From positions 1 to 64,000 of IMG/VR virus record IMGVR_UViG_2906610324_000001: a stretch of DNA of 64,000 nucleotides, one strand, 5' to 3'. Numbering within the stretch: the stretch's first letter is position 1; the number at the start of each line of letters is the position of its first letter. The translations under genes were made by a program, and so were the position numbers. The stretch comes from a virus (lineage: Duplodnaviria > Caudoviricetes). Shown one piece after another: positions 1 through 64,000 of the stretch. Below the pieces are notes generated by a model, which did not search any database, was not told the DNA's origin, and saw nothing but the letters and a program-made list of their open reading frames with translations.

Positions 1-405
1 ATGCAGATCGACGGGCAATGCCACTGCGGGGCCGTGACCTATCAGGCGGAGATCGATCCCGAACGGATGTCGATCTGCCATTGCACGGACTGCCAGGCGC
101 TGACCGGCTCGCCCTATCGCGTCACGGTGATCTGCGCCGCCGAGCAGGTCCGGCTGACCGCAGGTGCGCCGAAGATTTACGGCAAGCGGGGCGATAACGG
201 CCGAATCCGCTTCCAGCACTTTTGCGGCGACTGTGGTTCCCCCTTGTTCACGAGCGGAGAGGACGGCGTTCCCGACGATTGGGGTATCCGCTGGGGCAGC
301 ATTCGCCAGCGCGGCGAATTGACCCCGCAACGCCAGGTCTGGTGCCGCTCCGCCGCGCCCTGGATCAATGATCTCAAGGAATTGCCGGCGCGGCCGATGG
401 TTTGA
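1..405 (+). CDS. GFA (glutathione-dependent formaldehyde-activating/CENP-V) family protein; host gene
   Basis: GQCHCG...CHCTDC...FCGDCGSPL zinc motifs. Confidence 0.9.
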   Translation: MQIDGQCHCGAVTYQAEIDPERMSICHCTDCQALTGSPYRVTVICAAEQVRLTAGAPKIYGKRGDNGRIRFQHFCGDCGSPLFTSGEDGVPDDWGIRWGSIRQRGELTPQRQVWCRSAAPWINDLKELPARPMV

Positions 406-497
406 AGCCCAGGGATTGAAAGCTATGGATTGAGGCTTTGCGAGCTTGGCGATCTTGCGCCCGAGGGGCGGGCGAGGCTAAAGAGGCGCGCAGGTAA

Positions 498-574
498 GGG
501 CGGCTAGCTCAGCTGGTTAGAGCATCTCGTTTACACCGAGAGGGTCGGGAGTTCGAATCTCTCGCCGCCTACCA
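498..574 (+). tRNA. tRNA-Val(TAC); prophage integration site (attL)
   Basis: 77 nt cloverleaf: GGGCGGC/GCCGCCT acceptor stem, TCTCG-TTTACAC-CGAGA anticodon arm (TAC at 532-534), GTTCGAAT T-loop, encoded CCA; adjoins the integrase. Confidence 0.97.
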
Positions 575-1941
575 CTACCTTCCTGATTTGCCTTGATTTT
601 CTTCTCTGGCTTGGCGCCGATGCGGGCGAGCTCGCGCGCATTCAACCGAACTTCAACAGCAAACAGGTCCCGTCGGCAGTGGTTCTGGATCTGCTGCATG
701 ATGAAGTCGATGCCGAGAGCGACGTCGGAGAGGAATTCCGGATCGAAGGCCTCATAGTTGTCGGTTGTCCGTGACCCTTCCTTCAGGGAGTGGCCCAGCC
801 AGATCGAGCGCTGTTCGCGCGTGACGCCGCGGCACATCGGTCGGATCTTGCTCGCCATGAAATGGCGGAACGAGCCCGGGCTGAATTTGGTCACGCCAGC
901 GGCCTTCACGGCGCTCTTGAGCGACTTCTTCACTGCCCGCACTCGCTCACCCTGGAAGACCAGCAACGCCTCAGGGGGCGGCGGCTCGCCCGCCAGCACC
1001 GCTTCGCGACGCGCCCTTGCGTCGATCGCAGCCCAAAGGTCCAGCCAGCCGCCGAGACACCGCGTCTCGAGGATCGTCGCACGGCGCTTGTTGGTCTGGA
1101 AGCGGTCCGGCGGGTTGAGATAGATCAGACCATGCTCTCGCTGCACGCGCGGCGAGAAGTCGAAGATTGCCTCGGGCCGCGCCCAAGTGTTGAGGGCGAG
1201 GATCGCGTAACGGAAGAGATGTTCGTGCTCGATCGCGTCGAGGACGCGCGCGATATCTTCGATAGTGCTGGTTGAATGCCGCGGCTTCGACGGCGGGATC
1301 TTCAATTCCTTCGCGATCCGGTCGCGCTTGTAAACGAACTTCGGCGCGTGGGTCATCAGCGCGGTTTCGACGTCCTGGTCGAACGGATCTTTGCGCAGCT
1401 TAACCTCGGTCATTTCATTGAAGGCGGAGCACAGCACATCAAGCCGCCGCTCGATCGACGCGGGCGTATGACCGAACTTCGTGTGCAGCCATTTCGCGAA
1501 GTCGAGTTGGCGCGCCGGAGTCCAGAACGAAACGGGCGCCATGGGCGACTTGGCTTGGTCGTTCAAATATTGCTTGGCAAGTTCGCCGGCCCGGATCGCA
1601 TCCGACTCTGACCGGATCGTGGTGGCGTGACCCTTGATGTAATTGGCGAGCGCAGCCGTCGTCATGACCTGATCAGGGCTAGGGACGGTGGCCCCTGCGG
1701 TGGCCGGCGCCGAGAGTATGAGCGCCGCGAGTCTGACTTTTCCGACCTCCCAATCTGTTGTTCTAAGAGAGCGGCGGCGGACGACGCCAGTTCCGGCGTC
1801 ATACCGGCAGGCATAGACGCCATTGCCGCGTTGTGGGTACGGGCGGTCGAGGTACCATCCATCGAGACTGAAGGCCTCTTCGGTGCCGTCGGTGGGCTTG
1901 CCTGCTCCGGTACCGCTGGCGTGGTGCTGGATGTCTCGCAT
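517..1941 (-). CDS. int: Tyrosine recombinase/integrase
   Basis: Catalytic motifs WARPEAI (R), TNKRR (K), SFRH, WLGH, TTDNY (Y). Start uncertain (ATG 1941 chosen); stop lies inside the tRNA D-loop. Confidence 0.88.
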   Translation of the reverse strand: MRDIQHHASGTGAGKPTDGTEEAFSLDGWYLDRPYPQRGNGVYACRYDAGTGVVRRRSLRTTDWEVGKVRLAALILSAPATAGATVPSPDQVMTTAALANYIKGHATTIRSESDAIRAGELAKQYLNDQAKSPMAPVSFWTPARQLDFAKWLHTKFGHTPASIERRLDVLCSAFNEMTEVKLRKDPFDQDVETALMTHAPKFVYKRDRIAKELKIPPSKPRHSTSTIEDIARVLDAIEHEHLFRYAILALNTWARPEAIFDFSPRVQREHGLIYLNPPDRFQTNKRRATILETRCLGGWLDLWAAIDARARREAVLAGEPPPPEALLVFQGERVRAVKKSLKSAVKAAGVTKFSPGSFRHFMASKIRPMCRGVTREQRSIWLGHSLKEGSRTTDNYEAFDPEFLSDVALGIDFIMQQIQNHCRRDLFAVEVRLNARELARIGAKPEKKIKANQEGSGRRREIRTPDPLGVNEML

Positions 1942-2144
1942 TGATCGCCTTTCCGGAGGTATGTTTTGTCGATGTAGGCCTGCACCTGCTCGGCAGTGTA
2001 GCAGGGGCCCGCGCGGAACGCATAGAAGTCGACGGCCTTTGTCCTCCGGGCTTTTCGGAGCTCGCTGGCTTTCAGCATAGGCCACTGCGCGAGGACTTCG
2101 TCCTCGGTGAGATAGTTCTTTGGCGTGATCACGCGCGTCGTCAT
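1662..2144 (-). CDS. Putative excisionase (short HTH plus low-complexity tail overlapping int)
   Basis: YLTEDEV...ELRKAR...PCYTAEQVQAYI Xis-like pattern directly upstream of int. Confidence 0.65.
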   Translation of the reverse strand: MTTRVITPKNYLTEDEVLAQWPMLKASELRKARRTKAVDFYAFRAGPCYTAEQVQAYIDKTYLRKGDQCETSSTTPAVPEQASPPTAPKRPSVSMDGTSTARTHNAAMASMPAGMTPELASSAAALLEQQIGRSEKSDSRRSYSRRRPPQGPPSLALIRS

Positions 2145-2581
2145 GTCGACACTTCCAGTCCGCGCTCGGCCGCATCAATGCCGGGGCGCATCTTGTGATG
2201 TTCGCCAGAAAGGTGGCGATGCCAATTCAATAGCGCCGCTCCAGTCGAAATTGTGTGGTGCTTGGCTTTTTCTACGTCGCCATCCACCGCCGATGCGGCC
2301 GCCTTCTGGGCCAAGTATCCGACCAGCCAGAACCAGTCGAACGCGGTCTTGCCGGCATCATGTTCGGCGGCAAAGCGGATGACCTGGTGGCCGGCCTCGA
2401 GCCGCGTGCCCTCAAACCAGTCCTGGATCTCCGGAGAGAAAAGCGCCGCCGCGGTGCGCAGCGCCCACGCATCCATCCGAAGCGTGTCGGCATAGCCGGG
2501 GTTTCCCTTCCAGCGCTCGGCATGGCGGTCCATTGTCTCGGCGCGGGCCAGCAGATGCTCCTGGCTGTACGGCACGTTCAT
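2141..2581 (-). CDS. Hypothetical phage protein
   Basis: Translationally coupled ORF (MNVPYSQ...). Confidence 0.7.
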   Translation of the reverse strand: MNVPYSQEHLLARAETMDRHAERWKGNPGYADTLRMDAWALRTAAALFSPEIQDWFEGTRLEAGHQVIRFAAEHDAGKTAFDWFWLVGYLAQKAAASAVDGDVEKAKHHTISTGAALLNWHRHLSGEHHKMRPGIDAAERGLEVST

Positions 2582-2754
2582 CAGATGAAGCCCTTTTCCT
2601 TCGCAAGCCACTCCGGCATCGTCCATGTCCCGTCATCGTTGCGCTCGACCTGGGATTTCGGCACCCATTCCGTGGTCTTGCCGTCGAAGATCTTGAACGC
2701 GGCCGGCGTCTCGACCTTCAATTCAGCGGCGATGTCGACGAGATCGCTCTTCAT
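2581..2754 (-). CDS. Small hypothetical phage protein (MKSDLVDI...EWVPKSQ...)
   Basis: ATGA overlap with the upstream gene. Confidence 0.75.
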   Translation of the reverse strand: MKSDLVDIAAELKVETPAAFKIFDGKTTEWVPKSQVERNDDGTWTMPEWLAKEKGFI

Positions 2755-4523
2755 GGGAAAAGGATCTCCCCCGCCTTTGCCGTGCCGGTTGATGGATACG
2801 AGACGAAGCCGAGCGACGACAGTCGAGAGAGCGCCTTGGCGAAGCCCGTGCTCTTGACATTCTGGTAGCCGGACCACTCGGCCAGCGCCGCACGCTCCAT
2901 GACGCCGGGATAGACCGTGATGAGATGGCCCAAGATCTTGCCAGCCGTCTCGCCCAGAATGGCGATGACCTGTGCCTGGACTTCTTCGGTCGTCATCGCG
3001 GCCGGCCGTGGGCGGGCCGCGCTGAGACCTTTTTCGGTAAGAGCGACCGTTCCGGTGTCGGGATATGAAACAAGCCCGTCGGCTGACAGCCCTGACAATG
3101 CCTTTGCAAAGCCCGTGCTCTTCACGTTTTTGTAGCCGGCGACCAACGCGACAAGTTGTCGAGGCGGCGCCAACCGACACAACCGTTGCATTTCCGCGAC
3201 TGAGTTGAGGATCTTCTGCTGGACCCCGCCGATCGGGCCATCACCGCTCGCCGCCGGCGATGGTGGAGGCGCTGCCGGCCGCACCGGCGCGCGAGGAGGG
3301 GCTTTCGGTGGCGAGCCCGGTTTCAGCAAAGAGCGGTGATTGCGCAGTTCCCGCGCGTGCGGCGGAGCATGCTCCACGGCGCTCTTGTGTTTTGCTTGAA
3401 CCTCTCCGACCCTGGTGAGCAAGTTCTGCACGCCTGCGCCGATCACCTTGAAGTCCTCGAACAGGTCGAGGAAGGGATTCAGACCGTCCCACAGCCCTTC
3501 CTGATACGCGGCGTCGATCTCCTCTTGGGCGGCACCGGTTGCGGGCGGCTGCGTTCCCTTTGCTGCCAACTCGGACTTCAATCGCGTGATCTCGGCCCGC
3601 AGCACTGGCGCATCGGCGGTGTCAGGATCGACCGTCTTTGTGGCTTTCGCGGCGGCGTTCAACTGCGCCAGCATACGCTGCATGGCCGCGGGCGCCGGCG
3701 GTGTCGGCACGGCGGCCTGGCCAGCCTTGATGACCGTGGTCGCGGCATCGCCGATCATCATCTGGGTCGGCTCGAGGCAAAGCGCCGGTCCGAAGGCCCA
3801 GAACTGGCGCGTCCGAAGCTTCAGGAGTCCGCGCGCTTCTTCCGAATTGGCCCGGAAGCCGAGTGCGTCGGCGGTCGACCGTCGGTCCGTCGGCTGCCCG
3901 ATCCTGCCCATCAGCCAGTTGTTCACGGGACCGGTGGCGTCCTTGTTGATGCTCGAGATCCGAGGGGTCGCCAGCACACCGGTGAACCCGCGCTTGCGGC
4001 CCAGCGTCATCAGCGAGGTCACGGCCGCCGAGCTTCCCACGATGCCAACCTGCGGCGCGTACATTTGGGCCTCGTCCAAGACGACGAGGGCAGGGTGCCA
4101 AAGATCCTTCGGTGCCGCGATGAGAGCATCCAGGAACTGCGCGATGAACTCGCGCCGCCCGTCGATCGGGAGACTGTTGATTTGGATGATCGCCGAGAAC
4201 CCGGTCTTCAGGATCATCAGCGCCAGCGCCGCAGCGTTGTGCACGCTCGCCTCGCAGTCGCCGTTGTCGCCGCCGGCGATCAGGTACTCGAACTTTTCGC
4301 GCAGGGTGTAGAATTCATCCTCGACGTCGAGGATGATGTGTTGCACGAACCCATGCGTGGCCTCGAGCAGCTTGCGGATTGCCCCGGACTTGCCGGCGCC
4401 GCTGTTGCCCTGGATGCAGAGGTGCGATCCGACCAGCTTGTCGAGATCTAACTGGGCATCCGCGCCATCCGCATAGGTACCGATTGTGGCGTGGACCGGC
4501 GCGGTTATGCGATTTGCGGTCAA
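2751..4523 (-). CDS. HerA/FtsK-like P-loop ATPase (DUF87-type) with two C-terminal wHTH-like repeats
   Basis: GNSGAGKS Walker A, VVLDEAQ Walker B, GRKRG; GY(K/Q)NVKSTGFAKALS..L...G.VSYP occurs twice. Confidence 0.85.
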   Translation of the reverse strand: MTANRITAPVHATIGTYADGADAQLDLDKLVGSHLCIQGNSGAGKSGAIRKLLEATHGFVQHIILDVEDEFYTLREKFEYLIAGGDNGDCEASVHNAAALALMILKTGFSAIIQINSLPIDGRREFIAQFLDALIAAPKDLWHPALVVLDEAQMYAPQVGIVGSSAAVTSLMTLGRKRGFTGVLATPRISSINKDATGPVNNWLMGRIGQPTDRRSTADALGFRANSEEARGLLKLRTRQFWAFGPALCLEPTQMMIGDAATTVIKAGQAAVPTPPAPAAMQRMLAQLNAAAKATKTVDPDTADAPVLRAEITRLKSELAAKGTQPPATGAAQEEIDAAYQEGLWDGLNPFLDLFEDFKVIGAGVQNLLTRVGEVQAKHKSAVEHAPPHARELRNHRSLLKPGSPPKAPPRAPVRPAAPPPSPAASGDGPIGGVQQKILNSVAEMQRLCRLAPPRQLVALVAGYKNVKSTGFAKALSGLSADGLVSYPDTGTVALTEKGLSAARPRPAAMTTEEVQAQVIAILGETAGKILGHLITVYPGVMERAALAEWSGYQNVKSTGFAKALSRLSSLGFVSYPSTGTAKAGEILFP

Positions 4524-5098
4524 AGCGGAATCTCCTTAAATCGAATGAGGGGCGTGTCGCCTCTGACGTAGAGCGGGTGTTTCGGCGTGCCGCCTTTGTT
4601 GAGACCGAGACACCACATTTCGTGTCCGTCACGACGCAAAGCGTCTTCGGCATCCACCGCGAAATGCACGAGATCCCGGTGCAGGTTTCCCCACGCGCAG
4701 ACGATCTTGGCGGCTTGCTTTGCGGTATCGCGGATCAGCGGCAGGTTGCCCTTGCTGCGCGGCTCGATGCCGGGCTTGAGCAGCATCTCCGGCTTCGTCG
4801 CCCGGTAGTCGCAGACGTTCATCATGGCCAGGCCGTCGAAGCCCCACTCCATGGAGAAGTCGATCACCTTATTCATGGTGGGGTCGTCGACGTTGGCGTC
4901 CGCGACCGATGGGTTCATCCCGATCCAGAGGATGAAATTGTTCGGCAGCCGCGTCCCAGCGGTGAACAGGTTCACCCATTTCCGTGTCAGGATCAGCCGA
5001 TAGCAGTCGTTGACGCCGGCGAACATGACGTCACCGTGCACGCCGTCCGCCAGGTTGAGCCGAACCTTGCCGCCGGGATTGTGGATGGCAGCATTCAT
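4520..5098 (-). CDS. DUF1643 family protein
   Basis: WIGMNPSVADANVDDPT...VCAWG...PKHPLY. Confidence 0.85.
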   Translation of the reverse strand: MNAAIHNPGGKVRLNLADGVHGDVMFAGVNDCYRLILTRKWVNLFTAGTRLPNNFILWIGMNPSVADANVDDPTMNKVIDFSMEWGFDGLAMMNVCDYRATKPEMLLKPGIEPRSKGNLPLIRDTAKQAAKIVCAWGNLHRDLVHFAVDAEDALRRDGHEMWCLGLNKGGTPKHPLYVRGDTPLIRFKEIPL

Positions 5099-6015
5099 GA
5101 AGCCGCCCCGAACTGCGGCTGCCCGCCCTCGACCAGCATCTTCTTCCGCTCCGCACAGGCTTGGATCAGCGCCTCATATTCCGGCGAGCCGATCAGGATG
5201 CTGTGCTTGGCCAAATACGGGCCCGAGCCGTGGTACCAGTTCTCCAGATCGACGACCGTGGCGGCGCCGGCGATCGCGGGCAGCAGCAGATCAAGCGCTT
5301 CCTTCCGCTTCGCGGTCGAGCGCCGCTCGATCTCGCGGCGCGCGTTCCAGCGCCAGTCCTCGCCCATCTTGTGGTCTTTGTTGGCGAGCCAATCCATGTA
5401 GCCGTCATCGGCGGCCGACAGCGGCTTTCCGTCGAACTGGCCGAAGTCGAATTTCGTGTAGACCGCGGGCTCCGAGGACCATTGGAGCAGGGTCTCGACT
5501 GTTTGATGATCGAGCAGTTCGAGCACGACCATGCCGCAGACATAGGAGTCCGGCGCGGCGCGGTGCGGCGGCGATGCGCGGTCGGGATCGACAGGCAGGT
5601 TCAGGAAGTAGCGCAGGGCCTGAAGCTTGTGGCTAGCGAAGTCCGGCCACTGCCGGAGGCTGCACTTCCAGGTGCATATCCAATCGGCCTGGATCAGGGG
5701 ATCGAGGTACTGCCGCTCATAATGCGCGGTATGCGCGGCAAAGATGATCTTGCCGTTGTCGTTCGGCGTCTCGATCAGCATGCGCCAGCCATCGGCCCAT
5801 GACGGCGCGTCCTTAACGTCGTCATCCGTGATGTGATGGATGCCCGACGACTCGGGCGGGATCGGTCGGGCCGGGCGGATGAACGTCTGCTTGCTGCGCG
5901 CCGAAAGGCCCCAGATATCGCCGGCTTGCGCGAGATCGGTGTAGGCGATTTCGACTACTTCGTCGGAGTTCTCGAGACCGGTGGTCTCGAGGTCGCATGG
6001 GCGAATGATGGTCAT
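5095..6015 (-). CDS. DEDDh 3'-5' exonuclease (ExoX-like)
   Basis: DLETTG, IHHIT, AH, HRAAPD motifs. Confidence 0.85.
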   Translation of the reverse strand: MTIIRPCDLETTGLENSDEVVEIAYTDLAQAGDIWGLSARSKQTFIRPARPIPPESSGIHHITDDDVKDAPSWADGWRMLIETPNDNGKIIFAAHTAHYERQYLDPLIQADWICTWKCSLRQWPDFASHKLQALRYFLNLPVDPDRASPPHRAAPDSYVCGMVVLELLDHQTVETLLQWSSEPAVYTKFDFGQFDGKPLSAADDGYMDWLANKDHKMGEDWRWNARREIERRSTAKRKEALDLLLPAIAGAATVVDLENWYHGSGPYLAKHSILIGSPEYEALIQACAERKKMLVEGGQPQFGAAS

Positions 6016-6872
6016 GGGATGCACCGTTGCCGCGCGAGACGCGCGTCCTTAACGAGTTGCTGATCTTCGATTGTGCCGTAGAGGGCTTCATAGCCCCATG
6101 CCGTGTCGCGGAAGACCCGACCATCTTCCTGATCGGCGAGTAGCGGGACGATGTCCGCTAAGATTTCTTTGTCCTGGTCGGTCTCGAGCTTGTAACGGTC
6201 GATTGCATATTGGACGCGGTAGAATCCCGCAGACCAGTCGCCGCGCGTGTCTTCCATCGCGATCGCAAGGTCGAGCCGCTTGTCGCGACCGCGCAGCGCC
6301 TCAAGGACGCCATCCCAATCCACATCCTCCGAGAGGCCATAGCGGACGATGATTTTTGCAAGTTCAATCGTTGCCCGACGTTCAGCGGCCTTGCGTTGCT
6401 CGGCAGCTTGCGCCTCTTCCTTGGAGCGCTTGTCAGCGGAAGCCGCGTCAGCCGCAAACCGGTCATAATCCGTCTTCAGGCGTTGATACGTGGCGATCGC
6501 TTGCTCAAACCCGTCACCGATCGGAACCTCGCGGGTCATGTCGGAAAGGTATCCGGCTTCGATGCTGATCGTGCGGCTGTAGCGCCTACTACGTGGATTC
6601 GGCTGCGAGAATTTGTTGGGCATGCCGATCGCGGACATGAACTCCTCGATCCTGGCGCGGACGGCCTTGTTGTTTTCGATCGCCGGGACGTTGCGCTCGT
6701 GAATCTCAACATCCTTCTTGCGCGCGGATTCGAGCGCCTGCAGCGCATGGTCGGCAACACGCTTTGGCGTCGGCTCCCCGAACCGAATACTGCTGCGGTA
6801 CGACTGAGGCTGCGCCATACACTGAGAAACGGCCCCGCAGCGCTCGACCGGCATGATCTTTAGTTCGGTCAT
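6012..6872 (-). CDS. Hypothetical phage protein
   Basis: Coupled ORF within the operon. Confidence 0.7.
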   Translation of the reverse strand: MTELKIMPVERCGAVSQCMAQPQSYRSSIRFGEPTPKRVADHALQALESARKKDVEIHERNVPAIENNKAVRARIEEFMSAIGMPNKFSQPNPRSRRYSRTISIEAGYLSDMTREVPIGDGFEQAIATYQRLKTDYDRFAADAASADKRSKEEAQAAEQRKAAERRATIELAKIIVRYGLSEDVDWDGVLEALRGRDKRLDLAIAMEDTRGDWSAGFYRVQYAIDRYKLETDQDKEILADIVPLLADQEDGRVFRDTAWGYEALYGTIEDQQLVKDARLARQRCIP

Positions 6873-6876
6873 GGCA

Positions 6877-7077
6877 CTATTTCTCGTCATCGGGGACGTC
6901 GCGCTTGATCGTGACTTCGACCAACACGACACGCGCAAGGTGGGTGGGGTTTTTCTCGTAGAGATTTGCGTCGGCACATTGATCCCGGGCTTCGGCCAGA
7001 ATCCTCGCGCGGTCGCGCTTCGTCCCAAGGACGTTGTACGAACCGTCCGAATAGAGGATGACGATTTGCTCGGTCAT
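6877..7077 (-). CDS. Small hypothetical protein
   Basis: MTEQIVIL..., ATGA overlap. Confidence 0.6.
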   Translation of the reverse strand: MTEQIVILYSDGSYNVLGTKRDRARILAEARDQCADANLYEKNPTHLARVVLVEVTIKRDVPDDEK

Positions 7078-7817
7078 GCTGCGCTCCATTGTCCGCGGCC
7101 GACCCGCACGCCGGCGCCCTCCTGGAGCACCTGCCGGATCTTGGCCTGGTAATTCGGGTTGGCCGCTGCCTTCGGGTGAGACGCGAAGGCGCGGTAAATG
7201 TCCGAGAGGGCGACGGGACCGCGCTGCGCGCGCAGCCAATCCGTGATCGCGTCGCGCCAGGTTTTGGCCAGCGCGAGGACAACGACGCTCCGAGGCAGGC
7301 GCAGCGGCACGAACTGGCCGAAGTTGCGATCGACGGAAGCCAGCACCTCGGCATGTCGCTCGCCGTAGGCGCACAGAACCGACGGCGCGCCGGAGTCGCC
7401 GGCGGTGCCGCCATCTGGCGTGCAGAAGTCGATCCGGCCGCGGGGGAACAGTACCGCGGTGGCGCGCTCCCAGACGTAACGGAAGAATGTCGATGTCTCC
7501 GTCCTGGCGAAGATCAACGCGATGCCGCGGCCGTGCGCCGCCATTCGCGCCATGAAGCGGCCGAGCAGCCCGCGCAGATATGGCGGGTTGAGCCAGACGT
7601 CGCCTTCCCAAGGCAGGAGCAGCCCGTTGTCGGCGACGGTGTAGTGCCGGCGAGCGGTCCGCCACGGCTGGTCAACCATCGCGCTCGGATCCAAGTCATA
7701 GGCTTCCCAGCCGCCGAGCATGCGCAGCAGCCAGGGCGGCGTGAGCCAGTTGTCGGTGCGGCCGCGCCGCGGCGTCTGATGACCGCCGATGCCCGCGAAG
7801 AGGGGCGCGCTATGCAT
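7074..7817 (-). CDS. Phage N6-adenine DNA methyltransferase (Dam-like)
   Basis: WLTPP, DLDP, WLNPPY, ARTET, GRIDF. Confidence 0.88.
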   Translation of the reverse strand: MHSAPLFAGIGGHQTPRRGRTDNWLTPPWLLRMLGGWEAYDLDPSAMVDQPWRTARRHYTVADNGLLLPWEGDVWLNPPYLRGLLGRFMARMAAHGRGIALIFARTETSTFFRYVWERATAVLFPRGRIDFCTPDGGTAGDSGAPSVLCAYGERHAEVLASVDRNFGQFVPLRLPRSVVVLALAKTWRDAITDWLRAQRGPVALSDIYRAFASHPKAAANPNYQAKIRQVLQEGAGVRVGRGQWSAA

Positions 7818-8163
7818 CCGCCGCCTCCTTCACCGCCTGGCGCTCGCGCCGATCAGTCCGCCGGCCAATTCTCAGAAAGCCGAACGGGAGATGGATCTCC
7901 ATGTTCGGTCCCCCGAAGCAAAAATGGAGGCCAAACGAAAGGTGGTCCCAACCGGAGCGCCAAAAGTAACAAACCCAAGTTTCGCCCTCCCAGCCGAACA
8001 TACGGGTACGGCGCATTTCTTCCCACCGAGCCCAATTTTCCTTCGCTCGCCGCGTCTTCTCTCGCTCCTCAGAAGCGGTCATGAAAGCGACGCTGTCGCG
8101 GACGCCGTCGCGATATGACGGGTCACTGCAGAACCGTTCACGGTCGTATTCAGTTTCACTCAC
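7810..8163 (-). CDS. Hypothetical protein
   Basis: GTGA overlap with the kinase stop. Confidence 0.6.
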   Translation of the reverse strand: MSETEYDRERFCSDPSYRDGVRDSVAFMTASEEREKTRRAKENWARWEEMRRTRMFGWEGETWVCYFWRSGWDHLSFGLHFCFGGPNMEIHLPFGFLRIGRRTDRRERQAVKEAADA

Positions 8164-9905
8164 GGCGCCATCCTCATCTGCCAAACGGCGCCGTCGATCA
8201 GGTAGACGATACGCTCGCCCCATGCTGCCAGCTTCATGGCGGTGCTGACGCCAGTGTCGCGGACCTTGTTCACCGCTCCGGTCGTCGGGACGAAGATCGT
8301 GACCTCGAAGTCGTTGGTGATGGTGGCCGCGACACCGCGCGTCAGGATGGCCATATTGAGCTCTGCGCTATCGGCCGGGCCGGTCCAAGCGCGATACGTC
8401 GTGAAGGTCCGGTCAAAGGTCAGTTCGATGCGGTAGAAGTTGCCTTGACCGCTGATGACCACGAAGGCGGCGAAGCGGCCGCCAGCCTTGCCAGAAACGA
8501 TTGTCCCGCCATCGAGCTCCGGCACACGGATCTGCGAGATGCCGTTGTAGTGCGGCATTACGACGAAAGCCTTGCCGAGCGCGTCGGTGACGGCAACGTC
8601 ATCCAACCAGGTCGTGGCGCCCACCAGCATGTTCCAGCGCCGATCCGTGATCATTCGCGGCCGGTCGCCGATATCGTTGAGCTCGAGTTCGATCAGTTCG
8701 CGGTCGGTGACGCCGAACAGCACCTCGCCGGCACGGAAGACGCGTCGCAGCGGGACCGGCTGCTCGGCGAAGCGGCGCCCGCCGACGCCTCCGACCATCT
8801 CAAAGGGGATGTGCCCGAACAGGATCTCGCTTGCGGTCGGGATCGATATGACCCACCCCTCCGGGACCTTGGTCACCTCGGCGTCCGCCGGCACCTGGTG
8901 CGCGATCGCGCCGCCGGTCGCGAGGTCGATCACATCGCCGGAGCTCAGCCGAGCGGCGCCGTTCCACCAAACTCTGGTGACTGGATCGCCCGCGCGCCCG
9001 AACAGCTTCTCGAACACCAGCGCGCCGGCGGTTGCCGTCGTCACGGCGCGCATGATCTGCGCCGCCTTCGCCGGCTTGCCCTTCGCCATCGGCGCCGGCG
9101 GCGTGCCGCGCTTGCCCAGTTGGAACGTGGTCTGAAACCAGTCCAGCAGCGGGCCCGGAATGCAGGCAAAATCGCGGACCGACAGCGGCATCTTGGCCCG
9201 GTTGTCGAAGACCGAGGCGTTGTCCTTCATCCGCCGCACGAGATCGCCGGGCTTGTAGCCCTCAATCCGGCCCTTGTAGGGGTGGATGCCGGTGAACACC
9301 TGGAACGCCACAATTCCCCAGGCGAACCAGTCCGTCTGCGCATCGAAGGCGAGGGCGTGCCAGTCCCGGATGGAGGGCATGATGACCGAGGCGCCCCAGC
9401 GGCCGATCGCCCAGGAGTCGACGTCGATCACCGAGGCCGCCGCCGGCGCACCCTTGCGGAAGCCTACCAGCCAATTCAGTTCGTTGGCGTCGACTAGCAC
9501 CGCCTTCTTGCTATGGGCATATTCCACGATCTCGAACATGGATTGCGTCAGCGCGACGGCGTCGCCATCCGTGAACCCGGTCCTCACCCGGTAATCAGAG
9601 ACGAACACCCGGGACATGGGCTCGCCGTCGACGAACGGCATGTAGAAGCCGACCGGCTGCCGGGAGCCGTCCAGCACCAACCCCTGCGGGGCGACGATGC
9701 CCGCATGCTGCAGGCCGGCCAGCGCCTTCACTTTCTCCGGCATGCCGTCCCGCGCCATCTTGTCGGCGTCGGTGTAGAGCTTCACGATGGTTTGGCCGGT
9801 CCGGTAGATCGAGCCTTCGCCGCCCGTGGCGATGTAATCGGTCTCGCGCAGCGTCATGGCGCCGCGGCCCTCGAGGTGGACGTTGATGGTACCTCTGCGC
9901 GCCAT
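8160..9905 (-). CDS. Ser/Thr kinase of the YegI/TerY-triad type with a C-terminal beta-rich domain
   Basis: GGEGSIY glycine loop, VKLY, DANELN catalytic loop, IDVDS, DWFAWG...TGIHPY. Confidence 0.85.
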   Translation of the reverse strand: MARRGTINVHLEGRGAMTLRETDYIATGGEGSIYRTGQTIVKLYTDADKMARDGMPEKVKALAGLQHAGIVAPQGLVLDGSRQPVGFYMPFVDGEPMSRVFVSDYRVRTGFTDGDAVALTQSMFEIVEYAHSKKAVLVDANELNWLVGFRKGAPAAASVIDVDSWAIGRWGASVIMPSIRDWHALAFDAQTDWFAWGIVAFQVFTGIHPYKGRIEGYKPGDLVRRMKDNASVFDNRAKMPLSVRDFACIPGPLLDWFQTTFQLGKRGTPPAPMAKGKPAKAAQIMRAVTTATAGALVFEKLFGRAGDPVTRVWWNGAARLSSGDVIDLATGGAIAHQVPADAEVTKVPEGWVISIPTASEILFGHIPFEMVGGVGGRRFAEQPVPLRRVFRAGEVLFGVTDRELIELELNDIGDRPRMITDRRWNMLVGATTWLDDVAVTDALGKAFVVMPHYNGISQIRVPELDGGTIVSGKAGGRFAAFVVISGQGNFYRIELTFDRTFTTYRAWTGPADSAELNMAILTRGVAATITNDFEVTIFVPTTGAVNKVRDTGVSTAMKLAAWGERIVYLIDGAVWQMRMAP

Positions 9906-10288
9906 CAGTAACAGTCCTCCGGCTCGTAGGGCTCGTAGACGTGATGCTCAGCGAGCCACTCCTCCATGCGTTCTCGCTCGGCGGTGGATAGGCAGGCGCG
10001 TAGCTCCCAGACCCATCGCCAAAGCCGAACGATGCCGGAAGCGACCAAGATGGCAGGACGCTGCCATGTCGGCCGTCTATTCCAACGGAGGTTGTTGTAG
10101 ATCCCGCAGAATCGCTCGAACGCCGGCGTGTTCGGCATCGACGAGACGATCTGGATCTCGCAGGCATCTCCGCCGCAGGCGCCGTGCATCGGCGAGTAGG
10201 TGGTGTCGCTACCCGGCGAATAGCCGTACTCGACCGTCACGGGATAGCCGTTGTCGCGGGTGAAATCTTGGAAATAGGTCGCGCCCAT
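9905..10288 (-). CDS. Hypothetical protein between phosphatase and kinase
   Basis: Coupled ORF. Confidence 0.6.
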   Translation of the reverse strand: MGATYFQDFTRDNGYPVTVEYGYSPGSDTTYSPMHGACGGDACEIQIVSSMPNTPAFERFCGIYNNLRWNRRPTWQRPAILVASGIVRLWRWVWELRACLSTAERERMEEWLAEHHVYEPYEPEDCY

Positions 10289-11136
10289 CACTCGGCCTCA
10301 TGGTCGATGTGGATGCAGGCCATCGCGATATCGTCAAGCGGGCCTTTGCCGTGCGCCTGGCAGTCCTTGAGGAACCGCAGCATTCGCCGCTTCACGAAGG
10401 CGCCCTCGGTCGATTTGAACGACATCAGTTCGGCGACGACGTCGCGCCAATCCATGCCGTCTACCTGCGTGACGCCATCAGATAGGACGGCGACGTCCAC
10501 CAGGCCGCCCGTGTCTTCGGAGTTGAGGTAAAATTCCTGGCCGCCGATGGATCGACGCAGGCTGTGGGCAAAGTCCCAATCACGATGCTCGATTTGTCTT
10601 TGGCCATCGCGGCGATGACAGGTCAGCGTTGTCGCCGGATCAGAGTCGGCATGGGCTTTGCAGAACGAGATGTTGCTGTCTTCGAGATAGGCCCGATAGA
10701 GCGGCATGTTCTTCGCCCAGTCGAGCCGCGCCATCCAGATCGCGCCTGATTGCGAGCGGTAGGCGACGACGCCGTCTCCGACCATGCGGAGGTGGATTCC
10801 GGGCAACTCGGGATAGGCCTTCGCATACAGGCACGTCGCCAGCATGTCTTCTTGGGAGAGCCCAAGGTCGAGCCTAGCGTTCTTGTCGTTCGTGAAACAG
10901 GCGGCGTCGATCGGCAGCGGTGCCCGCGATCCGGCATAGTCGGCAAGGAAGACGGCCGTCGAATGCGCGACAATCCGAGCGCCGACATCAGTGTGACCGC
11001 CGGTGGAACAGCCGTCGCAAACAATGGCGTATGCACCACTCTCCGGAGCCGCAGAGAGGGCATAGTCCTGGCACGGCATGCCGCCGCGGAGATGCTGCGA
11101 TCCGATATGGAAGGCATGGTCTGCTGTGAATCGCAT
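10288..11136 (-). CDS. PP2C-family phosphatase (YegK-like)
   Basis: PCQD, VCDGCS, VGDG, LSDGV, DDIA. Confidence 0.88.
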   Translation of the reverse strand: MRFTADHAFHIGSQHLRGGMPCQDYALSAAPESGAYAIVCDGCSTGGHTDVGARIVAHSTAVFLADYAGSRAPLPIDAACFTNDKNARLDLGLSQEDMLATCLYAKAYPELPGIHLRMVGDGVVAYRSQSGAIWMARLDWAKNMPLYRAYLEDSNISFCKAHADSDPATTLTCHRRDGQRQIEHRDWDFAHSLRRSIGGQEFYLNSEDTGGLVDVAVLSDGVTQVDGMDWRDVVAELMSFKSTEGAFVKRRMLRFLKDCQAHGKGPLDDIAMACIHIDHEAE

Positions 11137-11160
11137 GGGAGATCTCCGCGGCGGCCTGGT

Positions 11161-11910
11161 TCAGATCGCGGCTGCGATCGCTTGGCTCGGTCCGCCGGTG
11201 CCAAGCGCCTGCGACGTGCTCGAAACCGACTGCGATACGAAGGCCGCCAGCTTTGCCAGCTTGCCCTTGGTGACGTCGCCGGCGTCGATGTACCGGGTTA
11301 TGCCGGCCTCCTTTTGGAACCGGTTCAACGCCGAGGTGCAGGAGGCGGCGTTGATGCCGATCAGGATGCTGACGTGGCTCTCGAGGAATTCGTCCTTCTT
11401 GGCCCGCTCGATCTCAGCCTTGATCATTGCCGGCGATGCCGCCCCGCCAGTGTCCTCGCCATCAGTGATCGTGAAGCTGATGCCGTTGGCGTTGAACTCC
11501 TGATCGAACAGCAGCTTGGCATAGGCATTTGAAGCGCCGACGCCGACGTAGCAGGCGTCGAAAAGCGGCGTGCCGCCGCCGGGGGAGAGCCGGTCGTAGG
11601 CGGTGAGGTCGATGCTGGACAGCGGAATGAAGCCGTGAACCTCGTTGATGCCGCCGGTGTAGGCGGTGCTGAATGCAGCGACGCGGACCAGTAGGTTCTC
11701 CGACCGGGGTGACTTCCGGCAGGCTTCGACCGAGGCCTTGATCATGTCGATCAGTTCGGACCGGAACGACGAGACCGAGCCGCTCATGTCTACTTCGATG
11801 TCGACGAGGGTGTACTCAGTGGCGCCGAGGCCCTCGATGCGAGCGCCGGTGAACGAGAAGTTGCCTCCGAGATTGTGGGTTTCGATGTCAGATCCGTCGA
11901 GACGGGGCAT
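11161..11910 (-). CDS. vWA domain protein (TerY/YegL-like)
   Basis: MIDAS DMSGS, GGTPLFDA, ITDGED. Confidence 0.88.
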   Translation of the reverse strand: MPRLDGSDIETHNLGGNFSFTGARIEGLGATEYTLVDIEVDMSGSVSSFRSELIDMIKASVEACRKSPRSENLLVRVAAFSTAYTGGINEVHGFIPLSSIDLTAYDRLSPGGGTPLFDACYVGVGASNAYAKLLFDQEFNANGISFTITDGEDTGGAASPAMIKAEIERAKKDEFLESHVSILIGINAASCTSALNRFQKEAGITRYIDAGDVTKGKLAKLAAFVSQSVSSTSQALGTGGPSQAIAAAI

Positions 11911-11947
11911 TGTGGCTCCTTTCAGGAATTCGGGGTGATGTTCGGGA

Positions 11948-12775
11948 TCAGGCCAGGAAGGCGTCGGACGTCGTGAGGACGAGCCCGCGCGCTTGCATGT
12001 CCTTCAGGAACTGCTGCGCGATCGCCGGGAAGTCCGGACCGCCCGGCGTCTGCGGGACCGGCGACATGCAGTCTGTCAGGATGTGGATCTTGCGGAGGTG
12101 ATCGTCGCCGATGTTGTCGACGATCTGGCGGATCGTCGTGGCGACGCAGTGTGAGGAGGCCTCGCCCGCGATACCGATGACATCAGCATCCTGGAGCACG
12201 CTGAGAAAGCCACCGTTCAACTGCGTCGACGGGTCCGCAGGATCCGGCACCTCGGCCATCAGAGCCCCGTAATGTTCCGTGAAGGTGTTGGTGCCCTTGG
12301 TGACGAAATCGATCGTTGCGAAGTTGTCGCGCTCCCAGGCCGCGAGCTCGTCGCGGAGAACGTCGACGACGTTGTGGCCCCAACTGCCAATGATGCAGTG
12401 CTCCGGCCAGATCATCAGGATGAACTTTCCGGCGGCATCGAGCGCTGCGGTGTAGTCCAGCATGCGCTGCCTGTACGCCTGGTTGCGCGGCTCCCACATC
12501 CCGGTCTTGATGTCAGCAAGGGTGATCATGGTGAACGGGGCAGGGTGCTTGCCGTCCTGTCCGCGCCAAAAGGCGGGGTGCGCGACGTCGATGACGCGGT
12601 GCGAGTCCAGCGTGACGTGGATGTCATTCAGCCGCCGGCCGATCCGCTTCACGACGCCGGCGACGCGGGTCATATCGGCGACAGCACCAGTGACCGGCAG
12701 CGCGGCACCTTTCTGGTCCATGAAGTCGTTCTGGGGATCGATGATGACGAGATCAGCTTTAACGGTCTTGCGCAT
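11948..12775 (-). CDS. Nicotinamidase/isochorismatase family hydrolase (PncA-like)
   Basis: IDPQNDF, DSH, WPEHC, TKG, GEASSHC (D-K-C triad). Confidence 0.88.
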   Translation of the reverse strand: MRKTVKADLVIIDPQNDFMDQKGAALPVTGAVADMTRVAGVVKRIGRRLNDIHVTLDSHRVIDVAHPAFWRGQDGKHPAPFTMITLADIKTGMWEPRNQAYRQRMLDYTAALDAAGKFILMIWPEHCIIGSWGHNVVDVLRDELAAWERDNFATIDFVTKGTNTFTEHYGALMAEVPDPADPSTQLNGGFLSVLQDADVIGIAGEASSHCVATTIRQIVDNIGDDHLRKIHILTDCMSPVPQTPGGPDFPAIAQQFLKDMQARGLVLTTSDAFLA

Positions 12776-12801
12776 TGGTTCACCTCCTGGGGATCTGCGG
12801 G

Positions 12802-13182
12802 TTAATCGTCGTAGTCGTCGTAATCGCCGTGGCGATCGAGCTCTGCACGGTCGCGTTCTTCGCGCCGCTTCCGGCACGCGCCGCAGACCTCGTAGACAGG
12901 TCCAGCCATGCCTTCCTCGTAGTCGCGCATGGGCGCGAGGTCGGTCGCCGACCCCTTGCACCAGTCGCAGGTTCCGGTCCGGGCCTCGGCCGATTGCGCA
13001 TAGTCGCGCTCTGCCTTCAGGCACTCTTCGCAGAGATCGTTCATCTCGCAGCCGAAGGAGTCGGTCTCGCCTTGCACGCGCGCGACCGCGAGCCGATCAG
13101 GATGCTGGTCGCACATCGTGCCTTCGGGCAGGTTGTGGCGAGATCCCGGCAGGGACGAGGTGGGGCCGGTGACGTCAGCCAT
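12802..13182 (-). CDS. Cys-rich zinc-binding hypothetical protein
   Basis: CDQH, CEEC, CDWC, CGAC. Confidence 0.7.
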   Translation of the reverse strand: MADVTGPTSSLPGSRHNLPEGTMCDQHPDRLAVARVQGETDSFGCEMNDLCEECLKAERDYAQSAEARTGTCDWCKGSATDLAPMRDYEEGMAGPVYEVCGACRKRREERDRAELDRHGDYDDYDD

Positions 13183-13594
13183 GCGCAGACTCCCTCTTCA
13201 GGGCTTCCGCGATCTCTGGTGAAACCGCCCCGCCGGTTTTTGCGAGGTACGCGGCCATGAGTGCCGCGGTGAGGTTGTCGCCCTCGAATCTTCGATCGCT
13301 CCAGTTGGTGTAGTCGCCGCAGGCCTCGACCGCGCTGTCGGGCCCCATGTTGAAATCCGGGTTGTCGCAGAACAGCGTGATGCTATGGCCTTCCTCCGCG
13401 CGCAGGGCCTCGACGAGCAGCCACGCCGCCGGTGGTGCCGGCTTCCGCTGCTTCCAAGCGGCGGTGCTGGCCTCGCAGAGGCATTCACTACAGCGGACCG
13501 TGTCGATCCGACCGGCGTGAGACGAGAAGTACGGGAACGTGCTCAGCTTCGTGCAATGGCAGAGCGGACACGGTGGCAAGGAATTGTCGTTCAT
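13175..13594 (-). CDS. Zinc-ribbon protein with a Lar (restriction alleviation)-like N-terminus
   Basis: LPPCPLC...VRCSEC...AAWKQR. Confidence 0.5.
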   Translation of the reverse strand: MNDNSLPPCPLCHCTKLSTFPYFSSHAGRIDTVRCSECLCEASTAAWKQRKPAPPAAWLLVEALRAEEGHSITLFCDNPDFNMGPDSAVEACGDYTNWSDRRFEGDNLTAALMAAYLAKTGGAVSPEIAEALKRESAHG

Positions 13595-14073
13595 GCCGCT
13601 TCGCCCTTCTGCTTGACCTGCGCGAAGTGCCAATCGCGGACTGTTCGATAGGTCAGCCCGGTCAGGATCTCCGTTGCGCGCTTGCACTGTTCCAGCGTGA
13701 ACATGCCGAAGTGGCAGTCGTTGCGATCAACCCCGAGGTGGTGCGCGAGATAGCGGTAGAGGCGCGACCGGGCGGCCTTCTTGATCCGGTTCTCGGCCTG
13801 GTGATCCTCCGGCGCGTATCGGCCGGACGTCACTGCGCCCTTCCAGATCGGATCGAATACGTTGTCGTGCAGGTTCGACCGCGCCGCGCGCGTTTCGGCG
13901 TTTGCCGGCGTGCCGAGGCTCTTCGTGGTGCCTGGATGGCAGCCGCAATAGTTCTGACAGCGATCGCACTTGTAGAAGTGCTTCCAGTGCAGGTCGCGGC
14001 GGTGAGGATAAATCTCACTGCCGGTCGTCAGGCGGGTGGTGACGCCGCAACAGATTGGAGCGGTTTCGGTCAT
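13591..14073 (-). CDS. DUF3268-like zinc-finger protein
   Basis: EIYPHRRDL..FYKC..C..YCGCHPGT..SLGTPAN, CHFGMF. Confidence 0.75.
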   Translation of the reverse strand: MTETAPICCGVTTRLTTGSEIYPHRRDLHWKHFYKCDRCQNYCGCHPGTTKSLGTPANAETRAARSNLHDNVFDPIWKGAVTSGRYAPEDHQAENRIKKAARSRLYRYLAHHLGVDRNDCHFGMFTLEQCKRATEILTGLTYRTVRDWHFAQVKQKGEAA

Positions 14074-14669
14074 GCTGCGCGTGCCTCCTGGGCGTCGATG
14101 TTGGCCTTGATGACTTTGAAGGTGAGGGCGACGACTTCGGGGTTTGCGTTCCACGATCCGATGCCATGCAGTGACCACCAAAGGGCGGAGAAGGCTGTGA
14201 TCGCGTCGGTGCCGCGGTTCTCGCCGGCCCAAAAATCACGTTCGCCACGCTTCTGGACTCCCTCGGCGAGGGCATCATCTTCGCTGATGCTCTGCAGAGG
14301 CTCGACCTTCGTGGCGGTTACGATAAGCGTGATGCGTGACGCCCAACGCGGCATGTGGATCGACGGAATGCCGGGGACGTTGCTTGGCTCGTACTTTCGG
14401 TCTGCGAGGTAGAACACCTTCGCCTGCGGCATGTCTTTGGGCCTCATGCCGGCATAAAGCGAATGCGGCTTCCAGCTCTCGCGCACCCAGAGGCGGTCAC
14501 CAACCTTCACGTCCTGCCATGGCGAACGGGCAAGATAGGTCAGGCTCTCTCCGAGAGCCGGCTTCCGCGTCTTGCGCTCCATGTACGCGAGCCGGCGCGT
14601 CATCGTCTTGAGGTCGTCGAGCATGGCCCTGACCATGCCGCCGCTGAAAATGACCGGAATGTCCTTCAT
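14070..14669 (-). CDS. ASCH/PUA-like phage protein
   Basis: FSGGMVRA...KTMTRR, GDRLWVRE, PSIHMPRWASRITL. Confidence 0.75.
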   Translation of the reverse strand: MKDIPVIFSGGMVRAMLDDLKTMTRRLAYMERKTRKPALGESLTYLARSPWQDVKVGDRLWVRESWKPHSLYAGMRPKDMPQAKVFYLADRKYEPSNVPGIPSIHMPRWASRITLIVTATKVEPLQSISEDDALAEGVQKRGERDFWAGENRGTDAITAFSALWWSLHGIGSWNANPEVVALTFKVIKANIDAQEARAA

Positions 14670-15310
14670 TTGCCGAACACCGCCTCGCAAACCGCGCGGC
14701 ACTTCGCGATGTCGAACCGGTCGTCGGTGCGAACTCCGCTCTCCATGTCGATCCAGTACCGACCCGGCATCTGCTCGAGCACCGTCATGACGCCGGTGAT
14801 GTTGTCCGGGGAGATGCCGCCGGCATACCCGACGAGCCGATCGCCGCCGGGATGCATCGGCCAGGCTGTCGGAGCTGCGCCCGTGCCACCGCTGCGGTCG
14901 AACAGCCAGTCCACGGAGGTGTCGGTTGGGAAGGTGTCCCCGCGAGTCTGCGCGATCGCGCGCATATTGCCCCAGCCGCTGCGGAACTGAATGATCTTCG
15001 CCGGGGCTGGGTCGGCGTGGTTCACCTGGATCCGAGCGAAATACCCGAGATCGACCTGGATGGTTTCGACGATTGACTCGCCCGCCATGATGCGGCGGCT
15101 GTAGTCGCCGCAGAGGTGCGCCGACATGCGAAGCTTGCTCCACATGAACCGGGACAGCGCGTCACCGTCGGGATAGCGCGGATCGGTCCCCTGACGCGTC
15201 GGGCTGCACAAGATCCCGAATTCGACGGGATATTTCAGCGCCAGCACGTGGATGTCGTGGAGCTCGGTCCAATTGTCGATCCCGGTGAAGGTAATGAACT
15301 CGGGCTTCAT
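14666..15310 (-). CDS. TrpF (PRAI)-like TIM-barrel protein
   Basis: LFDRSGGTG, GYAGGISPDN, WIDMESGVR. Confidence 0.7.
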   Translation of the reverse strand: MKPEFITFTGIDNWTELHDIHVLALKYPVEFGILCSPTRQGTDPRYPDGDALSRFMWSKLRMSAHLCGDYSRRIMAGESIVETIQVDLGYFARIQVNHADPAPAKIIQFRSGWGNMRAIAQTRGDTFPTDTSVDWLFDRSGGTGAAPTAWPMHPGGDRLVGYAGGISPDNITGVMTVLEQMPGRYWIDMESGVRTDDRFDIAKCRAVCEAVFGK

Positions 15311-16149
15311 GCCGTGGCTCCGTGATACTGCGGCACGCGCAGCGGGTTGTCGTAGTCGGGTGGAAGGAAGGCTTGCAGGTCGCGCTTGACGTAGTGGCGC
15401 GCCCCGAGCTCGCGGCATGCCTGGGTCACATCGCGGGTGTAGGCAGCCCAATCGATCGTCTTCGAGATGGTGGGGACGTAATTGGCCCGGCCGATCTTGT
15501 AGAGATCGACAAACCGATAGGTCTCCCGCACGATCGCGATCGAGGCCGCGGCATCGAGCGTTGGTTCAAGCGAGACCCAAGTGAAGATGCCGGCCTGGTG
15601 AAATGTCTCGAGGACGGCGATCCGCTCTCCCGGCAGCGCCGCGTTGCGCTCCCATTTCTGCGAGAAAGCGTCGTCGAGGGTTGTCAGCGTGCAGGCGTAG
15701 GCGTCTCGGGCCCGCCGGTATTCGGGCAGGAAAGGCAGTGCGCGCCGGCCGCCTTTGGACAGCGTGCAGAATGCCATGCCACCTTCCTTTAGGGCGTGCA
15801 TGGACTGCCGCGTCAGTGAGAGGTCACCGCGGTGGAACGGGTCGCTGGAGAACGTGATAAAGATCTGGTCCGCGGGATGCCCGTCGGAGATGCCCGCGGC
15901 CTGATAGCGTCGGATGTCGCGCTCAAGACGCTGCATGAACCCGGGCCGCGGCACGGCGCCTTGATCGAAGGTCGGCCGAGGGATGTGCGTTGCCGGCGGA
16001 ACGTAGCAGTAGGCGCATCCATGCCCGCATCCGCGGTAGGGATTTGTGGCCAGCGGTGCGTATTCGCCAGCATTACCCTTTGGGCGATAGATGACGTCGG
16101 CGCCAGGCACGATCGGCTGATCGGTGAAGTGTCCGTCGTCGCCAATCAT
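15307..16149 (-). CDS. Radical SAM protein (SPL-like)
   Basis: NPYRGCGHGCAYCY (CxxxCxxC), SDP, SLEP. Confidence 0.85.
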   Translation of the reverse strand: MIGDDGHFTDQPIVPGADVIYRPKGNAGEYAPLATNPYRGCGHGCAYCYVPPATHIPRPTFDQGAVPRPGFMQRLERDIRRYQAAGISDGHPADQIFITFSSDPFHRGDLSLTRQSMHALKEGGMAFCTLSKGGRRALPFLPEYRRARDAYACTLTTLDDAFSQKWERNAALPGERIAVLETFHQAGIFTWVSLEPTLDAAASIAIVRETYRFVDLYKIGRANYVPTISKTIDWAAYTRDVTQACRELGARHYVKRDLQAFLPPDYDNPLRVPQYHGATA

Positions 16150-16733
16150 TGCTCGACCTCGATCGGGCAGGACTGGCCGTCGTACATTTCCGCGAGGACG
16201 TCGGTGACCAGCGGCAGAAACTTCCGGTAGGCGTGCAGCACCGTGGTGTGGTCGCGTCCGCCGAACGAGCGGCCGATCTCGTTGTGGCTGGTCGGCGTCA
16301 GCATCTTCCCGAGACACATCGCGATCTGTCGGATGCGGGTAACGCCGTGCCGGCGAGAATGGTGGGTGAAGCCGTCCTGGCTGACCTTGAAAGCATGGCC
16401 GACGGCCAGCTTCACCACGCCGATCCGACGTTCCGTTCGCGAAAGCCGACCGAGCAGGGCAAAATACCGGGCAATGGATCGGCGGACCGCGACACGCTCG
16501 GCCTCGGCACTCAGCCTGGCTACCTCAGCCGGAGCGCGATGGGACTGCGACGGGACGATATCCTCGACCGTCGCGAACGAGGTCGTCGCCGGCAGCATGA
16601 GGACGCCAGGCTGGGGCAGGGCCAGCAGATCCCGACGCCACTGCGGAATGACGACTGGCAGCCGGGCGCGGACCGCACGGTAGTGCGCCGTCATGTCGGC
16701 TGCGGTGTGGAATTCTAGCGTGGCAGAGTTCAT
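16146..16733 (-). CDS. DnaA C-terminal (domain IV) HTH protein
   Basis: RQIAMCL...SHNEIGRSFGGRDHTTVLHA. Confidence 0.88.
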   Translation of the reverse strand: MNSATLEFHTAADMTAHYRAVRARLPVVIPQWRRDLLALPQPGVLMLPATTSFATVEDIVPSQSHRAPAEVARLSAEAERVAVRRSIARYFALLGRLSRTERRIGVVKLAVGHAFKVSQDGFTHHSRRHGVTRIRQIAMCLGKMLTPTSHNEIGRSFGGRDHTTVLHAYRKFLPLVTDVLAEMYDGQSCPIEVEQ

Positions 16734-17203
16734 CCAAATTTCCTCGATTGGCGCTTCGGGAACGACGACCGACCCATGAGTTTGCGTTTTGGCTTGCTCG
16801 GCTCGGGCCGCGGTTGCCCCGTGATCTTTGCCGTCATGACGTCCTGATGATCGGCGTGGCTGCGCGCGATGTTGCGCGTCCGAGCTCTTTCGCCGGTGTC
16901 GGAGCCGCGCGTCGTGATGCGCTTCGTGCCGCCGGGCCCGTTGGTCCGGACGTCGTGCTGCTTGAGCGTGATCGCGTCGATGTGCTCCGGATCGTTCGCC
17001 GGCGGGATCGTGTCCCACCTTTCCGTGTCGAACTTCCGCGCCTCCAGCGCCGGCCGGTGATCGAAATGAGTGTTGTCGACTGTGCCGAGACGCTCATTGT
17101 TTATCTTGCTCCGGCCGCCCTGGTTGATCAGCACCTGCAGCTTGACCCTGCAAGGCGTCGTCGGGCGCTTCCAGTCCGGCGGCGGGCGATCGAGGATCGT
17201 CAT
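16730..17203 (-). CDS. Degenerate HNH-like protein
   Basis: HFDHRPAL...NDPEHI...HDVRT. Confidence 0.5.
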   Translation of the reverse strand: MTILDRPPPDWKRPTTPCRVKLQVLINQGGRSKINNERLGTVDNTHFDHRPALEARKFDTERWDTIPPANDPEHIDAITLKQHDVRTNGPGGTKRITTRGSDTGERARTRNIARSHADHQDVMTAKITGQPRPEPSKPKRKLMGRSSFPKRQSRKFG

Positions 17204-18717
17204 CGGGCGATGATCTCCTCGACCTTCTTGTTGCAGGCCGCGACATCGATCGAGCCAGTCAGGCGCTCGGTATGAACCGCAAGAATGGACTTGGCCTTCG
17301 GGTGGCTGGCCTCGTCGAACGCCGCGTCCTTGCCGTTCTTCTCGTACCAGGCGAGCGACATCTTCCCGAGTTTGGGCGGGCCGCCGTTCTCGATGGTGGC
17401 GAGAGCCTTGTGGTAGGAGCGAAGCTGATCGGGAGCGGACGCGATGCCATTGCCACGGGTCGCGCCCGCTCCGTCTGCCGCCGAGCCCTGGGGGAGACTC
17501 GGCTGCGGTTTGCCGTCCTGGGCGGAGGTTGGGCCGGACAGCAAATCAGGTTGGGACGAGCCACTGGCGGTGCGCTCCTGGCTCGTCCCTTCATCGGCGG
17601 GGGCTGGCGTCGCCGACGTCTGCGCCGTGGTGGCCGCGCTGGCCGATCCGGCCGCAGGTTGATGTCCTGCCGCATGGCCAGATGGATGCGCTGCCTCCGC
17701 CGCGGCGGATTTCGTGGCTGGCTTCTCACCGGCCTGGCTGCCTTCCTGCGCAGCTGCAGATCGATTTTCGGTCTCGGACGCATCAGCCTGACGCGTCTGA
17801 TCCGCATTCCCGGTCTGGGCTACTTCATTCGCGCCTCCCGTGGTCTGTTGATCGGCGCCGCCGGCGTCCTTCTTCACCAGCGGGTTATAGTCGGGGTCCG
17901 CCTGCGGCGGTTTTTCCTTGGCAAACATCTCTTCGACGGTGGCTTCGCCATTCTTGATCGACATGAACATGCCGCGCAGGGTGGCGATGTGCTCGAGCCT
18001 GATGTCGGCCTCGCCGTTGACGTCGAGAGCCTCGAAGATCTGATCTGGCGTGACGCCATAGGTAGCGAATGCCTTGATGGCCTTGTCTCTGTTCTGGGAA
18101 AGCGTCGCGGTCGTGCCGGCGACGACTTCGCGCGCGGCATGATAGGCAGGCCGATAGACACCGCGCGGGATGCCGGCGAGGATCGCATTACGTTTGGCGA
18201 TCGAGCAGGCGGCGTTCCCAGTCACGGTAATCATGTCTTCGGAGAACAGGTTGCCTGTTGACGTCGAGATCCTGCGCCGGACCGTCGCGGTCGACGCCAT
18301 GTTGGTCTCGAGGTCGTGGAACGTGCCGACGGCCTCGACGTACTTGTCCTTTTTGTTGACCGTGACGACGTGAGCTTCGATCCGGCAGTTGCCCCAGCAT
18401 TGAGCGGCAATCTCCGCAAGCCGAATGCTCGGCCCTTCAATTGCCGCGTTGGCTGTGTCCGCGGAGTCGTTGCCGGCCCGGCTCTGCTGCTTCTTCTTAC
18501 GAACAAGCGCGTACAGTGATTCGGCAGCAGTCTCTTCGTCGAGCGTGGCCAGGCTCTTTATGTTGCCGATCGCGCGCGAGACGTTCCGCGGATACATCTT
18601 CGCGGTAGCGATCTGGCCGTCGATCTCGGCGCGCAGCATTGCCGGCATCGCGCTTTCCACCACGACGGCGGGCAGCGTTTGACGTTCTTGGTCGCGCTCG
18701 TCGACAATCATATTCAT
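17200..18717 (-). CDS. Phage recombination-module protein (candidate ssDNA annealing partner of the exonuclease)
   Basis: QIATAKMYPR...IEGPSIRLAE...WGN core plus disordered tail; function inferred from position. Confidence 0.5.
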   Translation of the reverse strand: MNMIVDERDQERQTLPAVVVESAMPAMLRAEIDGQIATAKMYPRNVSRAIGNIKSLATLDEETAAESLYALVRKKKQQSRAGNDSADTANAAIEGPSIRLAEIAAQCWGNCRIEAHVVTVNKKDKYVEAVGTFHDLETNMASTATVRRRISTSTGNLFSEDMITVTGNAACSIAKRNAILAGIPRGVYRPAYHAAREVVAGTTATLSQNRDKAIKAFATYGVTPDQIFEALDVNGEADIRLEHIATLRGMFMSIKNGEATVEEMFAKEKPPQADPDYNPLVKKDAGGADQQTTGGANEVAQTGNADQTRQADASETENRSAAAQEGSQAGEKPATKSAAAEAAHPSGHAAGHQPAAGSASAATTAQTSATPAPADEGTSQERTASGSSQPDLLSGPTSAQDGKPQPSLPQGSAADGAGATRGNGIASAPDQLRSYHKALATIENGGPPKLGKMSLAWYEKNGKDAAFDEASHPKAKSILAVHTERLTGSIDVAACNKKVEEIIAR

Positions 18718-18734
18718 CGTCAGTCCTCAGTGGT

Positions 18735-19847
18735 TCAGGTGAAAGCCCAGGACGGGAAATCGGTATCGCCCCAGACCTCGGCCGGGAGCTCCGGCACCCA
18801 GTCTTGGTCAAGTCCGAATTTATCGACGTAGAGGCGGTAGTTCTTGATGGCGTCGTCGATATCGACAGCGGCTTGGCGGAAGATCATGCTGCCGAGGTCG
18901 AATTCGGCGACGACCGGTTGCGGCGCACCGGATGCTTTGATCAGCACCCAGACCCACTTCAGCGCCTCGACCGAATGGGGATCGCGCTCGGCTACGGCTA
19001 GAGCAGCAAACACGGACTCGAGGAATTCAGGCGGGTAAGGGCAATTGTAAACTTTGCCCTCGGCGTAGAGTTTAGCGGCGATCTTCAGCGCGCGGATATA
19101 CGCCGCGGCCTGAAGGTCGTACCTCATGCGCGAGATCGCCTTCTTCGCCGCCTCCCGTAGCCGCTCCTGCAAGAACGGTCGGAAGGATTTCAAGTCGACG
19201 ACGGCATGCGAGAGGAGGTGGTCGATACGAGCTTTCAGCCGGACGCCGTTCTCTTCGTAGAAGATAGAGACTTCGGACGCGCCGGCGGTGAAGGTGCCGT
19301 CCTCCATGACGGGCGCCAGCTTCGGCTCCCGCTGCATCCACTGCACGGCACGCTCGATGTGCTCGATAGCTTCCCGCGGAATGATGGTCTTGCCGGCGTG
19401 CTCGGTTTCGAACCGCGCCATGATCTCGTCCCAGATCGGGATGGTTTGATCAAACTCGCGGATGGCGGTGGCGACCAAAGCCTTGGTGTTGCCGACCTTG
19501 GTCAGGCCGAGCTTCTTGGCGTGCTCGCGCAGGTGATCCATTGTCACGAGCGCATTGGAATAGTCGGCCAGGGATGGAGCGATCGGGAAGCGCTCGCACA
19601 GGAACTGCTTTCCCTCGAGCGCGCGGCAGTGGATCGCGCGGCCCCATTTCAGCTGGAACGTCTCTTTCTGCTCGGCGCCGTGCAGGCGGCTGTGCTGGTA
19701 CTCAATCGGATCGATGACGAGCTCTTTCAGCTTCGTGGATCCGAGGGATTCGTCCGCGTGGTACTGATCCTCCGGCACACCGAAGTGAATGCCTGGCTCG
19801 AAGCGGGTCACGTTGTCGCCGATCGGCGCCGTAACGAGAGCGCTCAT
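18735..19847 (-). CDS. PD-(D/E)XK exonuclease, RecE/ExoVIII-like (DUF3799)
   Basis: YHAD..LGST, GRAIH, EVS, KARID, VDLKS, YDLQAAAY. Confidence 0.85.
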   Translation of the reverse strand: MSALVTAPIGDNVTRFEPGIHFGVPEDQYHADESLGSTKLKELVIDPIEYQHSRLHGAEQKETFQLKWGRAIHCRALEGKQFLCERFPIAPSLADYSNALVTMDHLREHAKKLGLTKVGNTKALVATAIREFDQTIPIWDEIMARFETEHAGKTIIPREAIEHIERAVQWMQREPKLAPVMEDGTFTAGASEVSIFYEENGVRLKARIDHLLSHAVVDLKSFRPFLQERLREAAKKAISRMRYDLQAAAYIRALKIAAKLYAEGKVYNCPYPPEFLESVFAALAVAERDPHSVEALKWVWVLIKASGAPQPVVAEFDLGSMIFRQAAVDIDDAIKNYRLYVDKFGLDQDWVPELPAEVWGDTDFPSWAFT

Positions 19848-20182
19848 GACCGCCCCCCGACGACCTTCGCCGACCTGGCTGCCATCCATTCCTTGACGTC
19901 GGTCCGAGCTCCGTCGCGGATCCACGCCTCAACTTCGGAGACTGACATCGTGATCTCTGCGCCGGAATGCTTCTTGGCGATATGCACCAGGACGACAAGC
20001 GCGAAGATCGTGGCCAGCATCTCAACGATAAACGAGCCGCCGAGGTATAGACGCGAGACCGCAATTGATCCGATCAGAAGCACCCAAAAGAGGATCTGAC
20101 AGAGTAGGTTGAGGACGCGATTTGACGGCCTCGTCTCGACGTGAATTTCGACCTTGGTGAGGGGCACGCTGGAATCTCGCAA
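19844..20182 (-). CDS. Small two-TM membrane protein
   Basis: Two hydrophobic segments. Confidence 0.6.
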   Translation of the reverse strand: MRDSSVPLTKVEIHVETRPSNRVLNLLCQILFWVLLIGSIAVSRLYLGGSFIVEMLATIFALVVLVHIAKKHSGAEITMSVSEVEAWIRDGARTDVKEWMAARSAKVVGGRS

Positions 20183-20254
20183 TCAGGAATGGCCTTGAAA
20201 GGGGCCGCGCGAGATGAAACCCGCGCGGCAAGTTGGGGAGGAACCGTCCGCCGG

Positions 20255-20740
20255 TCAGGCCGACGAGCCGCCGCCCGGCGGCGTCGCGTCGGGGGCGGTC
20301 ACAGCCGGCGTATCGATGACCGGCGGCGTGACGTCGGGCGGCGTGTCGACGACGGGCGTCGAAGCCGGCGGGGTCGGAACGGTCGTCGCGGCCGGAATCG
20401 ACGCGGTGAGCGCCGCGGCGGACACCGCCATCTGCGATGTGATGTTGCCGATGTTCGCGATCGACTGGGTGATGCGCGCGACGTCGACGGTCGGCTTCGA
20501 GGCGGCGTCGCGGATGAACGCGAGTTCGGCTTGGACTGCCGTATTCAAACTCACGTAACCGCTCGCAAGTGCGGACACGGATTTGTCGAGATCGTCTTCG
20601 ATGGCCATGATCTGGTCCTCTTTGGTCAAAATTCGCTCCTGCATGTGCTTCAGTTGCAGCGCCCAGGGCGGAGCAGAATCCCAGGGCGAAGAGCGGGATG
20701 GGCGGAAGAAACGGAGAAGGCTATCGAACATGGCGATCAC
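20255..20740 (-). CDS. Hypothetical protein with a Pro/Thr-rich tail
   Basis: Coupled to the ATPase stop. Confidence 0.6.
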   Translation of the reverse strand: MIAMFDSLLRFFRPSRSSPWDSAPPWALQLKHMQERILTKEDQIMAIEDDLDKSVSALASGYVSLNTAVQAELAFIRDAASKPTVDVARITQSIANIGNITSQMAVSAAALTASIPAATTVPTPPASTPVVDTPPDVTPPVIDTPAVTAPDATPPGGGSSA

Positions 20741-22089
20741 TCCGCGGCTTGCTGGGTCGCGCCGCGAACGTGACCATCCTCGATCACCACTGCGGTCGGC
20801 CGGTTTGAATTGACGGTCTCGGCGATGACGAGCAGATCCTGCTCGTCGGCGAGCCGAGCGAGAGCCGCCCAGGACTCGTCATCCAGCAGCGCGGCATGCT
20901 TGGTCGTCAGGAAGCGGAGCCGCGGCTGCAGCTTCATCGCGATCGCGACGGCGAGACTGAGCTTCTGTGCCTGGCTGGCCTGTGCGAGCGGGTGGCCATC
21001 CAGCAGGATGACGCCGTCGCCGAACGTCAAGCCTGGCACCGGCATCTCGGCGCGCGCAACCGCCTGCTGCTTCTCAGTCTCGCGGGCGGCGATCGCCTTG
21101 CTCAGTGCATCGGACTTCGCCTCGAGGTCCGCGGCCTCGCTGGCCAAGCGTTCCTTCTCGGTTCGAGCGCGGGCTGCCGCTGCCACCTTGGCGTTGATGT
21201 CGCGCGCTGCCGTGATCTGAGTCTGCAGATCGTTCGTGTCGACGGACGGCGGCTCATCACCGGCCTCGCTGATCTCGAGGCGCAGTTCGCTTGCCACGGT
21301 TTCGGCCAGGTCGGCCTGCTCGGTCAGCTTTGCGATCTCGGATCGGAGTTCGCTGATCCGACGCCGGGCGGCATCCGCCATGGTGTCGTGCTGTTCCGCC
21401 TGCGCCCTGCGCCCGGCTAGAGCCGCACGGAAACGCTGCACGGCGCCGTTCTTGTCGGCGGCCTGGGCGAGTTCCTGCACCAATGCGGCTTCGTCCACCG
21501 TCGCGGTTGGCGCGGTCTCGTCGATGACGATGGCATCAGCGCGCGTCCGCAGCGCCTTTGCGTCGCGGTTGACGCGCGTCCGCTCGTCGAAGTCTGTATC
21601 GTTGGCCTTCGCGATGGCCTCGAAATCGACGCCGGCAACGAAGGTCTTGAGAAGGTCAAACTGCTCTTTCGGCTTCTTGTTGATGAAGTCGAGGGGATCG
21701 CAGCTGAGGGCGCCGATCAACGTGTTCAGGATTTGCTGCGGCTTATCTGACCGGAAGCCGTCCTCGTTTTCTATCGTGAGGCTGGTCGACCAGTCGCCGT
21801 CATCTTTCTTCTTGATCCGGCGGGTGATGCGATACTTCAGGCCAGTGGCATCGCCGATATCGACGATGACCGTGCCCATCTTGGCATCGTCGTGCACGGG
21901 ATCCGCTGGGATCATCTTCTCACCGCCGAGCGCGGCCCAAAGTGCGTCGATGACGCTGCTCTTTCCTTGGCGGTTGCGTCCGGTGAGTTCGAGGATGTTC
22001 CCGTCTGGCTTGATGCGAACCGCGCGGACACGCAGCATGTTCTCGACATCGAGCGAAAGGATCTTGAGTGGTGTTGCCTGAGCGGTCAT
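20737..22089 (-). CDS. SMC/Rad50-like AAA ATPase with coiled coil
   Basis: GRNRQGKSS Walker A, long coiled coil, ASQAQ signature-like motif. Confidence 0.8.
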   Translation of the reverse strand: MTAQATPLKILSLDVENMLRVRAVRIKPDGNILELTGRNRQGKSSVIDALWAALGGEKMIPADPVHDDAKMGTVIVDIGDATGLKYRITRRIKKKDDGDWSTSLTIENEDGFRSDKPQQILNTLIGALSCDPLDFINKKPKEQFDLLKTFVAGVDFEAIAKANDTDFDERTRVNRDAKALRTRADAIVIDETAPTATVDEAALVQELAQAADKNGAVQRFRAALAGRRAQAEQHDTMADAARRRISELRSEIAKLTEQADLAETVASELRLEISEAGDEPPSVDTNDLQTQITAARDINAKVAAAARARTEKERLASEAADLEAKSDALSKAIAARETEKQQAVARAEMPVPGLTFGDGVILLDGHPLAQASQAQKLSLAVAIAMKLQPRLRFLTTKHAALLDDESWAALARLADEQDLLVIAETVNSNRPTAVVIEDGHVRGATQQAAE

Positions 22090-22649
22090 GCGAAACCTAC
22101 GGTGGGAAGCGGGGTTCTGAGGAATTCAGGCTTGCCGGGCGGAAGGCCGGTGCCGTCGTCATCTTGGTCAGCCTGTTTCGGCTCCCGGCGGACGTCGTCG
22201 AGGTTGCGTGACCGTGCCAGCGGGCCGTTCGGCGCTGCGACCACAGTGGGCCGCGGCGCCGTGGTGCCGTCGGTGCGCACCGGTACCGCGCCAATCGGCG
22301 CCCCCGCGGGCGCGTGGCGCGCGACATCGACGGCAGACTCGGCCAGCGACTTCATGCTGTCGCCGACATTGTGAGCTGTCTCGAACAGGCGCTGGGTGTG
22401 GGCCTCGAGGAAGGCATTGCGCTGGAGTAACTGTCGAACTTCGGACCGGCTCGCGGTGAGCTCAGCTAGAAGGTTCGATGCGCGATCATCCGCCTGGTCG
22501 AGCTCGCGCTTCAGCATCTGGATCTGATCGCGCGCCGTGTTCAATTCATCGACATCGGCCTGCCATGCATGGCCGATGGTCTCCATGTTGGCGCCGAGCC
22601 GGGTCAGCACCGATGGATCAAGCTCGACCCGCCGTTCCTGCTCAGCCAT
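22086..22649 (-). CDS. Coiled-coil hypothetical protein
   Basis: ORF within the operon. Confidence 0.6.
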   Translation of the reverse strand: MAEQERRVELDPSVLTRLGANMETIGHAWQADVDELNTARDQIQMLKRELDQADDRASNLLAELTASRSEVRQLLQRNAFLEAHTQRLFETAHNVGDSMKSLAESAVDVARHAPAGAPIGAVPVRTDGTTAPRPTVVAAPNGPLARSRNLDDVRREPKQADQDDDGTGLPPGKPEFLRTPLPTVGFA

Positions 22650-22924
22650 GGCCAACCCCCATCGCTGACGCCGCCGTGACGATGCAGCCGAAGATCATCG
22701 CCGCGATCGCGAGGAACGCCGCAACCTCACGCGCGATTGTTCGCACAGCACTCATCACGAGGTCGGCTCCTTGTTCGGACGATCAGCGACAAAGGCGGCG
22801 CCGACGGGAGCGCCAAGCACCAGGCCGACGAGCAGCCCGATGCCGAAGCCCTCAACCGTGTTGCCGCCGGCGAGCAGGGCAATTACGAAGGCCAGCAGAA
22901 TTAGAATGACCGCGCGCTCCAGCG

Positions 22925-23191
22925 TCATGCCGCCACCGCGCTCAGGTCGATGGGGCCGTCGCGACGCGCGAGTGCGATCGCTGTGGCCAGCCGCGGTTTG
23001 ACCTGGGAATACGGACGGCCTTCGGCCGGCTTCCACAGAATCTGGAAAGCGCGAGCTTCAACTTCGTCCACGGTCCCCTCGAACGTCATGCCGTAGGCGC
23101 GAAGGATCACAGCAAAGGCGCCCGTGAGATCGAGGTCGAAGGTGTCCGGCGTGCACCGGGTCATTCCTGGATGTGCCATGGCTATCCCCAA
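22925..23191 (-). CDS. Hypothetical protein
   Basis: ORF within the operon; start uncertain. Confidence 0.5.
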   Translation of the reverse strand: MGIAMAHPGMTRCTPDTFDLDLTGAFAVILRAYGMTFEGTVDEVEARAFQILWKPAEGRPYSQVKPRLATAIALARRDGPIDLSAVAA

Positions 23192-23406
23192 TCCTGATTT
23201 TCGGCGGCGAGGGCGGTGTCGAGGCGGTCATCGGCGGCCACGTCCTCGGGGGTCTCGTGCCGGAATCCAAATTCTTCGGGGTTCGCCATCAGCCGCTTGA
23301 CGAAGTTGTCGTACGCGGCTCGCTCCTCCGGCGTCGCCGCGGCGCGTTCCGCCGCCGGCGCGAAGATCAGGCGGGTCCAAGTCGGTGGGAGGGATGCCGT
23401 GATCAT
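23182..23406 (-). CDS. Hypothetical protein
   Basis: Coupled ORF. Confidence 0.55.
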   Translation of the reverse strand: MITASLPPTWTRLIFAPAAERAAATPEERAAYDNFVKRLMANPEEFGFRHETPEDVAADDRLDTALAAENQDWG

Positions 23407-23675
23407 GACTCCCCTCGTTCAACTCGATCGAGGCGGTCCAGCAGGGCTTCGAGGAGCTCGAAGAGGTCATAGGACGGAGCGCATGCTCCGCCATGCAGCG
23501 GAACCGACACCGCGCCGCTCACAATGACGGTCGGCCTGCCAGGTTGCTCTCGTGCCTCGATCGGCTTGACGCCGAGACGCTCGGCAATCTTGGCGACACC
23601 GTGCCAAGGATTGACGGTCTCCGTTTCGAACGCCGCCGGCGTAATGCGCACGATGTATGCTGGGTTCTCCGTCAT
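23403..23675 (-). CDS. Hypothetical protein
   Basis: Coupled ORF. Confidence 0.55.
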   Translation of the reverse strand: MTENPAYIVRITPAAFETETVNPWHGVAKIAERLGVKPIEAREQPGRPTVIVSGAVSVPLHGGACAPSYDLFELLEALLDRLDRVERGES

Positions 23676-23989
23676 GACGGCAGGACCTCCGGCTTTGCTT
23701 CAGCGGCAGGCACCGGGAATTGCAGGATCTTCGCGCACACCTTCGGCGTGGCCGCAGCGTGACGAGCGGCCATCCGCGCGGCCGCACCGACCTGGAGCGC
23801 GCCAAGTCCCTTGTGCGTGTCGATGGCGAGCCCGGCGATCGCCAGGCGCAATTCGTCAGCCGTAGCGCCACCGCGCGCAGCAAGCGCTCTCAGCCGCTCA
23901 ATGGTCTGAATGTGCGCCCGCTCGAGATACCCGGCCCGGAAGGCAAGATCGTCGATGATGGCGGCCGGATCGTGCGAAAGGTCGGTCAT
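23672..23989 (-). CDS. Hypothetical protein (MTDLSHD...)
   Basis: ATGA coupling. Confidence 0.55.
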   Translation of the reverse strand: MTDLSHDPAAIIDDLAFRAGYLERAHIQTIERLRALAARGGATADELRLAIAGLAIDTHKGLGALQVGAAARMAARHAAATPKVCAKILQFPVPAAEAKPEVLPS

Positions 23990-24210
23990 GCGGACCTCTC
24001 CTGGACCGCCTTCGCGATCCTGAACGCATTCGCGGCGTCCTCGGCGCGGCCAGCCGCCTGCAGTGAAGACCCGGCATTGAAAAGGGCGAGCAACAGGTCG
24101 CCGCGGTCGCGGACCGCATCCCAATAGGGGCGAGTGAAAAAGGTCGCGCTGACGACAAAGCCGACCCCGGTGAAGGCAATGGCAGTGCCTACGTAGGCGA
24201 GCTCCGTCAT
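23986..24210 (-). CDS. Small membrane-anchored protein
   Basis: N-terminal hydrophobic helix. Confidence 0.55.
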   Translation of the reverse strand: MTELAYVGTAIAFTGVGFVVSATFFTRPYWDAVRDRGDLLLALFNAGSSLQAAGRAEDAANAFRIAKAVQERSA

Positions 24211-24398
24211 GGCCGGCGCTCCTTGCCGCAGACGTCGCAAGCCAGATGAGCCTCAGTGCAGGCGGGGCAGGGCGGCGCGATGTGACAGGCGCAGTCGCCT
24301 TCGCGGACCAGCACGACGGTACCGTCGCAGCCGCTAACAGGGCAGCGCTGTCCCTCCTGGAGGGCAACCGGATCGCCGTTTGGTGTCGTGATCTGCAA
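24207..24398 (-). CDS. Cys-rich small protein; first gene of the leftward operon
   Basis: TTG start after a GGGAG SD; CPVSGC...CACHIAPPCPAC...CDVC. Confidence 0.6.
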   Translation of the reverse strand: MQITTPNGDPVALQEGQRCPVSGCDGTVVLVREGDCACHIAPPCPACTEAHLACDVCGKERRP

Positions 24399-24416
24399 GA
24401 CAAGTCTCCCGTGGCA

Positions 24417-24475
24417 TCTGGAAGATAATTCCAGAGAAAGAGACGTGTCAATAAAAAACTGGAAATAAATTCCAG
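24417..24475 (-). promoter_or_regulatory. PL-like promoter with two repressor operators
   Basis: TCTGGAA-GATAA-TTCCAGA (24417-24435) and CTGGAA-ATAAA-TTCCAG (24459-24475) flank minus-strand TTGACA (24446-24451) and TATCTT (24422-24427). Confidence 0.8.
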
Positions 24476-24535
24476 ATAAGATTATGACGGCTGGGACAAG
24501 GGGCGGCCGCACGGGCCCACCGCATCGCCGCCGCA

Positions 24536-25432
24536 ATGCCCAGATCGGAGATCTTTGGGGTGAGTTCCCGAGGCTATATCAAGCTCTTTCGGTCACTTTA
24601 CGCGCACGAGTTTTTCAGACCGTCCGCGATGTCGGAGCGGGAAGTCTTCATCTGGATGATCAAGGAAGCGGCGTGGAAGCCGCGGCAGCGCCGGTTCGGA
24701 CAGTTCTTCGTCGACCTCGATCGCGGCGAGCTCGCCGGATCGCTGCGTTTTCTCGCGGAAAACTGGCTATGGAGCGTAGGAGCGGTGAGGGGCTATCTGG
24801 GCCGACTTGAGAGAGAGGGCATGATTAACACACGCTCCGACAAGGGGGTCACCGTCATAACCGTTTGCAACTACGATCATTATCAGGGCGACGACCAAGC
24901 GGATGACACAGTAGACGACAACGTCTCAGCACAGCGTCAGCAAGGTCCCAGCACAGCGTCAGCACACGGCCAGCACAAAACAGAAGAAATAAAAAACTCA
25001 AGAAAGGAAGAAGGGGAAGAACATCTTGCGCCCGTTGCCGGGCGCGAGATGGTCAGCCCCCAAGGCTTCTTTGGCGATGAGCCTCCGACCGAGGAGCAGT
25101 TGCCAAAGCGAAAATCTCGGCAGACAGCCTCGCGACGGACCAAACTGAATCCAGACTGGGCCCTTTTGGAAGCGGGATGGAAGTATGCCCGCGACCGCGG
25201 ATGGAGCGACGACCACATCCGGTTCCAGGCAGAGAAGTTCAAGAACTTCCATACCGGCAGGGGCAACCTGATGGCCGACTGGGATGCCGCATGGCGGACG
25301 TGGGTGGGCAACGATTATGACCGTCGGTCACATCGAGGAGGCGCGCGGTCCGCGCCGAGCCGCGTCGAAACCGCGATCGAGGGCATGATGAGCGGTCTTA
25401 CCGAGGAGGATTTCCATGCGCGATCTCGTTGA
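24536..25432 (+). CDS. Phage replication initiator-like protein
   Basis: GYIKLFR N-terminal wHTH, TVITVCNYDHYQ, C-terminal F..FH....DWDAAWRTW. Confidence 0.78.
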   Translation: MPRSEIFGVSSRGYIKLFRSLYAHEFFRPSAMSEREVFIWMIKEAAWKPRQRRFGQFFVDLDRGELAGSLRFLAENWLWSVGAVRGYLGRLEREGMINTRSDKGVTVITVCNYDHYQGDDQADDTVDDNVSAQRQQGPSTASAHGQHKTEEIKNSRKEEGEEHLAPVAGREMVSPQGFFGDEPPTEEQLPKRKSRQTASRRTKLNPDWALLEAGWKYARDRGWSDDHIRFQAEKFKNFHTGRGNLMADWDAAWRTWVGNDYDRRSHRGGARSAPSRVETAIEGMMSGLTEEDFHARSR

Positions 25433-25931
25433 GAAGCCCCGCGGTTCGCCGCCGGCGCCACCATCATTTTCGCGGCTCGAGCCGGCGCTGCGCGCAATTG
25501 CCGCAGCCCGCGAAGCCGCTGCGTTGGCGGAGGAGCCGAGCGCAGGGCTTCTGGAACAGCTTGACCAAGCAATCGAGGAGCATCGACAGAACCGGGCTGC
25601 GTTCGATCAGGCGTTTGCACCGATACCCAAGGCAGGAGCAGTTGCCTATCTCGGCCTACTGCTGCAAGCATTTCCAAACGGGGGCGTCCAGCACGCCAGC
25701 GCATTCGGCCAATTCATGCGCGATGACGTCATGTCGCTGGATCCGTCGTTCGGCGCTGTTGAGATGGCGTGCCGCAGGTGGCGACAGAAGTCCAGATTTC
25801 TCCCGGCTATCGCCGAGATGATGGTGGAGGTGAGGGCGGCCCGCGACGAACTCGCAGGGGTCGCCCAGTTCGTTGACCGCCTTCCGGCAATCCGCAACGC
25901 GATCGCGGCGAAGCTAGACCGCGTATCATAG
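25416..25931 (+). CDS. Putative helicase loader/inhibitor-like partner of the initiator
   Basis: AVEMACRRW..SRFLPAIAE motif, directly downstream of the initiator. Confidence 0.55.
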   Translation: MRDLVEKPRGSPPAPPSFSRLEPALRAIAAAREAAALAEEPSAGLLEQLDQAIEEHRQNRAAFDQAFAPIPKAGAVAYLGLLLQAFPNGGVQHASAFGQFMRDDVMSLDPSFGAVEMACRRWRQKSRFLPAIAEMMVEVRAARDELAGVAQFVDRLPAIRNAIAAKLDRVS

Positions 25932-26018
25932 ACTGGGACGCCCGCTCTCAGGGGCAAACCAGACATGCGACCTAACGTCAGGGATATCGCCTTGTGACCC
26001 GATCCGGGCTTGGCGGCC

Positions 26019-26052
26019 GTTCGTGAAGCGTTCACGAGTTCTAGGTCCGTTC
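26019..26052. promoter_or_regulatory. Two tandem alphaproteobacterial LexA (SOS) boxes
   Basis: GTTC-GTGAAGC-GTTC (26019-26033) and GTTC-TAGGTCC-GTTC (26038-26052). Confidence 0.55.
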
Positions 26053-26091
26053 TCGCCTCCTCGCTTCCGTTAATCTAGATCGAGAGATCTA

Positions 26092-26939
26092 GGTGGTGTG
26101 GACTCTAAGGATTCCCTTTTAGGCGCAAATCAGATTCAAGACTGCTTTTGGGGAGGCAGTCTTGGGTGTGATGGACCGTTTGGTATTGAGCGACGCGGCT
26201 TGGGAGCGGATGGCGCCGCTGATCATAGGTCGCCCCGACCAGAAGGGCTCCACTGGGCGCGACAATCGGATGTTCGTGGAAGGTGTACTTTGGATTGTTC
26301 GCACGGGCTCTCCCTGGCGTGATCTCCCGGAGGCGTTCGGGGATTGGAACAGCGTGTTCCGGCGCTTCAGTCGATGGAGCATCAAGGGCGTCTGGTGGCG
26401 GATCTTCGAGGCGATGTCCGATGATCCGGACTTCGAATATCTGATCGTCGATTCCACCATCGTCCGGGCGCATCAGCACGCCGCCGGCGCCAAAAAAGGG
26501 GGTCTGAAGATCAGGCGATCGGCCGCTCGCGCGGGGGGCTGAGCACCAAGATACATATGGCCGTTCGTGGCTTGGGATGTCCCGTACGGTTCGCGCTGAC
26601 CGCAGGCCAGCAGGGCGATGCACCGCAAGCTGCCGCATTGATCGAGGGACTACCTGCCGAGGTCGTCATGGCCGATACGGCCTATGACGCCGATCATTTG
26701 CGCCAAGCCATCGCCGCCAAGGGCGCGCTCGCCGTCATCCCCAACAACCCGTCACGCGCACTCAAATACCCGCTGGACAAGCACCTCTATGCCCAGCGTC
26801 ACCTCGTCGAATGCTGCTTCTCAAAGCTCAAGCAGTTCCGCCGCGTCGCAACCCGCTTCGAAAAGACCGCCCGAAATTATCGCGCCGTCGTCACTCTCGC
26901 AGCCATCGTCCTTTGGATGCGGTAAGTGTCCACACGACC
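26092..26939 (+). mobile_element. IS5 family (IS427-like) insertion sequence, 848 bp
   Basis: TIRs GGTGGTGTGGACTCTAA / GGTCGTGTGGACACTTA, TA target duplication, two ORFs. Confidence 0.92.
26171..26925 (+). CDS. tnp: IS5 transposase, joined by a -1 frameshift at AAAAAAG (26492-26498)
   Basis: orfA WRDLP..FG.WNSV.RRF, IVDSTIVRAH; orfB ADTAYD, RHLVE..F..LKQFRRVATRFEK. Confidence 0.88.
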
Positions 26940-27180
26940 TAGTCCGACGAGAACAAACAACGAATTTTGGCCTAGTTTGAGTGCAATTGTCCTAAGTCCA
27001 ACCCGAAAAGATCCCGATCTGCTAAGGACGCGTTAATTTACTTTTGGCGTGTGATCCTTTTTGACCAGCTCCGGAACTTCGGAAGTTCCCATACTACGTC
27101 ATCGCCGGCCCACCTCTGGCAACCACCCGGCGACTGAGAGTTCTAACGCTCCCGCCTGATAAAGGCGCGCACATGTTCCC

Positions 27181-27396
27181 CTAGCTCTCCCGCGTCGCGA
27201 CAAGGTCTCGTCTGAGAATGCCGACCCGTTTGTTCAGCGCGTGGCGCAACGCATTGCCCTCACATGCCGTCATCCTGCCAGCAGACCGCTCGGACATACA
27301 GTCCATCATGACCCGTTGAATCTCGACTAGTGTCATACCTTCGATCTGGGCAATGCGCCTCTTAACTGCGGCGCGCAATTGAGTAGTAGTTTTCAT
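27181..27396 (-). CDS. Hypothetical protein
   Basis: 71 aa ORF. Confidence 0.45.
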   Translation of the reverse strand: MKTTTQLRAAVKRRIAQIEGMTLVEIQRVMMDCMSERSAGRMTACEGNALRHALNKRVGILRRDLVATRES

Positions 27397-27717
27397 CGAC
27401 AGATTCCTGATGCTCCACGGGAGCCCAGCCCGAAAGGCTAACGGCGGCTGACGTTACTGCATCAACATTGGATCGGGCTCCTACCTACTTTAGGGGGCAG
27501 CCAGGCAGAATCGTGCCGCCGGGCAGGACGACAACCGACGCGACGGCTCACGCTATTCAAGGGGCAATCCGTTGTGTGGTGAGCCTTGGTGAGGTCGTCC
27601 GGCAACGTCGTCGCCAAGGCTCTCACGTAGCTTCCGTCAATCGGCGCGGAAGCGGAAGGCGTCGTAAGCGTGGAGTGGGCCGCCTCAGTCGACGGCCTTG
27701 GCCTTGCCGCAAGGCGC

Positions 27718-27963
27718 CTAGGTAAGCTTACGCCGTTCGCTCTCAGCCCTATTTGCCGCCTTGAGCTGGCCTGCGATGTAGTGGGAGATATCGCCGATCT
27801 CAGCCTGCAAGTCCGCTTCCGGGATACCTTGTTCCTTAGCAGCATCGATGAGGCGGCGGGTCAGTTCGGTGACATCCTGCGACGCGCCGACAGTCCGATA
27901 CTGTTCGATAGCGTGAACGCTATTCTCGATCCAGAAATCGACAAACTCGCGCGCCTTGCTCAT
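27718..27963 (-). CDS. DUF768-like small protein
   Basis: MSKAREFVDFWIENSV...LIDAAKEQGI; GGAGAGG SD. Confidence 0.6.
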   Translation of the reverse strand: MSKAREFVDFWIENSVHAIEQYRTVGASQDVTELTRRLIDAAKEQGIPEADLQAEIGDISHYIAGQLKAANRAESERRKLT

Positions 27964-28413
27964 CGTGCATCCTCTCCGCAAATCCCAAGACCAGTTAGCG
28001 CCGGTGAGCAAACGCAGCAAGGGCCACTCGAAGCTTCGGACGAGCCGACGTTCGGCAGTCAGCCGGAGACGCGCCTTTGGCGAAATTGATCACTTCGCAC
28101 AGTCTGCGGCGGGCGAGGCTCGATCATTTAGTCCGTTGCAGGAGGTGCTCGGGAGTGTTGGGTGCGCGAGCATGCGGGCGTTCCACGCTTGACAGGCGAG
28201 CTCATCGGCATCACGGCGCGCCTCGACCGCTCGCTCGATCAGATGCCTGACCGTGGCGCCGAACATGTACTCGCGAGATTTGGAGCCCATCTGGCTATAG
28301 AGCGCGTAAGCGAGAGCAGGAGCAAATTATCAATACGTGGGCTAACGTGTCCAGCTAGGCCCCTCGGAGTGGGGTCCAAGTTCAACGACTGACGGCAATC
28401 GAATTTCCCCGGA

Positions 28414-28929
28414 TCAGCCCCGGAGTGCCTTTTCAATGTCGGAATCGCGGGTGTTATTGACCTCGGTCGCATACCGCCGGAAGGCATCGCCGACGGCCTG
28501 GCGCAGTTGTCGATCGACGGTCTCGACATAGGTCGAATCCGTCGACTGGCCGGTGGCGCGAAACGTTCGCTGGATATCGCCGAGCTCTTCCTGTTCCGCG
28601 ATCAGCTTGTCGACGGTTCGCTTCCCGCCGAACTCGGTCTGGTACTTGACAAACGCCGATTTGCTCGCCTGCCTCACCGCCTGGTTTAGCGATGTGCGAT
28701 CGGTGCATTCCGCGAAGTAATTCAGCAGCGATCGCAGTTCGGGTTCGCTCATGCGAGCAATCTCGGTGCGAGCGGCGCGGATCGACTCTTCGGACGGCTG
28801 CGCGGCTTCAACCCGCGCGGCGGCGCCAAGACTGATCAGGATAATCGCGGCGAGGGTGTATCTCGAGGTTGAACCCGCGGCCGCCCTGGCGACGGCACCG
28901 CGAGCAGAACAGGCGCTGCCCAAGCTCAT
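28414..28929 (-). CDS. Putative exported protein (start uncertain)
   Basis: Signal-peptide-like AAIILISLGAAARVEAA followed by a helical domain. Confidence 0.45.
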   Translation of the reverse strand: MSLGSACSARGAVARAAAGSTSRYTLAAIILISLGAAARVEAAQPSEESIRAARTEIARMSEPELRSLLNYFAECTDRTSLNQAVRQASKSAFVKYQTEFGGKRTVDKLIAEQEELGDIQRTFRATGQSTDSTYVETVDRQLRQAVGDAFRRYATEVNNTRDSDIEKALRG

Positions 28930-29131
28930 CGATTGTGGTCTCTGATGGAATCCGGAAGTGCTGGAGATCTTCGCACGCCCAGACGACGGCGTGACCGCAG
29001 TCTGAACACAGGATTTGAAGGAAAGGCTCGGAAGTGACGGATTTTGCAGTGTTTTGACGCCGTATCGCTCTCGCTCGTGACGATGTATGTCGGCAACATT
29101 GAATCTTTCCGAGCACGAGTCGAATCCACAA
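28808..29131 (-). CDS. Zinc-ribbon protein downstream of cI
   Basis: CSDCGH...LFCSRC; start uncertain. Confidence 0.5.
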   Translation of the reverse strand: MWIRLVLGKIQCCRHTSSRARAIRRQNTAKSVTSEPFLQILCSDCGHAVVWACEDLQHFRIPSETTIDELGQRLFCSRCRRQGGRGFNLEIHPRRDYPDQSWRRRAG

Positions 29132-29141
29132 GATGTGGTGG

Positions 29142-29876
29142 TTAGTTGAACTCGACGCCTACAATGCGATGAATGCTTTCAACCAGGTCCGCGGCAAAAC
29201 GCATCTGCCTGGCAGGGTTCAACTGCTCAAGGACCAGTTCCTTCTTCGAGAACGACACGAACTTCTTCGCATAGCCATCGAATTCGCCCTCAACTTCCGT
29301 ACGGATCTGCACGACAACGAAATGTCCGCGCCGATACGGCAGCTTTGGATTGACGTACAGCTTGTAGCCATCCTCGATGGCAGGCGACATTGAATCTCCG
29401 CTCTGCTCCACGCAGTAAGCCTCGGCGACAGCCTCGAGGCTCGGCGGGCGGAGAATCTCCCCAACCTTTTCCCCGTTCAAAACGAACTTCCCTTCGCGCC
29501 CCCCAGCGGCTCGCCCATAGATTGGTAGAGGAGACCGTGGGTATTTTATTTCTGATTGTTCGCTCGTAACGTTTGCGGGCACAGGGTTTTCGTCAAGACC
29601 TCCTAAGGTCGCTGAAACTTTATGGTTACCGCTAGTTGCGTCGCCATCGCGCAGCCACTGCACCGTCACGCCGAGAGCGTTGGCCAATTGCGACATCGTC
29701 TGACCGCGGGGCTGTTCCACCGGCTTCTGCTTGGTTGAGATCTTCTCGTAGCTGTAGATGCGCTCACGCATCACGGCGATCGCATCGGCGTCATCGCCGA
29801 CGATCAATCGAGCGAGCTGCGGAACCGAGTAGCCCTTCGCTCGGCGAGCCGATTTTAGCCTGTGGTTCCAGAGCAT
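29142..29876 (-). CDS. cI: CI-like repressor (XRE HTH plus S24 peptidase)
   Basis: RLKSARRAKGYS..QLA HTH, AAG cleavage site, GDSMSP catalytic Ser, AKK catalytic Lys. Confidence 0.92.
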   Translation of the reverse strand: MLWNHRLKSARRAKGYSVPQLARLIVGDDADAIAVMRERIYSYEKISTKQKPVEQPRGQTMSQLANALGVTVQWLRDGDATSGNHKVSATLGGLDENPVPANVTSEQSEIKYPRSPLPIYGRAAGGREGKFVLNGEKVGEILRPPSLEAVAEAYCVEQSGDSMSPAIEDGYKLYVNPKLPYRRGHFVVVQIRTEVEGEFDGYAKKFVSFSKKELVLEQLNPARQMRFAADLVESIHRIVGVEFN

Positions 29877-29937
29877 GGGGGTGGCGTTCAAGCTAACTCT
29901 CTCAGCCGAAGGGATTCTTTCCCCGCCAGCATAGGAA

Positions 29938-29999
29938 CTGGAATTATTTTCGGAATGGAATTCGGATGCCTTGCGCCCGGAATTAAATTCCAGTAAATT
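29938..29999 (+). promoter_or_regulatory. OR operators and PR promoter
   Basis: TTGCGC (29971)-17 bp-TAAATT (29994), where the spacer is exactly the operator CCGGAA-TTAAA-TTCCAG; weaker copies at 29938-29954 and 29950-29966. Confidence 0.78.
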
Positions 30000-30008
30000 C
30001 CAGAAGCC

Positions 30009-30269
30009 ATGACAGATGCTTCCGCAGACACTCCGGCCGCCGATCGTCCCAAGACGGTTCCCGAAATCATCAAGTACGCCGGCGGCGCCGCGGAGATCGC
30101 GAAGGCCTCCGATGGGGCCGTCACGATCGAGGCCGTCTACAAATGGCCCAAGATCGGCATTCCGGATCGACATTGGGGCGTGATCCGCGGGCTTTGCAAC
30201 GTCACCGCTGAGGAACTCTACGCCGCCAACGTCGCCGCGCGGACGCCCGCCGACGCCGCCAGTCGGTGA
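30009..30269 (+). CDS. cro: Cro-like regulator
   Basis: Divergent from cI; GGAAEIAK...EAVYKW...GIP. Confidence 0.8.
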   Translation: MTDASADTPAADRPKTVPEIIKYAGGAAEIAKASDGAVTIEAVYKWPKIGIPDRHWGVIRGLCNVTAEELYAANVAARTPADAASR

Positions 30270-30277
30270 GGGCGCCA

Positions 30278-30619
30278 TCATGACACCCCGCCGATCACAG
30301 TCTTCAGCGTCGCGGCCTTTCTCGACAACCTCGTTGCCTGGTCGATCAGTTCGGGTGTCCGGATCGCCCAGTGAGTTTCGGTCCTTCCCGAAGCGTGCAG
30401 CAACAATCGCTCCGATAGGCGGTCGAGCATGACCGCGGCACAGCTCCGGTGCACGAGCCCGGCATCGATCAGCATCTGCAGCATCGCATCGAAGCATTCT
30501 TCTGCAATCAGCATTCGTGTTCCGGCCAGGGCGGCGCGCGCCCAGTCGTCATCTTTGTCAGGCGTCGGCAGCGCGGCCACGCTCAAATTTTGTTTGTGAA
30601 AGAAGGGAGCATTCATCAT
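30278..30619 (-). CDS. Hypothetical protein oriented against the PR operon
   Basis: MMNAPFF... ORF fills the gap between cro and the next gene. Confidence 0.45.
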   Translation of the reverse strand: MMNAPFFHKQNLSVAALPTPDKDDDWARAALAGTRMLIAEECFDAMLQMLIDAGLVHRSCAAVMLDRLSERLLLHASGRTETHWAIRTPELIDQATRLSRKAATLKTVIGGVS

Positions 30620-31067
30620 GGGAACAGCATCGCTTGCCGCTTCGATCAATGCAAACACCCACGCTGCACGTTCGGACAGTTCGAAATGCACAAACGTGCG
30701 GTCGATGAAAATGACCGCCGAAATCATTCGTATTTCGCAGAACGGCGCCAATCGCGGCAGTATGCGGAAGCTGCTCGCCGAGCTCGCGCACTGCTCGCTA
30801 CGGACCATCGACAACTGGATCTCGAAGGATCGCTCGATCCAGTTCGAGCAGTTCTTCAATTTGCTGGACCGGACTGAGAGCGCTGAGGGCACCGCATACT
30901 TCGAAGCGATGTGGGAGCAGGTGCCGCAGCGTGTCCGCGATCGATTTTTCGAAGCCGAGGCGCTGCGCCGCACTCTCGCGGATCGCCAGCGCCAGCGTGA
31001 GATCGAGGATCGTGACGCCCAGGCGCGTTTGCGCCAACTCAACATGGACCTCAACGCCTCGAAGTGA
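30618..31067 (+). CDS. HTH protein in the CII position
   Basis: LAELAHCSLRTIDNW HTH. Confidence 0.65.
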   Translation: MGTASLAASINANTHAARSDSSKCTNVRSMKMTAEIIRISQNGANRGSMRKLLAELAHCSLRTIDNWISKDRSIQFEQFFNLLDRTESAEGTAYFEAMWEQVPQRVRDRFFEAEALRRTLADRQRQREIEDRDAQARLRQLNMDLNASK

Positions 31068-31312
31068 CGGTACGGGCCGCGCGGGACCGCGGCACCATCT
31101 CAAGCTTGGAATTCTTCGTGACCAACCTTCTATCCATCACGGCCGTCGCTATAGCTCGCGCGTGCATCAAGCTCTCCGATTTCCATCGCGTCCGTCGGGA
31201 CGTTTGGATCGACCACGCCGAGTTCTGGTCTGACTTCAACAGGTGGCTGCGCCTCGGTGGAGCCAAGCCGTTCACCGATATCCGCGCTGACCGGAAGGCA
31301 AGGAACTCATGA
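31064..31312 (+). CDS. Hypothetical protein
   Basis: Coupled ORF. Confidence 0.45.
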   Translation: MTVRAARDRGTISSLEFFVTNLLSITAVAIARACIKLSDFHRVRRDVWIDHAEFWSDFNRWLRLGGAKPFTDIRADRKARNS

Positions 31313-31920
31313 TCGGACGTGTTTACTTCGTGGAGTCCAACGGTCGCATCAAGATCGGGTATTCACGGAATGTCGAGGGGCGCGTCCGCGAGATGCAGGT
31401 GGGTTCTTCCGCCCGCCTGAACCTCCTGTGTGACGTATCCGGCAGTCGGTCGTTCGAGCGCGCTATCCATCTCGCGCTAGCAGCGCACAGGAAGAAGGGA
31501 GAGTGGTTCGACGATTGCAAGGAGGTTCGCGACACAATTGCGAACATCCAGCGGTCTGGTTACGCAGCAATCGGGTTTACCGACGAGCCGGATGTCAACG
31601 AGACCTCACTGAGTCCGGCGAAGAAGGTCACTCGCGCCATCGTCAGGCAGGCTAAGGTATTCAGAACGAGAAAGGAGTTCGCTGACGCGGTTGGCTGTGC
31701 AAAGAGCACGGTAGACAATTGGAAGTCCGGGAAGCGCTCGATCGATATCGATGCCGTCATGCGGTTATTCGATACCGAGCACGATGTCGAGTTTTTCGAG
31801 GCGCTCTGGAATTGCTTGCCTGAGCGGGTACGCGAGCGGTGGCTAGCTCGGCACCGTGCCAATCCAGTTTACGACGGCATCTATGTCCGCCGCACCGAGC
31901 TTCAGGTGCCAGCGCGATGA
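31309..31920 (+). CDS. GIY-YIG (T5orf172/MUG113-like) domain fused to an HTH
   Basis: VYFV...IKIGYS..VEGR..EMQ, E...H, GEWF; C-terminal HTH. Confidence 0.8.
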   Translation: MIGRVYFVESNGRIKIGYSRNVEGRVREMQVGSSARLNLLCDVSGSRSFERAIHLALAAHRKKGEWFDDCKEVRDTIANIQRSGYAAIGFTDEPDVNETSLSPAKKVTRAIVRQAKVFRTRKEFADAVGCAKSTVDNWKSGKRSIDIDAVMRLFDTEHDVEFFEALWNCLPERVRERWLARHRANPVYDGIYVRRTELQVPAR

Positions 31921-32513
31921 CCGTACCTCCCACCTGGTCTGAAGATCGCGTTGAACGGCTCAAGAACCTTTGGGCGTCCGGCATGTCATGCTCGCAGATC
32001 GCTGCCGAGCTCGGCAATGTCACCCGCAATGCAGTGATCGGAAAGGTCCATCGCCTTGGACTGCCTGGCAGGGCAGACGACCGAAGGGCGAAGGCCATCG
32101 AGGCGAAGCGCGCACCGCGATTGGGTTCGCCGATGCCCAAGCGCACTAAGGTTTTGCGGGCTGTTCTTTCCAATCCGAGCTCCGCGGAGGCGAAGCAGCC
32201 CGTGGACGACCCCACCGCGGGCTACGCGAGCGCATTCGACGCCAGCGTTGCAGTGGAGCGCCGCAAGGGGTTGCTGGACCTTCGCGACGGCGATTGCAAA
32301 TGGCCGATCGGCGATCCCACGACGCCTGACTTCTTCTTTTGCGGTGATCCGGCTGTGTCGGAACTGCCGTACTGCGGTCCCCATTGTCGCGCGGCCTATC
32401 AGAGCGCTGGTCAGCGCGAGACCCGCATCACGCCCGAGGAGCGCGCCCGGCGTGTCGCCTTGGGACAGCGTATGGCCGCGATGAACCGCGCGAAGAGGGC
32501 GGCAGCATCATGA
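31917..32513 (+). CDS. gcrA: GcrA cell-cycle regulator homologue
   Basis: WSEDRVERLKNLWASGMSCSQIAAELGNVTRNAVIGKVHRLGL; CKWPIGDP..FFFCG..PYCGPH. Confidence 0.92.
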   Translation: MTVPPTWSEDRVERLKNLWASGMSCSQIAAELGNVTRNAVIGKVHRLGLPGRADDRRAKAIEAKRAPRLGSPMPKRTKVLRAVLSNPSSAEAKQPVDDPTAGYASAFDASVAVERRKGLLDLRDGDCKWPIGDPTTPDFFFCGDPAVSELPYCGPHCRAAYQSAGQRETRITPEERARRVALGQRMAAMNRAKRAAAS

Positions 32514-32749
32514 AGCCAGCTGCCTCGACAATCATGAAAGACTACGCCCGCAAGGAATGCGTCGTGTCCTTGATGACGGTCGAGCATGCCGGCGGCAAAG
32601 ACGTCGCCGCCATGGTGGTTGATGCACACCTTCAGGCCATCGCCGTCTATCTCATTGGGTCGATCGGCCGTCAGAAGGCCTACAACGTCTTTGCCCGTTA
32701 CGCCGATGAGGTGATCAAGCCGACCCTGCCGGCTGGAGGCCCAGAATGA
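32510..32749 (+). CDS. Hypothetical protein
   Basis: Coupled ORF. Confidence 0.55.
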   Translation: MKPAASTIMKDYARKECVVSLMTVEHAGGKDVAAMVVDAHLQAIAVYLIGSIGRQKAYNVFARYADEVIKPTLPAGGPE

Positions 32750-33102
32750 TTGGGCTGACCAACGTCCAGGCACAGTGCGTCGAGTTCGTGCGGCACCGGA
32801 TCGATGCCTGCGGAGCCTCACCTTCATACCGTGAAATTGCAGACCATCTTGGCATTCGAGGCCGTGGCACGATCTCGCACTTGATCGACAGCATCGTGGA
32901 GCGCGGCGCGCTGTTACGGGAGCCCGGGAAGGCGCGAACGCTCAGTGTTCCTGAGCCCGGCATCGGCGACGGCCTTGTTGTCCGCCCGGTGCCGGAGGTT
33001 CGACGGGCAATCCGAGCCTACGCCAAAGAACATCGGATCTCGGAGCGCACGGCGGCCGAGGAAGCGTTGCGCGCATACTTCATGGAGCCGACTGCACCAT
33101 GA
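32746..33102 (+). CDS. LexA DNA-binding-domain protein (no peptidase domain)
   Basis: LT..Q...G.SPSYREIADHLGI...L.ERG.L.R.PGKARTL. Confidence 0.8.
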   Translation: MIGLTNVQAQCVEFVRHRIDACGASPSYREIADHLGIRGRGTISHLIDSIVERGALLREPGKARTLSVPEPGIGDGLVVRPVPEVRRAIRAYAKEHRISERTAAEEALRAYFMEPTAP

Positions 33103-33722
33103 AGGACTTCTTCTTCGACCCGCTGCCGATGTTTGGCTTCGATATCTGCATCGTCGATCCGCCGACGGAATTCGAACTCTATTCCTCAAAGGGGAACAAG
33201 AAGTCGGCGTCCGCTCAGTACGACATCTTGTCGTGGGACGAGCTTGGACAACTGCCGGTTGGTCACCTGGTTCGAAGCAATGGTGTCGTCGGTCTTTGGG
33301 CTTGTCCGCCGACCCTCGACAAGTCGATGTGGCTGCTGAAGCGCTGGGGCGCGCTCTACAAGACCGAGTTGGTTTGGCCGAAGGGGCGTGTCGGTACCGG
33401 GTACCGCGCCCGCGGGATGCACGAGTCCGTGTTGGTCGGGGTCTTCGGAAACGGAGAGCAGATCCATGATCCATTCTGGGGTGTGATCAAGGGCAAGGCC
33501 CGCGGCCATAGCCAGAAGCCTCGCGAATTCTACGAAATGATACGCGAGCGCACGCCTGGACTGGCGCGCTGCGACCTTTTCTCGCGCGAGACGCATGAGG
33601 GGTTTGTCCCCTGGGGCAACGAGGTCGGCAAATACGACGACGGCCGCCGGCCTGAGCGCCGGCAGAAGGAAAAGATAATTGCCCCGACGCCGCTGTTCGA
33701 CATGCTCGAGGTCGCGGCATGA
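33099..33722 (+). CDS. MT-A70 family adenine methyltransferase
   Basis: VDPPT, LW, HE..LVG, HSQKP, DLFSRE, WGNE. Confidence 0.85.
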   Translation: MKDFFFDPLPMFGFDICIVDPPTEFELYSSKGNKKSASAQYDILSWDELGQLPVGHLVRSNGVVGLWACPPTLDKSMWLLKRWGALYKTELVWPKGRVGTGYRARGMHESVLVGVFGNGEQIHDPFWGVIKGKARGHSQKPREFYEMIRERTPGLARCDLFSRETHEGFVPWGNEVGKYDDGRRPERRQKEKIIAPTPLFDMLEVAA

Positions 33723-34600
33723 GGGCGCGCACTATCGACCACGACCAGGTGAGGGCGCTGCACGCGGAGAACCTGACCGTTCCGCAGATCAAGGCACGCG
33801 TCGGCGGATCGCCAGCCTATCTCCGCCTCATCATCAAGGGGAAGGTCGGCATCAAACCGACGAACATTTCGCGGCAGTCCGCACTGTCGCTGGCCGGTCG
33901 ACCCGCGAGGATCCCAGCGTTTGACACTCCCGCGATCGTGGAGGGGCGGACGGTCTATCGTTCGACCGTGGTCGACCCGGGGTCATACGCTTTTGACGTC
34001 CTCAAGAGCGGCTTCAATAGCTCGAAGATCGGCAAGGTCGTCACCAAGGGCCGCTGGAAAGGCTTCCCGATCTACACCCTGACGCTCGAGGAGCGCGCGA
34101 CGTGCCCGCTATCCTGCCGGCATTGGCGTTCCTGCTACGGCAATTCAATGCAGCACGCGCACCGGCTCGCCCGCGGCGCCGCGCTGGAGGCCCGGCTGGA
34201 GCAGGAGGTCCGAGCGCTCGGCCGCAGGCATCGCCGCGGTTTCGTGGTGCGGCTTCACGTCCTGGGTGACTTCTATTCGGTTGCGTATGTCGCGCTTTGG
34301 CAGCGTCTCCTCGCCGAAGTGCCGCAGTTGCACGTCTTCGGTTTCTCTGCGCGCTGGGATGCCGAGCGCGATCCTATCGCCGCGGCGCTCGTACGCCTGG
34401 TGTTGGCGAAATGGATTCGCTTTGCCATCCGTTTCTCCGATGCCCCGATCGACGAATGCTCGACCGTATCGGTTGAGACGCCGCTGCAGGCACCAGCGGA
34501 AGCGATCGTTTGCCCTCAGCAGCTCGGCCGGACCGAGGCATGCGCGACTTGCGGCCTCTGCTGGCAATCGAAAAGGCCCGTCGCCTTCATCACCCACTGA
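33719..34600 (+). CDS. Gp88-like Fe-S/Cys-rich phage protein with an N-terminal HTH
   Basis: TCPLSC....CY, RLHVLGDF, CPQQ....CATCGLCW. Confidence 0.6.
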   Translation: MRARTIDHDQVRALHAENLTVPQIKARVGGSPAYLRLIIKGKVGIKPTNISRQSALSLAGRPARIPAFDTPAIVEGRTVYRSTVVDPGSYAFDVLKSGFNSSKIGKVVTKGRWKGFPIYTLTLEERATCPLSCRHWRSCYGNSMQHAHRLARGAALEARLEQEVRALGRRHRRGFVVRLHVLGDFYSVAYVALWQRLLAEVPQLHVFGFSARWDAERDPIAAALVRLVLAKWIRFAIRFSDAPIDECSTVSVETPLQAPAEAIVCPQQLGRTEACATCGLCWQSKRPVAFITH

Positions 34601-34617
34601 CAACGAGAGGAACCCCA

Positions 34618-35178
34618 ATGTCGAAGCCCAACGAACCTGCCCAAGCCGCCCTCGATTCCGCGAACCTTTCACGTATTCGCAACGCGCAGGCAGAAGCTGC
34701 CGCGCAGAACGAGGTCAATAACACCGCGAAGAATAAGTTGCGCGGGACATACGCCCAGACCCAGGCGCAAGGCCTGCATAACGAAGCTGCCAAGCTGGCG
34801 CTGGAGCTCGTCGAGGGCGGTGACGAAGCCATCGACGCGTTCTGCGAGAAGGTCAGCAAGGCCGGCGTTTACGTCGGGTACCTCGGCAAGGTGCTCAGCC
34901 CGAGGCAGTTCGAACTGTTCGGCATGGCCGGCGTCGGCCCGACGCCCGAGGACGAGAGGGCAAAGCTGGAGGGCCGCGCCGCCGGCTTCCGTCTCGATAG
35001 CGAGCCCGGCTCCAAGGAAACCGACAACCCGTACGAAATCGGCTCGCTCAAGGGGCAGGCATGGCTTTCCGCGTTCCGCGATGCGCGCTCTGAGCGCGAT
35101 CACGTCCTGTCGATGCCGGCGCCGGTGACCGAAGGCGAGAGAGCCGGAAGCGGCGATGACGAAGAAGGCAAAGCCTAA
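34618..35178 (+). CDS. Hypothetical protein; GapR/DUF2312-like N-terminal part and RMF-like NPY..W motif
   Basis: LRGTYAQ..AQGL..EAAK; NPYEIGS.KGQAWL. Confidence 0.4.
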   Translation: MSKPNEPAQAALDSANLSRIRNAQAEAAAQNEVNNTAKNKLRGTYAQTQAQGLHNEAAKLALELVEGGDEAIDAFCEKVSKAGVYVGYLGKVLSPRQFELFGMAGVGPTPEDERAKLEGRAAGFRLDSEPGSKETDNPYEIGSLKGQAWLSAFRDARSERDHVLSMPAPVTEGERAGSGDDEEGKA

Positions 35179-35223
35179 TCGAGACCCGCAGCAATTCCGC
35201 TGCCGGAAACAAGAGGACAGAGA

Positions 35224-35412
35224 ATGAAGCGCAAACCGTTTCTCTACGAACTGAGCAATGCCGTGAAGATGGTCGAAAGCAACGAAGAGGGCACCGTCAT
35301 CGGCCGTGCCGAGTATCAGGACCACATCAATAGTTACTTGGTCCGGTACCGCGCCGGCGACGGCCGCCAGGTCGAGAACTGGTTCGACGAAACCGCGATC
35401 AAGGCTGCCTGA
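35224..35412 (+). CDS. Small hypothetical phage protein
   Basis: GAGG SD; G.VIGRAEY....YLVRY. Confidence 0.7.
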   Translation: MKRKPFLYELSNAVKMVESNEEGTVIGRAEYQDHINSYLVRYRAGDGRQVENWFDETAIKAA

Positions 35413-35417
35413 TCGCG

Positions 35418-35990
35418 ATGAAGATCCTGGGCTTAGATATCGCAACGACAACGGGCATCGCGCTGCTCGACGGCGATCGCTATGTCTTTGCCCGGGCCTT
35501 CCATTGGGAAGGCAAGAATTCGGGGCAGGTGTTCCGGCATTTCCGGAAGACGCTCTACCAGATCATCAAGGACAACGCGGTCAACTACGTGGCCGCGGAG
35601 GAACCGCTCCGCACCGACATCGAGCTCAAGGGCAAGCCGACCGAGGAGAACCCGGAGCCGGAGTCGACCCGGCCGCCGATGAAGACGTTCCTGCGGATCT
35701 ACGGTCTGTGCGCGATCGCCCAGGAGACCTGCGCCGCCCATGACGTCCCGTTCATCTACGTCAATCAGGGGACTTGGCGAAAGGCCTTCACCGGCTCCGG
35801 GCGGGCGACGAAGGACACGTCGCTCGGCTTTGCTCAACTGATCGACAAGACCATCACCTCTTACGACGCTGCCGAAAGCCTCGGTGTGGCCTGGTGGCTT
35901 CGCGGCCACCTCGATCCGCGCTTCGCCGCGCCGCGTGGCGATCTCTTCGAACCGACACTCACCCCATCTCGAAAGGAGACCCCGTTTTGA
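35418..35990 (+). CDS. RuvC-like Holliday junction resolvase
   Basis: ILGLDIATTTG, EE, TWRKAFTGSGRATK, DAAES. Confidence 0.8.
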   Translation: MKILGLDIATTTGIALLDGDRYVFARAFHWEGKNSGQVFRHFRKTLYQIIKDNAVNYVAAEEPLRTDIELKGKPTEENPEPESTRPPMKTFLRIYGLCAIAQETCAAHDVPFIYVNQGTWRKAFTGSGRATKDTSLGFAQLIDKTITSYDAAESLGVAWWLRGHLDPRFAAPRGDLFEPTLTPSRKETPF

Positions 35991-37099
35991 AAGCCGTCAT
36001 GGAACAAGCCGCGCTCGCAAAGCTGCTCGGCCGCGTCGCGCGCGCCGTTGAACAGCGCAACACCATTCCAATCTTGAGCAACGTCCTGATCGATATCAGT
36101 CAGGATACGTTGAGCGTCAAGGCCACCGACCTTGACCTCGAGGTCATCGACTCGATCAGTGCCGAGGTGGCTAAGAAAGGCAGCACGACGGTACCGGCCA
36201 GGCTCTTCCATGACATCATCCGGAAGATGCCCTCCGGCTCGCAGGTGGTGCTGGAGCAGACCGGGGACTCTACCGCAGTCGTCAAGTCGGGCCGCTCTCG
36301 GTTCACGCTGCAGACCTTGCCGGTGAGCGATTATCCGAACCTTTCGGCCGATGACCTCAATGTCAGTTTCGCCGTCGCCGGGAAGGATCTGCGGCGGCTG
36401 GTCGATCGGGCAGCGTTCGCGATCTCGACGGAAGAGACCCGCTACTACCTCAACGGCATCTATCTGCATGCCGTGAAACAGGGAAATGTCGCGACACTGC
36501 GAGCGGTCGCCACCGACGGTCATCGCCTCGCCCAGGTCGAGTATCCCTTGCCGGAGGGAGCCGCGGACCTGAAGGGGATCATCGTGCCCCGGAAAACGGT
36601 CGGCGAAATCACGCGTCTCTTTGACGCTGGCGAGAACGAAATCCTCGTCGAGGCCTCCAGCAGCAAGATCCGATTCTCAGCCGGCGACCTGGTGCTGACA
36701 TCGAAGCTGATCGACGGCACTTTCCCGGACTACGGTCGTGTTATCCCGGTCAACAACGACAAGAAGATCGCGGTCGTCTGCAAGGACATGCTCGCCGCCA
36801 CCGATCGCGTCGCAACGATCTCCAGCGAGAAGGGCCGCGCCGTGAAGATGAGCCTCGGCGCCGGTAGGATCACCCTCAGTTGTCAGAACCCGGACGCCGG
36901 CACCGCAACGGACGAGTTGGAAGCGGAGTACAGCGGCGACGCAATGGATATCGGTTTCAACAGCCGATACCTGCACGACATCTTCACGCAGATCCAGGGC
37001 GATACCGTGAAGCTGGATCTCGGCGACCCGGGTTCGCCGGCGCTGCTGTGCGGCACCGACGAGTCGATCCTCTACGTCCTCATGCCGATGAGGGTGTAG
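35987..37099 (+). CDS. dnaN: DNA polymerase III beta sliding clamp
   Basis: RNTIPILSNV, ATDLD, TEETRYYLNG, ATDGHRL, SKLIDGTFPDY, VLMPMRV. Confidence 0.96.
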   Translation: MKAVMEQAALAKLLGRVARAVEQRNTIPILSNVLIDISQDTLSVKATDLDLEVIDSISAEVAKKGSTTVPARLFHDIIRKMPSGSQVVLEQTGDSTAVVKSGRSRFTLQTLPVSDYPNLSADDLNVSFAVAGKDLRRLVDRAAFAISTEETRYYLNGIYLHAVKQGNVATLRAVATDGHRLAQVEYPLPEGAADLKGIIVPRKTVGEITRLFDAGENEILVEASSSKIRFSAGDLVLTSKLIDGTFPDYGRVIPVNNDKKIAVVCKDMLAATDRVATISSEKGRAVKMSLGAGRITLSCQNPDAGTATDELEAEYSGDAMDIGFNSRYLHDIFTQIQGDTVKLDLGDPGSPALLCGTDESILYVLMPMRV

Positions 37100-37102
37100 C
37101 AG

Positions 37103-37330
37103 ATGGCGGTCATCAACCACGATGAGCGCAAGCTGGAAGCCGAACTGCTGCGCATTTTCAGAAGTCACGGCGTGTCGGCGCTGAATATCGAAGGTGTCCA
37201 ACACATTGGCCTCATCTCAGTCCGCCAAGTCGGAGACAAGGGCGGCCCGTATGTGCCGGGCGCGCCCCCGAATTCGGTGGCGATCGCGGTACCGACGTTG
37301 GTGCGGAACATCTTGGAGGCGCTGAGTTGA
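37103..37330 (+). CDS. Hypothetical protein
   Basis: Coupled ORF. Confidence 0.5.
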   Translation: MAVINHDERKLEAELLRIFRSHGVSALNIEGVQHIGLISVRQVGDKGGPYVPGAPPNSVAIAVPTLVRNILEALS

Positions 37331-39252
37331 GCCGCCGCAAGATCCTCGTTGCTGACCTTCTCTGCGGCGCCGGTGGTTCGTCCACCGGGTGCGCGCGGGC
37401 TCTCGCTGAGCTCGGGCTCGAGATGGAATTGGTCTGCGTCAACCATTGGGGCGTCGCGATCGAGACGCACAAGAAGAACCATCCGCTCGCCCGTCATTAT
37501 TGCGAGGATATCGCCGCGGTGCGTCCGCACATCATCGTGCCGGAGGGATATCTCGACCTGCTGATGGCGTCGCCGACGTGCACCCATCACTCCGTCGCGC
37601 GCGGCGGCAAGCCGACTTCTGACCAGCAGCGCTCCGACCCGTGGCACATCATCACCTGGCTGACGGAACTTCGCGTCAAGCGGTTGATCATCGAGAACGT
37701 CTGGGAATTCATCGGTTGGGGTCCGGTCGACGCGCGAACGGGCAAGCCGATCAAAAGCCGGAAAGGCGAGTATTTCGCGCTCTGGATCGACACCATCCGC
37801 CGGCTGGGTTTCGACCCGGAATGGCGGAAGTTGAACGCCGCCAATTACGGTGACGCGACCACCCGGCAGCGGTTCATCCTGAAGGCGCGCAACGACCGCA
37901 AGATGGTCGCCTGGGCGCCGCTGACCCATGCCAAGAGGGCCGAAGATACGTTGCTGTTCCCGGGTATGAAGCCGTGGAAGCCGGCCCGCGAAATCATCGA
38001 TTGGGACATCAAGGGCCGCTCGATCTTCGACCGGAAGAAACCCCTCGCGCCGAAGACGCTGGCCCGCATCTACGCCGGCGCCGTCAAGTTCAATTGGCCT
38101 GAGCCGTTTCTCGTCGTTCTGCGCAATCACATGAGCGGCCGGAGCCTGGACCAGCCGCTGCCGACCGTCGCGGCCAACGGCACTCACATCGCGCTCGCCG
38201 AGCCGATTTTGGTGAAGCAGAACTTCAGGCGGGATGCGCAGTCCGTCAATGACCCGGCGCCGACCGTGATGACACAGGCTCGAATTGGGCTCGCCGAGCC
38301 GCTTGTCCTGGCAACCGGTAGCGGCGCGGCCCGTCCAGCGAACGATCCGTTACCCACAATTACCACGGGCGGCGCTGGATCTGATGACCCAGGCTGCGCG
38401 CGGCCGATGCTGGTCGAGCCGTTCATCCTCAACCGCCACGGCGACGGCTATGCGGAGTCTCGGGCGCATTCGCTGGGCGATCCGGCGCCGACTGCAAACT
38501 GTGACGGTGGCGGGTACCTGGTCGAGCCGTTCATGCTGTCTCGTCATGCCGGCGGAGCGCCGCGATCTATCGACGACCCGACGCCGACCCAGGTCGCGAA
38601 GCAAAGCCACGTCCTGATATCGCCGTACTACGGTTCCGGATCCGGCGAGACCTGCAAGAGCGCCGAGGAGCCGCTGGACACCGTCACCTCCAAAGGGCGG
38701 TTTGGCATGGTGGTGCCGGTCACGCACACCCAGGGCGGCAACGCAACTCGCGATCTTGGCGACCCGCTGCCAACCTTGACCACGGCGAAGGGCGGCGAAT
38801 TCGCCATGGTCATGCCTGTCACTCATCACGATGGTAGCGATCGCGTTCGCGATCTGGGCGAGCCGATCCCGACCGTCACGACAGCCAACCGCGGCGAGCT
38901 CGCGTTCATCGCGGCCCAGTTCGGCGAGCGGCAAGGGCAAGCGCCGCGCGTGCACGACATCGCTGGGCCAACCCCCGCCATCACCGCCACCGGCCACATC
39001 AACCTCGTCGAGGCGACGCCGCAGTACGACATCCTCTTCCGGATGCTGGAGCCGCACGAACTCGCCGCGGCGATGGGCTTCAACGAAGACGAGGCCGAGT
39101 ACGAGTTCGCCGGTACCAAAACCCAGAAGATCAAACAAATTGGCAACGCCGTTTCTGTCTCGCTGATGAAGGCCGAGGTCTCCGCGATCATGTCGGATGC
39201 TGCCGTCATGCCTAAATCCGAGGCGCCGGCGAAACGTCGCGCGAGTGCCTGA
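37327..39252 (+). CDS. C5-cytosine DNA methyltransferase with a repeat-rich variable region
   Basis: DLLCGAGG, ASPTC, IENV, TTRQR, QIGNAV. Confidence 0.92.
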   Translation: MSRRKILVADLLCGAGGSSTGCARALAELGLEMELVCVNHWGVAIETHKKNHPLARHYCEDIAAVRPHIIVPEGYLDLLMASPTCTHHSVARGGKPTSDQQRSDPWHIITWLTELRVKRLIIENVWEFIGWGPVDARTGKPIKSRKGEYFALWIDTIRRLGFDPEWRKLNAANYGDATTRQRFILKARNDRKMVAWAPLTHAKRAEDTLLFPGMKPWKPAREIIDWDIKGRSIFDRKKPLAPKTLARIYAGAVKFNWPEPFLVVLRNHMSGRSLDQPLPTVAANGTHIALAEPILVKQNFRRDAQSVNDPAPTVMTQARIGLAEPLVLATGSGAARPANDPLPTITTGGAGSDDPGCARPMLVEPFILNRHGDGYAESRAHSLGDPAPTANCDGGGYLVEPFMLSRHAGGAPRSIDDPTPTQVAKQSHVLISPYYGSGSGETCKSAEEPLDTVTSKGRFGMVVPVTHTQGGNATRDLGDPLPTLTTAKGGEFAMVMPVTHHDGSDRVRDLGEPIPTVTTANRGELAFIAAQFGERQGQAPRVHDIAGPTPAITATGHINLVEATPQYDILFRMLEPHELAAAMGFNEDEAEYEFAGTKTQKIKQIGNAVSVSLMKAEVSAIMSDAAVMPKSEAPAKRRASA

Positions 39253-39253
39253 C

Positions 39254-40060
39254 ATGGCAAAGCCGAAACCATTCGCCACTGAAGTTGATCTGTGCAAGCG
39301 GTTCATCTCCTCGCTGCCCGAGGGATGGACCGCTTACGCCGAGTGCTGTGGCTGGGACATTCTGCTGGTGCGGAATGCTGACGGTTTCCAGATCGGCGTC
39401 GAGGCGAAGCTCCGGCTCAACACCGAGGTGATCAGCCAGGCGCTGGAGGAATACGGCGCCTTCTACGCCGATCACCCTGGCCCGGATTGCCGAGCCGTTC
39501 TCGTGCCGTTCGATTCACAGGGTGGGTTCGACCGCATCTGTCGCTATATCGGCCTGACCATCATCTATGTCCGGTCGGAAGAGCAGGTCAAAGCTGGGAC
39601 GAGTTTCGGGTATCGGCCGAAGTCGTTCGAGCCCGGGCTGCCAGGCGACCAGCACGGCACCAACGCGAAGGAGTGGCACGAGTGGGCGCCGGCGAAGCGG
39701 CACACGCTGCCGGATTACGTGCCCGACGTTGCCGCCGGCGCGCCGTCGCCGGTGCAACTGACCAGCTGGAAGATCGCTGCCATCAAAATCGCGATCATCC
39801 TTGAAAAGCGCGGCTTCCTCGTCCGCGCCGATTTCAAGCACGTCAACATCGACCACCGCCGCTGGCTGCCGTCCGGAGCCAGCTGGCTGGTGCTGGAAAA
39901 CGGCGTTTACCGCGGCGCGCCAAGCTTCCCGGATTTCAAGGCGCAGCACCCGCGCGTCTACGACCAGATCGCGGCCGACTTCGATCGCTGGAAGCCGGCC
40001 GAGCCGCTGGCGCCGTCCGAAGCCGCCGCGTCCGAACCGAAGCAGGAGAGTCTTCTGTGA
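39254..40060 (+). CDS. Hypothetical protein, possibly PD-(D/E)XK-like
   Basis: YAE..WDILL...IGVEAK. Confidence 0.55.
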   Translation: MAKPKPFATEVDLCKRFISSLPEGWTAYAECCGWDILLVRNADGFQIGVEAKLRLNTEVISQALEEYGAFYADHPGPDCRAVLVPFDSQGGFDRICRYIGLTIIYVRSEEQVKAGTSFGYRPKSFEPGLPGDQHGTNAKEWHEWAPAKRHTLPDYVPDVAAGAPSPVQLTSWKIAAIKIAIILEKRGFLVRADFKHVNIDHRRWLPSGASWLVLENGVYRGAPSFPDFKAQHPRVYDQIAADFDRWKPAEPLAPSEAAASEPKQESLL

Positions 40061-40410
40061 CCGATCGTATCGGATGCTGCATTCCGGGGTGTGGCCGCAC
40101 CTTCAAGCGCGAAGCCGGCGACGCCGAGGACGTGATGATCATGTGCGGTCGTCACTGGCGGATGGGCGACGTCGCCATGCGGAGCCGCCACAAGCAGTTG
40201 CGCGCGCGGGCGAGGTGGTTTGATCGCCGGTATGGCAAGCGCGGCAACGCGATCGAGCGGTCGCCGAAACGCACCAAGTTCTTCAGCGCATGGCAGCGGA
40301 CTTGCACTGCCTGCAGCGCGCTTTGGCACCGCATCAAGGACGATGTCGTGATCAAGGCAGCATTCGGCGCCGAAGACGCGCGCCGCAGGCGTCGAAAGGA
40401 AGTGGCGTGA
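40057..40410 (+). CDS. Hypothetical Cys/His protein
   Basis: CCIPGC...CGRHW. Confidence 0.6.
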   Translation: MTDRIGCCIPGCGRTFKREAGDAEDVMIMCGRHWRMGDVAMRSRHKQLRARARWFDRRYGKRGNAIERSPKRTKFFSAWQRTCTACSALWHRIKDDVVIKAAFGAEDARRRRRKEVA

Positions 40411-41090
40411 CGATTCACTATCACGGCACGCCGTTGTCTCCGCGGTCTGAGCTTATGAAGATGGCCGGCAAATGCTTCTGTGTGCCGTTCTCAGATGCGC
40501 GCGATGCAGAGACCTGCGTGGCAATCGGACAGGCGGTGATGTTCGACAACGGTAAGTTCGGCGCGCACACTCGCGGAGCGACGATCGACACGGCGAAGCT
40601 CTATGCCTGGTTGGACCGGTTCCTGGGCCACCCACATTGGGCGGTCGTCGAGGACGAGATCGACGGGACGGTCGAGGAGCAGCGCGCCATGACTGCACGC
40701 TGGCCGTTCCCGAGGCAGTTGTCGGCACCGGTGTGGCATATGGCGCTGCCGATCGAATACCTGCTCGAATTGGCCGACGGATGGCCGCGGATATGCTTCG
40801 GCTCGACGAGCCAATATTGGCAGGTCGGATCGGATCTGTGGTGCCGCCGGGCTGACGAAGCGTTCAACGAGCTCTCGAAGCGTCACCGGCACTTGCCGTG
40901 GGTTCACATGCTGCGTGGGATGTCTCTCGCCGGCGATCGCTGGCCGTTCGCTTCGGTCGACTCGGTCAACGTCGCCCGCAACTTCAAGGATTTCAATCAC
41001 TGCCCAGAGCGGATGGCACGACGCCTCGACGCCGTCCAATGCGGCGGCGTGTGGGTCGTTCAACCTCAGCAGCAGGATATGTTCGCGTGA
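40407..41090 (+). CDS. TGT/DpdA-like TIM-barrel protein (putative)
   Basis: FDNG.F, DEIDG, PVWH, HMLRG, SVDS. Confidence 0.5.
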   Translation: MTIHYHGTPLSPRSELMKMAGKCFCVPFSDARDAETCVAIGQAVMFDNGKFGAHTRGATIDTAKLYAWLDRFLGHPHWAVVEDEIDGTVEEQRAMTARWPFPRQLSAPVWHMALPIEYLLELADGWPRICFGSTSQYWQVGSDLWCRRADEAFNELSKRHRHLPWVHMLRGMSLAGDRWPFASVDSVNVARNFKDFNHCPERMARRLDAVQCGGVWVVQPQQQDMFA

Positions 41091-41296
41091 GGAACAAGAA
41101 CGGATATCGCGGGGTCCGGAAGAGCAGTGGCGCGTGGCGCTCGAAGCCGTACTTCGCGCGGCTGCGAGTTGACGGCGAATTTGTCTATTCCCCGCGGTGT
41201 GCCACTGCGATTGGAGCGGCCATCGAATACGACACGTTGGCGCGCCAGGCGCACGGTTCCAAAGCTGTCCTCAATTTCGACGGGAGGCGGTCGTGA
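41087..41296 (+). CDS. Stand-alone AP2-domain protein
   Basis: GYRGV...YFARL...AAIEYD..A..HG..AVLNF. Confidence 0.75.
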   Translation: MRNKNGYRGVRKSSGAWRSKPYFARLRVDGEFVYSPRCATAIGAAIEYDTLARQAHGSKAVLNFDGRRS

Positions 41297-42384
41297 CGCG
41301 CGAAGACACCGCCGAGATCAAGAAGCGGCTGAACGAGCAGTTGGAGCGCGTCCTTGACCATTTCTGGAAGGGGTACAAGACGCGCGGCAAGATCGCGTAT
41401 CCCGCTCCCGGCGTCAAAGGCGACCTCGGATCGTTTCAGGTCTATCTGGCGACGGTCGGCAAGTACACGCGCGGCTCATGGGTGCGCAGCTCGGCCGGCA
41501 TTGGCGGCGACGAGATCAATCTCTTCGCCTACGGCCTGACCGGAAGTCACAAGGCCGATGCCGAGGTGTTTGACCGCGCCCGGGAATTCGTCGGGCTCGA
41601 TCGCGCTCGTGAGGAGACGCCGGAGGAGCGGCGACGGCGCGAGGACAGGGCGGCCGAAGCCGCAGCGAAGCGGGCGGCGGACGACCAGCGTGCCGCGGAG
41701 CACGTCCAGGCCCGTCAGCGGAGCGCTGCCGAGATCTGGCAGGAGGCCGTGCCGATCGTCGGCACGCACGCCGAGGCCTATCTCCTCGCCCGCGGCATTC
41801 CTGTGCCGCCCGGCGGCTGGGATGACTGTCTCCGGTTTCACGGGCGCGTGCTGTACGACCTTGATGACCGGTTGGCCTTTCCCACGCTGGTCGCCCGCGT
41901 CGACGACGTCTTCGGGGACCTAACCGCCATCTGGAAAGTCCACCTTGATCCGGCGAAGGCCGCAAAGGCGCCAGTCGATAAGGCCAAGATTGGCGCTGGC
42001 GCGGCCGCTGGCGGTGCCGTGCGGATCGGCGGCGTCGCGGCTCATATAGGTCTCGGGGAGGGGCTGGAAACCTGTCTCGCCGCGCGCGCGCTGATCAAGT
42101 ATCGGCGCCCGGTCTGGGCCGGCCTCAGCACCAGCGGCGTTGCAGGACTCGAGCCGCCGATCGAGGTGGAGAGGATCACGTCTTTCCCGGACGGCGACAA
42201 GCCGTGGCGGCGCCAGGATGGCGACCTGGTTCTAGCCGAGCCCGCCGGCCGCGCCGCGGTGCGCAAGCTTCATGAACGCATGGTCGCGATCGGCAAGCTG
42301 CACGACAGCCAGCCGGAGCCGCGCATGCGGACCGACTATCTCGACATCTGGAATGCGCGGCGACGCGTGGAGGCCTCAGCTTGA
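41293..42384 (+). CDS. Toprim-domain primase
   Basis: AEAYLLARGI, LRFH, GGAVRI, GEGLET, FPDGD. Confidence 0.85.
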   Translation: MTREDTAEIKKRLNEQLERVLDHFWKGYKTRGKIAYPAPGVKGDLGSFQVYLATVGKYTRGSWVRSSAGIGGDEINLFAYGLTGSHKADAEVFDRAREFVGLDRAREETPEERRRREDRAAEAAAKRAADDQRAAEHVQARQRSAAEIWQEAVPIVGTHAEAYLLARGIPVPPGGWDDCLRFHGRVLYDLDDRLAFPTLVARVDDVFGDLTAIWKVHLDPAKAAKAPVDKAKIGAGAAAGGAVRIGGVAAHIGLGEGLETCLAARALIKYRRPVWAGLSTSGVAGLEPPIEVERITSFPDGDKPWRRQDGDLVLAEPAGRAAVRKLHERMVAIGKLHDSQPEPRMRTDYLDIWNARRRVEASA

Positions 42385-43700
42385 CGGTTCGAATTCTCAA
42401 TGGTGATTGCCGGGCCGTCGTCCGGCTCCTGCCTTCCAACTCGGTGCACGCCTGCGTCTGCTCGCCGCCGTACTTCCGCCTCCGCGATTACAAGATGGCT
42501 GGCCAGATCGGGCTCGAGAACTCGCCCGAGGCCTATATCACGGAGCTCGTCGACCTCTTCCGGGAGATCCGGCGCGTTCTGCGGGATGACGGCTCGCTCT
42601 GGATCAATATCGGCGACTGCTACGCGGGATCCGGCCGCGGCGGCAATCCTGCCGCGGCGTCCTCGACGCTGCTCGGTACGCTGCAGTCACAGGAAGCGTC
42701 CATGGTGGTGCGCCAGAACTGGGAGATCGGCGCGAGTGCAAGGATCGCGGCGCAGACCGAGCGCGGCAGCCGGTTGCCGGCGGGCAACCATGCGAAGGCC
42801 CAGGGCGACGGAGCGATCGGCCGCGCCTGGGAGCCGCCGCCGGCTGGGCTTAAGCAGAAGGATCTCATTGGAATCCCGTGGATGCTGGCCTTCGCGCTCC
42901 GCGCCGACGGCTGGTGGCTCCGCAAAGACAACATCTGGGCGAAGCCGAACGGTATGCCGGAAAGTACGCGGGATCGGTCGACGAGCGCGCACGAATACGT
43001 CTTCCACCTCGCGAAGTCGGAGACCTACTACCATGGTTATGAAGACGTCAGGCTACCGGCGGCGCCGGAGTCGGTAAGCCGATTGGCGCGCGCGATGCGG
43101 GACAAACTCGGCAGCGAGGGCGCGCTTGTCGTGAGTGGCGACGGCTATGCGCCGGAAGGGCAGCCGCCGCACTCCGGCGCCCGCAAACGCGATCGACGGC
43201 GCGGCCACGGCCGGCGTCATGCCGGCTTCAACGATCGCTGGGACGGAATGTCGGTGGCGGAGCAGCGCGCCAACGGCGCCGCGCTGCGGTCGGTATGGTG
43301 GGTCGCGCCCGGCGGGTTCAACGACGAGTTTTGCATCAAGTGCCGCAGATTCTACCCGAGTGCCGAACTGGGCCGTCTCCGAACCGAAAAGATTGAACGC
43401 GAGGGCCGCAAGCTGACGCTCCGCTATTGCGAATGCGGCTCCCACCATGATTGGCTGAACCATTTTGCCGTGATGCCGCCGGAGGTCGCCGCGGTTTGCA
43501 TCCTGGCCGGCGTGCCGCCGGGTGGAACCGTGCTCGATCCCTTCGCCGGCGCCGGCACCACCGGACTGGTCGCGGACCGGCTCCAACGCGACGCCATCCT
43601 GATCGAATTGAACGCGGACTACGCCGAGATGGCGGCCAAGCGGATCAGCGCCAGCCATCCCATGCTGACGTCGGTCGAGCTCGAGGCGGTGTCGGCATGA
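42381..43700 (+). CDS. N4-cytosine/N6-adenine DNA methyltransferase (beta class)
   Basis: SPPY, IWAKPN, HEYVF, HFAVMP, VLDPFAGAGTT. Confidence 0.92.
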   Translation: MTVRILNGDCRAVVRLLPSNSVHACVCSPPYFRLRDYKMAGQIGLENSPEAYITELVDLFREIRRVLRDDGSLWINIGDCYAGSGRGGNPAAASSTLLGTLQSQEASMVVRQNWEIGASARIAAQTERGSRLPAGNHAKAQGDGAIGRAWEPPPAGLKQKDLIGIPWMLAFALRADGWWLRKDNIWAKPNGMPESTRDRSTSAHEYVFHLAKSETYYHGYEDVRLPAAPESVSRLARAMRDKLGSEGALVVSGDGYAPEGQPPHSGARKRDRRRGHGRRHAGFNDRWDGMSVAEQRANGAALRSVWWVAPGGFNDEFCIKCRRFYPSAELGRLRTEKIEREGRKLTLRYCECGSHHDWLNHFAVMPPEVAAVCILAGVPPGGTVLDPFAGAGTTGLVADRLQRDAILIELNADYAEMAAKRISASHPMLTSVELEAVSA

Positions 43701-45124
43701 CCAAGCGTCCCGTCGCCACACCCAATAAGCCGACGCAGAATGTCCGCGCCGAAGAGGCGATCATTGGAAAAATTTTGGGGTCGGCCGAGACATTCTGGGC
43801 CGTCTCGGATCGAGTGTCGGCGGACCAATTCACGCTGCACCACCACCGCCTGATCTTCTCCGCGATCGAGGAATGCTGCCTCAACGGCGCGGGCCCCACA
43901 CTGTCGCTGCTCGAGTCCAAGCTCCCGACCGAGTTTGAAGGCGTCGGCGATACCGAGGCTGTGCTACAGATCCTGATCGAAAAGGCCGCGGACGTCAGCA
44001 GCGCGCTCGATTTTGTCGACGACATCATTCTGGCGTGGCGGGAACGCGCCCGCATACAACTCGGGAAGATCGCCACAGCGCCCGACAAGACCTTCGATCA
44101 AACGCGCCAGGAACTGGACGACATGCTCCGCGTGGTCGACGACCACGATCGAGTGCGACATGCCGTTGCGCTCGGTGACGCTGCCGGCAACGCGATGGCC
44201 AAAGCAGGGGAGGCCTACGAGCATCAGGGCAAGCGCGCGGTCGGCGTGCTCACCAAGATCCCGGAGTTGGACGAGGTTCTCGGGCCGATCGTCGGCGGAA
44301 CGACTGTCACGCTGGCTGCGCCATCTGGCCACGGCAAATCGGCCTTGATGGCGCAGATCCTGCGCGACAACGCCGGTCCTTCGCTGGACGAGACGAGCAT
44401 TTTCCCGGGCTTTTCGCTCAGCCTCGAAATGTCCGCGGAGCAGATCGCCTATCGCGACATCGCTTCGTTGTCCGGCGTCTCGGTCAAGAAGCAGATCAGC
44501 GGCGACTTCAATCAGAAGGAATTTCTCGACATCCGGCGGGCAAAGGAGCAGCTCGAGTCGATCAGGGTTTGGGTCCAAGACCGCAGCCGGATGACGATCA
44601 AGCAGATTGGCAACGAATTCAGGAAGGCAAAGCGCCGGTACGGCGTGAAGCAGTTCTGCATCGACCACTTGAAGCTGGTGGAGCCCGAGCAGGAGCATTG
44701 GAACGTCGTCCGAACCGTCGAATATGCCTCGGCCTATACCAAGGATCTCGCCAAGGAATTGGATGGTGTAGTCTGGCAACTCGCGCAACTGACCCGTGAG
44801 GGACAGCGCGCGCCCAGCTGGAAATTTGGCAGCGGCGATATCTACGGCGGCGGGCTCATCGTCGAGAACAGCGACATCATCGTTGGCCTGACGATCCCCA
44901 AGATCTGGCTCCGCGACAACGAGCCGGAGCCGGCATCGGAAGACAACCCGAAAGGCCGTGAGCAGCGCGATCGATGGCTGAGGGAATACGACATCTGGAA
45001 GGACAAGGCGGCTTTCGCCGTTTTCAAGAACCGCAGCGGCACGGGGTGCAAGTGGAAAAAGATCGACTTCAACGGCCCGCGAATGCTGTTCGGGGGGCTC
45101 GGCGGGGAAGATATACCGTTCTGA
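43697..45124 (+). CDS. dnaB: DnaB-like replicative helicase
   Basis: APSGHGKS, SLEMS, IDHL, LAQL, KNR. Confidence 0.88.
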   Translation: MTKRPVATPNKPTQNVRAEEAIIGKILGSAETFWAVSDRVSADQFTLHHHRLIFSAIEECCLNGAGPTLSLLESKLPTEFEGVGDTEAVLQILIEKAADVSSALDFVDDIILAWRERARIQLGKIATAPDKTFDQTRQELDDMLRVVDDHDRVRHAVALGDAAGNAMAKAGEAYEHQGKRAVGVLTKIPELDEVLGPIVGGTTVTLAAPSGHGKSALMAQILRDNAGPSLDETSIFPGFSLSLEMSAEQIAYRDIASLSGVSVKKQISGDFNQKEFLDIRRAKEQLESIRVWVQDRSRMTIKQIGNEFRKAKRRYGVKQFCIDHLKLVEPEQEHWNVVRTVEYASAYTKDLAKELDGVVWQLAQLTREGQRAPSWKFGSGDIYGGGLIVENSDIIVGLTIPKIWLRDNEPEPASEDNPKGREQRDRWLREYDIWKDKAAFAVFKNRSGTGCKWKKIDFNGPRMLFGGLGGEDIPF

Positions 45125-45448
45125 CCTGCGGCACGGGAGGGATTTGGACGGAAGCCGGACTTCGAGTCCTAGGGGCGTACTCATAAACGCCAGCGGTCCG
45201 GCGTCTGCCTCCGGAGAATAAACGGACATCGCGAAGCCACGTCGAAATCGATCGAGAATGACCCAAGCAGTCGTTGTTCGAGCCGGATGATCTCGCATTG
45301 CAGCATCTAGTCGGCGTCTTGTTCCCTCGACGTTGTTGGCCCAGTGCGATCTACTCGCGGTTGCATTAATCAAGACGCCCGTGCAATCATTGGTTGGCAT
45401 CAGGCCGGCAGTGCTCTGACAGGATACTGGTGCGGACGGGAAAGACCC

Positions 45449-46276
45449 ATGGTGGACTACACCAGTCATGATCTGAATCGCGCTGCACACATTCTTCAAG
45501 CCTTGAGGTGGCACGGGGAGGAGGAGCGCCGTCTTTGGGAGACCGAACTCGAGGAGGGACTTTCTATCGCCGACCTCCAGGCGAACGCCGAACAATTCTA
45601 CGATGACGTGGATCTACTCGAGTCTTTCCGCCTCGATTATCCAGCCGTACTCCTCGGTGACAACAGGGTTTTCGTTCCGGTCGCTCTTTCAGAAATCATT
45701 GCACCTAAAGCCTTGCAGGCCACCCTGACGGCTAGCTACCAGCGTCGCTCTCGTCCCGGCCCCTATTGGTTTTTTTTCCGGTATTTGCTCCGTTTCATTC
45801 CCCGCCCTTCTTTGCGCAATATGCTCTCCGAAGCGATAAAGAGAGGAATGGTGCGCTTCGGTGACGGCGCAACGATGTTATCACCTGCCGAGGCGCGGGA
45901 GACGTTCTTTCAGCGAGCGTGCGAGTTTTTGGCTACGCGCATCGCGGGACGGCGCAGCTTTCGCGGGGGGGAGCCTCCGGATGGGCCCGCGCCCGAACTC
46001 TCAATGCGTAAGTTCATCGGCGGTCCGCCAACCAAGGTGGCCGGCTGCATTTTCTCCGTTCACACGAAGTCGCCCGGGCTCTCTGCATATTGGTCTGGCG
46101 CCTACTTGATCTCTTCGAACTATCATGGTGCGCCAACCACGCCGGCAAGGGGCGTACTTCAAGCTGGTACTTACGTTTTCGGCGTAAGCGGCGGCGCTTA
46201 CGGCAACACCGTACAATGGGACCAGAATAAGGTCTGCACTCTTCCAGGAACGTCCAGCGTCACGCTCGACTATTGA
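45449..46276 (+). CDS. Unknown protein (moron gene 1)
   Basis: 275 aa ORF with lower-GC codons, preceded by its own ~320 bp intergenic region. Confidence 0.7.
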   Translation: MVDYTSHDLNRAAHILQALRWHGEEERRLWETELEEGLSIADLQANAEQFYDDVDLLESFRLDYPAVLLGDNRVFVPVALSEIIAPKALQATLTASYQRRSRPGPYWFFFRYLLRFIPRPSLRNMLSEAIKRGMVRFGDGATMLSPAEARETFFQRACEFLATRIAGRRSFRGGEPPDGPAPELSMRKFIGGPPTKVAGCIFSVHTKSPGLSAYWSGAYLISSNYHGAPTTPARGVLQAGTYVFGVSGGAYGNTVQWDQNKVCTLPGTSSVTLDY

Positions 46277-46285
46277 GGGCACACG

Positions 46286-46948
46286 ATGTTCAGCGGGAAA
46301 TACGGTCTTTTCGCAACCACCATAACAATCGCTGCGACGCTATTTGCGGTTTTCAGCGTTCTTTTGATGAAAGCGGTCGGCAAGGTTTCGCAATGGACGT
46401 TCCTTGCAGATGATTCCCCACCCTTCATGGTCACCGCTGGCGCCCGCGCTCTTGCGATCGCCCTGATTGCTCTAAGCTTTATTTTTATCGACAAGAGCAA
46501 TTACGGTTGGTTCGGGGGCGCGGCAGTGATCTTCGCTTTTCTCATGATCATCTTCATCGCGCGATTCGACCGTATCCGCAGAGCTCACATCTGCAAGGTG
46601 CCTCTGCTTGAAGACGGTCACCAGAAAAGAGGTTGGTTAGGTTCGCTCAAATGGCAGGTGGTAGTGATCGGAAGCGAGATCGATATGAAGCCGCAGGCAG
46701 CCACGCACTACCAAAAATTTGGTGCGGGATCGCTCTGCAAATTCCTCAGCGGCTACGGCCGGAACGAGGTTAACAATCCCGAGGCGATCTGGACCAAACA
46801 AACGCTTGCCAGGATCAGCAGCCACATGACGATCCTGCTGATCGGCATTCTCCTTTGCGGCGTCATGGCGCTTTATCTTGCGGCTTCGGCGGTCGAGGTT
46901 CACCAACGCGTTGCCCCAACTGGCGCCACACCAACGCAAACGCAATAA
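46286..46948 (+). CDS. Four-TM membrane protein (moron gene 2)
   Basis: Three N-terminal and one C-terminal hydrophobic helices. Confidence 0.75.
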   Translation: MFSGKYGLFATTITIAATLFAVFSVLLMKAVGKVSQWTFLADDSPPFMVTAGARALAIALIALSFIFIDKSNYGWFGGAAVIFAFLMIIFIARFDRIRRAHICKVPLLEDGHQKRGWLGSLKWQVVVIGSEIDMKPQAATHYQKFGAGSLCKFLSGYGRNEVNNPEAIWTKQTLARISSHMTILLIGILLCGVMALYLAASAVEVHQRVAPTGATPTQTQ

Positions 46949-47205
46949 ATCGACTTGGCGGCGACGCGCCGCCTCAATGGGTGTTGGAGTCCTGTGAGCT
47001 GTGTTTGCGGCCGCTTCTGGCCCCAAACCGACATGCCGTGGTCACCCGGCGGTGTCCGGGGGTAGGGCCGACATGGCGGATTTGTGAGTACGCGCCTAAC
47101 GGAAGGCGTCGCTGTTCGACGGTGGACGGCGCACCAAGTTCCCGCTTGCAATCGTAGACAAATCACCTCCACGAAATCTATTCGTGATTCTGCGTGGAGG
47201 ATGGA

Positions 47206-48105
47206 ATGTCTCAAGCACAGATCACGGATGTCGCGACAGTACACGTCGACAAAGAGCGAGATCGCCGCGCCCGTGCCTTCCAGCGCGATATACGGCGGGC
47301 CAAGCCGATGCGCTCGTACGCCGGTCTCTCGTACGACGCACAGATTGTGCTTGAGGAAGAGCGCGCAAGGGCGCGCCGTATTGGCGAAGCCGGCATCGAA
47401 TGGGCCACAGGCTGCGATACTCCGACAACCCGCCTGGTCACGGAGTATTTCCGGACAAACAAGCTGTTCCAGCAGGGATATCAGCATGCGGCGGCGCGGG
47501 CCGCCGATCTATTGAACATTCTTGGCAAGCCGCTGACGAAGAAGGAGCAGAAGGCGAAGGACGAGGCGGACCGTCTTGCCAGCGGCAAGCGCAAGCACGT
47601 CATCCCGGATCCCCAAAACCCGTCGCTCAACGTGATGGTCGACACCGTCCGCGCATCGCACCTCAATTTGACCGAGTCGAAGAAGCGCGGCGCCGCGGAT
47701 CCTGAAGACAAGCTGCGCCAGAGCGCCGCGGATCGTTTCCGACGCGACTTCGACCTCGCTACCTTCCACGGAGCGCGCGGCTTCGCGCTGCAGGACAAGG
47801 TCGATGGAGGAGGCGGCGGGTCGCCCTCGCACACCATCGCACTCGAGGCCAGCGGGCGTCTCAGGGAGGTCGAACGTCGTCTCGGCGGGCGGCAGTTCGA
47901 TATCCTGCTCGTCAGGATTGGGCTCGAGTGCAGCAGCGAGGACGTCCGGCTGCATGGCGGCGAGGAGCACCGCACCAACAATTCCGACTTCCGGATCGCG
48001 CTGAACGCGCTCGTAAAGCACTACGAGGGCGTCGAGATCATCGACCGGACATGGGACGCGGTGCGGCGGCTGAAGACTGCCGCCGGCATGGGCTTGCGGA
48101 AGTAA
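47206..48105 (+). CDS. DUF6456 (GafA C-terminal-like) putative late transcription regulator
   Basis: AADRFRRDF...KVDGG...FRIALNALVKHY; Q-like position. Confidence 0.55.
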   Translation: MSQAQITDVATVHVDKERDRRARAFQRDIRRAKPMRSYAGLSYDAQIVLEEERARARRIGEAGIEWATGCDTPTTRLVTEYFRTNKLFQQGYQHAAARAADLLNILGKPLTKKEQKAKDEADRLASGKRKHVIPDPQNPSLNVMVDTVRASHLNLTESKKRGAADPEDKLRQSAADRFRRDFDLATFHGARGFALQDKVDGGGGGSPSHTIALEASGRLREVERRLGGRQFDILLVRIGLECSSEDVRLHGGEEHRTNNSDFRIALNALVKHYEGVEIIDRTWDAVRRLKTAAGMGLRK

Positions 48106-48117
48106 GGGGCTGAATCG

Positions 48118-48312
48118 ATGTCGCTCGGACGGTTCGCCCCCAACAAGCGGGAAACACCGCTGGAGACCAAGCAACGGGTTTGGCGCGAATACGGTCTCCT
48201 TCTGGTTGACGTCGACAAGGACCAGATGACCTGGGATCAGCGCGAAATGCTTCGCTCGATGGGCCGGAAGATGTTCGGCCCGAGGCGCAACGAGAAAAGG
48301 AGCGGTCGATGA
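48118..48312 (+). CDS. Hypothetical protein
   Basis: ORF within the operon. Confidence 0.55.
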   Translation: MSLGRFAPNKRETPLETKQRVWREYGLLLVDVDKDQMTWDQREMLRSMGRKMFGPRRNEKRSGR

Positions 48313-48533
48313 GCCGAGAGAGCAGGCGGGAGCGGGCCTTGAGTTTGTTCGAGGAATGGAAGAGAGATCCGGACGCGTTCAACGAGCGCTATCGAATTCC
48401 TATGACGCTTCAGTGCGGACAGGACCCGAAGGTTGGAGCACTCACCTCGATCGCCAACCATGTGCTCGGCAGCGGTTATGTCGTCCAAGAAGTCATCTGC
48501 GCTGATCCGATCCTGTTCCTGGAGCCGGTATGA
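48309..48533 (+). CDS. Hypothetical protein
   Basis: Coupled ORF. Confidence 0.45.
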   Translation: MSRESRRERALSLFEEWKRDPDAFNERYRIPMTLQCGQDPKVGALTSIANHVLGSGYVVQEVICADPILFLEPV

Positions 48534-48883
48534 CCCGCATGACCCGCGCCCGTATCCCGACGCTCGGCCCACGCGTGCCGACGCTCGACACCCGCAAAGT
48601 GAAACCGCCGCCGAAGCTGGCCGACCCGCATTACCAGACCGCCGAACACAAGAACTGGGCCGAGCAGGTAAAGCGGCGCGCCGGCTGGCGCTGCGAATAT
48701 GTCGAGGATGGCGTGCGCTGCGAGCGCAGCCGGGAGTTGGGCGACCAGATGTACGCGGATCACATCGAGGAGGTCCGAGATGCCCCTTCCAAGGCGCTGG
48801 ACTTGTCGAATGGGCATTGCCTTTGCGCCAGTCATCACACTCGAAAAAGCCACCAAGCTAGGGCAGCTAGGATGTCGCGGTGA
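48530..48883 (+). CDS. HNH endonuclease (packaging-associated type)
   Basis: RCE...C..., ADHIEE, LSNG.CLC.SHHTRKS. Confidence 0.88.
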   Translation: MTRMTRARIPTLGPRVPTLDTRKVKPPPKLADPHYQTAEHKNWAEQVKRRAGWRCEYVEDGVRCERSRELGDQMYADHIEEVRDAPSKALDLSNGHCLCASHHTRKSHQARAARMSR

Positions 48884-49340
48884 GAGCGGACCCATGTGAC
48901 CTGCACGAGATGATTGCGGCCGGCCACATGATTGCCCGCGGCATGTGTGCAATTCACTATCGCAGATGGAGAAAGAAAGGCAGCCAAGAGCCGCGTCGGT
49001 TCCAAATGACACTGGTGATTGTGTGGTGTCGGATTTGGGCGCCCGCGGTCGCCGAGATCGCTCTACTGCGAAATGCGCTACTGCAGGCTTTATTACTCAA
49101 GCTCGCTGGACGGAACGCAGATCAACGCCGCGCGCGGTGTCCACGAACCGCAATCGCCTGGAGTGTCGTTATCATCGCTCAACTCGGCACGGCAGACTGA
49201 TTTACGTCGTCTGCCGTGAAGGTGATAGCCTGAACGCGAGAGAGCAGCAGGGCTTCTGCGAGGGATTAAACATCGCCAGTGTCCTGTCCCCGGACAAAGA
49301 GCTGGAGACATTAAGTAAGAAAGAGTATGGCGATGAGTAA
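48880..49340 (+). pseudogene. Degenerate remnant resembling the N-terminus of phage HNH endonucleases
   Basis: ARGMCAIHYRRWRKKG motif, after which the frame loses coherence. Confidence 0.3.
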
Positions 49341-49473
49341 GTATCAAAATGTGCTGGCGGCCTGGCTTTGACTGCGGCGGTTGTTTGCCGATGGGCGCAG
49401 TATCTGTTCGGGCTCGGCGGTAGCTTTTAGAAAGCAGCCAGCCCTCTCGAAAACAACGGAAGCCGGCTATCTT

Positions 49474-50396
49474 TTAGTGAATTGTGTTGAGGAATGCTAC
49501 TAGACCGTTAGGTACTTCGGATTTCGACGCAAGAGCGCCTATCGTGATCCCGCCGGAATTAACTCCCTTGGGACTGCCGATTTTGGTGAAGTGTTAGATT
49601 TCTCGGCCGCTCGATCGGCAGCGAGAAGATCAAGCCATTTCATGAAGAACAGCAGGTTGAACTTGCCGCGATAGCGCTTTTGTGGATTCAACTTTGGGAA
49701 CTCGGCTTTCAACGTATCGAACTGCTCCAAGCTGACCTGCTCATTGAATATGACGACTTGCTCAGGCCCAACAGCAATAGGACTGACGCTGTCCAGGGCG
49801 ACCAGCGCGACGTTGTTTATCCGCGTAGGCAGATGTTTTTGGAGCGTGAAGCCGTTTTTTCTGGCGATGAATAGGCGAAAGTTTATTGCTTCTGTAGCAG
49901 TTAGAAATTCAGTTAAGCGTTGGTCGAAGACGGCGAGGCAAGCATTGCGGATCTCGGGTTCCGCATGACAGTGGAATTCGTCTTTGAGAAGTTCTTCCAG
50001 AACTTCTCGCGTAACGAGATAGTTTTCGACAGAGTACTGATCTGTCGCGAAGGTTGTGGCAGGGTCAGGATCGAACCCTCGAAAGTCGTCAAAATCTCGG
50101 TCGATGAAGAAATAGACGCGAGCTGCGAGGCCGCCTAAATCGCGCCTCAGCATCTCTCGAAACTCAAGGACTTGCCGCTTTCCACCGCATGGGAACGGCT
50201 CATAGACAAGGTCAGAGCGAAGCCGCTTCACCCACTGAAAATAGGCTCCCTTGTCTAAATCGCCTTCAAACGCAAAGACGAGACAGCCAGGGCTTGAGCT
50301 TCGCACTGATGCGAGTTTCGTCTTCAAGACTGCTGGGCGATCTCGTGCGGCTCTTAGTTTATTGACATAGGCGTCCTGCGAAACGGGAAGTGTCAT
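49474..50396 (-). CDS. DUF4435 TOPRIM-like protein (AriB-like) with an apparent frameshift near 49595
   Basis: FEGDLD, IDRDFD, YSVENY; the annotated frame stops at 49539, the shifted frame continues to 49474. Confidence 0.78.
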
Positions 50397-51874
50397 GTGT
50401 TGTCAGGCTCGAAATCTTCAGCGACTTGCGATGCCCGCTCAGCATCGACGGCGGATGTAAGCGGCCGAGCAAACGGCTCAAGTGAGTTGTCGAATACAAA
50501 TGGTGAGTGAGTAATTGCCACGACTTGGCGGCACAAAGGAGCCTCAACAATGTCGACAAGTATTTGGCGCTGCCAGTCGAGGGAGAGCGATAACTCCGGC
50601 TCGTCGATCAGTATGATTTTCTCTTTGGGGTATAGATAAAGCTTAGCGAACAGCGAGATCATCTGCTTTTCGCCTGACGAAAGGGAGTTCAGTGGGATTT
50701 TTCTGTGCGCTTCGAGACTGTCGACCGAGATCGTAAGGTCTCGCCTGCTGAGCGTTAGAACCTTGCCGTCTATCTCTCCGCTGGCTGGAGACCCAAGAAG
50801 GTCTCTTCCGTGCATTGTTGTGCTGATGTCGACTGAAGACATGTATTTATTGCAGTTGTCGATGAAATCGCGGACCAACGCTTCAATTTCTCGCGTCGAT
50901 TGGACGACGCTGTTTAGCTTGCCTAAGAAGTACCGAAGGAACTTATTGCTTTCTTGAGATATGCCTCCCGTGCCTGTGTAGATCTGGGCGATGTTAGGAA
51001 TAGACAACTCGAAATGTGGACCATAGTGGCGCCTAGTCCGGTCGTCTTTGAGCCGGGAGAAGAATAGCTCCAGCTCTGCACGATCTGGAATCTCGTCCTG
51101 CATTGGGTCAGCGCGATCGAACTGCCCGCTGATAAGCTCGTTGATGATACTTGCACTGAGTTCCCGGTAACCCAGGCTTGAGTCCGTGACGATGCGTTGA
51201 TTGAGGTCGGATAGCCGGTCAACAACATCCGATAGGCCGAATTGGATATCGCCTGAATATAAGCCTGACCTCTGAGCAGGCAGAACCTGTTTGCGCATGC
51301 GGCCGTAACGGTCGGGGCGAGCAGGTATTGCCAGCTCGATGCGCCTGTAGGTCGGAAGATACACAACCTCGACGTTTTCCATTGCACTGCGCAGGAGCTT
51401 CAATGTGGAAAGTATGGTCGGTACTTCGCTGTGCAGAACTTTCGTTAGCCTATCGCAGAGAGCGCGGACGTTTGCATAGCTATGGCCATGCTTTTGCATG
51501 AGGGTGGAAGTAACTTCATCGTCAAGATATACGCGATCTGTATCCGAATCGTGTTCCTCAAGATGCAAGTACAGCATCGACGTCTCGATTTCGAGCCGAC
51601 GAGATTCTGCCTCGACTACTGCGTTCGACGTATACTTGGAGACTTCTTCACTTGTTAAAACAAGCTCGTCAGACAAGCTTCGTAGCTTGCAGCGGATGCT
51701 GGAGAACTGGAGTTCTTTAAGCCTTGAGAACTGCCCTTTTAGAAACGCATCCAGCGCTGCCAGGAGGGTGGTTTTACCGGAGCCGTTCTTAGCTATTAGA
51801 AGCGTCGCCGCGTAGTCTGACTCTAAAGAAATAGAGCGGTACCCGTGGAGACCCTCAATCTTGAAATATTGCAC
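50393..51874 (-). CDS. ABC/AAA_21 ATPase (AriA-like); PARIS/AbiL-type defence pair
   Basis: NGSGKTT, LSSGEKQ, LIDEPELSL, THSP; overlaps the DUF4435 gene; lower GC. Confidence 0.85.
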   Translation of the reverse strand: MQYFKIEGLHGYRSISLESDYAATLLIAKNGSGKTTLLAALDAFLKGQFSRLKELQFSSIRCKLRSLSDELVLTSEEVSKYTSNAVVEAESRRLEIETSMLYLHLEEHDSDTDRVYLDDEVTSTLMQKHGHSYANVRALCDRLTKVLHSEVPTILSTLKLLRSAMENVEVVYLPTYRRIELAIPARPDRYGRMRKQVLPAQRSGLYSGDIQFGLSDVVDRLSDLNQRIVTDSSLGYRELSASIINELISGQFDRADPMQDEIPDRAELELFFSRLKDDRTRRHYGPHFELSIPNIAQIYTGTGGISQESNKFLRYFLGKLNSVVQSTREIEALVRDFIDNCNKYMSSVDISTTMHGRDLLGSPASGEIDGKVLTLSRRDLTISVDSLEAHRKIPLNSLSSGEKQMISLFAKLYLYPKEKIILIDEPELSLSLDWQRQILVDIVEAPLCRQVVAITHSPFVFDNSLEPFARPLTSAVDAERASQVAEDFEPDNT

Positions 51875-52143
51875 GATTGAGGGGGCTGAGGCGCTGGCGG
51901 ATACGGTGCCTACCGTTGGATCTCGATTGGGGGGCTACAACGTAGAGTTAATATTCGGGCACCTTACAAGGAATCGGCCGCTGATCAAGGACACCTAAGT
52001 CGAGTTTCCAAAGGTAAGGAAATGTGCCCACAATGACCAAGAAAAGCGGAGATACGGCGGCGAAGAGGCCTGATGGCCGTCCCGTTGGTACGCTTTAGCG
52101 TAGTCCTAGGAAACCGGCGCACAAGCTGGGAGCTTTACGCGCA

Positions 52144-52482
52144 TCAGTCCTCGAGGTCAGCATCAGCCGGCATCTGCCGAAGCTTCTGGTAGGGGAATTC
52201 GCCGAGCTCGGGGTGCAGCCGATCTTGCTGGATCATTGCCGCGGCCGCCATGCGGGCGGTGCCGAGGCCACCGGGCAGTGTCAGCAACGTCAGCGCGATC
52301 GGCACCCACGTCGGGATATCCTGCACCTGGCCGTCGTCCTTCTTCTTCCCCCATCGGTTCACCGTGACGAGGTTTTGGCAGAACACGCGGGCGAATGATT
52401 TCCGGTTGAGACCTTGGCGCTCGAGCTCGGCATCGAAGTCGGCCGCCGAGATCTTGCGGTGGACAAATCGGGGTGGTGACAT
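52144..52482 (-). CDS. XRE-like HTH protein; last gene of the leftward module
   Basis: DF...L...GLNRKSFARVF...LVTVNRW...IPTWV. Confidence 0.65.
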   Translation of the reverse strand: MSPPRFVHRKISAADFDAELERQGLNRKSFARVFCQNLVTVNRWGKKKDDGQVQDIPTWVPIALTLLTLPGGLGTARMAAAAMIQQDRLHPELGEFPYQKLRQMPADADLED

Positions 52483-52574
52483 CTCAGGATCCTTTCCGGT
52501 TGGGCACATTCGCCCGGAATCGGCTGTAGCCGAGGGGGTAGCACAAAATCGATCGTAGCCGGGAGTCCCGGCGA

Positions 52575-52946
52575 TCAGGTGTAGTCGAGCGGATGGACCT
52601 GGCGCTTGCCGACGGTCATCACCGGCGGGATGACGGCTCCGCGCTTGATCGCAGCCAGCCACTGCGCCTCCGTTCCCGTGAAGCCGGGCGCGGCCTCCAC
52701 ATGGTGGTCGGCCAGCCACTTGGCCAAGGCCTCGGGCGAGGCGCACGGCGGCGAAACCGGTGTGCCGGCGCTGGTGGTCTCGTATAGCTGCCAATGCGTT
52801 CGCTCCGCGGCTGGCCAGGCCGGCATGCTGCGCGCGGGATCGGGCGAGGGCGCATCCGGGCCGGACTCGAGCAGCGGGACATATCGGCCGCCGGAGTTGC
52901 GGGGGTGCTGCCAGTCAGCGGGCACTTGCCTGACGGTTCTTGACAT
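52575..52946 (-). CDS. Hypothetical phage protein
   Basis: WQHP...WQLYETTSAGTPVSP; AAAGG SD. Confidence 0.7.
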   Translation of the reverse strand: MSRTVRQVPADWQHPRNSGGRYVPLLESGPDAPSPDPARSMPAWPAAERTHWQLYETTSAGTPVSPPCASPEALAKWLADHHVEAAPGFTGTEAQWLAAIKRGAVIPPVMTVGKRQVHPLDYT

Positions 52947-52982
52947 AGCAATCGCCTTTCAAAATAGATCGTATCCGGGGGA

Positions 52983-53255
52983 TCAGAACAGCGAGCCTTG
53001 CGCGGGCGCCGGCGGCTCAGGTTTAAGACGTCCGAGGTGCTCGACCGTCTCGCCTATGATCTGGTCGCGATCATCATCGATCAGCAGCCAACCATCATCG
53101 CCGCCCGCTGGATCGTAAACCACGAAGTCACCGCCCCAACGCTTGAAGATGCGTTCGGCCACCAGGCGCACGGCCGCGGGAACGTCCGTTGCGGCGTCGA
53201 ACCCGGCCCGCGTCACGATCTTGAAGCCGGCCGCCGTCAGTATCTGTTCGGTCAT
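52983..53255 (-). CDS. Hypothetical protein
   Basis: Coupled ORF. Confidence 0.65.
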   Translation of the reverse strand: MTEQILTAAGFKIVTRAGFDAATDVPAAVRLVAERIFKRWGGDFVVYDPAGGDDGWLLIDDDRDQIIGETVEHLGRLKPEPPAPAQGSLF

Positions 53256-53446
53256 GTTCGCTGGCCCTTCGCTCGTTCAAGGGCCGCTTGCACCTCCCAA
53301 GCCTGATAGATCGCCCCTCGGGCTTCCGTAAGCTTCTCCCGAACCTCTGGCCGCAATCGCTGGTCATTCGAGTCCATGACGCGCGTGAGGCCGTCCAGGA
53401 GCCGGTTATAGGTGTCCCAGTGGAAAGGGTGCTTGCGTGCTGTCAC
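53252..53446 (-). CDS. Hypothetical protein
   Basis: GTGA coupling. Confidence 0.6.
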   Translation of the reverse strand: MTARKHPFHWDTYNRLLDGLTRVMDSNDQRLRPEVREKLTEARGAIYQAWEVQAALERAKGQRT

Positions 53447-53754
53447 CGCCGCGCCCTCGCGGCTGCATGAACCTTGCGGGCGAGCTCGTCGCGGATCGCG
53501 CGGCCAACGTCGGAGTCCTCCATAGCGGTCAGCCAAAGGCGTTCATCGTCCTGGACGACGGCCGCCGCGGCTTCCTCCAGCCTTTTGCCGGCCATGAAGT
53601 GCGGCGCCACGCGGGCAATGAAGGTCTTTTCGTCGTCCGTCAGCTGTCGGCCCGGAGCCGGCGGCGCAGCGAAGGCACCTCCGAGCGCTTCGAGGACGCC
53701 GGCGCGCGCGCCTTCAACGGGACCGGAATAGATTTCAGTCTTCTTGGCCGTCAT
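53443..53754 (-). CDS. Hypothetical protein
   Basis: GGAGG SD. Confidence 0.65.
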   Translation of the reverse strand: MTAKKTEIYSGPVEGARAGVLEALGGAFAAPPAPGRQLTDDEKTFIARVAPHFMAGKRLEEAAAAVVQDDERLWLTAMEDSDVGRAIRDELARKVHAAARARR

Positions 53755-53837
53755 GGGTGAACCTCCGTTCAAATCGGTCGTAGCCGAGGGGGTGATGGGA
53801 AATCGATCGTAGCCGGGGAGGTGGGCGCAGCCGGGGG

Positions 53838-56198
53838 CTATCCCGGCGGCGGCCCATCGATCACGACGAGCGCTGTGTTGACCATGGTACCGGCGGCCTT
53901 GAATGACCCCGCGGGCAGAGGGCGGAATTCCACCGCCATCGGTTCGAGCTTCGCCCGCTGGCGCGGACCGTCGGCGCAGATCGCGACGAGCCGGCCACCA
54001 GGCTTCAAGAACTTCCGGCCATGCGTGATGTGCTTGATGTCGGCGCCGTTCTCAAATGGCGGGTTCATCAAGACAATGTCGAAACGCTCGGCCGGCGGGT
54101 CGAAGTCCAGGAAGTCGCCGCAGTGGACGAACGTGCCGGGGAACGCTGCGCGCAGGTGCTCCGAAAGTTTTGCGTTGATCTCGACCGCCACCACCTGCAG
54201 ACCATCGGCGCAGTTGCGCGCAGCTTCGATCAGTGCGCCCGTTCCGGCGCTCGGCTCCAAGATGCGCTGCCCGGGCCGGATGTCGGCCGCCTCTGCCACG
54301 TCCGCGGCGAGTTCGCCCGATGTCGGGAAGAGCTGAGGCGCAACGACGACTTGCACGCCGCCGCCTTTCAGCATCGCCCGCATGGCCTCGAAACTATCCG
54401 CCGCCGTCGGCGCGGGCAAATCGGCCGTATCCGGGACCGGGGCGAGAACGCGCGGCCGAAGGTCCGCCGGCACGGCCTCGGCCTCGAACGGCACGCCAGC
54501 CAGTCCGCAGAACTGCCGCCAGGCGGTCGCCTCGTCGTCGCACCAATCTGTAACGTGCTGGCCGATGCCAACACGGAATTTGCCGAGTCCGGTGATGATC
54601 TCGGCCCCCGCGCGCTGCGCCTCCGCCTTGGCATCGCCGAGGCGCCGCGGCTCTTCCGCGGGCGCAACCGGGACCAGCGCCGCCACGGCCTCGGGCTCGT
54701 CCTGGGCCTCCCTCTCGCCCGGTGCGCCGATGATCTCGGCGACCGTTGCCAGCATGGCGTCAAGATCAACCGCGGGCGGCGCGACATACTCGGCGACGAA
54801 TTCGGCCGGCTCGGTTGGCTCCGGTGCTGGCGCGATCTTGGGCGGATCGACCCGCTTTGCATCCGTGATGTAAACTTGGACCTTCTTCCAGTATTCACCG
54901 GGCTTCGGCATCTGGCGGACGCGGTGCGCGCTGTGGGTCTCGGTCTCCTTCACTTTGCCGATATAGTGGAAATCCGAGAACTGCGGGCGCGCCTTCCATT
55001 CGGCCTCCGTCATCTCGCGGAATCCTTCGCCGGGATAGTTGCAGATCGGCGGGAGCTTGGCGGCGGACTTCGCCGCGGCGACGTTCTCCGCGCTCGGCGG
55101 CCGATAATCGCTGATGCTCTCCACGCTCCATTGCGCGCGCTTGGAGCGCGAGCCAGTCGGCGCGGTCGTCGTCATGCTGGAAACCGAACCGTTGGCGCCC
55201 TTGTTGACCTTCAGCACGGTAAGCCACTCGTCGCAGCGGCTCGTCTGCACCTGACCGCCGACCGCGAAGGCGAAGCGGTCCGCAAGCGGGTTGGCGGTCG
55301 CCTCCGCTCCGATCTGCTCGGCCAGCATCGCCCGTTCATAGGCCAGCCGGTTGTCATAGTGCGCAATCCAGCGGGCGCGCCGAGGCCCGGAGCGCTCCAG
55401 GCTCGGAATCGCAATCGCGGCGGCCTGCGCGGCGGTGATGACGTTCCCATCAATCGCCGACCAAAGGCCCATTGGCCCCTCATATTGCGAGGCTGGCGGG
55501 TCGCGCGGATAATCGGCCAGCGGAAACGACATCGACCAATAACCGCCGACATTCGCCACGGCCAAGCCGGCCGCGCGCTGCTTCTCGGGGTCATTGATGC
55601 CGGCGACGATTTGCCAGGCCTTCAGCTGCCTTTCGGTCTCCGCTTGCTGGCGCTCCACCTTCCGCTTGTCGGACTCAATGCCCTTGATGCGGCGATGACG
55701 CACCGCCGGCAGTTCCTTGTATTTCGCATGAGCGATTGCGCCGGCCGCGCGCGCAGTCCAATAATTCGAGGTGTCCCAGAGCCTGACCGCCTTGCGCATG
55801 TTGCTGTGTATGCGCTCTTGATCCTTGCGGGCACGCTTCTCGCTGTGGTGCCCAACCAAAATAGGCTGCCCCCCATAGAAGCGCTCGGCGATCTCATCGG
55901 ACACTTTCCGCGCGCTCTCGGCTTCCGCCAAGCGCTTTTCGCTATACCCCTCGAAGCGGTCGGCGCGCTGCTCGGCGCGGTCGGTCAGCGTGGTGTCTTC
56001 GTCGCCGATCTCGCCACACATCTCAATCAGCAAGTCTTCGGCGCCGGGGCTCCAGGTTGGTTTGACGAACAGTTCTTGACGCGGCGCCCACTTGAAGCCG
56101 GCGGCCTTCACGCGCGCGTAATCCTCGGCGTCGAGCCGGTGCGCCGGATAAAGCCGCAGCTTGTTGTCATCGGGCGAATAGGTGGCGGAATGCTGCAT
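53838..56198 (-). CDS. DUF3560 protein fused to a C-terminal N6-adenine methyltransferase
   Basis: ATYSPDDNKLRL, GQPILVGHHSEKRARKD; ILEPSAGTG, VEIN, MNPPF. Confidence 0.88.
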   Translation of the reverse strand: MQHSATYSPDDNKLRLYPAHRLDAEDYARVKAAGFKWAPRQELFVKPTWSPGAEDLLIEMCGEIGDEDTTLTDRAEQRADRFEGYSEKRLAEAESARKVSDEIAERFYGGQPILVGHHSEKRARKDQERIHSNMRKAVRLWDTSNYWTARAAGAIAHAKYKELPAVRHRRIKGIESDKRKVERQQAETERQLKAWQIVAGINDPEKQRAAGLAVANVGGYWSMSFPLADYPRDPPASQYEGPMGLWSAIDGNVITAAQAAAIAIPSLERSGPRRARWIAHYDNRLAYERAMLAEQIGAEATANPLADRFAFAVGGQVQTSRCDEWLTVLKVNKGANGSVSSMTTTAPTGSRSKRAQWSVESISDYRPPSAENVAAAKSAAKLPPICNYPGEGFREMTEAEWKARPQFSDFHYIGKVKETETHSAHRVRQMPKPGEYWKKVQVYITDAKRVDPPKIAPAPEPTEPAEFVAEYVAPPAVDLDAMLATVAEIIGAPGEREAQDEPEAVAALVPVAPAEEPRRLGDAKAEAQRAGAEIITGLGKFRVGIGQHVTDWCDDEATAWRQFCGLAGVPFEAEAVPADLRPRVLAPVPDTADLPAPTAADSFEAMRAMLKGGGVQVVVAPQLFPTSGELAADVAEAADIRPGQRILEPSAGTGALIEAARNCADGLQVVAVEINAKLSEHLRAAFPGTFVHCGDFLDFDPPAERFDIVLMNPPFENGADIKHITHGRKFLKPGGRLVAICADGPRQRAKLEPMAVEFRPLPAGSFKAAGTMVNTALVVIDGPPPG

Positions 56199-56266
56199 GT
56201 GTTTTCATCCTTTCAACTTGCGCACAATCGCGCGGGGCTGCTTCTCTAATTTGTGTCGGCCGAATC

Positions 56267-56272
56267 TGTCAA
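56267..56272 (-). promoter_or_regulatory. Perfect -35 (TTGACA) upstream of the DUF3560-MTase gene
   Basis: TTGACA-N18-TAGAGA on the minus strand, just downstream of a repeat pair. Confidence 0.45.
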
Positions 56273-56327
56273 TCGTGTTTGCAAAATCGGCCGTAGCTCG
56301 GGGATGGAAAATCGATCGTAGCCGGGA

Positions 56328-57230
56328 CTAGTGCGCAGTGCCGACGCGCAGGAGTGCCAAGGCGTGATACTCGCTGCCCTCGGCGGCCTTGGCCTTTACG
56401 AATGCCTCGGCCTCGTCGTCGCGGCTCACGCCGTTGCGGACAAATATTGAAGACTCGGCGTCCGCCTGAATCTCAAGCGTGCCGGTGTCGCTGTTCTCGA
56501 ACAGGCCCCATCCTTCCGAGCAAGCGCGGTCATCCTGCCCGATGAATCGCGCCGCGGGCGCAACCGGAAGGCCGGCGGCCGCTCGGCGATAGGCCTCGGC
56601 CGCCTCGTCAGCGTCGGAGACCGCTTCCGCAATCGTGCCGTCCTCGTCGCTGAACATGCCGCGCATCTGGTCAATCTGATGGGTGCAGGCGTCGAGCGCG
56701 CCGGCCAGGTCGCGGGCGATCTGGCGCCAGTCCTGCGCAGGCGCAACCGGGACTGTGCCGCCGACAATCTCCAATTCCTCGACCCGGAAGAAGTCGCCGC
56801 GCATTTCGCCGACGCGCTCAAAATAGGCTTCCGCTAGCTCGTCAGGATCGGCCGGCTTGTCCTCGTCCATCCGTGCGGCCCAATTCTCGGCCGCGATCTC
56901 ACGGCGCCAGGCGCGCGCCGTGTCGCTGTTAGGATAGAGGCGCGTTTCGTCGCCGTGCCGGGTTTCATGGGTAGCCACGGCGAGCGGTGGCAGCGTCACG
57001 GTCCGCTCTTCGATGATGCAGGGGCCGTCAACGGCATCTTCCCATAGCTCGCTGATATTGTCCGCCGTCGCGGCCTCGACCGCGGCCAGGCGCTCGGGGG
57101 TCCGCTTGAGGATGTCGCGCAGGCTCGTGCGGACATATTCCACCGCCTCGGACTGCGTGGCGTGCACCGTGGTTTCGGTCCCGCAGTTGTCGCCCTCAGT
57201 GGTGCAAGTCCAAATCGTGATTGTGCTCAT
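56328..57230 (-). CDS. Acidic hypothetical protein
   Basis: 300 aa; GAAAGGAG SD. Confidence 0.75.
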   Translation of the reverse strand: MSTITIWTCTTEGDNCGTETTVHATQSEAVEYVRTSLRDILKRTPERLAAVEAATADNISELWEDAVDGPCIIEERTVTLPPLAVATHETRHGDETRLYPNSDTARAWRREIAAENWAARMDEDKPADPDELAEAYFERVGEMRGDFFRVEELEIVGGTVPVAPAQDWRQIARDLAGALDACTHQIDQMRGMFSDEDGTIAEAVSDADEAAEAYRRAAAGLPVAPAARFIGQDDRACSEGWGLFENSDTGTLEIQADAESSIFVRNGVSRDDEAEAFVKAKAAEGSEYHALALLRVGTAH

Positions 57231-57274
57231 TGTGATGATCTCCTTTCAAAAACAACCGTAGCCAAGGGGCGGAA

Positions 57275-57625
57275 TCAGTCGCGGGCGGGGGGATTGGTGC
57301 GGGTTTCGAGGCCGCGCGCGTGGCGCTCGGCGCCCTCTACGGATTTCAGCGCGCGCGCCACGTAATCCGCTGCATTGTTGGCGTCGGCGATCCGCAGGTG
57401 ATTGCGCGCGGTGCGGATCAACTGCGCGGCAAGCCGGACACGCTCCAGGCGGGAGGCCGGCGGCGTTTCCAATAGCGACAACTGCGCGTCACGCTTCTGC
57501 AGGCGCTCAATCTCGGCCAGCGCCAAGTCAGCTTGTGCGCTCGGGCTGTCGCTGTCCTCGTGCGGAACGTCAACATTCAGCGCGCCAAGAATCGAGTCGG
57601 TAAAGTCGGTGCAGGTGTAAGTCAT
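57275..57625 (-). CDS. Hypothetical protein
   Basis: Hairpin plus AAAGGA leader. Confidence 0.7.
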   Translation of the reverse strand: MTYTCTDFTDSILGALNVDVPHEDSDSPSAQADLALAEIERLQKRDAQLSLLETPPASRLERVRLAAQLIRTARNHLRIADANNAADYVARALKSVEGAERHARGLETRTNPPARD

Positions 57626-57765
57626 TTGGCTTTCGTCCTTTCGTTTTGCGCACTATCGCGCAGATGGTGGAGCGACCGCGGCCAGGTGCGCGCGTCATCC
57701 ACCGCGCAAAATCGGCCGTAGTCGGGAGGTGCGCCGCCGGCCGGGAAATCAGCTGGCCCCGGGGG

Positions 57766-58173
57766 TTACTCGGCGAGCTCTTCCAGGGTGACGCCGTCTT
57801 CGGCCGCATACTCGGAAATCAGAGTCAGCGCCCAATCTTCCGCCGCGCCGATCATTTCGCCGTCGCCGCCGCCGTGTTTCGAGTTGACCCTGGCGCATGC
57901 GTCCGCGGTCCATCGTTCAAGGCCGGGAACGTCGCCGAAAAAGTCGCGCGCGCGTTCCAAAACGGATTCCTCCGACAAGCACGCGAGGCCGTAAATCCCG
58001 GCGATGTGCTCGGCGTCGTAAAGCAGCGTCAATCCGTCATCGCGGGTTGAGCGCTGGCGCGCGTAGCGCCAGGCTACGCCGTAGCGTTGCAGCGCGGAGC
58101 GGACGCGCCATCGATACTTTGAAGCCTCGTTAACGAGCGTGGCGAGCGGCGAGCGGGGCAAGGTGAGATGCAT
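57766..58173 (-). CDS. Hypothetical protein
   Basis: AAAGGA SD. Confidence 0.65.
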   Translation of the reverse strand: MHLTLPRSPLATLVNEASKYRWRVRSALQRYGVAWRYARQRSTRDDGLTLLYDAEHIAGIYGLACLSEESVLERARDFFGDVPGLERWTADACARVNSKHGGGDGEMIGAAEDWALTLISEYAAEDGVTLEELAE

Positions 58174-58220
58174 AACGGTTCCTTTGTTCTGTGATGGGAA
58201 ATCGGCCGGCGGCGGGACTG

Positions 58221-58499
58221 TTAGCAATTCACTTCGTGAAAGCCGCGCACACCGTTCAAGACCTTGAAGCCCGGCGGGGAACGATCGCCCTTGCCAATCC
58301 GCATAGTGGCAACCGCCGGCTTTCCCGTTGCCGCCAGGTCCGCGCAGTAGTCCGCGAATGCCTTTTCTGCATCGGCCGCGCGCTTAATCTCGACTTCGCG
58401 CCGTGGGAGCGGGCTTTTGTCCTCTCCGATGCAAAGCGCCACGCTAACGAATGCGCCGTTACGTTCCGCCGCGTAGCTATTCAAGATCAGTTTCGCCAT
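58221..58499 (-). CDS. Hypothetical protein
   Basis: Hairpin plus AAAGGAG leader. Confidence 0.7.
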   Translation of the reverse strand: MAKLILNSYAAERNGAFVSVALCIGEDKSPLPRREVEIKRAADAEKAFADYCADLAATGKPAVATMRIGKGDRSPPGFKVLNGVRGFHEVNC

Positions 58500-58586
58500 G
58501 TCGTTTAACTCCTTTCGAATTGCGCACCATTGCGCCGAGAAAATCGGCCGCAGCCGAGGGATTGAGGAAATCGGCCGCAACCGGGA

Positions 58587-59000
58587 CTAGGCCGCGGCGG
58601 CTTGCTCGGCCGGCTTTTCGTCGGTCTGCGAAACGTCGAAAACCGGTACCAGGATGAACCGCACCGACTCCGCCGCGGCCTCGGCCGCGGCGCCGTCCGC
58701 GCTCGGCGCCGCTGAGGCCTCGGCCGTTGCGCGCCGGCCGGACGGCGCAAAGATGTAGATTGCGGACTCGCCTTTGCGGACCGCGCGGCCGGCGGCAAGC
58801 CATTGATTGAAGCCGCCCAGCATAGTTGCGCCTTCGCATTGCATCGCCGCCAGCATGTGATTTTTTCCGGATATCGGCCGCGCGTCCGCGGTGAGGATCG
58901 GCGCGCGCTGCAGCCAAAGCGCCTTCTGCTCTTCCGTCATGTTGGCAATCTGGCGCGCCAGTTGCGCGGCCTTTTCTTTGTTGGGATTCGGTTTCCGCAT
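58587..59000 (-). CDS. ArdC N-terminal ssDNA-binding domain protein (stand-alone)
   Basis: N..L...Q, GGFNQW...GRAVRKGESAI.I, F..VPVFDVSQT. Confidence 0.8.
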   Translation of the reverse strand: MRKPNPNKEKAAQLARQIANMTEEQKALWLQRAPILTADARPISGKNHMLAAMQCEGATMLGGFNQWLAAGRAVRKGESAIYIFAPSGRRATAEASAAPSADGAAAEAAAESVRFILVPVFDVSQTDEKPAEQAAAA

Positions 59001-59070
59001 GGTCTGTTTTCCTTTCCGTTTGCGCACAATCGCGCGTGTTGCATTCCGTGAGGCCGAGGCGCGCCGCGGC

Positions 59071-59268
59071 TTAGTGCAGTTCCCAAGCGCGCAATTCGAC
59101 GCGTGAACGCTTGCCGCGCTTGAATTCGTCGCAGCGGCGCGCGTATTCCTCGGCCTCGGCGGCGGTATCAAACCGCCGAGATAGTTCGCCCCAATTGTTG
59201 AATTCGCAGCGATCAATCAGGCGAAACTTTGCGCCAACGGGCAAGATATCGAATCCATAGGCTCGCAT
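59071..59268 (-). CDS. Small hypothetical protein
   Basis: GGAG SD; FDTAAEAE motif. Confidence 0.6.
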   Translation of the reverse strand: MRAYGFDILPVGAKFRLIDRCEFNNWGELSRRFDTAAEAEEYARRCDEFKRGKRSRVELRAWELH

Positions 59269-59283
59269 TGCTGGCGACTCCGA

Positions 59284-60381
59284 CTAGCTGGCGCGGATCG
59301 CGCAGAAAGGCGCAACCGGGAGGGATGGCCGAGGCGCGCCGAGCGATGACGAGGCCAGGAAGCGCGCGGCGCGGGAAGGCGCAACCGGGATAGGGGCCGC
59401 GGAGTTGGGCGCGGGCGCAACCGGGAGGGCATCGACCGTATCCGGGAGGGAAGCCGCCGCGGTTTCGACGCCGGCGGAATTGTTTGCGACAAGCCGCAAC
59501 CGCGGCGCCTCGGCCTCGGCCTTGGCTGCAGCTGCGCGCGCCTCGGCCTCTTGCTCGGCGCGCCGGCCGGCCTCGGCCTCGGCCTTTGCCGCGGCTTTGG
59601 CCTCGGCCTCGGCCGCGCGAACGACGGCGCGGCGCCGCGCTTCAATTTCCAGCCATGCCATACCGCCGAGGCGCGACCGATAGTCTGCAATCTGCGCGCC
59701 GAGCTCGGCCGCGCGTTCCTCGTCGGCGCCGGCCAAAATCTCGGCCTCGGCCGAGGCAATGAGGTAGTGCCCGCGGTAGAAGTCGGCGCGCGTCAACCCG
59801 CCGGCCTCGGCGGTTTCCGGCAAGGCCGAGGCCTCGGCGGAAAGCGCGACATGATCGAAACGGCCGCGGCGATATTCGGCCGTCCGCGCGTTGCATTCCT
59901 CGGCCGGATATTCGGCGCCGGTAGCGTCACAGATGGCAGAAACGATGGACGGGACCGCGACACAATCGGAACCGATTGCCGAGGCTTTCCCGAATTCCCG
60001 CGCGACCCGCGCGCGGTAGAAGGCGAAGGCAACGCGCAAGCCGCGGCCGATATTGACCGGCTTGCCAGGCAGTGAAACGGCTGGCGCGCGTACCACGGCG
60101 CCGCATACAAACGTCACAACGATGATAGGCGACTTGCCTAGCTTTTTCGTCGCGCTTGCCGGGATGACATAATCCGCCCATGGATCCGCCGCGCCGTCCG
60201 GGATATTGGCCGCGCCGGATCCGGCTTTCTGCGCCGGCAATGCGAGGCGCAGCAAATCGGCAATGCCGCGCCAGTTCGCGCCGTCGGGATTCGCGGTCGC
60301 GTTGTCATAGGCGAGGATCGCCAGCGCGCGCCGTTCCGTTGCCTTTGCGGCCTTGGCCGCGATCAAATCAACCTGTTGCAT
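59284..60381 (-). CDS. Ala-rich hypothetical protein
   Basis: Hairpin plus AAAGGA leader; 365 aa. Confidence 0.7.
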   Translation of the reverse strand: MQQVDLIAAKAAKATERRALAILAYDNATANPDGANWRGIADLLRLALPAQKAGSGAANIPDGAADPWADYVIPASATKKLGKSPIIVVTFVCGAVVRAPAVSLPGKPVNIGRGLRVAFAFYRARVAREFGKASAIGSDCVAVPSIVSAICDATGAEYPAEECNARTAEYRRGRFDHVALSAEASALPETAEAGGLTRADFYRGHYLIASAEAEILAGADEERAAELGAQIADYRSRLGGMAWLEIEARRRAVVRAAEAEAKAAAKAEAEAGRRAEQEAEARAAAAKAEAEAPRLRLVANNSAGVETAAASLPDTVDALPVAPAPNSAAPIPVAPSRAARFLASSSLGAPRPSLPVAPFCAIRAS

Positions 60382-60476
60382 GGTCCATTGTCCTTTCTGA
60401 TTTGCGCACGATTGCGCCGAGAATTGAGGGAAGGCCGAGGCCAGGTTAGGCCGTAGCTTTGGCGCGGCGCCGCGCG

Positions 60477-60746
60477 TCAATCGCGGCGCGTATCACTTTT
60501 CTTGAACCGCGGCGCATAACGGCCGTTGAATGCACGCAATTCAGAAAAGGCGATATCGGCCGCGGCCTTGGCAATCCGGTATCGCGGATCGAATTTAATT
60601 CGGTCCGGAGTCAGTCCCATCGGACCGCGCGCCGGAATCCCCATTTCGGCCGCAAGGCCTTCTGTCACGGCGCCGAGGCGCGCGCCGGCCTCTTTGATCC
60701 GGTTATCCAACTCGGCCGCGGCGGCTTGGAATGCTGCAAAATCCAT
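60477..60746 (-). CDS. Hypothetical phage protein
   Basis: GPMGLTPD.IK...ELRAFN. Confidence 0.65.
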   Translation of the reverse strand: MDFAAFQAAAAELDNRIKEAGARLGAVTEGLAAEMGIPARGPMGLTPDRIKFDPRYRIAKAAADIAFSELRAFNGRYAPRFKKSDTRRD

Positions 60747-60754
60747 CGGTGCAC

Positions 60755-60943
60755 CTAGACGCTTTCGTCAAAGCGCGCGGCCTCAAAGTCGCGGCTTGCC
60801 TGTTCTGCCTCGGCGCCGGTAAGCATGCGGCGGCTTGTCGGATAATAGAACGCGCGCGTTCCGACCGGGATGAAATGCCCGTTGCGGTCATTGGCCGGAT
60901 ATTTGGTAATGATCCATCGCGGATCGCCGCCATAGCGTGCCAT
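60755..60943 (-). CDS. Small hypothetical protein (MARYGGDPRW...)
   Basis: Hairpin plus AAAGGA leader. Confidence 0.7.
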   Translation of the reverse strand: MARYGGDPRWIITKYPANDRNGHFIPVGTRAFYYPTSRRMLTGAEAEQASRDFEAARFDESV

Positions 60944-61008
60944 TGTAGTCTGTCCTTTCCAGTTTGCGCACAATCGCGCGGGAGACAAATTCGACGGCCG
61001 AGGCCGAG

Positions 61009-61149
61009 CTATTCCAGCATGTCCGCAATGAACCGGACCGCGGCCGGATATCGGCAGAAACTGCGCAGCAATGCGACGATTCCGCGCGCCGTGTAGTAAC
61101 CCGCCGGGATACCGTGCAAGTTATCCGGAATGAAGGTTTCGCGGTCCAT
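61009..61149 (-). CDS. Small hypothetical protein
   Basis: 46 aa; directly follows the upstream stop. Confidence 0.5.
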   Translation of the reverse strand: MDRETFIPDNLHGIPAGYYTARGIVALLRSFCRYPAAVRFIADMLE

Positions 61150-61153
61150 TGGC

Positions 61154-61492
61154 CTAGTATCCTGCAGCCTCGGCGGAATAGTCGCGCTGGCCAGTCTCGG
61201 CGGTTTGCCAGTCCGGAAAGCGCGCGCCGTTTTCGGTATCGTTGTAACCCGCCGAAAGCCTATCGGCCGGGCAGGTGCAAACGCCATCGCGGGTTATGCG
61301 TCCAACGCAGTCCGCGCCATCGTTGCACCATTCGTTAGTCACGGTTTGCCCGTCGAAAGAAAAGATATTGGACTCGCGCGTCCATCCTTCGTCCGTTCTG
61401 GCGCCGTGCGAATGGTGCAACGTTTGGCCAGTCCGCAACGCGATACGGACAAGGCCGGATTTGTGATAGTGCCAAAAGCGCGCTGTTTTCAT
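61154..61492 (-). CDS. Hypothetical protein (MKTARFWHY...)
   Basis: GAGGG SD; TDEGW, QRDYSAEAAGY. Confidence 0.7.
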   Translation of the reverse strand: MKTARFWHYHKSGLVRIALRTGQTLHHSHGARTDEGWTRESNIFSFDGQTVTNEWCNDGADCVGRITRDGVCTCPADRLSAGYNDTENGARFPDWQTAETGQRDYSAEAAGY

Positions 61493-61502
61493 GCGGTATC
61501 CC

Positions 61503-61832
61503 TCACGGAAGGCGGTTAAAGACGGAATGATAGGCCGAGGCCTCGGCGATGCACTCGCGCGCGGCCTCAAGATTGCGAGCGCGCGCCATGGGCGAGTTTT
61601 TCGCGGCGCGCCGATAGTAAGCCGCCCAGTGCAAAGCCTCGGCCGCAAGCGCGCGGCGCGGCCGGCAAGATAGCCGCGACGTCCGCAAGGCAACCGGACC
61701 GGCCGCGCGTTCTGCGCGCGCCGTGAATTCCGTTCCGTTGCAGACAATCCAGAACGTTGCCACATTGTGGCGCCGGCCGCGCGCCTCGGCGCGTAGCGCG
61801 GAAATGGTGCGGCGGAATGCATCGCGGTTCAT
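61503..61832 (-). CDS. Hypothetical protein
   Basis: ATGA coupling. Confidence 0.6.
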   Translation of the reverse strand: MNRDAFRRTISALRAEARGRRHNVATFWIVCNGTEFTARAERAAGPVALRTSRLSCRPRRALAAEALHWAAYYRRAAKNSPMARARNLEAARECIAEASAYHSVFNRLP

Positions 61833-62233
61833 GCTGCGCGCTCCAGTTCGCAAGCCGCGGTCCATCCGGTTGCGCGATCATAGGAGGCCGCGCGCGCGAT
61901 CATTGGCGGCTTGCGCAATTCGTCATCTGGCGGAATCACGCCATAGCGTTCCGGCGCGGCGTCAAGTTTCGCCATGGCTGCAGCATGCTCGGCCGCGCGC
62001 CACACATTGAAGGCCGCGACGATATGCGCCGGTAGCGGTTCAGCGTATCGGACAAGCATGCCGATTCCGGTTCGCATGGCGCGGCGGACATCATCGCCAT
62101 TTGCTATCGATAGCTCATAGTCTGAAACGGAATGACGGATGCTAACCTCATAGCTCTCGGTTTCATCCGTGACGCGATAGTAGACGGTCCCCATGTAGGA
62201 ACATTTCCAAGTGAATTGCGGCTTGCGTGTCAT
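61829..62233 (-). CDS. Hypothetical protein
   Basis: AAAGG SD with a partial hairpin. Confidence 0.65.
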   Translation of the reverse strand: MTRKPQFTWKCSYMGTVYYRVTDETESYEVSIRHSVSDYELSIANGDDVRRAMRTGIGMLVRYAEPLPAHIVAAFNVWRAAEHAAAMAKLDAAPERYGVIPPDDELRKPPMIARAASYDRATGWTAACELERAA

Positions 62234-62260
62234 CGTCAAGGCCTTTCGGGTTGCGCGCAG

Positions 62261-62704
62261 TTAGATGACGCGAACGGTTGCGCCGGCCGGCAAATGAACC
62301 GCGCAACCGCCGTGAGAGTCGCGGCGCTTGATCTCCAGATGGACCGGCAGCCATCCGGTTGACTTCCCGACATAGAACCGGGACCGCGCGCCATCTGGCG
62401 CGGTGACTTCTACGCGCTTCCCTTCGAGGCCGATTAGTTGCGGCGCCAGCTGCGCGGGACAACGCGACCTAGTCGCGGCCGCATGATTGGCGCCGGCCTT
62501 CATTGTCGCGCGGTAGACTCGATAATGCTGGATTGTGCCGGGCTTGAATGCGCCGAGGCCTGGAGGGACCGCGGCCGAGGGAAGCCAGGCCGCGACGTCG
62601 CGCGCCCATCTCTCGGCGACACTGAAGCCAACGCAAGTATATCCGGCGCCGGATCGCAGAACATAAAGGCCTTGCTCGGCATTGATGGAATGAAAGTCAC
62701 TCAT
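62261..62704 (-). CDS. Hypothetical phage protein
   Basis: QLIGLEGKRVEV...RFYVGKSTGWLP.HL; hairpin leader. Confidence 0.7.
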   Translation of the reverse strand: MSDFHSINAEQGLYVLRSGAGYTCVGFSVAERWARDVAAWLPSAAVPPGLGAFKPGTIQHYRVYRATMKAGANHAAATRSRCPAQLAPQLIGLEGKRVEVTAPDGARSRFYVGKSTGWLPVHLEIKRRDSHGGCAVHLPAGATVRVI

Positions 62705-62798
62705 CTCGGTTTGTCCTATTCGGTTTGCGCACAATCGCGCTTTGGTCCGCTTTGGCGTTCCGTTGTGCGGCGCGCCTCGGCGCCGCACCGTCGGAAAG

Positions 62799-63215
62799 TC
62801 AGTTGGAGGGAACGAAATTCATTCCCGTGCGGTCCAATGCCTCAAGTTTGAGGAAAGCGCGGACACGTTCCAAAGCATCCGGCCAAAGAATGACGCCGCC
62901 GCTTGTCGCCGGATCGTCGCTCCAATTGAGTCCGGCCAGAACGAAAGCCGGGCAAAAATCCCAATCGAATTGGACTTGATCGCGCTCGGAGTCCGTAAGG
63001 GATTGCCAAACGGTTTCGCAGTCTGGAGCGAGCCGGATCATGATATGGCGCATTTCGTATGCGCCCCATCCGTCACGGTATTGGTCAACTAGTTCCGCGG
63101 CGGCTTTGATTTCCGCGGGACGATCGTTGCGCCATTCCGGGTTGCTGGCGTCAATACAGGCTTCCCAGAGGCAAAGCGCGGCCTCGGCAATAAGCGGATT
63201 CAACTCGGTTTGCAT
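62799..63215 (-). CDS. Hypothetical protein
   Basis: GAGGAG SD. Confidence 0.7.
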   Translation of the reverse strand: MQTELNPLIAEAALCLWEACIDASNPEWRNDRPAEIKAAAELVDQYRDGWGAYEMRHIMIRLAPDCETVWQSLTDSERDQVQFDWDFCPAFVLAGLNWSDDPATSGGVILWPDALERVRAFLKLEALDRTGMNFVPSN

Positions 63216-63227
63216 CTCGGGCGCTCC

Positions 63228-63332
63228 TCAAAGGCACGAATTCAGAAAAGCGCGCTTGCCGTCGCGCACCGCGGCGCGCCGAGTCCGCTTGTCGCTCGGC
63301 CGGCGGTCGGAATCATGCTTGCGATACTTCAT
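63228..63332 (-). CDS. 34-aa basic peptide (MKYRKHDSDRRP...); not in the ORF track
   Basis: Hairpin plus AAAAGGA leader; stop overlaps the next SD. Confidence 0.5.
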   Translation of the reverse strand: MKYRKHDSDRRPSDKRTRRAAVRDGKRAFLNSCL

Positions 63333-63424
63333 GGCCTTTTTCCTTTTCGAATTGCGCACAATTGCGCGGTTTCGGCGGTTTGCCGGTTATGCCGTGACGT
63401 GCACGGCATAGGCTGCAAATCGCG

Positions 63425-63664
63425 TTAGTTGATACGCTCGCAAGCGCCGGTTTCAGCGTTCCAGCGTATCAGCATATCGTTAGCTCGGATCGAAAGGCCG
63501 CGGGACATGCGGACGTCGCGCGGCGCCGGCCGGCCGGTTTCGTGAAACCATTGGCCGAGGCGGAATGCAATGTGCGTTGCGCTACTCCACAAGTGCGGAT
63601 TGGCCGAGGCCGGCGCGGCATAGCCGGCCGAGGCATAGGCGGTTAAGTCATCGGGCTTTGCCAT
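63425..63664 (-). CDS. Hypothetical protein (MAKPDDL...)
   Basis: GAGGAG SD. Confidence 0.65.
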   Translation of the reverse strand: MAKPDDLTAYASAGYAAPASANPHLWSSATHIAFRLGQWFHETGRPAPRDVRMSRGLSIRANDMLIRWNAETGACERIN

Positions 63665-63677
63665 TGCGGCGCGCTCC

Positions 63678-63758
63678 TCAAAGGCAGCATACGAAAATGA
63701 CAAACGTTCCGACTAAAGCCGCCGCGCAGAACAGAACAAAATCAAGTGTATCGTCCAT
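63678..63758 (-). CDS. 26-aa hydrophobic peptide MDDTLDFVLFCAAALVGTFVIFVCCL; not in the ORF track
   Basis: Hairpin plus AAAGG leader; stop overlaps the next SD. Confidence 0.5.
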   Translation of the reverse strand: MDDTLDFVLFCAAALVGTFVIFVCCL

Positions 63759-63803
63759 TGGTCTAGCCTTTCGATTTGCGCACAATCGCGCGGTGGAAAA
63801 GTG

Positions 63804-64000
63804 TTAGCGGTTGCTGATGACTCGGAATCGGCTTTCGTGAACGCAAAGCCTTCCGCCATCCGCGAATTTGACGATGTGCCAGCCCGGCTGGATTGGTCCG
63901 CTTGCCGCGGTCCATCGCGCGATTTTCGCGACCTCTGGCGCGACGCTGGGAAAGCCGCCAATCGCTGGCGTGCCATGCAATTCAATGCGCGATCCGGTTT
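63804..64000 (-). CDS. 3' part of a hypothetical gene that begins beyond the window
   Basis: Open frame ...GWHIVKFADGGRLCVHESRFRVISNR*. Confidence 0.55.
   Translation of the reverse strand, partial: TGSRIELHGTPAIGGFPSVAPEVAKIARWTAASGPIQPGWHIVKFADGGRLCVHESRFRVISNR

Follow-up and report, generated by a model that had tools for sequence, protein, structure and literature searches.

The question raised by this locus is why one short sequence recurs just upstream of the Shine-Dalgarno (SD) sequences of a block of phage genes, and whether it is read as DNA or as RNA. The locus belongs to a Bradyrhizobium prophage record of 121,323 bases, of which positions 1 to 64,000 form the window (the whole stretch analysed here, 64,000 nucleotides). 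All copies fall within a module of some 25 small genes that is transcribed leftward (52144..64000, minus strand, extending to approximately 64300), which encodes ArdC-N and DUF3560-methyltransferase genes and is of early, anti-restriction type. Here, we report that the repeat is a hairpin with covarying arms, which most likely lets one phage factor co-control translation of eleven genes, as the anti-CRISPR regulators Aca1 and Aca2 do on a smaller scale.

The exact 16-mer GCGCRATNGTGCGCAA occurs nine times in the window, on the minus strand only (plus-strand starts 56218, 57646, 58520, 59020, 60402, 60964, 62725, 63352, and 63776), and a variant, GGGCG-AATG-TGCCC-AA at 52500, makes a tenth copy. 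An earlier note, made from the letters of the window, had claimed ten leader copies; every one was found where it had been placed, and an eleventh was added at 64210-64225, just beyond the window edge. Over the whole record the exact 16-mer was counted 10 times on the minus strand and 0 times on the plus strand, and a reversed-pattern control gave 0 plus and 0 minus matches. The 11 copies thus lie on one strand, the gene strand, confined to 12 kb of the 121-kb record. A loose search (2 mismatches) returned 65 matches against 64.6 expected, so it is the exact copies that carry the signal. The kind of check proposed in the earlier note, a covariance model (21 positions), recovered exactly the eleven copies at 23.9 to 29.9 bits, including the 64210 copy, which was absent from its training alignment; the next best match in 121 kb scored 16.8 bits. 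Searched against two 8-Mb Bradyrhizobium genomes, the model matched only within one cluster of about 11 kb, on a single strand, and a family-wide search gave single matches in 5 of 150 other genomes, about chance level. Single exact-pattern matches in viral and genome collections fell in unrelated phyla and inside coding sequence and were set aside as chance. No Rfam family matched the hairpin: the sole match at gathering score in the window was a tRNA (498-571), and nothing relevant appeared at E values up to 10 across 52-64 kb.

The copies are described here in the direction of transcription, all on the minus strand. The eleventh hairpin (64212-64225) lies near the conserved promoter at the approximately 64300 end of the module. 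That promoter is sigma-70-like (TTGACG-N17-GCATGT) and is kept in six close and two diverged relatives; the first hairpin copy begins 9 to 16 nt past its -10 element and is therefore transcribed. Next come GCGCG-AUUG-UGCGC at 63778..63791, followed by AA, 4 nt, AAAGG, and ATG 63758 (29.9 bits), GCGCA-AUUG-UGCGC at 63354..63367, ahead of a 34-aa arginine-rich micro-ORF (ATG 63332), and the hairpin at 62727..62740, ahead of a 147-aa phrog_10759 protein (ATG 62704) with AAUAGGA as its SD; all three are in the MFE fold. Both the covariance model and the MFE fold gave the hairpins at 60966..60979 (ATG 60943, 62 aa), 60404..60417 (GCGCA-AUCG-UGCGC; ATG 60381, 365 aa), 59022..59035 (preceding an ArdC-N-domain protein of 137 aa, ATG 59000), 58522..58535 (GCGCA-AUGG-UGCGC; ATG 58499, 92 aa), and 57648..57661 (GCGCG-AUAG-UGCGC; ATG 57625, 116 aa). 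The covariance model also placed the hairpin at 56220..56233, before a 786-aa DUF3560 plus methyltransferase protein (ATG 56198), and the variant GGGCG-AAUG-UGCCC at 52502..52515, before the last gene of the module. With all leaders counted, the hairpin was present in 11/11 by MFE folding.

Behind each copy stand 4 to 5 nt, AAAGG(A) (AATAGGA at 62725), 7 to 10 nt, and ATG, and at two copies (56218 and 60402) the second ATG (56198 and 60381) is the real start, opening frames of 786 and 365 aa. The leader pattern described in the earlier note (AA, 4-5 nt, AAAGG(A), 7-10 nt, ATG) was seen at every copy. So was its account of the variable positions borne out: the closing position alternates between G (7 copies in the window) and A (3 copies), giving G.U or A-U, and the third loop position takes T, A, G, and C. 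The end of the hairpin lies 16 to 21 nt from the ATG. In 126/135 sites, 6 to 9 nt separate the AA from the SD's GG, despite variable spacer sequence. A pseudoknot between loop and downstream sequence (AUUG with CAAU near the AUG) was dropped, as it fitted two copies only, and a sigma-54 site was ruled out by the wrong GG/GC spacing.

Relatives were gathered through the last gene of the module, which encodes a helix-turn-helix (HTH) protein. Among close relatives the stem is nearly invariant, with one compensatory event. The GGGCG/UGCCC variant that the earlier note had picked out at 52500 occupies the same position in all of them. Gene conversion, or reading of the sequence itself, could account for so constant a stem as well. 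The preference of the earlier note for an RNA hairpin over a DNA operator is now much better supported than by the evidence cited from the window, which was thin when taken alone. In diverged relatives at least 10 distinct complementary arm pairs (GGCC/GGCC, UGCC/GGCA, GGUC/GACC, and CCUC/GAGG among them), several inside one genome, surround a fixed core, C-R-AYNG-U-G; several arm sequences coexist within each of the relatives L279, L282, L293, and L294. The arms change but stay complementary, and the element is therefore a folded single strand and not a double-stranded operator. For a pairing test, sites were chosen by core, SD, and start codon only, with no conditioning on arm pairing. Four of four arm pairs formed at 28/56 gene-strand sites and three of four at 11/56, against 0/31 opposite-strand sites with all four (chance of 4/4, 0.019). 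A direct repeat GCGCRA-N4-GCGCAA was ruled out, because covariation ties the two arms together as an inverted repeat. The G.U closing pair (38/56 distinct sites in close relatives) supports RNA reading as well, because that pairing exists on the mRNA-sense strand only. The core is kept across phages whose proteins share only 36 to 60% identity, and each module has 9 to 12 hairpins.

In this leftward early module the hairpin is thus an RNA element that stands in the leader of every unit translated on its own, at the 5' edge of the ribosome landing site. Its stem of 4 to 5 pairs is free in sequence provided that pairing holds, and the loop A-Y-N-G is closed by a C-G pair that never varies and by an R.U pair. 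We propose that one phage factor, reading the fixed loop, would set the translation of all eleven units together, a reading to which we give a probability of roughly 0.45; the predicted effect is that all eleven units are most likely shut off after an early burst. The analysis shows the hairpin itself, its covariation, strand, and SD spacing, its place in the transcribed leader, and the candidate proteins; protein binding, the identity of the binder, and the sign of the effect are what we infer in this proposal. The hairpin is not required at every start: after four or five of the module's long intergenic gaps a gene begins with no hairpin, which is therefore dispensable for some fresh initiations.

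Among the closest known systems is that of the HTH regulators Aca2 and Aca1, whose RNA targets in anti-defence operons are hairpins of the 5' UTR and of intergenic positions (PMC13551039). Aca2 represses translation, Aca regulators bind promoter DNA as well as 5'-UTR hairpins, up to three motif sites have been reported, and reach over neighbouring anti-defence operons has been predicted (PMC13551039). The hairpin described here is real and matches no Rfam family, but the earlier note's word "undescribed" goes too far for the kind of element, of which the Aca-bound hairpins are known examples (PMC13551039). In both systems a phage counter-defence operon has a small gene for an XRE-type HTH protein at its 3' end, and covarying hairpins in the 5' UTR and between operon genes. 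They differ in number (9 to 12 hairpins per module here, up to three sites there) and consensus, and no known acr gene was recognised in our module. Its HTH protein, a candidate binder, has no sequence match to Pfam families or PDB chains. Aca operons have an inverted-repeat DNA operator over the promoter; the only inverted repeat noticed near our conserved promoter is the hairpin, with no separate one over the -35/-10 of the module.

The likeliest binder is probably the product of the last gene (52144..52482, minus strand), a 112-aa XRE-type HTH protein that is Aca-like by fold and position. Its structural model has a pLDDT of 87.5, with residues 7 to 75 forming the XRE-type HTH, and its nearest structures were Aca2 (Z 7.7, rmsd 1.7 Å over 56 residues) and Aca1 (Z 7.2), values below 8 that are middling matches and speak for likeness of fold only. 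No Pfam family matched this protein at E values up to 0.1, and when PDB sequences were searched with a profile of the HTH family, neither an Aca match nor anything else useful came up. The HTH gene ends the module in all relatives by construction, because the relatives were collected through it. The alternative candidate is a conserved 34-aa arginine-rich peptide (63228..63332, minus strand), encoded in 9/12 modules compared by a micro-ORF that is itself preceded by a hairpin; it may resemble the arginine-rich motifs of N proteins. A host factor could equally read the conserved loop. A further HTH protein, a weak match, is encoded just upstream of the module.

Start-linked repeats have also been described in Cluster K mycobacteriophages as SAS and ESAS, with a proposed role in translation initiation (PMC3203893). 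SAS, a 13-bp repeat of GGGATAGGAGCCC type, includes the SD, lies 3 to 7 bp from the start, and forms no hairpin, and the ESAS inverted repeats, without RNA-type compensation, were judged to be DNA sites (PMC3203893). The likeness lies in a short asymmetric repeat with 11 to 19 copies in one orientation, adjoining the start codons (mostly ATG) of unrelated genes in the non-structural half of the genome and absent from the host. Our hairpin differs in its sequence, lies upstream of the SD, covaries, and ends 16 to 21 nt before the ATG.

The alternative that survives best, although we consider it unlikely, is that the hairpin acts passively in cis, without a binder of its own. A second repeat, CGGCTACGRYCGATTT (about 14 copies, 52517..58583, minus strand; a UACG-loop hairpin plus U-run), follows stop codons and precedes many of the hairpin copies, and most copies of our hairpin follow a GC hairpin, or a UACG-loop hairpin and then GAUUUU, by 7 to 40 nt. 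The long early transcript could be cut in these U-rich tails, leaving the hairpin near the new 5' end to shield sub-operon mRNAs against decay that depends on the 5' end. The hairpin may also keep the ribosome-binding site insulated from the upstream cassette, and an insulator would be favoured by the frequent swapping of cassettes between related modules. For the two copies next to a promoter, no more than about 10 nt would separate the start of transcription from the hairpin, as such protection would have it. Pure protection needs neither a C-G pair, an R.U pair, and an A..G loop held invariant across phages with 36 to 60%-identical proteins, nor tight SD spacing, and the adjoining junction repeat already provides a generic, stable UNCG-type loop.

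Quite unlikely, in our judgement, is a nut-like site at which the 34-aa peptide, bound to the hairpin on nascent RNA, would let polymerase read through the terminator-like junction hairpins at the end of each cassette. Lambdoid boxB has a 5-bp GC-rich stem whose arms pair, a conserved GNRA-like pentaloop, an arginine-rich peptide as reader, and boxA nearby. Shared with it are a short GC stem with arms that need only pair and a conserved loop. The module also encodes a conserved and very basic micro-protein behind a hairpin of its own, and terminator-like hairpins with U-runs come after many genes. A generic terminator scan of 52-64 kb was nonetheless unenriched (15 found, 13.1 expected), the A-Y-N-G loop on an R.U pair is unlike the boxB pentaloop, the leaders showed nothing like boxA, and the likeness of the peptide to N-protein arginine-rich motifs is only presumed. 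Nut sites, moreover, keep no fixed distance to an SD, unlike this hairpin, and processive antitermination needs one site per operon, against eleven here.

A site read at the DNA level is improbable, whether as a repeated operator or roadblock to which the HTH protein binds or as a promoter of hairpin type that a dedicated polymerase would use. In close relatives the near-invariant stems have a 4-6-4 geometry (GCGC-N6-GCGC), typical of an HTH dimer operator, and HTH proteins are encoded at the module end and, weakly, just upstream; duplex half-site reading nevertheless leaves unexplained why arms differ yet stay complementary in single diverged genomes, and the G.U closing pair of most sites would be a C.A mismatch if the opposite strand were the one folded. 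The L5 stoperators and phiC31 conserved inverted repeats are sequence-conserved repressor sites on duplex DNA, present also at the promoter of the repressor itself. Like them, our hairpin has many intergenic copies in one phage, oriented with transcription, but its arms covary, its half-sites differ within a genome, and the region of the repressor gene (28-32 kb) has no copy nearby. A generic sigma-70 promoter scan of 52-64 kb was unenriched and called no promoter at any hairpin; -35/-10-like sequence stands near only 2/11 copies, one of them beside a candidate that the scan left uncalled and that was read from intergenic sequence (TTGACA-N18-TAGAGA, 56243..56272, minus strand), ending 9 nt ahead of the 56220 hairpin. 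None of the large ORFs was identified as a phage RNA polymerase or a sigma factor. The upstream terminator-like hairpins would fit cassettes of terminator and then promoter, as in the PeSLs of the T4-type phages RB49 and phi1, each of which has a strong sigma-70 promoter and a stem-loop that is a terminator (PMC2839356). PeSLs likewise form repeated junctions (stem-loop, SD, start) before small orphan genes in plastic early regions, at points of inter-phage exchange; they differ from our junctions in the promoter-like sequence, found here at 2/11, and in our fixed loop and fixed SD distance.

Homology blocks shared with relatives began within -45 to +5 of the motif in 13/60 cases (2.5 expected) and at gene starts without the motif in 3, far above expectation for the motif. 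The hairpin marks sites of cassette exchange between phages; because the element is conserved, it also serves as a crossover point for cassette swaps. That it is kept solely as a homology patch for such exchange, with no role in expression, is very improbable despite these counts, as a patch of 14 to 16 nt is very short for homologous exchange, a linker needs sequence identity where diverged phages alter the arms and keep pairing and loop, and the fixed SD distance would go unexplained.

Returning to an RNA hairpin read by one factor, we suggest only tentatively a fuller version, in which one small phage protein (the HTH protein or the 34-aa peptide), by reading the hairpin ahead of the SD in 9 to 12 genes, would run what is probably the first-entering counter-defence island as a translational regulon, with the hairpin doubling as a recombination plug-in point for new cassettes. 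If a single factor does read every hairpin, no RNA-operator regulon so far seen in phage counter-defence regions would be larger, and mRNA binding by Aca-type HTH proteins, recently found at one or a few sites, would extend across an entire island of 12 kb. A regulatory RNA at exchange points suggests how newly gained genes fall under control of the module at once. The covariance model is a practical marker, as it finds the island and with it, in each phage, about 25 small and mostly unknown genes that are candidate anti-defence genes. Among 55 viral loci gathered through the phrog_10759 protein, the hairpin preceded the orthologue only in a close Bradyrhizobium phage. The repeats seen at these loci were mostly tandem arrays, and a few loci carried other start-linked repeats.

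Within the window, the 16-mer GCGCRATNGTGCGCAA has nine minus-strand copies, spanning 56218 to 63791, with a variant copy (GGGCG-AATG-TGCCC-AA) at 52500, matching the ten leader hairpins claimed in the earlier note. Across the provirus record (121,323 bases, the window being its first 64 kb), the exact pattern had 10 matches on the minus strand and 0 on the plus strand, and the motif read backwards, used as a control, had 0; copy number 11 lies outside the window (64210-64225). Every copy is followed by 4 to 5 nt, AAAGG(A) (replaced once by AATAGGA), 7 to 10 nt, and ATG, the second ATG being the real start at 56218 and 60402. The distance from AA to the GG of the ribosome-binding site (SD) was 6 to 9 nt in 126 of 135 sites, with a variable spacer sequence. 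An Rfam search returned no family matching the motif.

All eleven copies are in a leftward module (52.1 to 64.3 kb; about 25 small genes) divergent from the terminase, where the hairpin occupies only intergenic gaps of 45 to 142 nt and is never present at coupled genes. The plus strand from about 64.7 kb encodes terminase, portal, protease, major head, tape-measure, and tail proteins, and 23 to 48 kb encodes an S24-type repressor, clamp, C5 methylase, primase, and DnaB. A tRNA gene lies at the window's left edge (498-571), and an IS66-family transposase gene lies within the record (97632-99203). The terminase large subunit frame (record 65304-66669, plus strand) matched its homologue in L279, a diverged relative, only from residues 173-403 onward (PHROG profile positions 318-669); nothing in 64.2 to 65.5 kb, which holds short broken frames only, corresponds to the N-terminal ~170 residues. 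Either a defective prophage or a replaced terminase segment could account for this. Directly downstream of the module, a low-GC patch (0.545; 49539-51874, minus strand) encodes an AAA_15/AAA_21 ATPase (493 aa) and a DUF4435 protein (285 aa), a pair that we take to resemble the PARIS defence system (AriA/AriB). Most module genes matched nothing in domain and family searches; among the others, one encodes an ArdC N-terminal domain, one a 786-aa DUF3560 plus methyltransferase protein, and one a phrog_10759 member. At the equivalent position, diverged relatives carry DUF932, a DNA ligase, and DUF4942, and gene types like these are found in anti-defence leading regions of plasmids (PMC11541004).

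At 56 distinct sites drawn from the window plus five close relatives, pairing was intact without exception. Two of the five stem pairs were invariant, the closing pair varied among G.U, A-U, and G-C, the outer pair was G.U twice, and a double change was seen just once: at the last gene, C-G had become G-C, a state inherited by all relatives. The double change and alternating closing pair pointed out in the earlier note are present, but these data by themselves would be equally compatible with a 4-6-4 duplex operator. The decisive data come from diverged modules around last-gene homologues (36 to 61% identity), in which the layout is unchanged and the start-linked element is present. Here the arms vary, often inside one genome (GGCC/GGCC, UGCC/GGCA, GCGC/GCGC, GGUC/GACC, GUC/GAC, GGC/GCC, CCUC/GAGG, GGAC/GUCC, and CCGC/GCGG), around a conserved core, C-R-A-Y-N-G-U-G. 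Because the initial site list had required pairing, sites were recounted using the core R-A-N-N-G-U, SD, and start codon only. Of 56 gene-strand sites, 28 had 4/4 arm positions paired and 11 had 3/4, versus 0 of 31 with 4/4 on the opposite strand (chance of 4/4, 0.019). The hairpin is real, and selection has clearly maintained its pairing: one genome accepts many arm sequences if they are paired, which means a folded single strand and not a duplex operator, and the G.U closing pair shows that the folded strand is the mRNA-sense one.

Six close relatives share a conserved TTGACR-N17-GCATGT 13 to 16 nt upstream of the first copy, with TTGACG-N17-TAGGGT in L279 and TTGACA-N17-CATATT in L280 (another diverged relative) at the same position, and a second such promoter-like site precedes the 56218 copy; the hairpin would therefore be part of the leader, no more than about 10 nt from where the transcript begins. 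Promoter-like sequence occurs at only 2 of 11 junctions, and the reading of the hairpins themselves as promoters, including the N4-type hairpin promoter, is weakened because the record's large ORFs yielded neither an RNA polymerase nor a sigma factor. The minimum-energy fold included the hairpin in 11/11 leaders. The covariance model proposed in the earlier note (21 positions; 64210 copy left out of training) recovered exactly eleven copies in the record, the untrained one included, at 23.9 to 29.9 bits (next match, 16.8 bits). In two 8-Mb Bradyrhizobium genomes, the model matches were confined to a single cluster of roughly 11 kb and to one strand; a further 150 genomes from the family gave single, chance-level matches only, and genome records with multicopy pattern matches were all Bradyrhizobium. 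Together, promoter position, SD spacing, folds, covariance-model matches and their clustering, and the lack of a polymerase or sigma factor among the large ORFs favour RNA. The preference for an RNA hairpin over a DNA operator holds on arm covariation, SD spacing, and leader position, but the window and close relatives alone were insufficient for it. Most likely, the hairpin acts in mRNA beside the ribosome-binding site.

A specific partner would be expected because the loop is fixed, and two module genes are the outstanding candidate readers. The last gene (52144-52482) has its own variant hairpin upstream, and its model (pLDDT, 87.5) shows an XRE-type HTH and, after it, a conserved helical tail. 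The best structural match was Aca2 of phage ZF40 (Z 7.7; rmsd, 1.7 Å over 56 residues), with Aca1 (Z 7.2), HigA2, and a C-protein also matched; these middling Z values indicate fold only. The other candidate, a 34-aa arginine-rich micro-ORF (63228-63332), is present in 9 of 12 modules compared, diverged ones included, and, across 1.8 billion representatives, in four small clusters. Only the co-occurrence of this peptide is an independent observation, since relatives were gathered via the last gene.

At the last gene (52483-52530, minus strand), an outer helix (UUCCGG with CCGGAA) extends the hairpin into the SD, with a compensatory change in two relatives (UUUCGG with CCGAAA), which hints at SD occlusion particular to the HTH gene. 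Directly upstream of the module promoter, a 103-aa gene (record 64334-64645, minus strand; homologues in seven relatives at 36 to 50% identity, with 96% in G005) gave weak, subthreshold HTH matches (HTH_17, E 0.009), and its product could be an additional regulator of that promoter.

Aca proteins are encoded last in anti-CRISPR operons. Aca2 represses translation and binds two hairpins within its own 5' UTR, an RNA motif is also bound by Aca1, and both intergenic RNA motifs in such operons and up to three motif sites per locus have been reported (PMC13551039). A counter-defence operon that ends in an HTH gene and carries RNA operators thus has precedent; what is new in this candidate example is its scale (9 to 12 sites per module), its consensus, and its association with cassette exchange. 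When the module was compared with five relatives, 13 of 60 homology blocks started within -45 to +5 of the motif (2.5 expected), several exactly at motif base 1, versus 3 at motif-less gene starts; blocks between related modules thus tend to open at the hairpin. This pattern is reminiscent of PeSL-mediated shuffling (PMC2839356) and of the start-associated sequences found in Cluster K mycobacteriophages (PMC3203893), but the element belongs to neither family.

Another repeat at the junctions, CGGCTACGRYCGATTT, had 20 matches at ≤3 mismatches (2.5 expected), 14 of them minus-strand copies in 52517-58583, and also occurs in L279, L280, and the diverged relative L282. It lies directly after stop codons, frequently as two copies together, and one copy (54418-54433) is within the 786-aa reading frame. 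Many copies could fold into a hairpin with a UACG loop and a U-run after it, and the repeat is possibly a weak terminator, 3' stabiliser, or RNase E site. Three loci from unrelated phages sharing the phrog_10759 gene each have their own start-linked repeats: L258 (7220-11200) has TCCACAGGAGA 5 to 9 nt upstream of seven ATGs with a different short hairpin ahead of each, L249 (9887-17066) has TGATCCACGGAGCAA upstream of seven starts, and L238 (1001-7962) has seven CTTGAC-N17-TAGNNT promoters on the opposite strand, abutting ATG, an arrangement that could give leaderless mRNAs.
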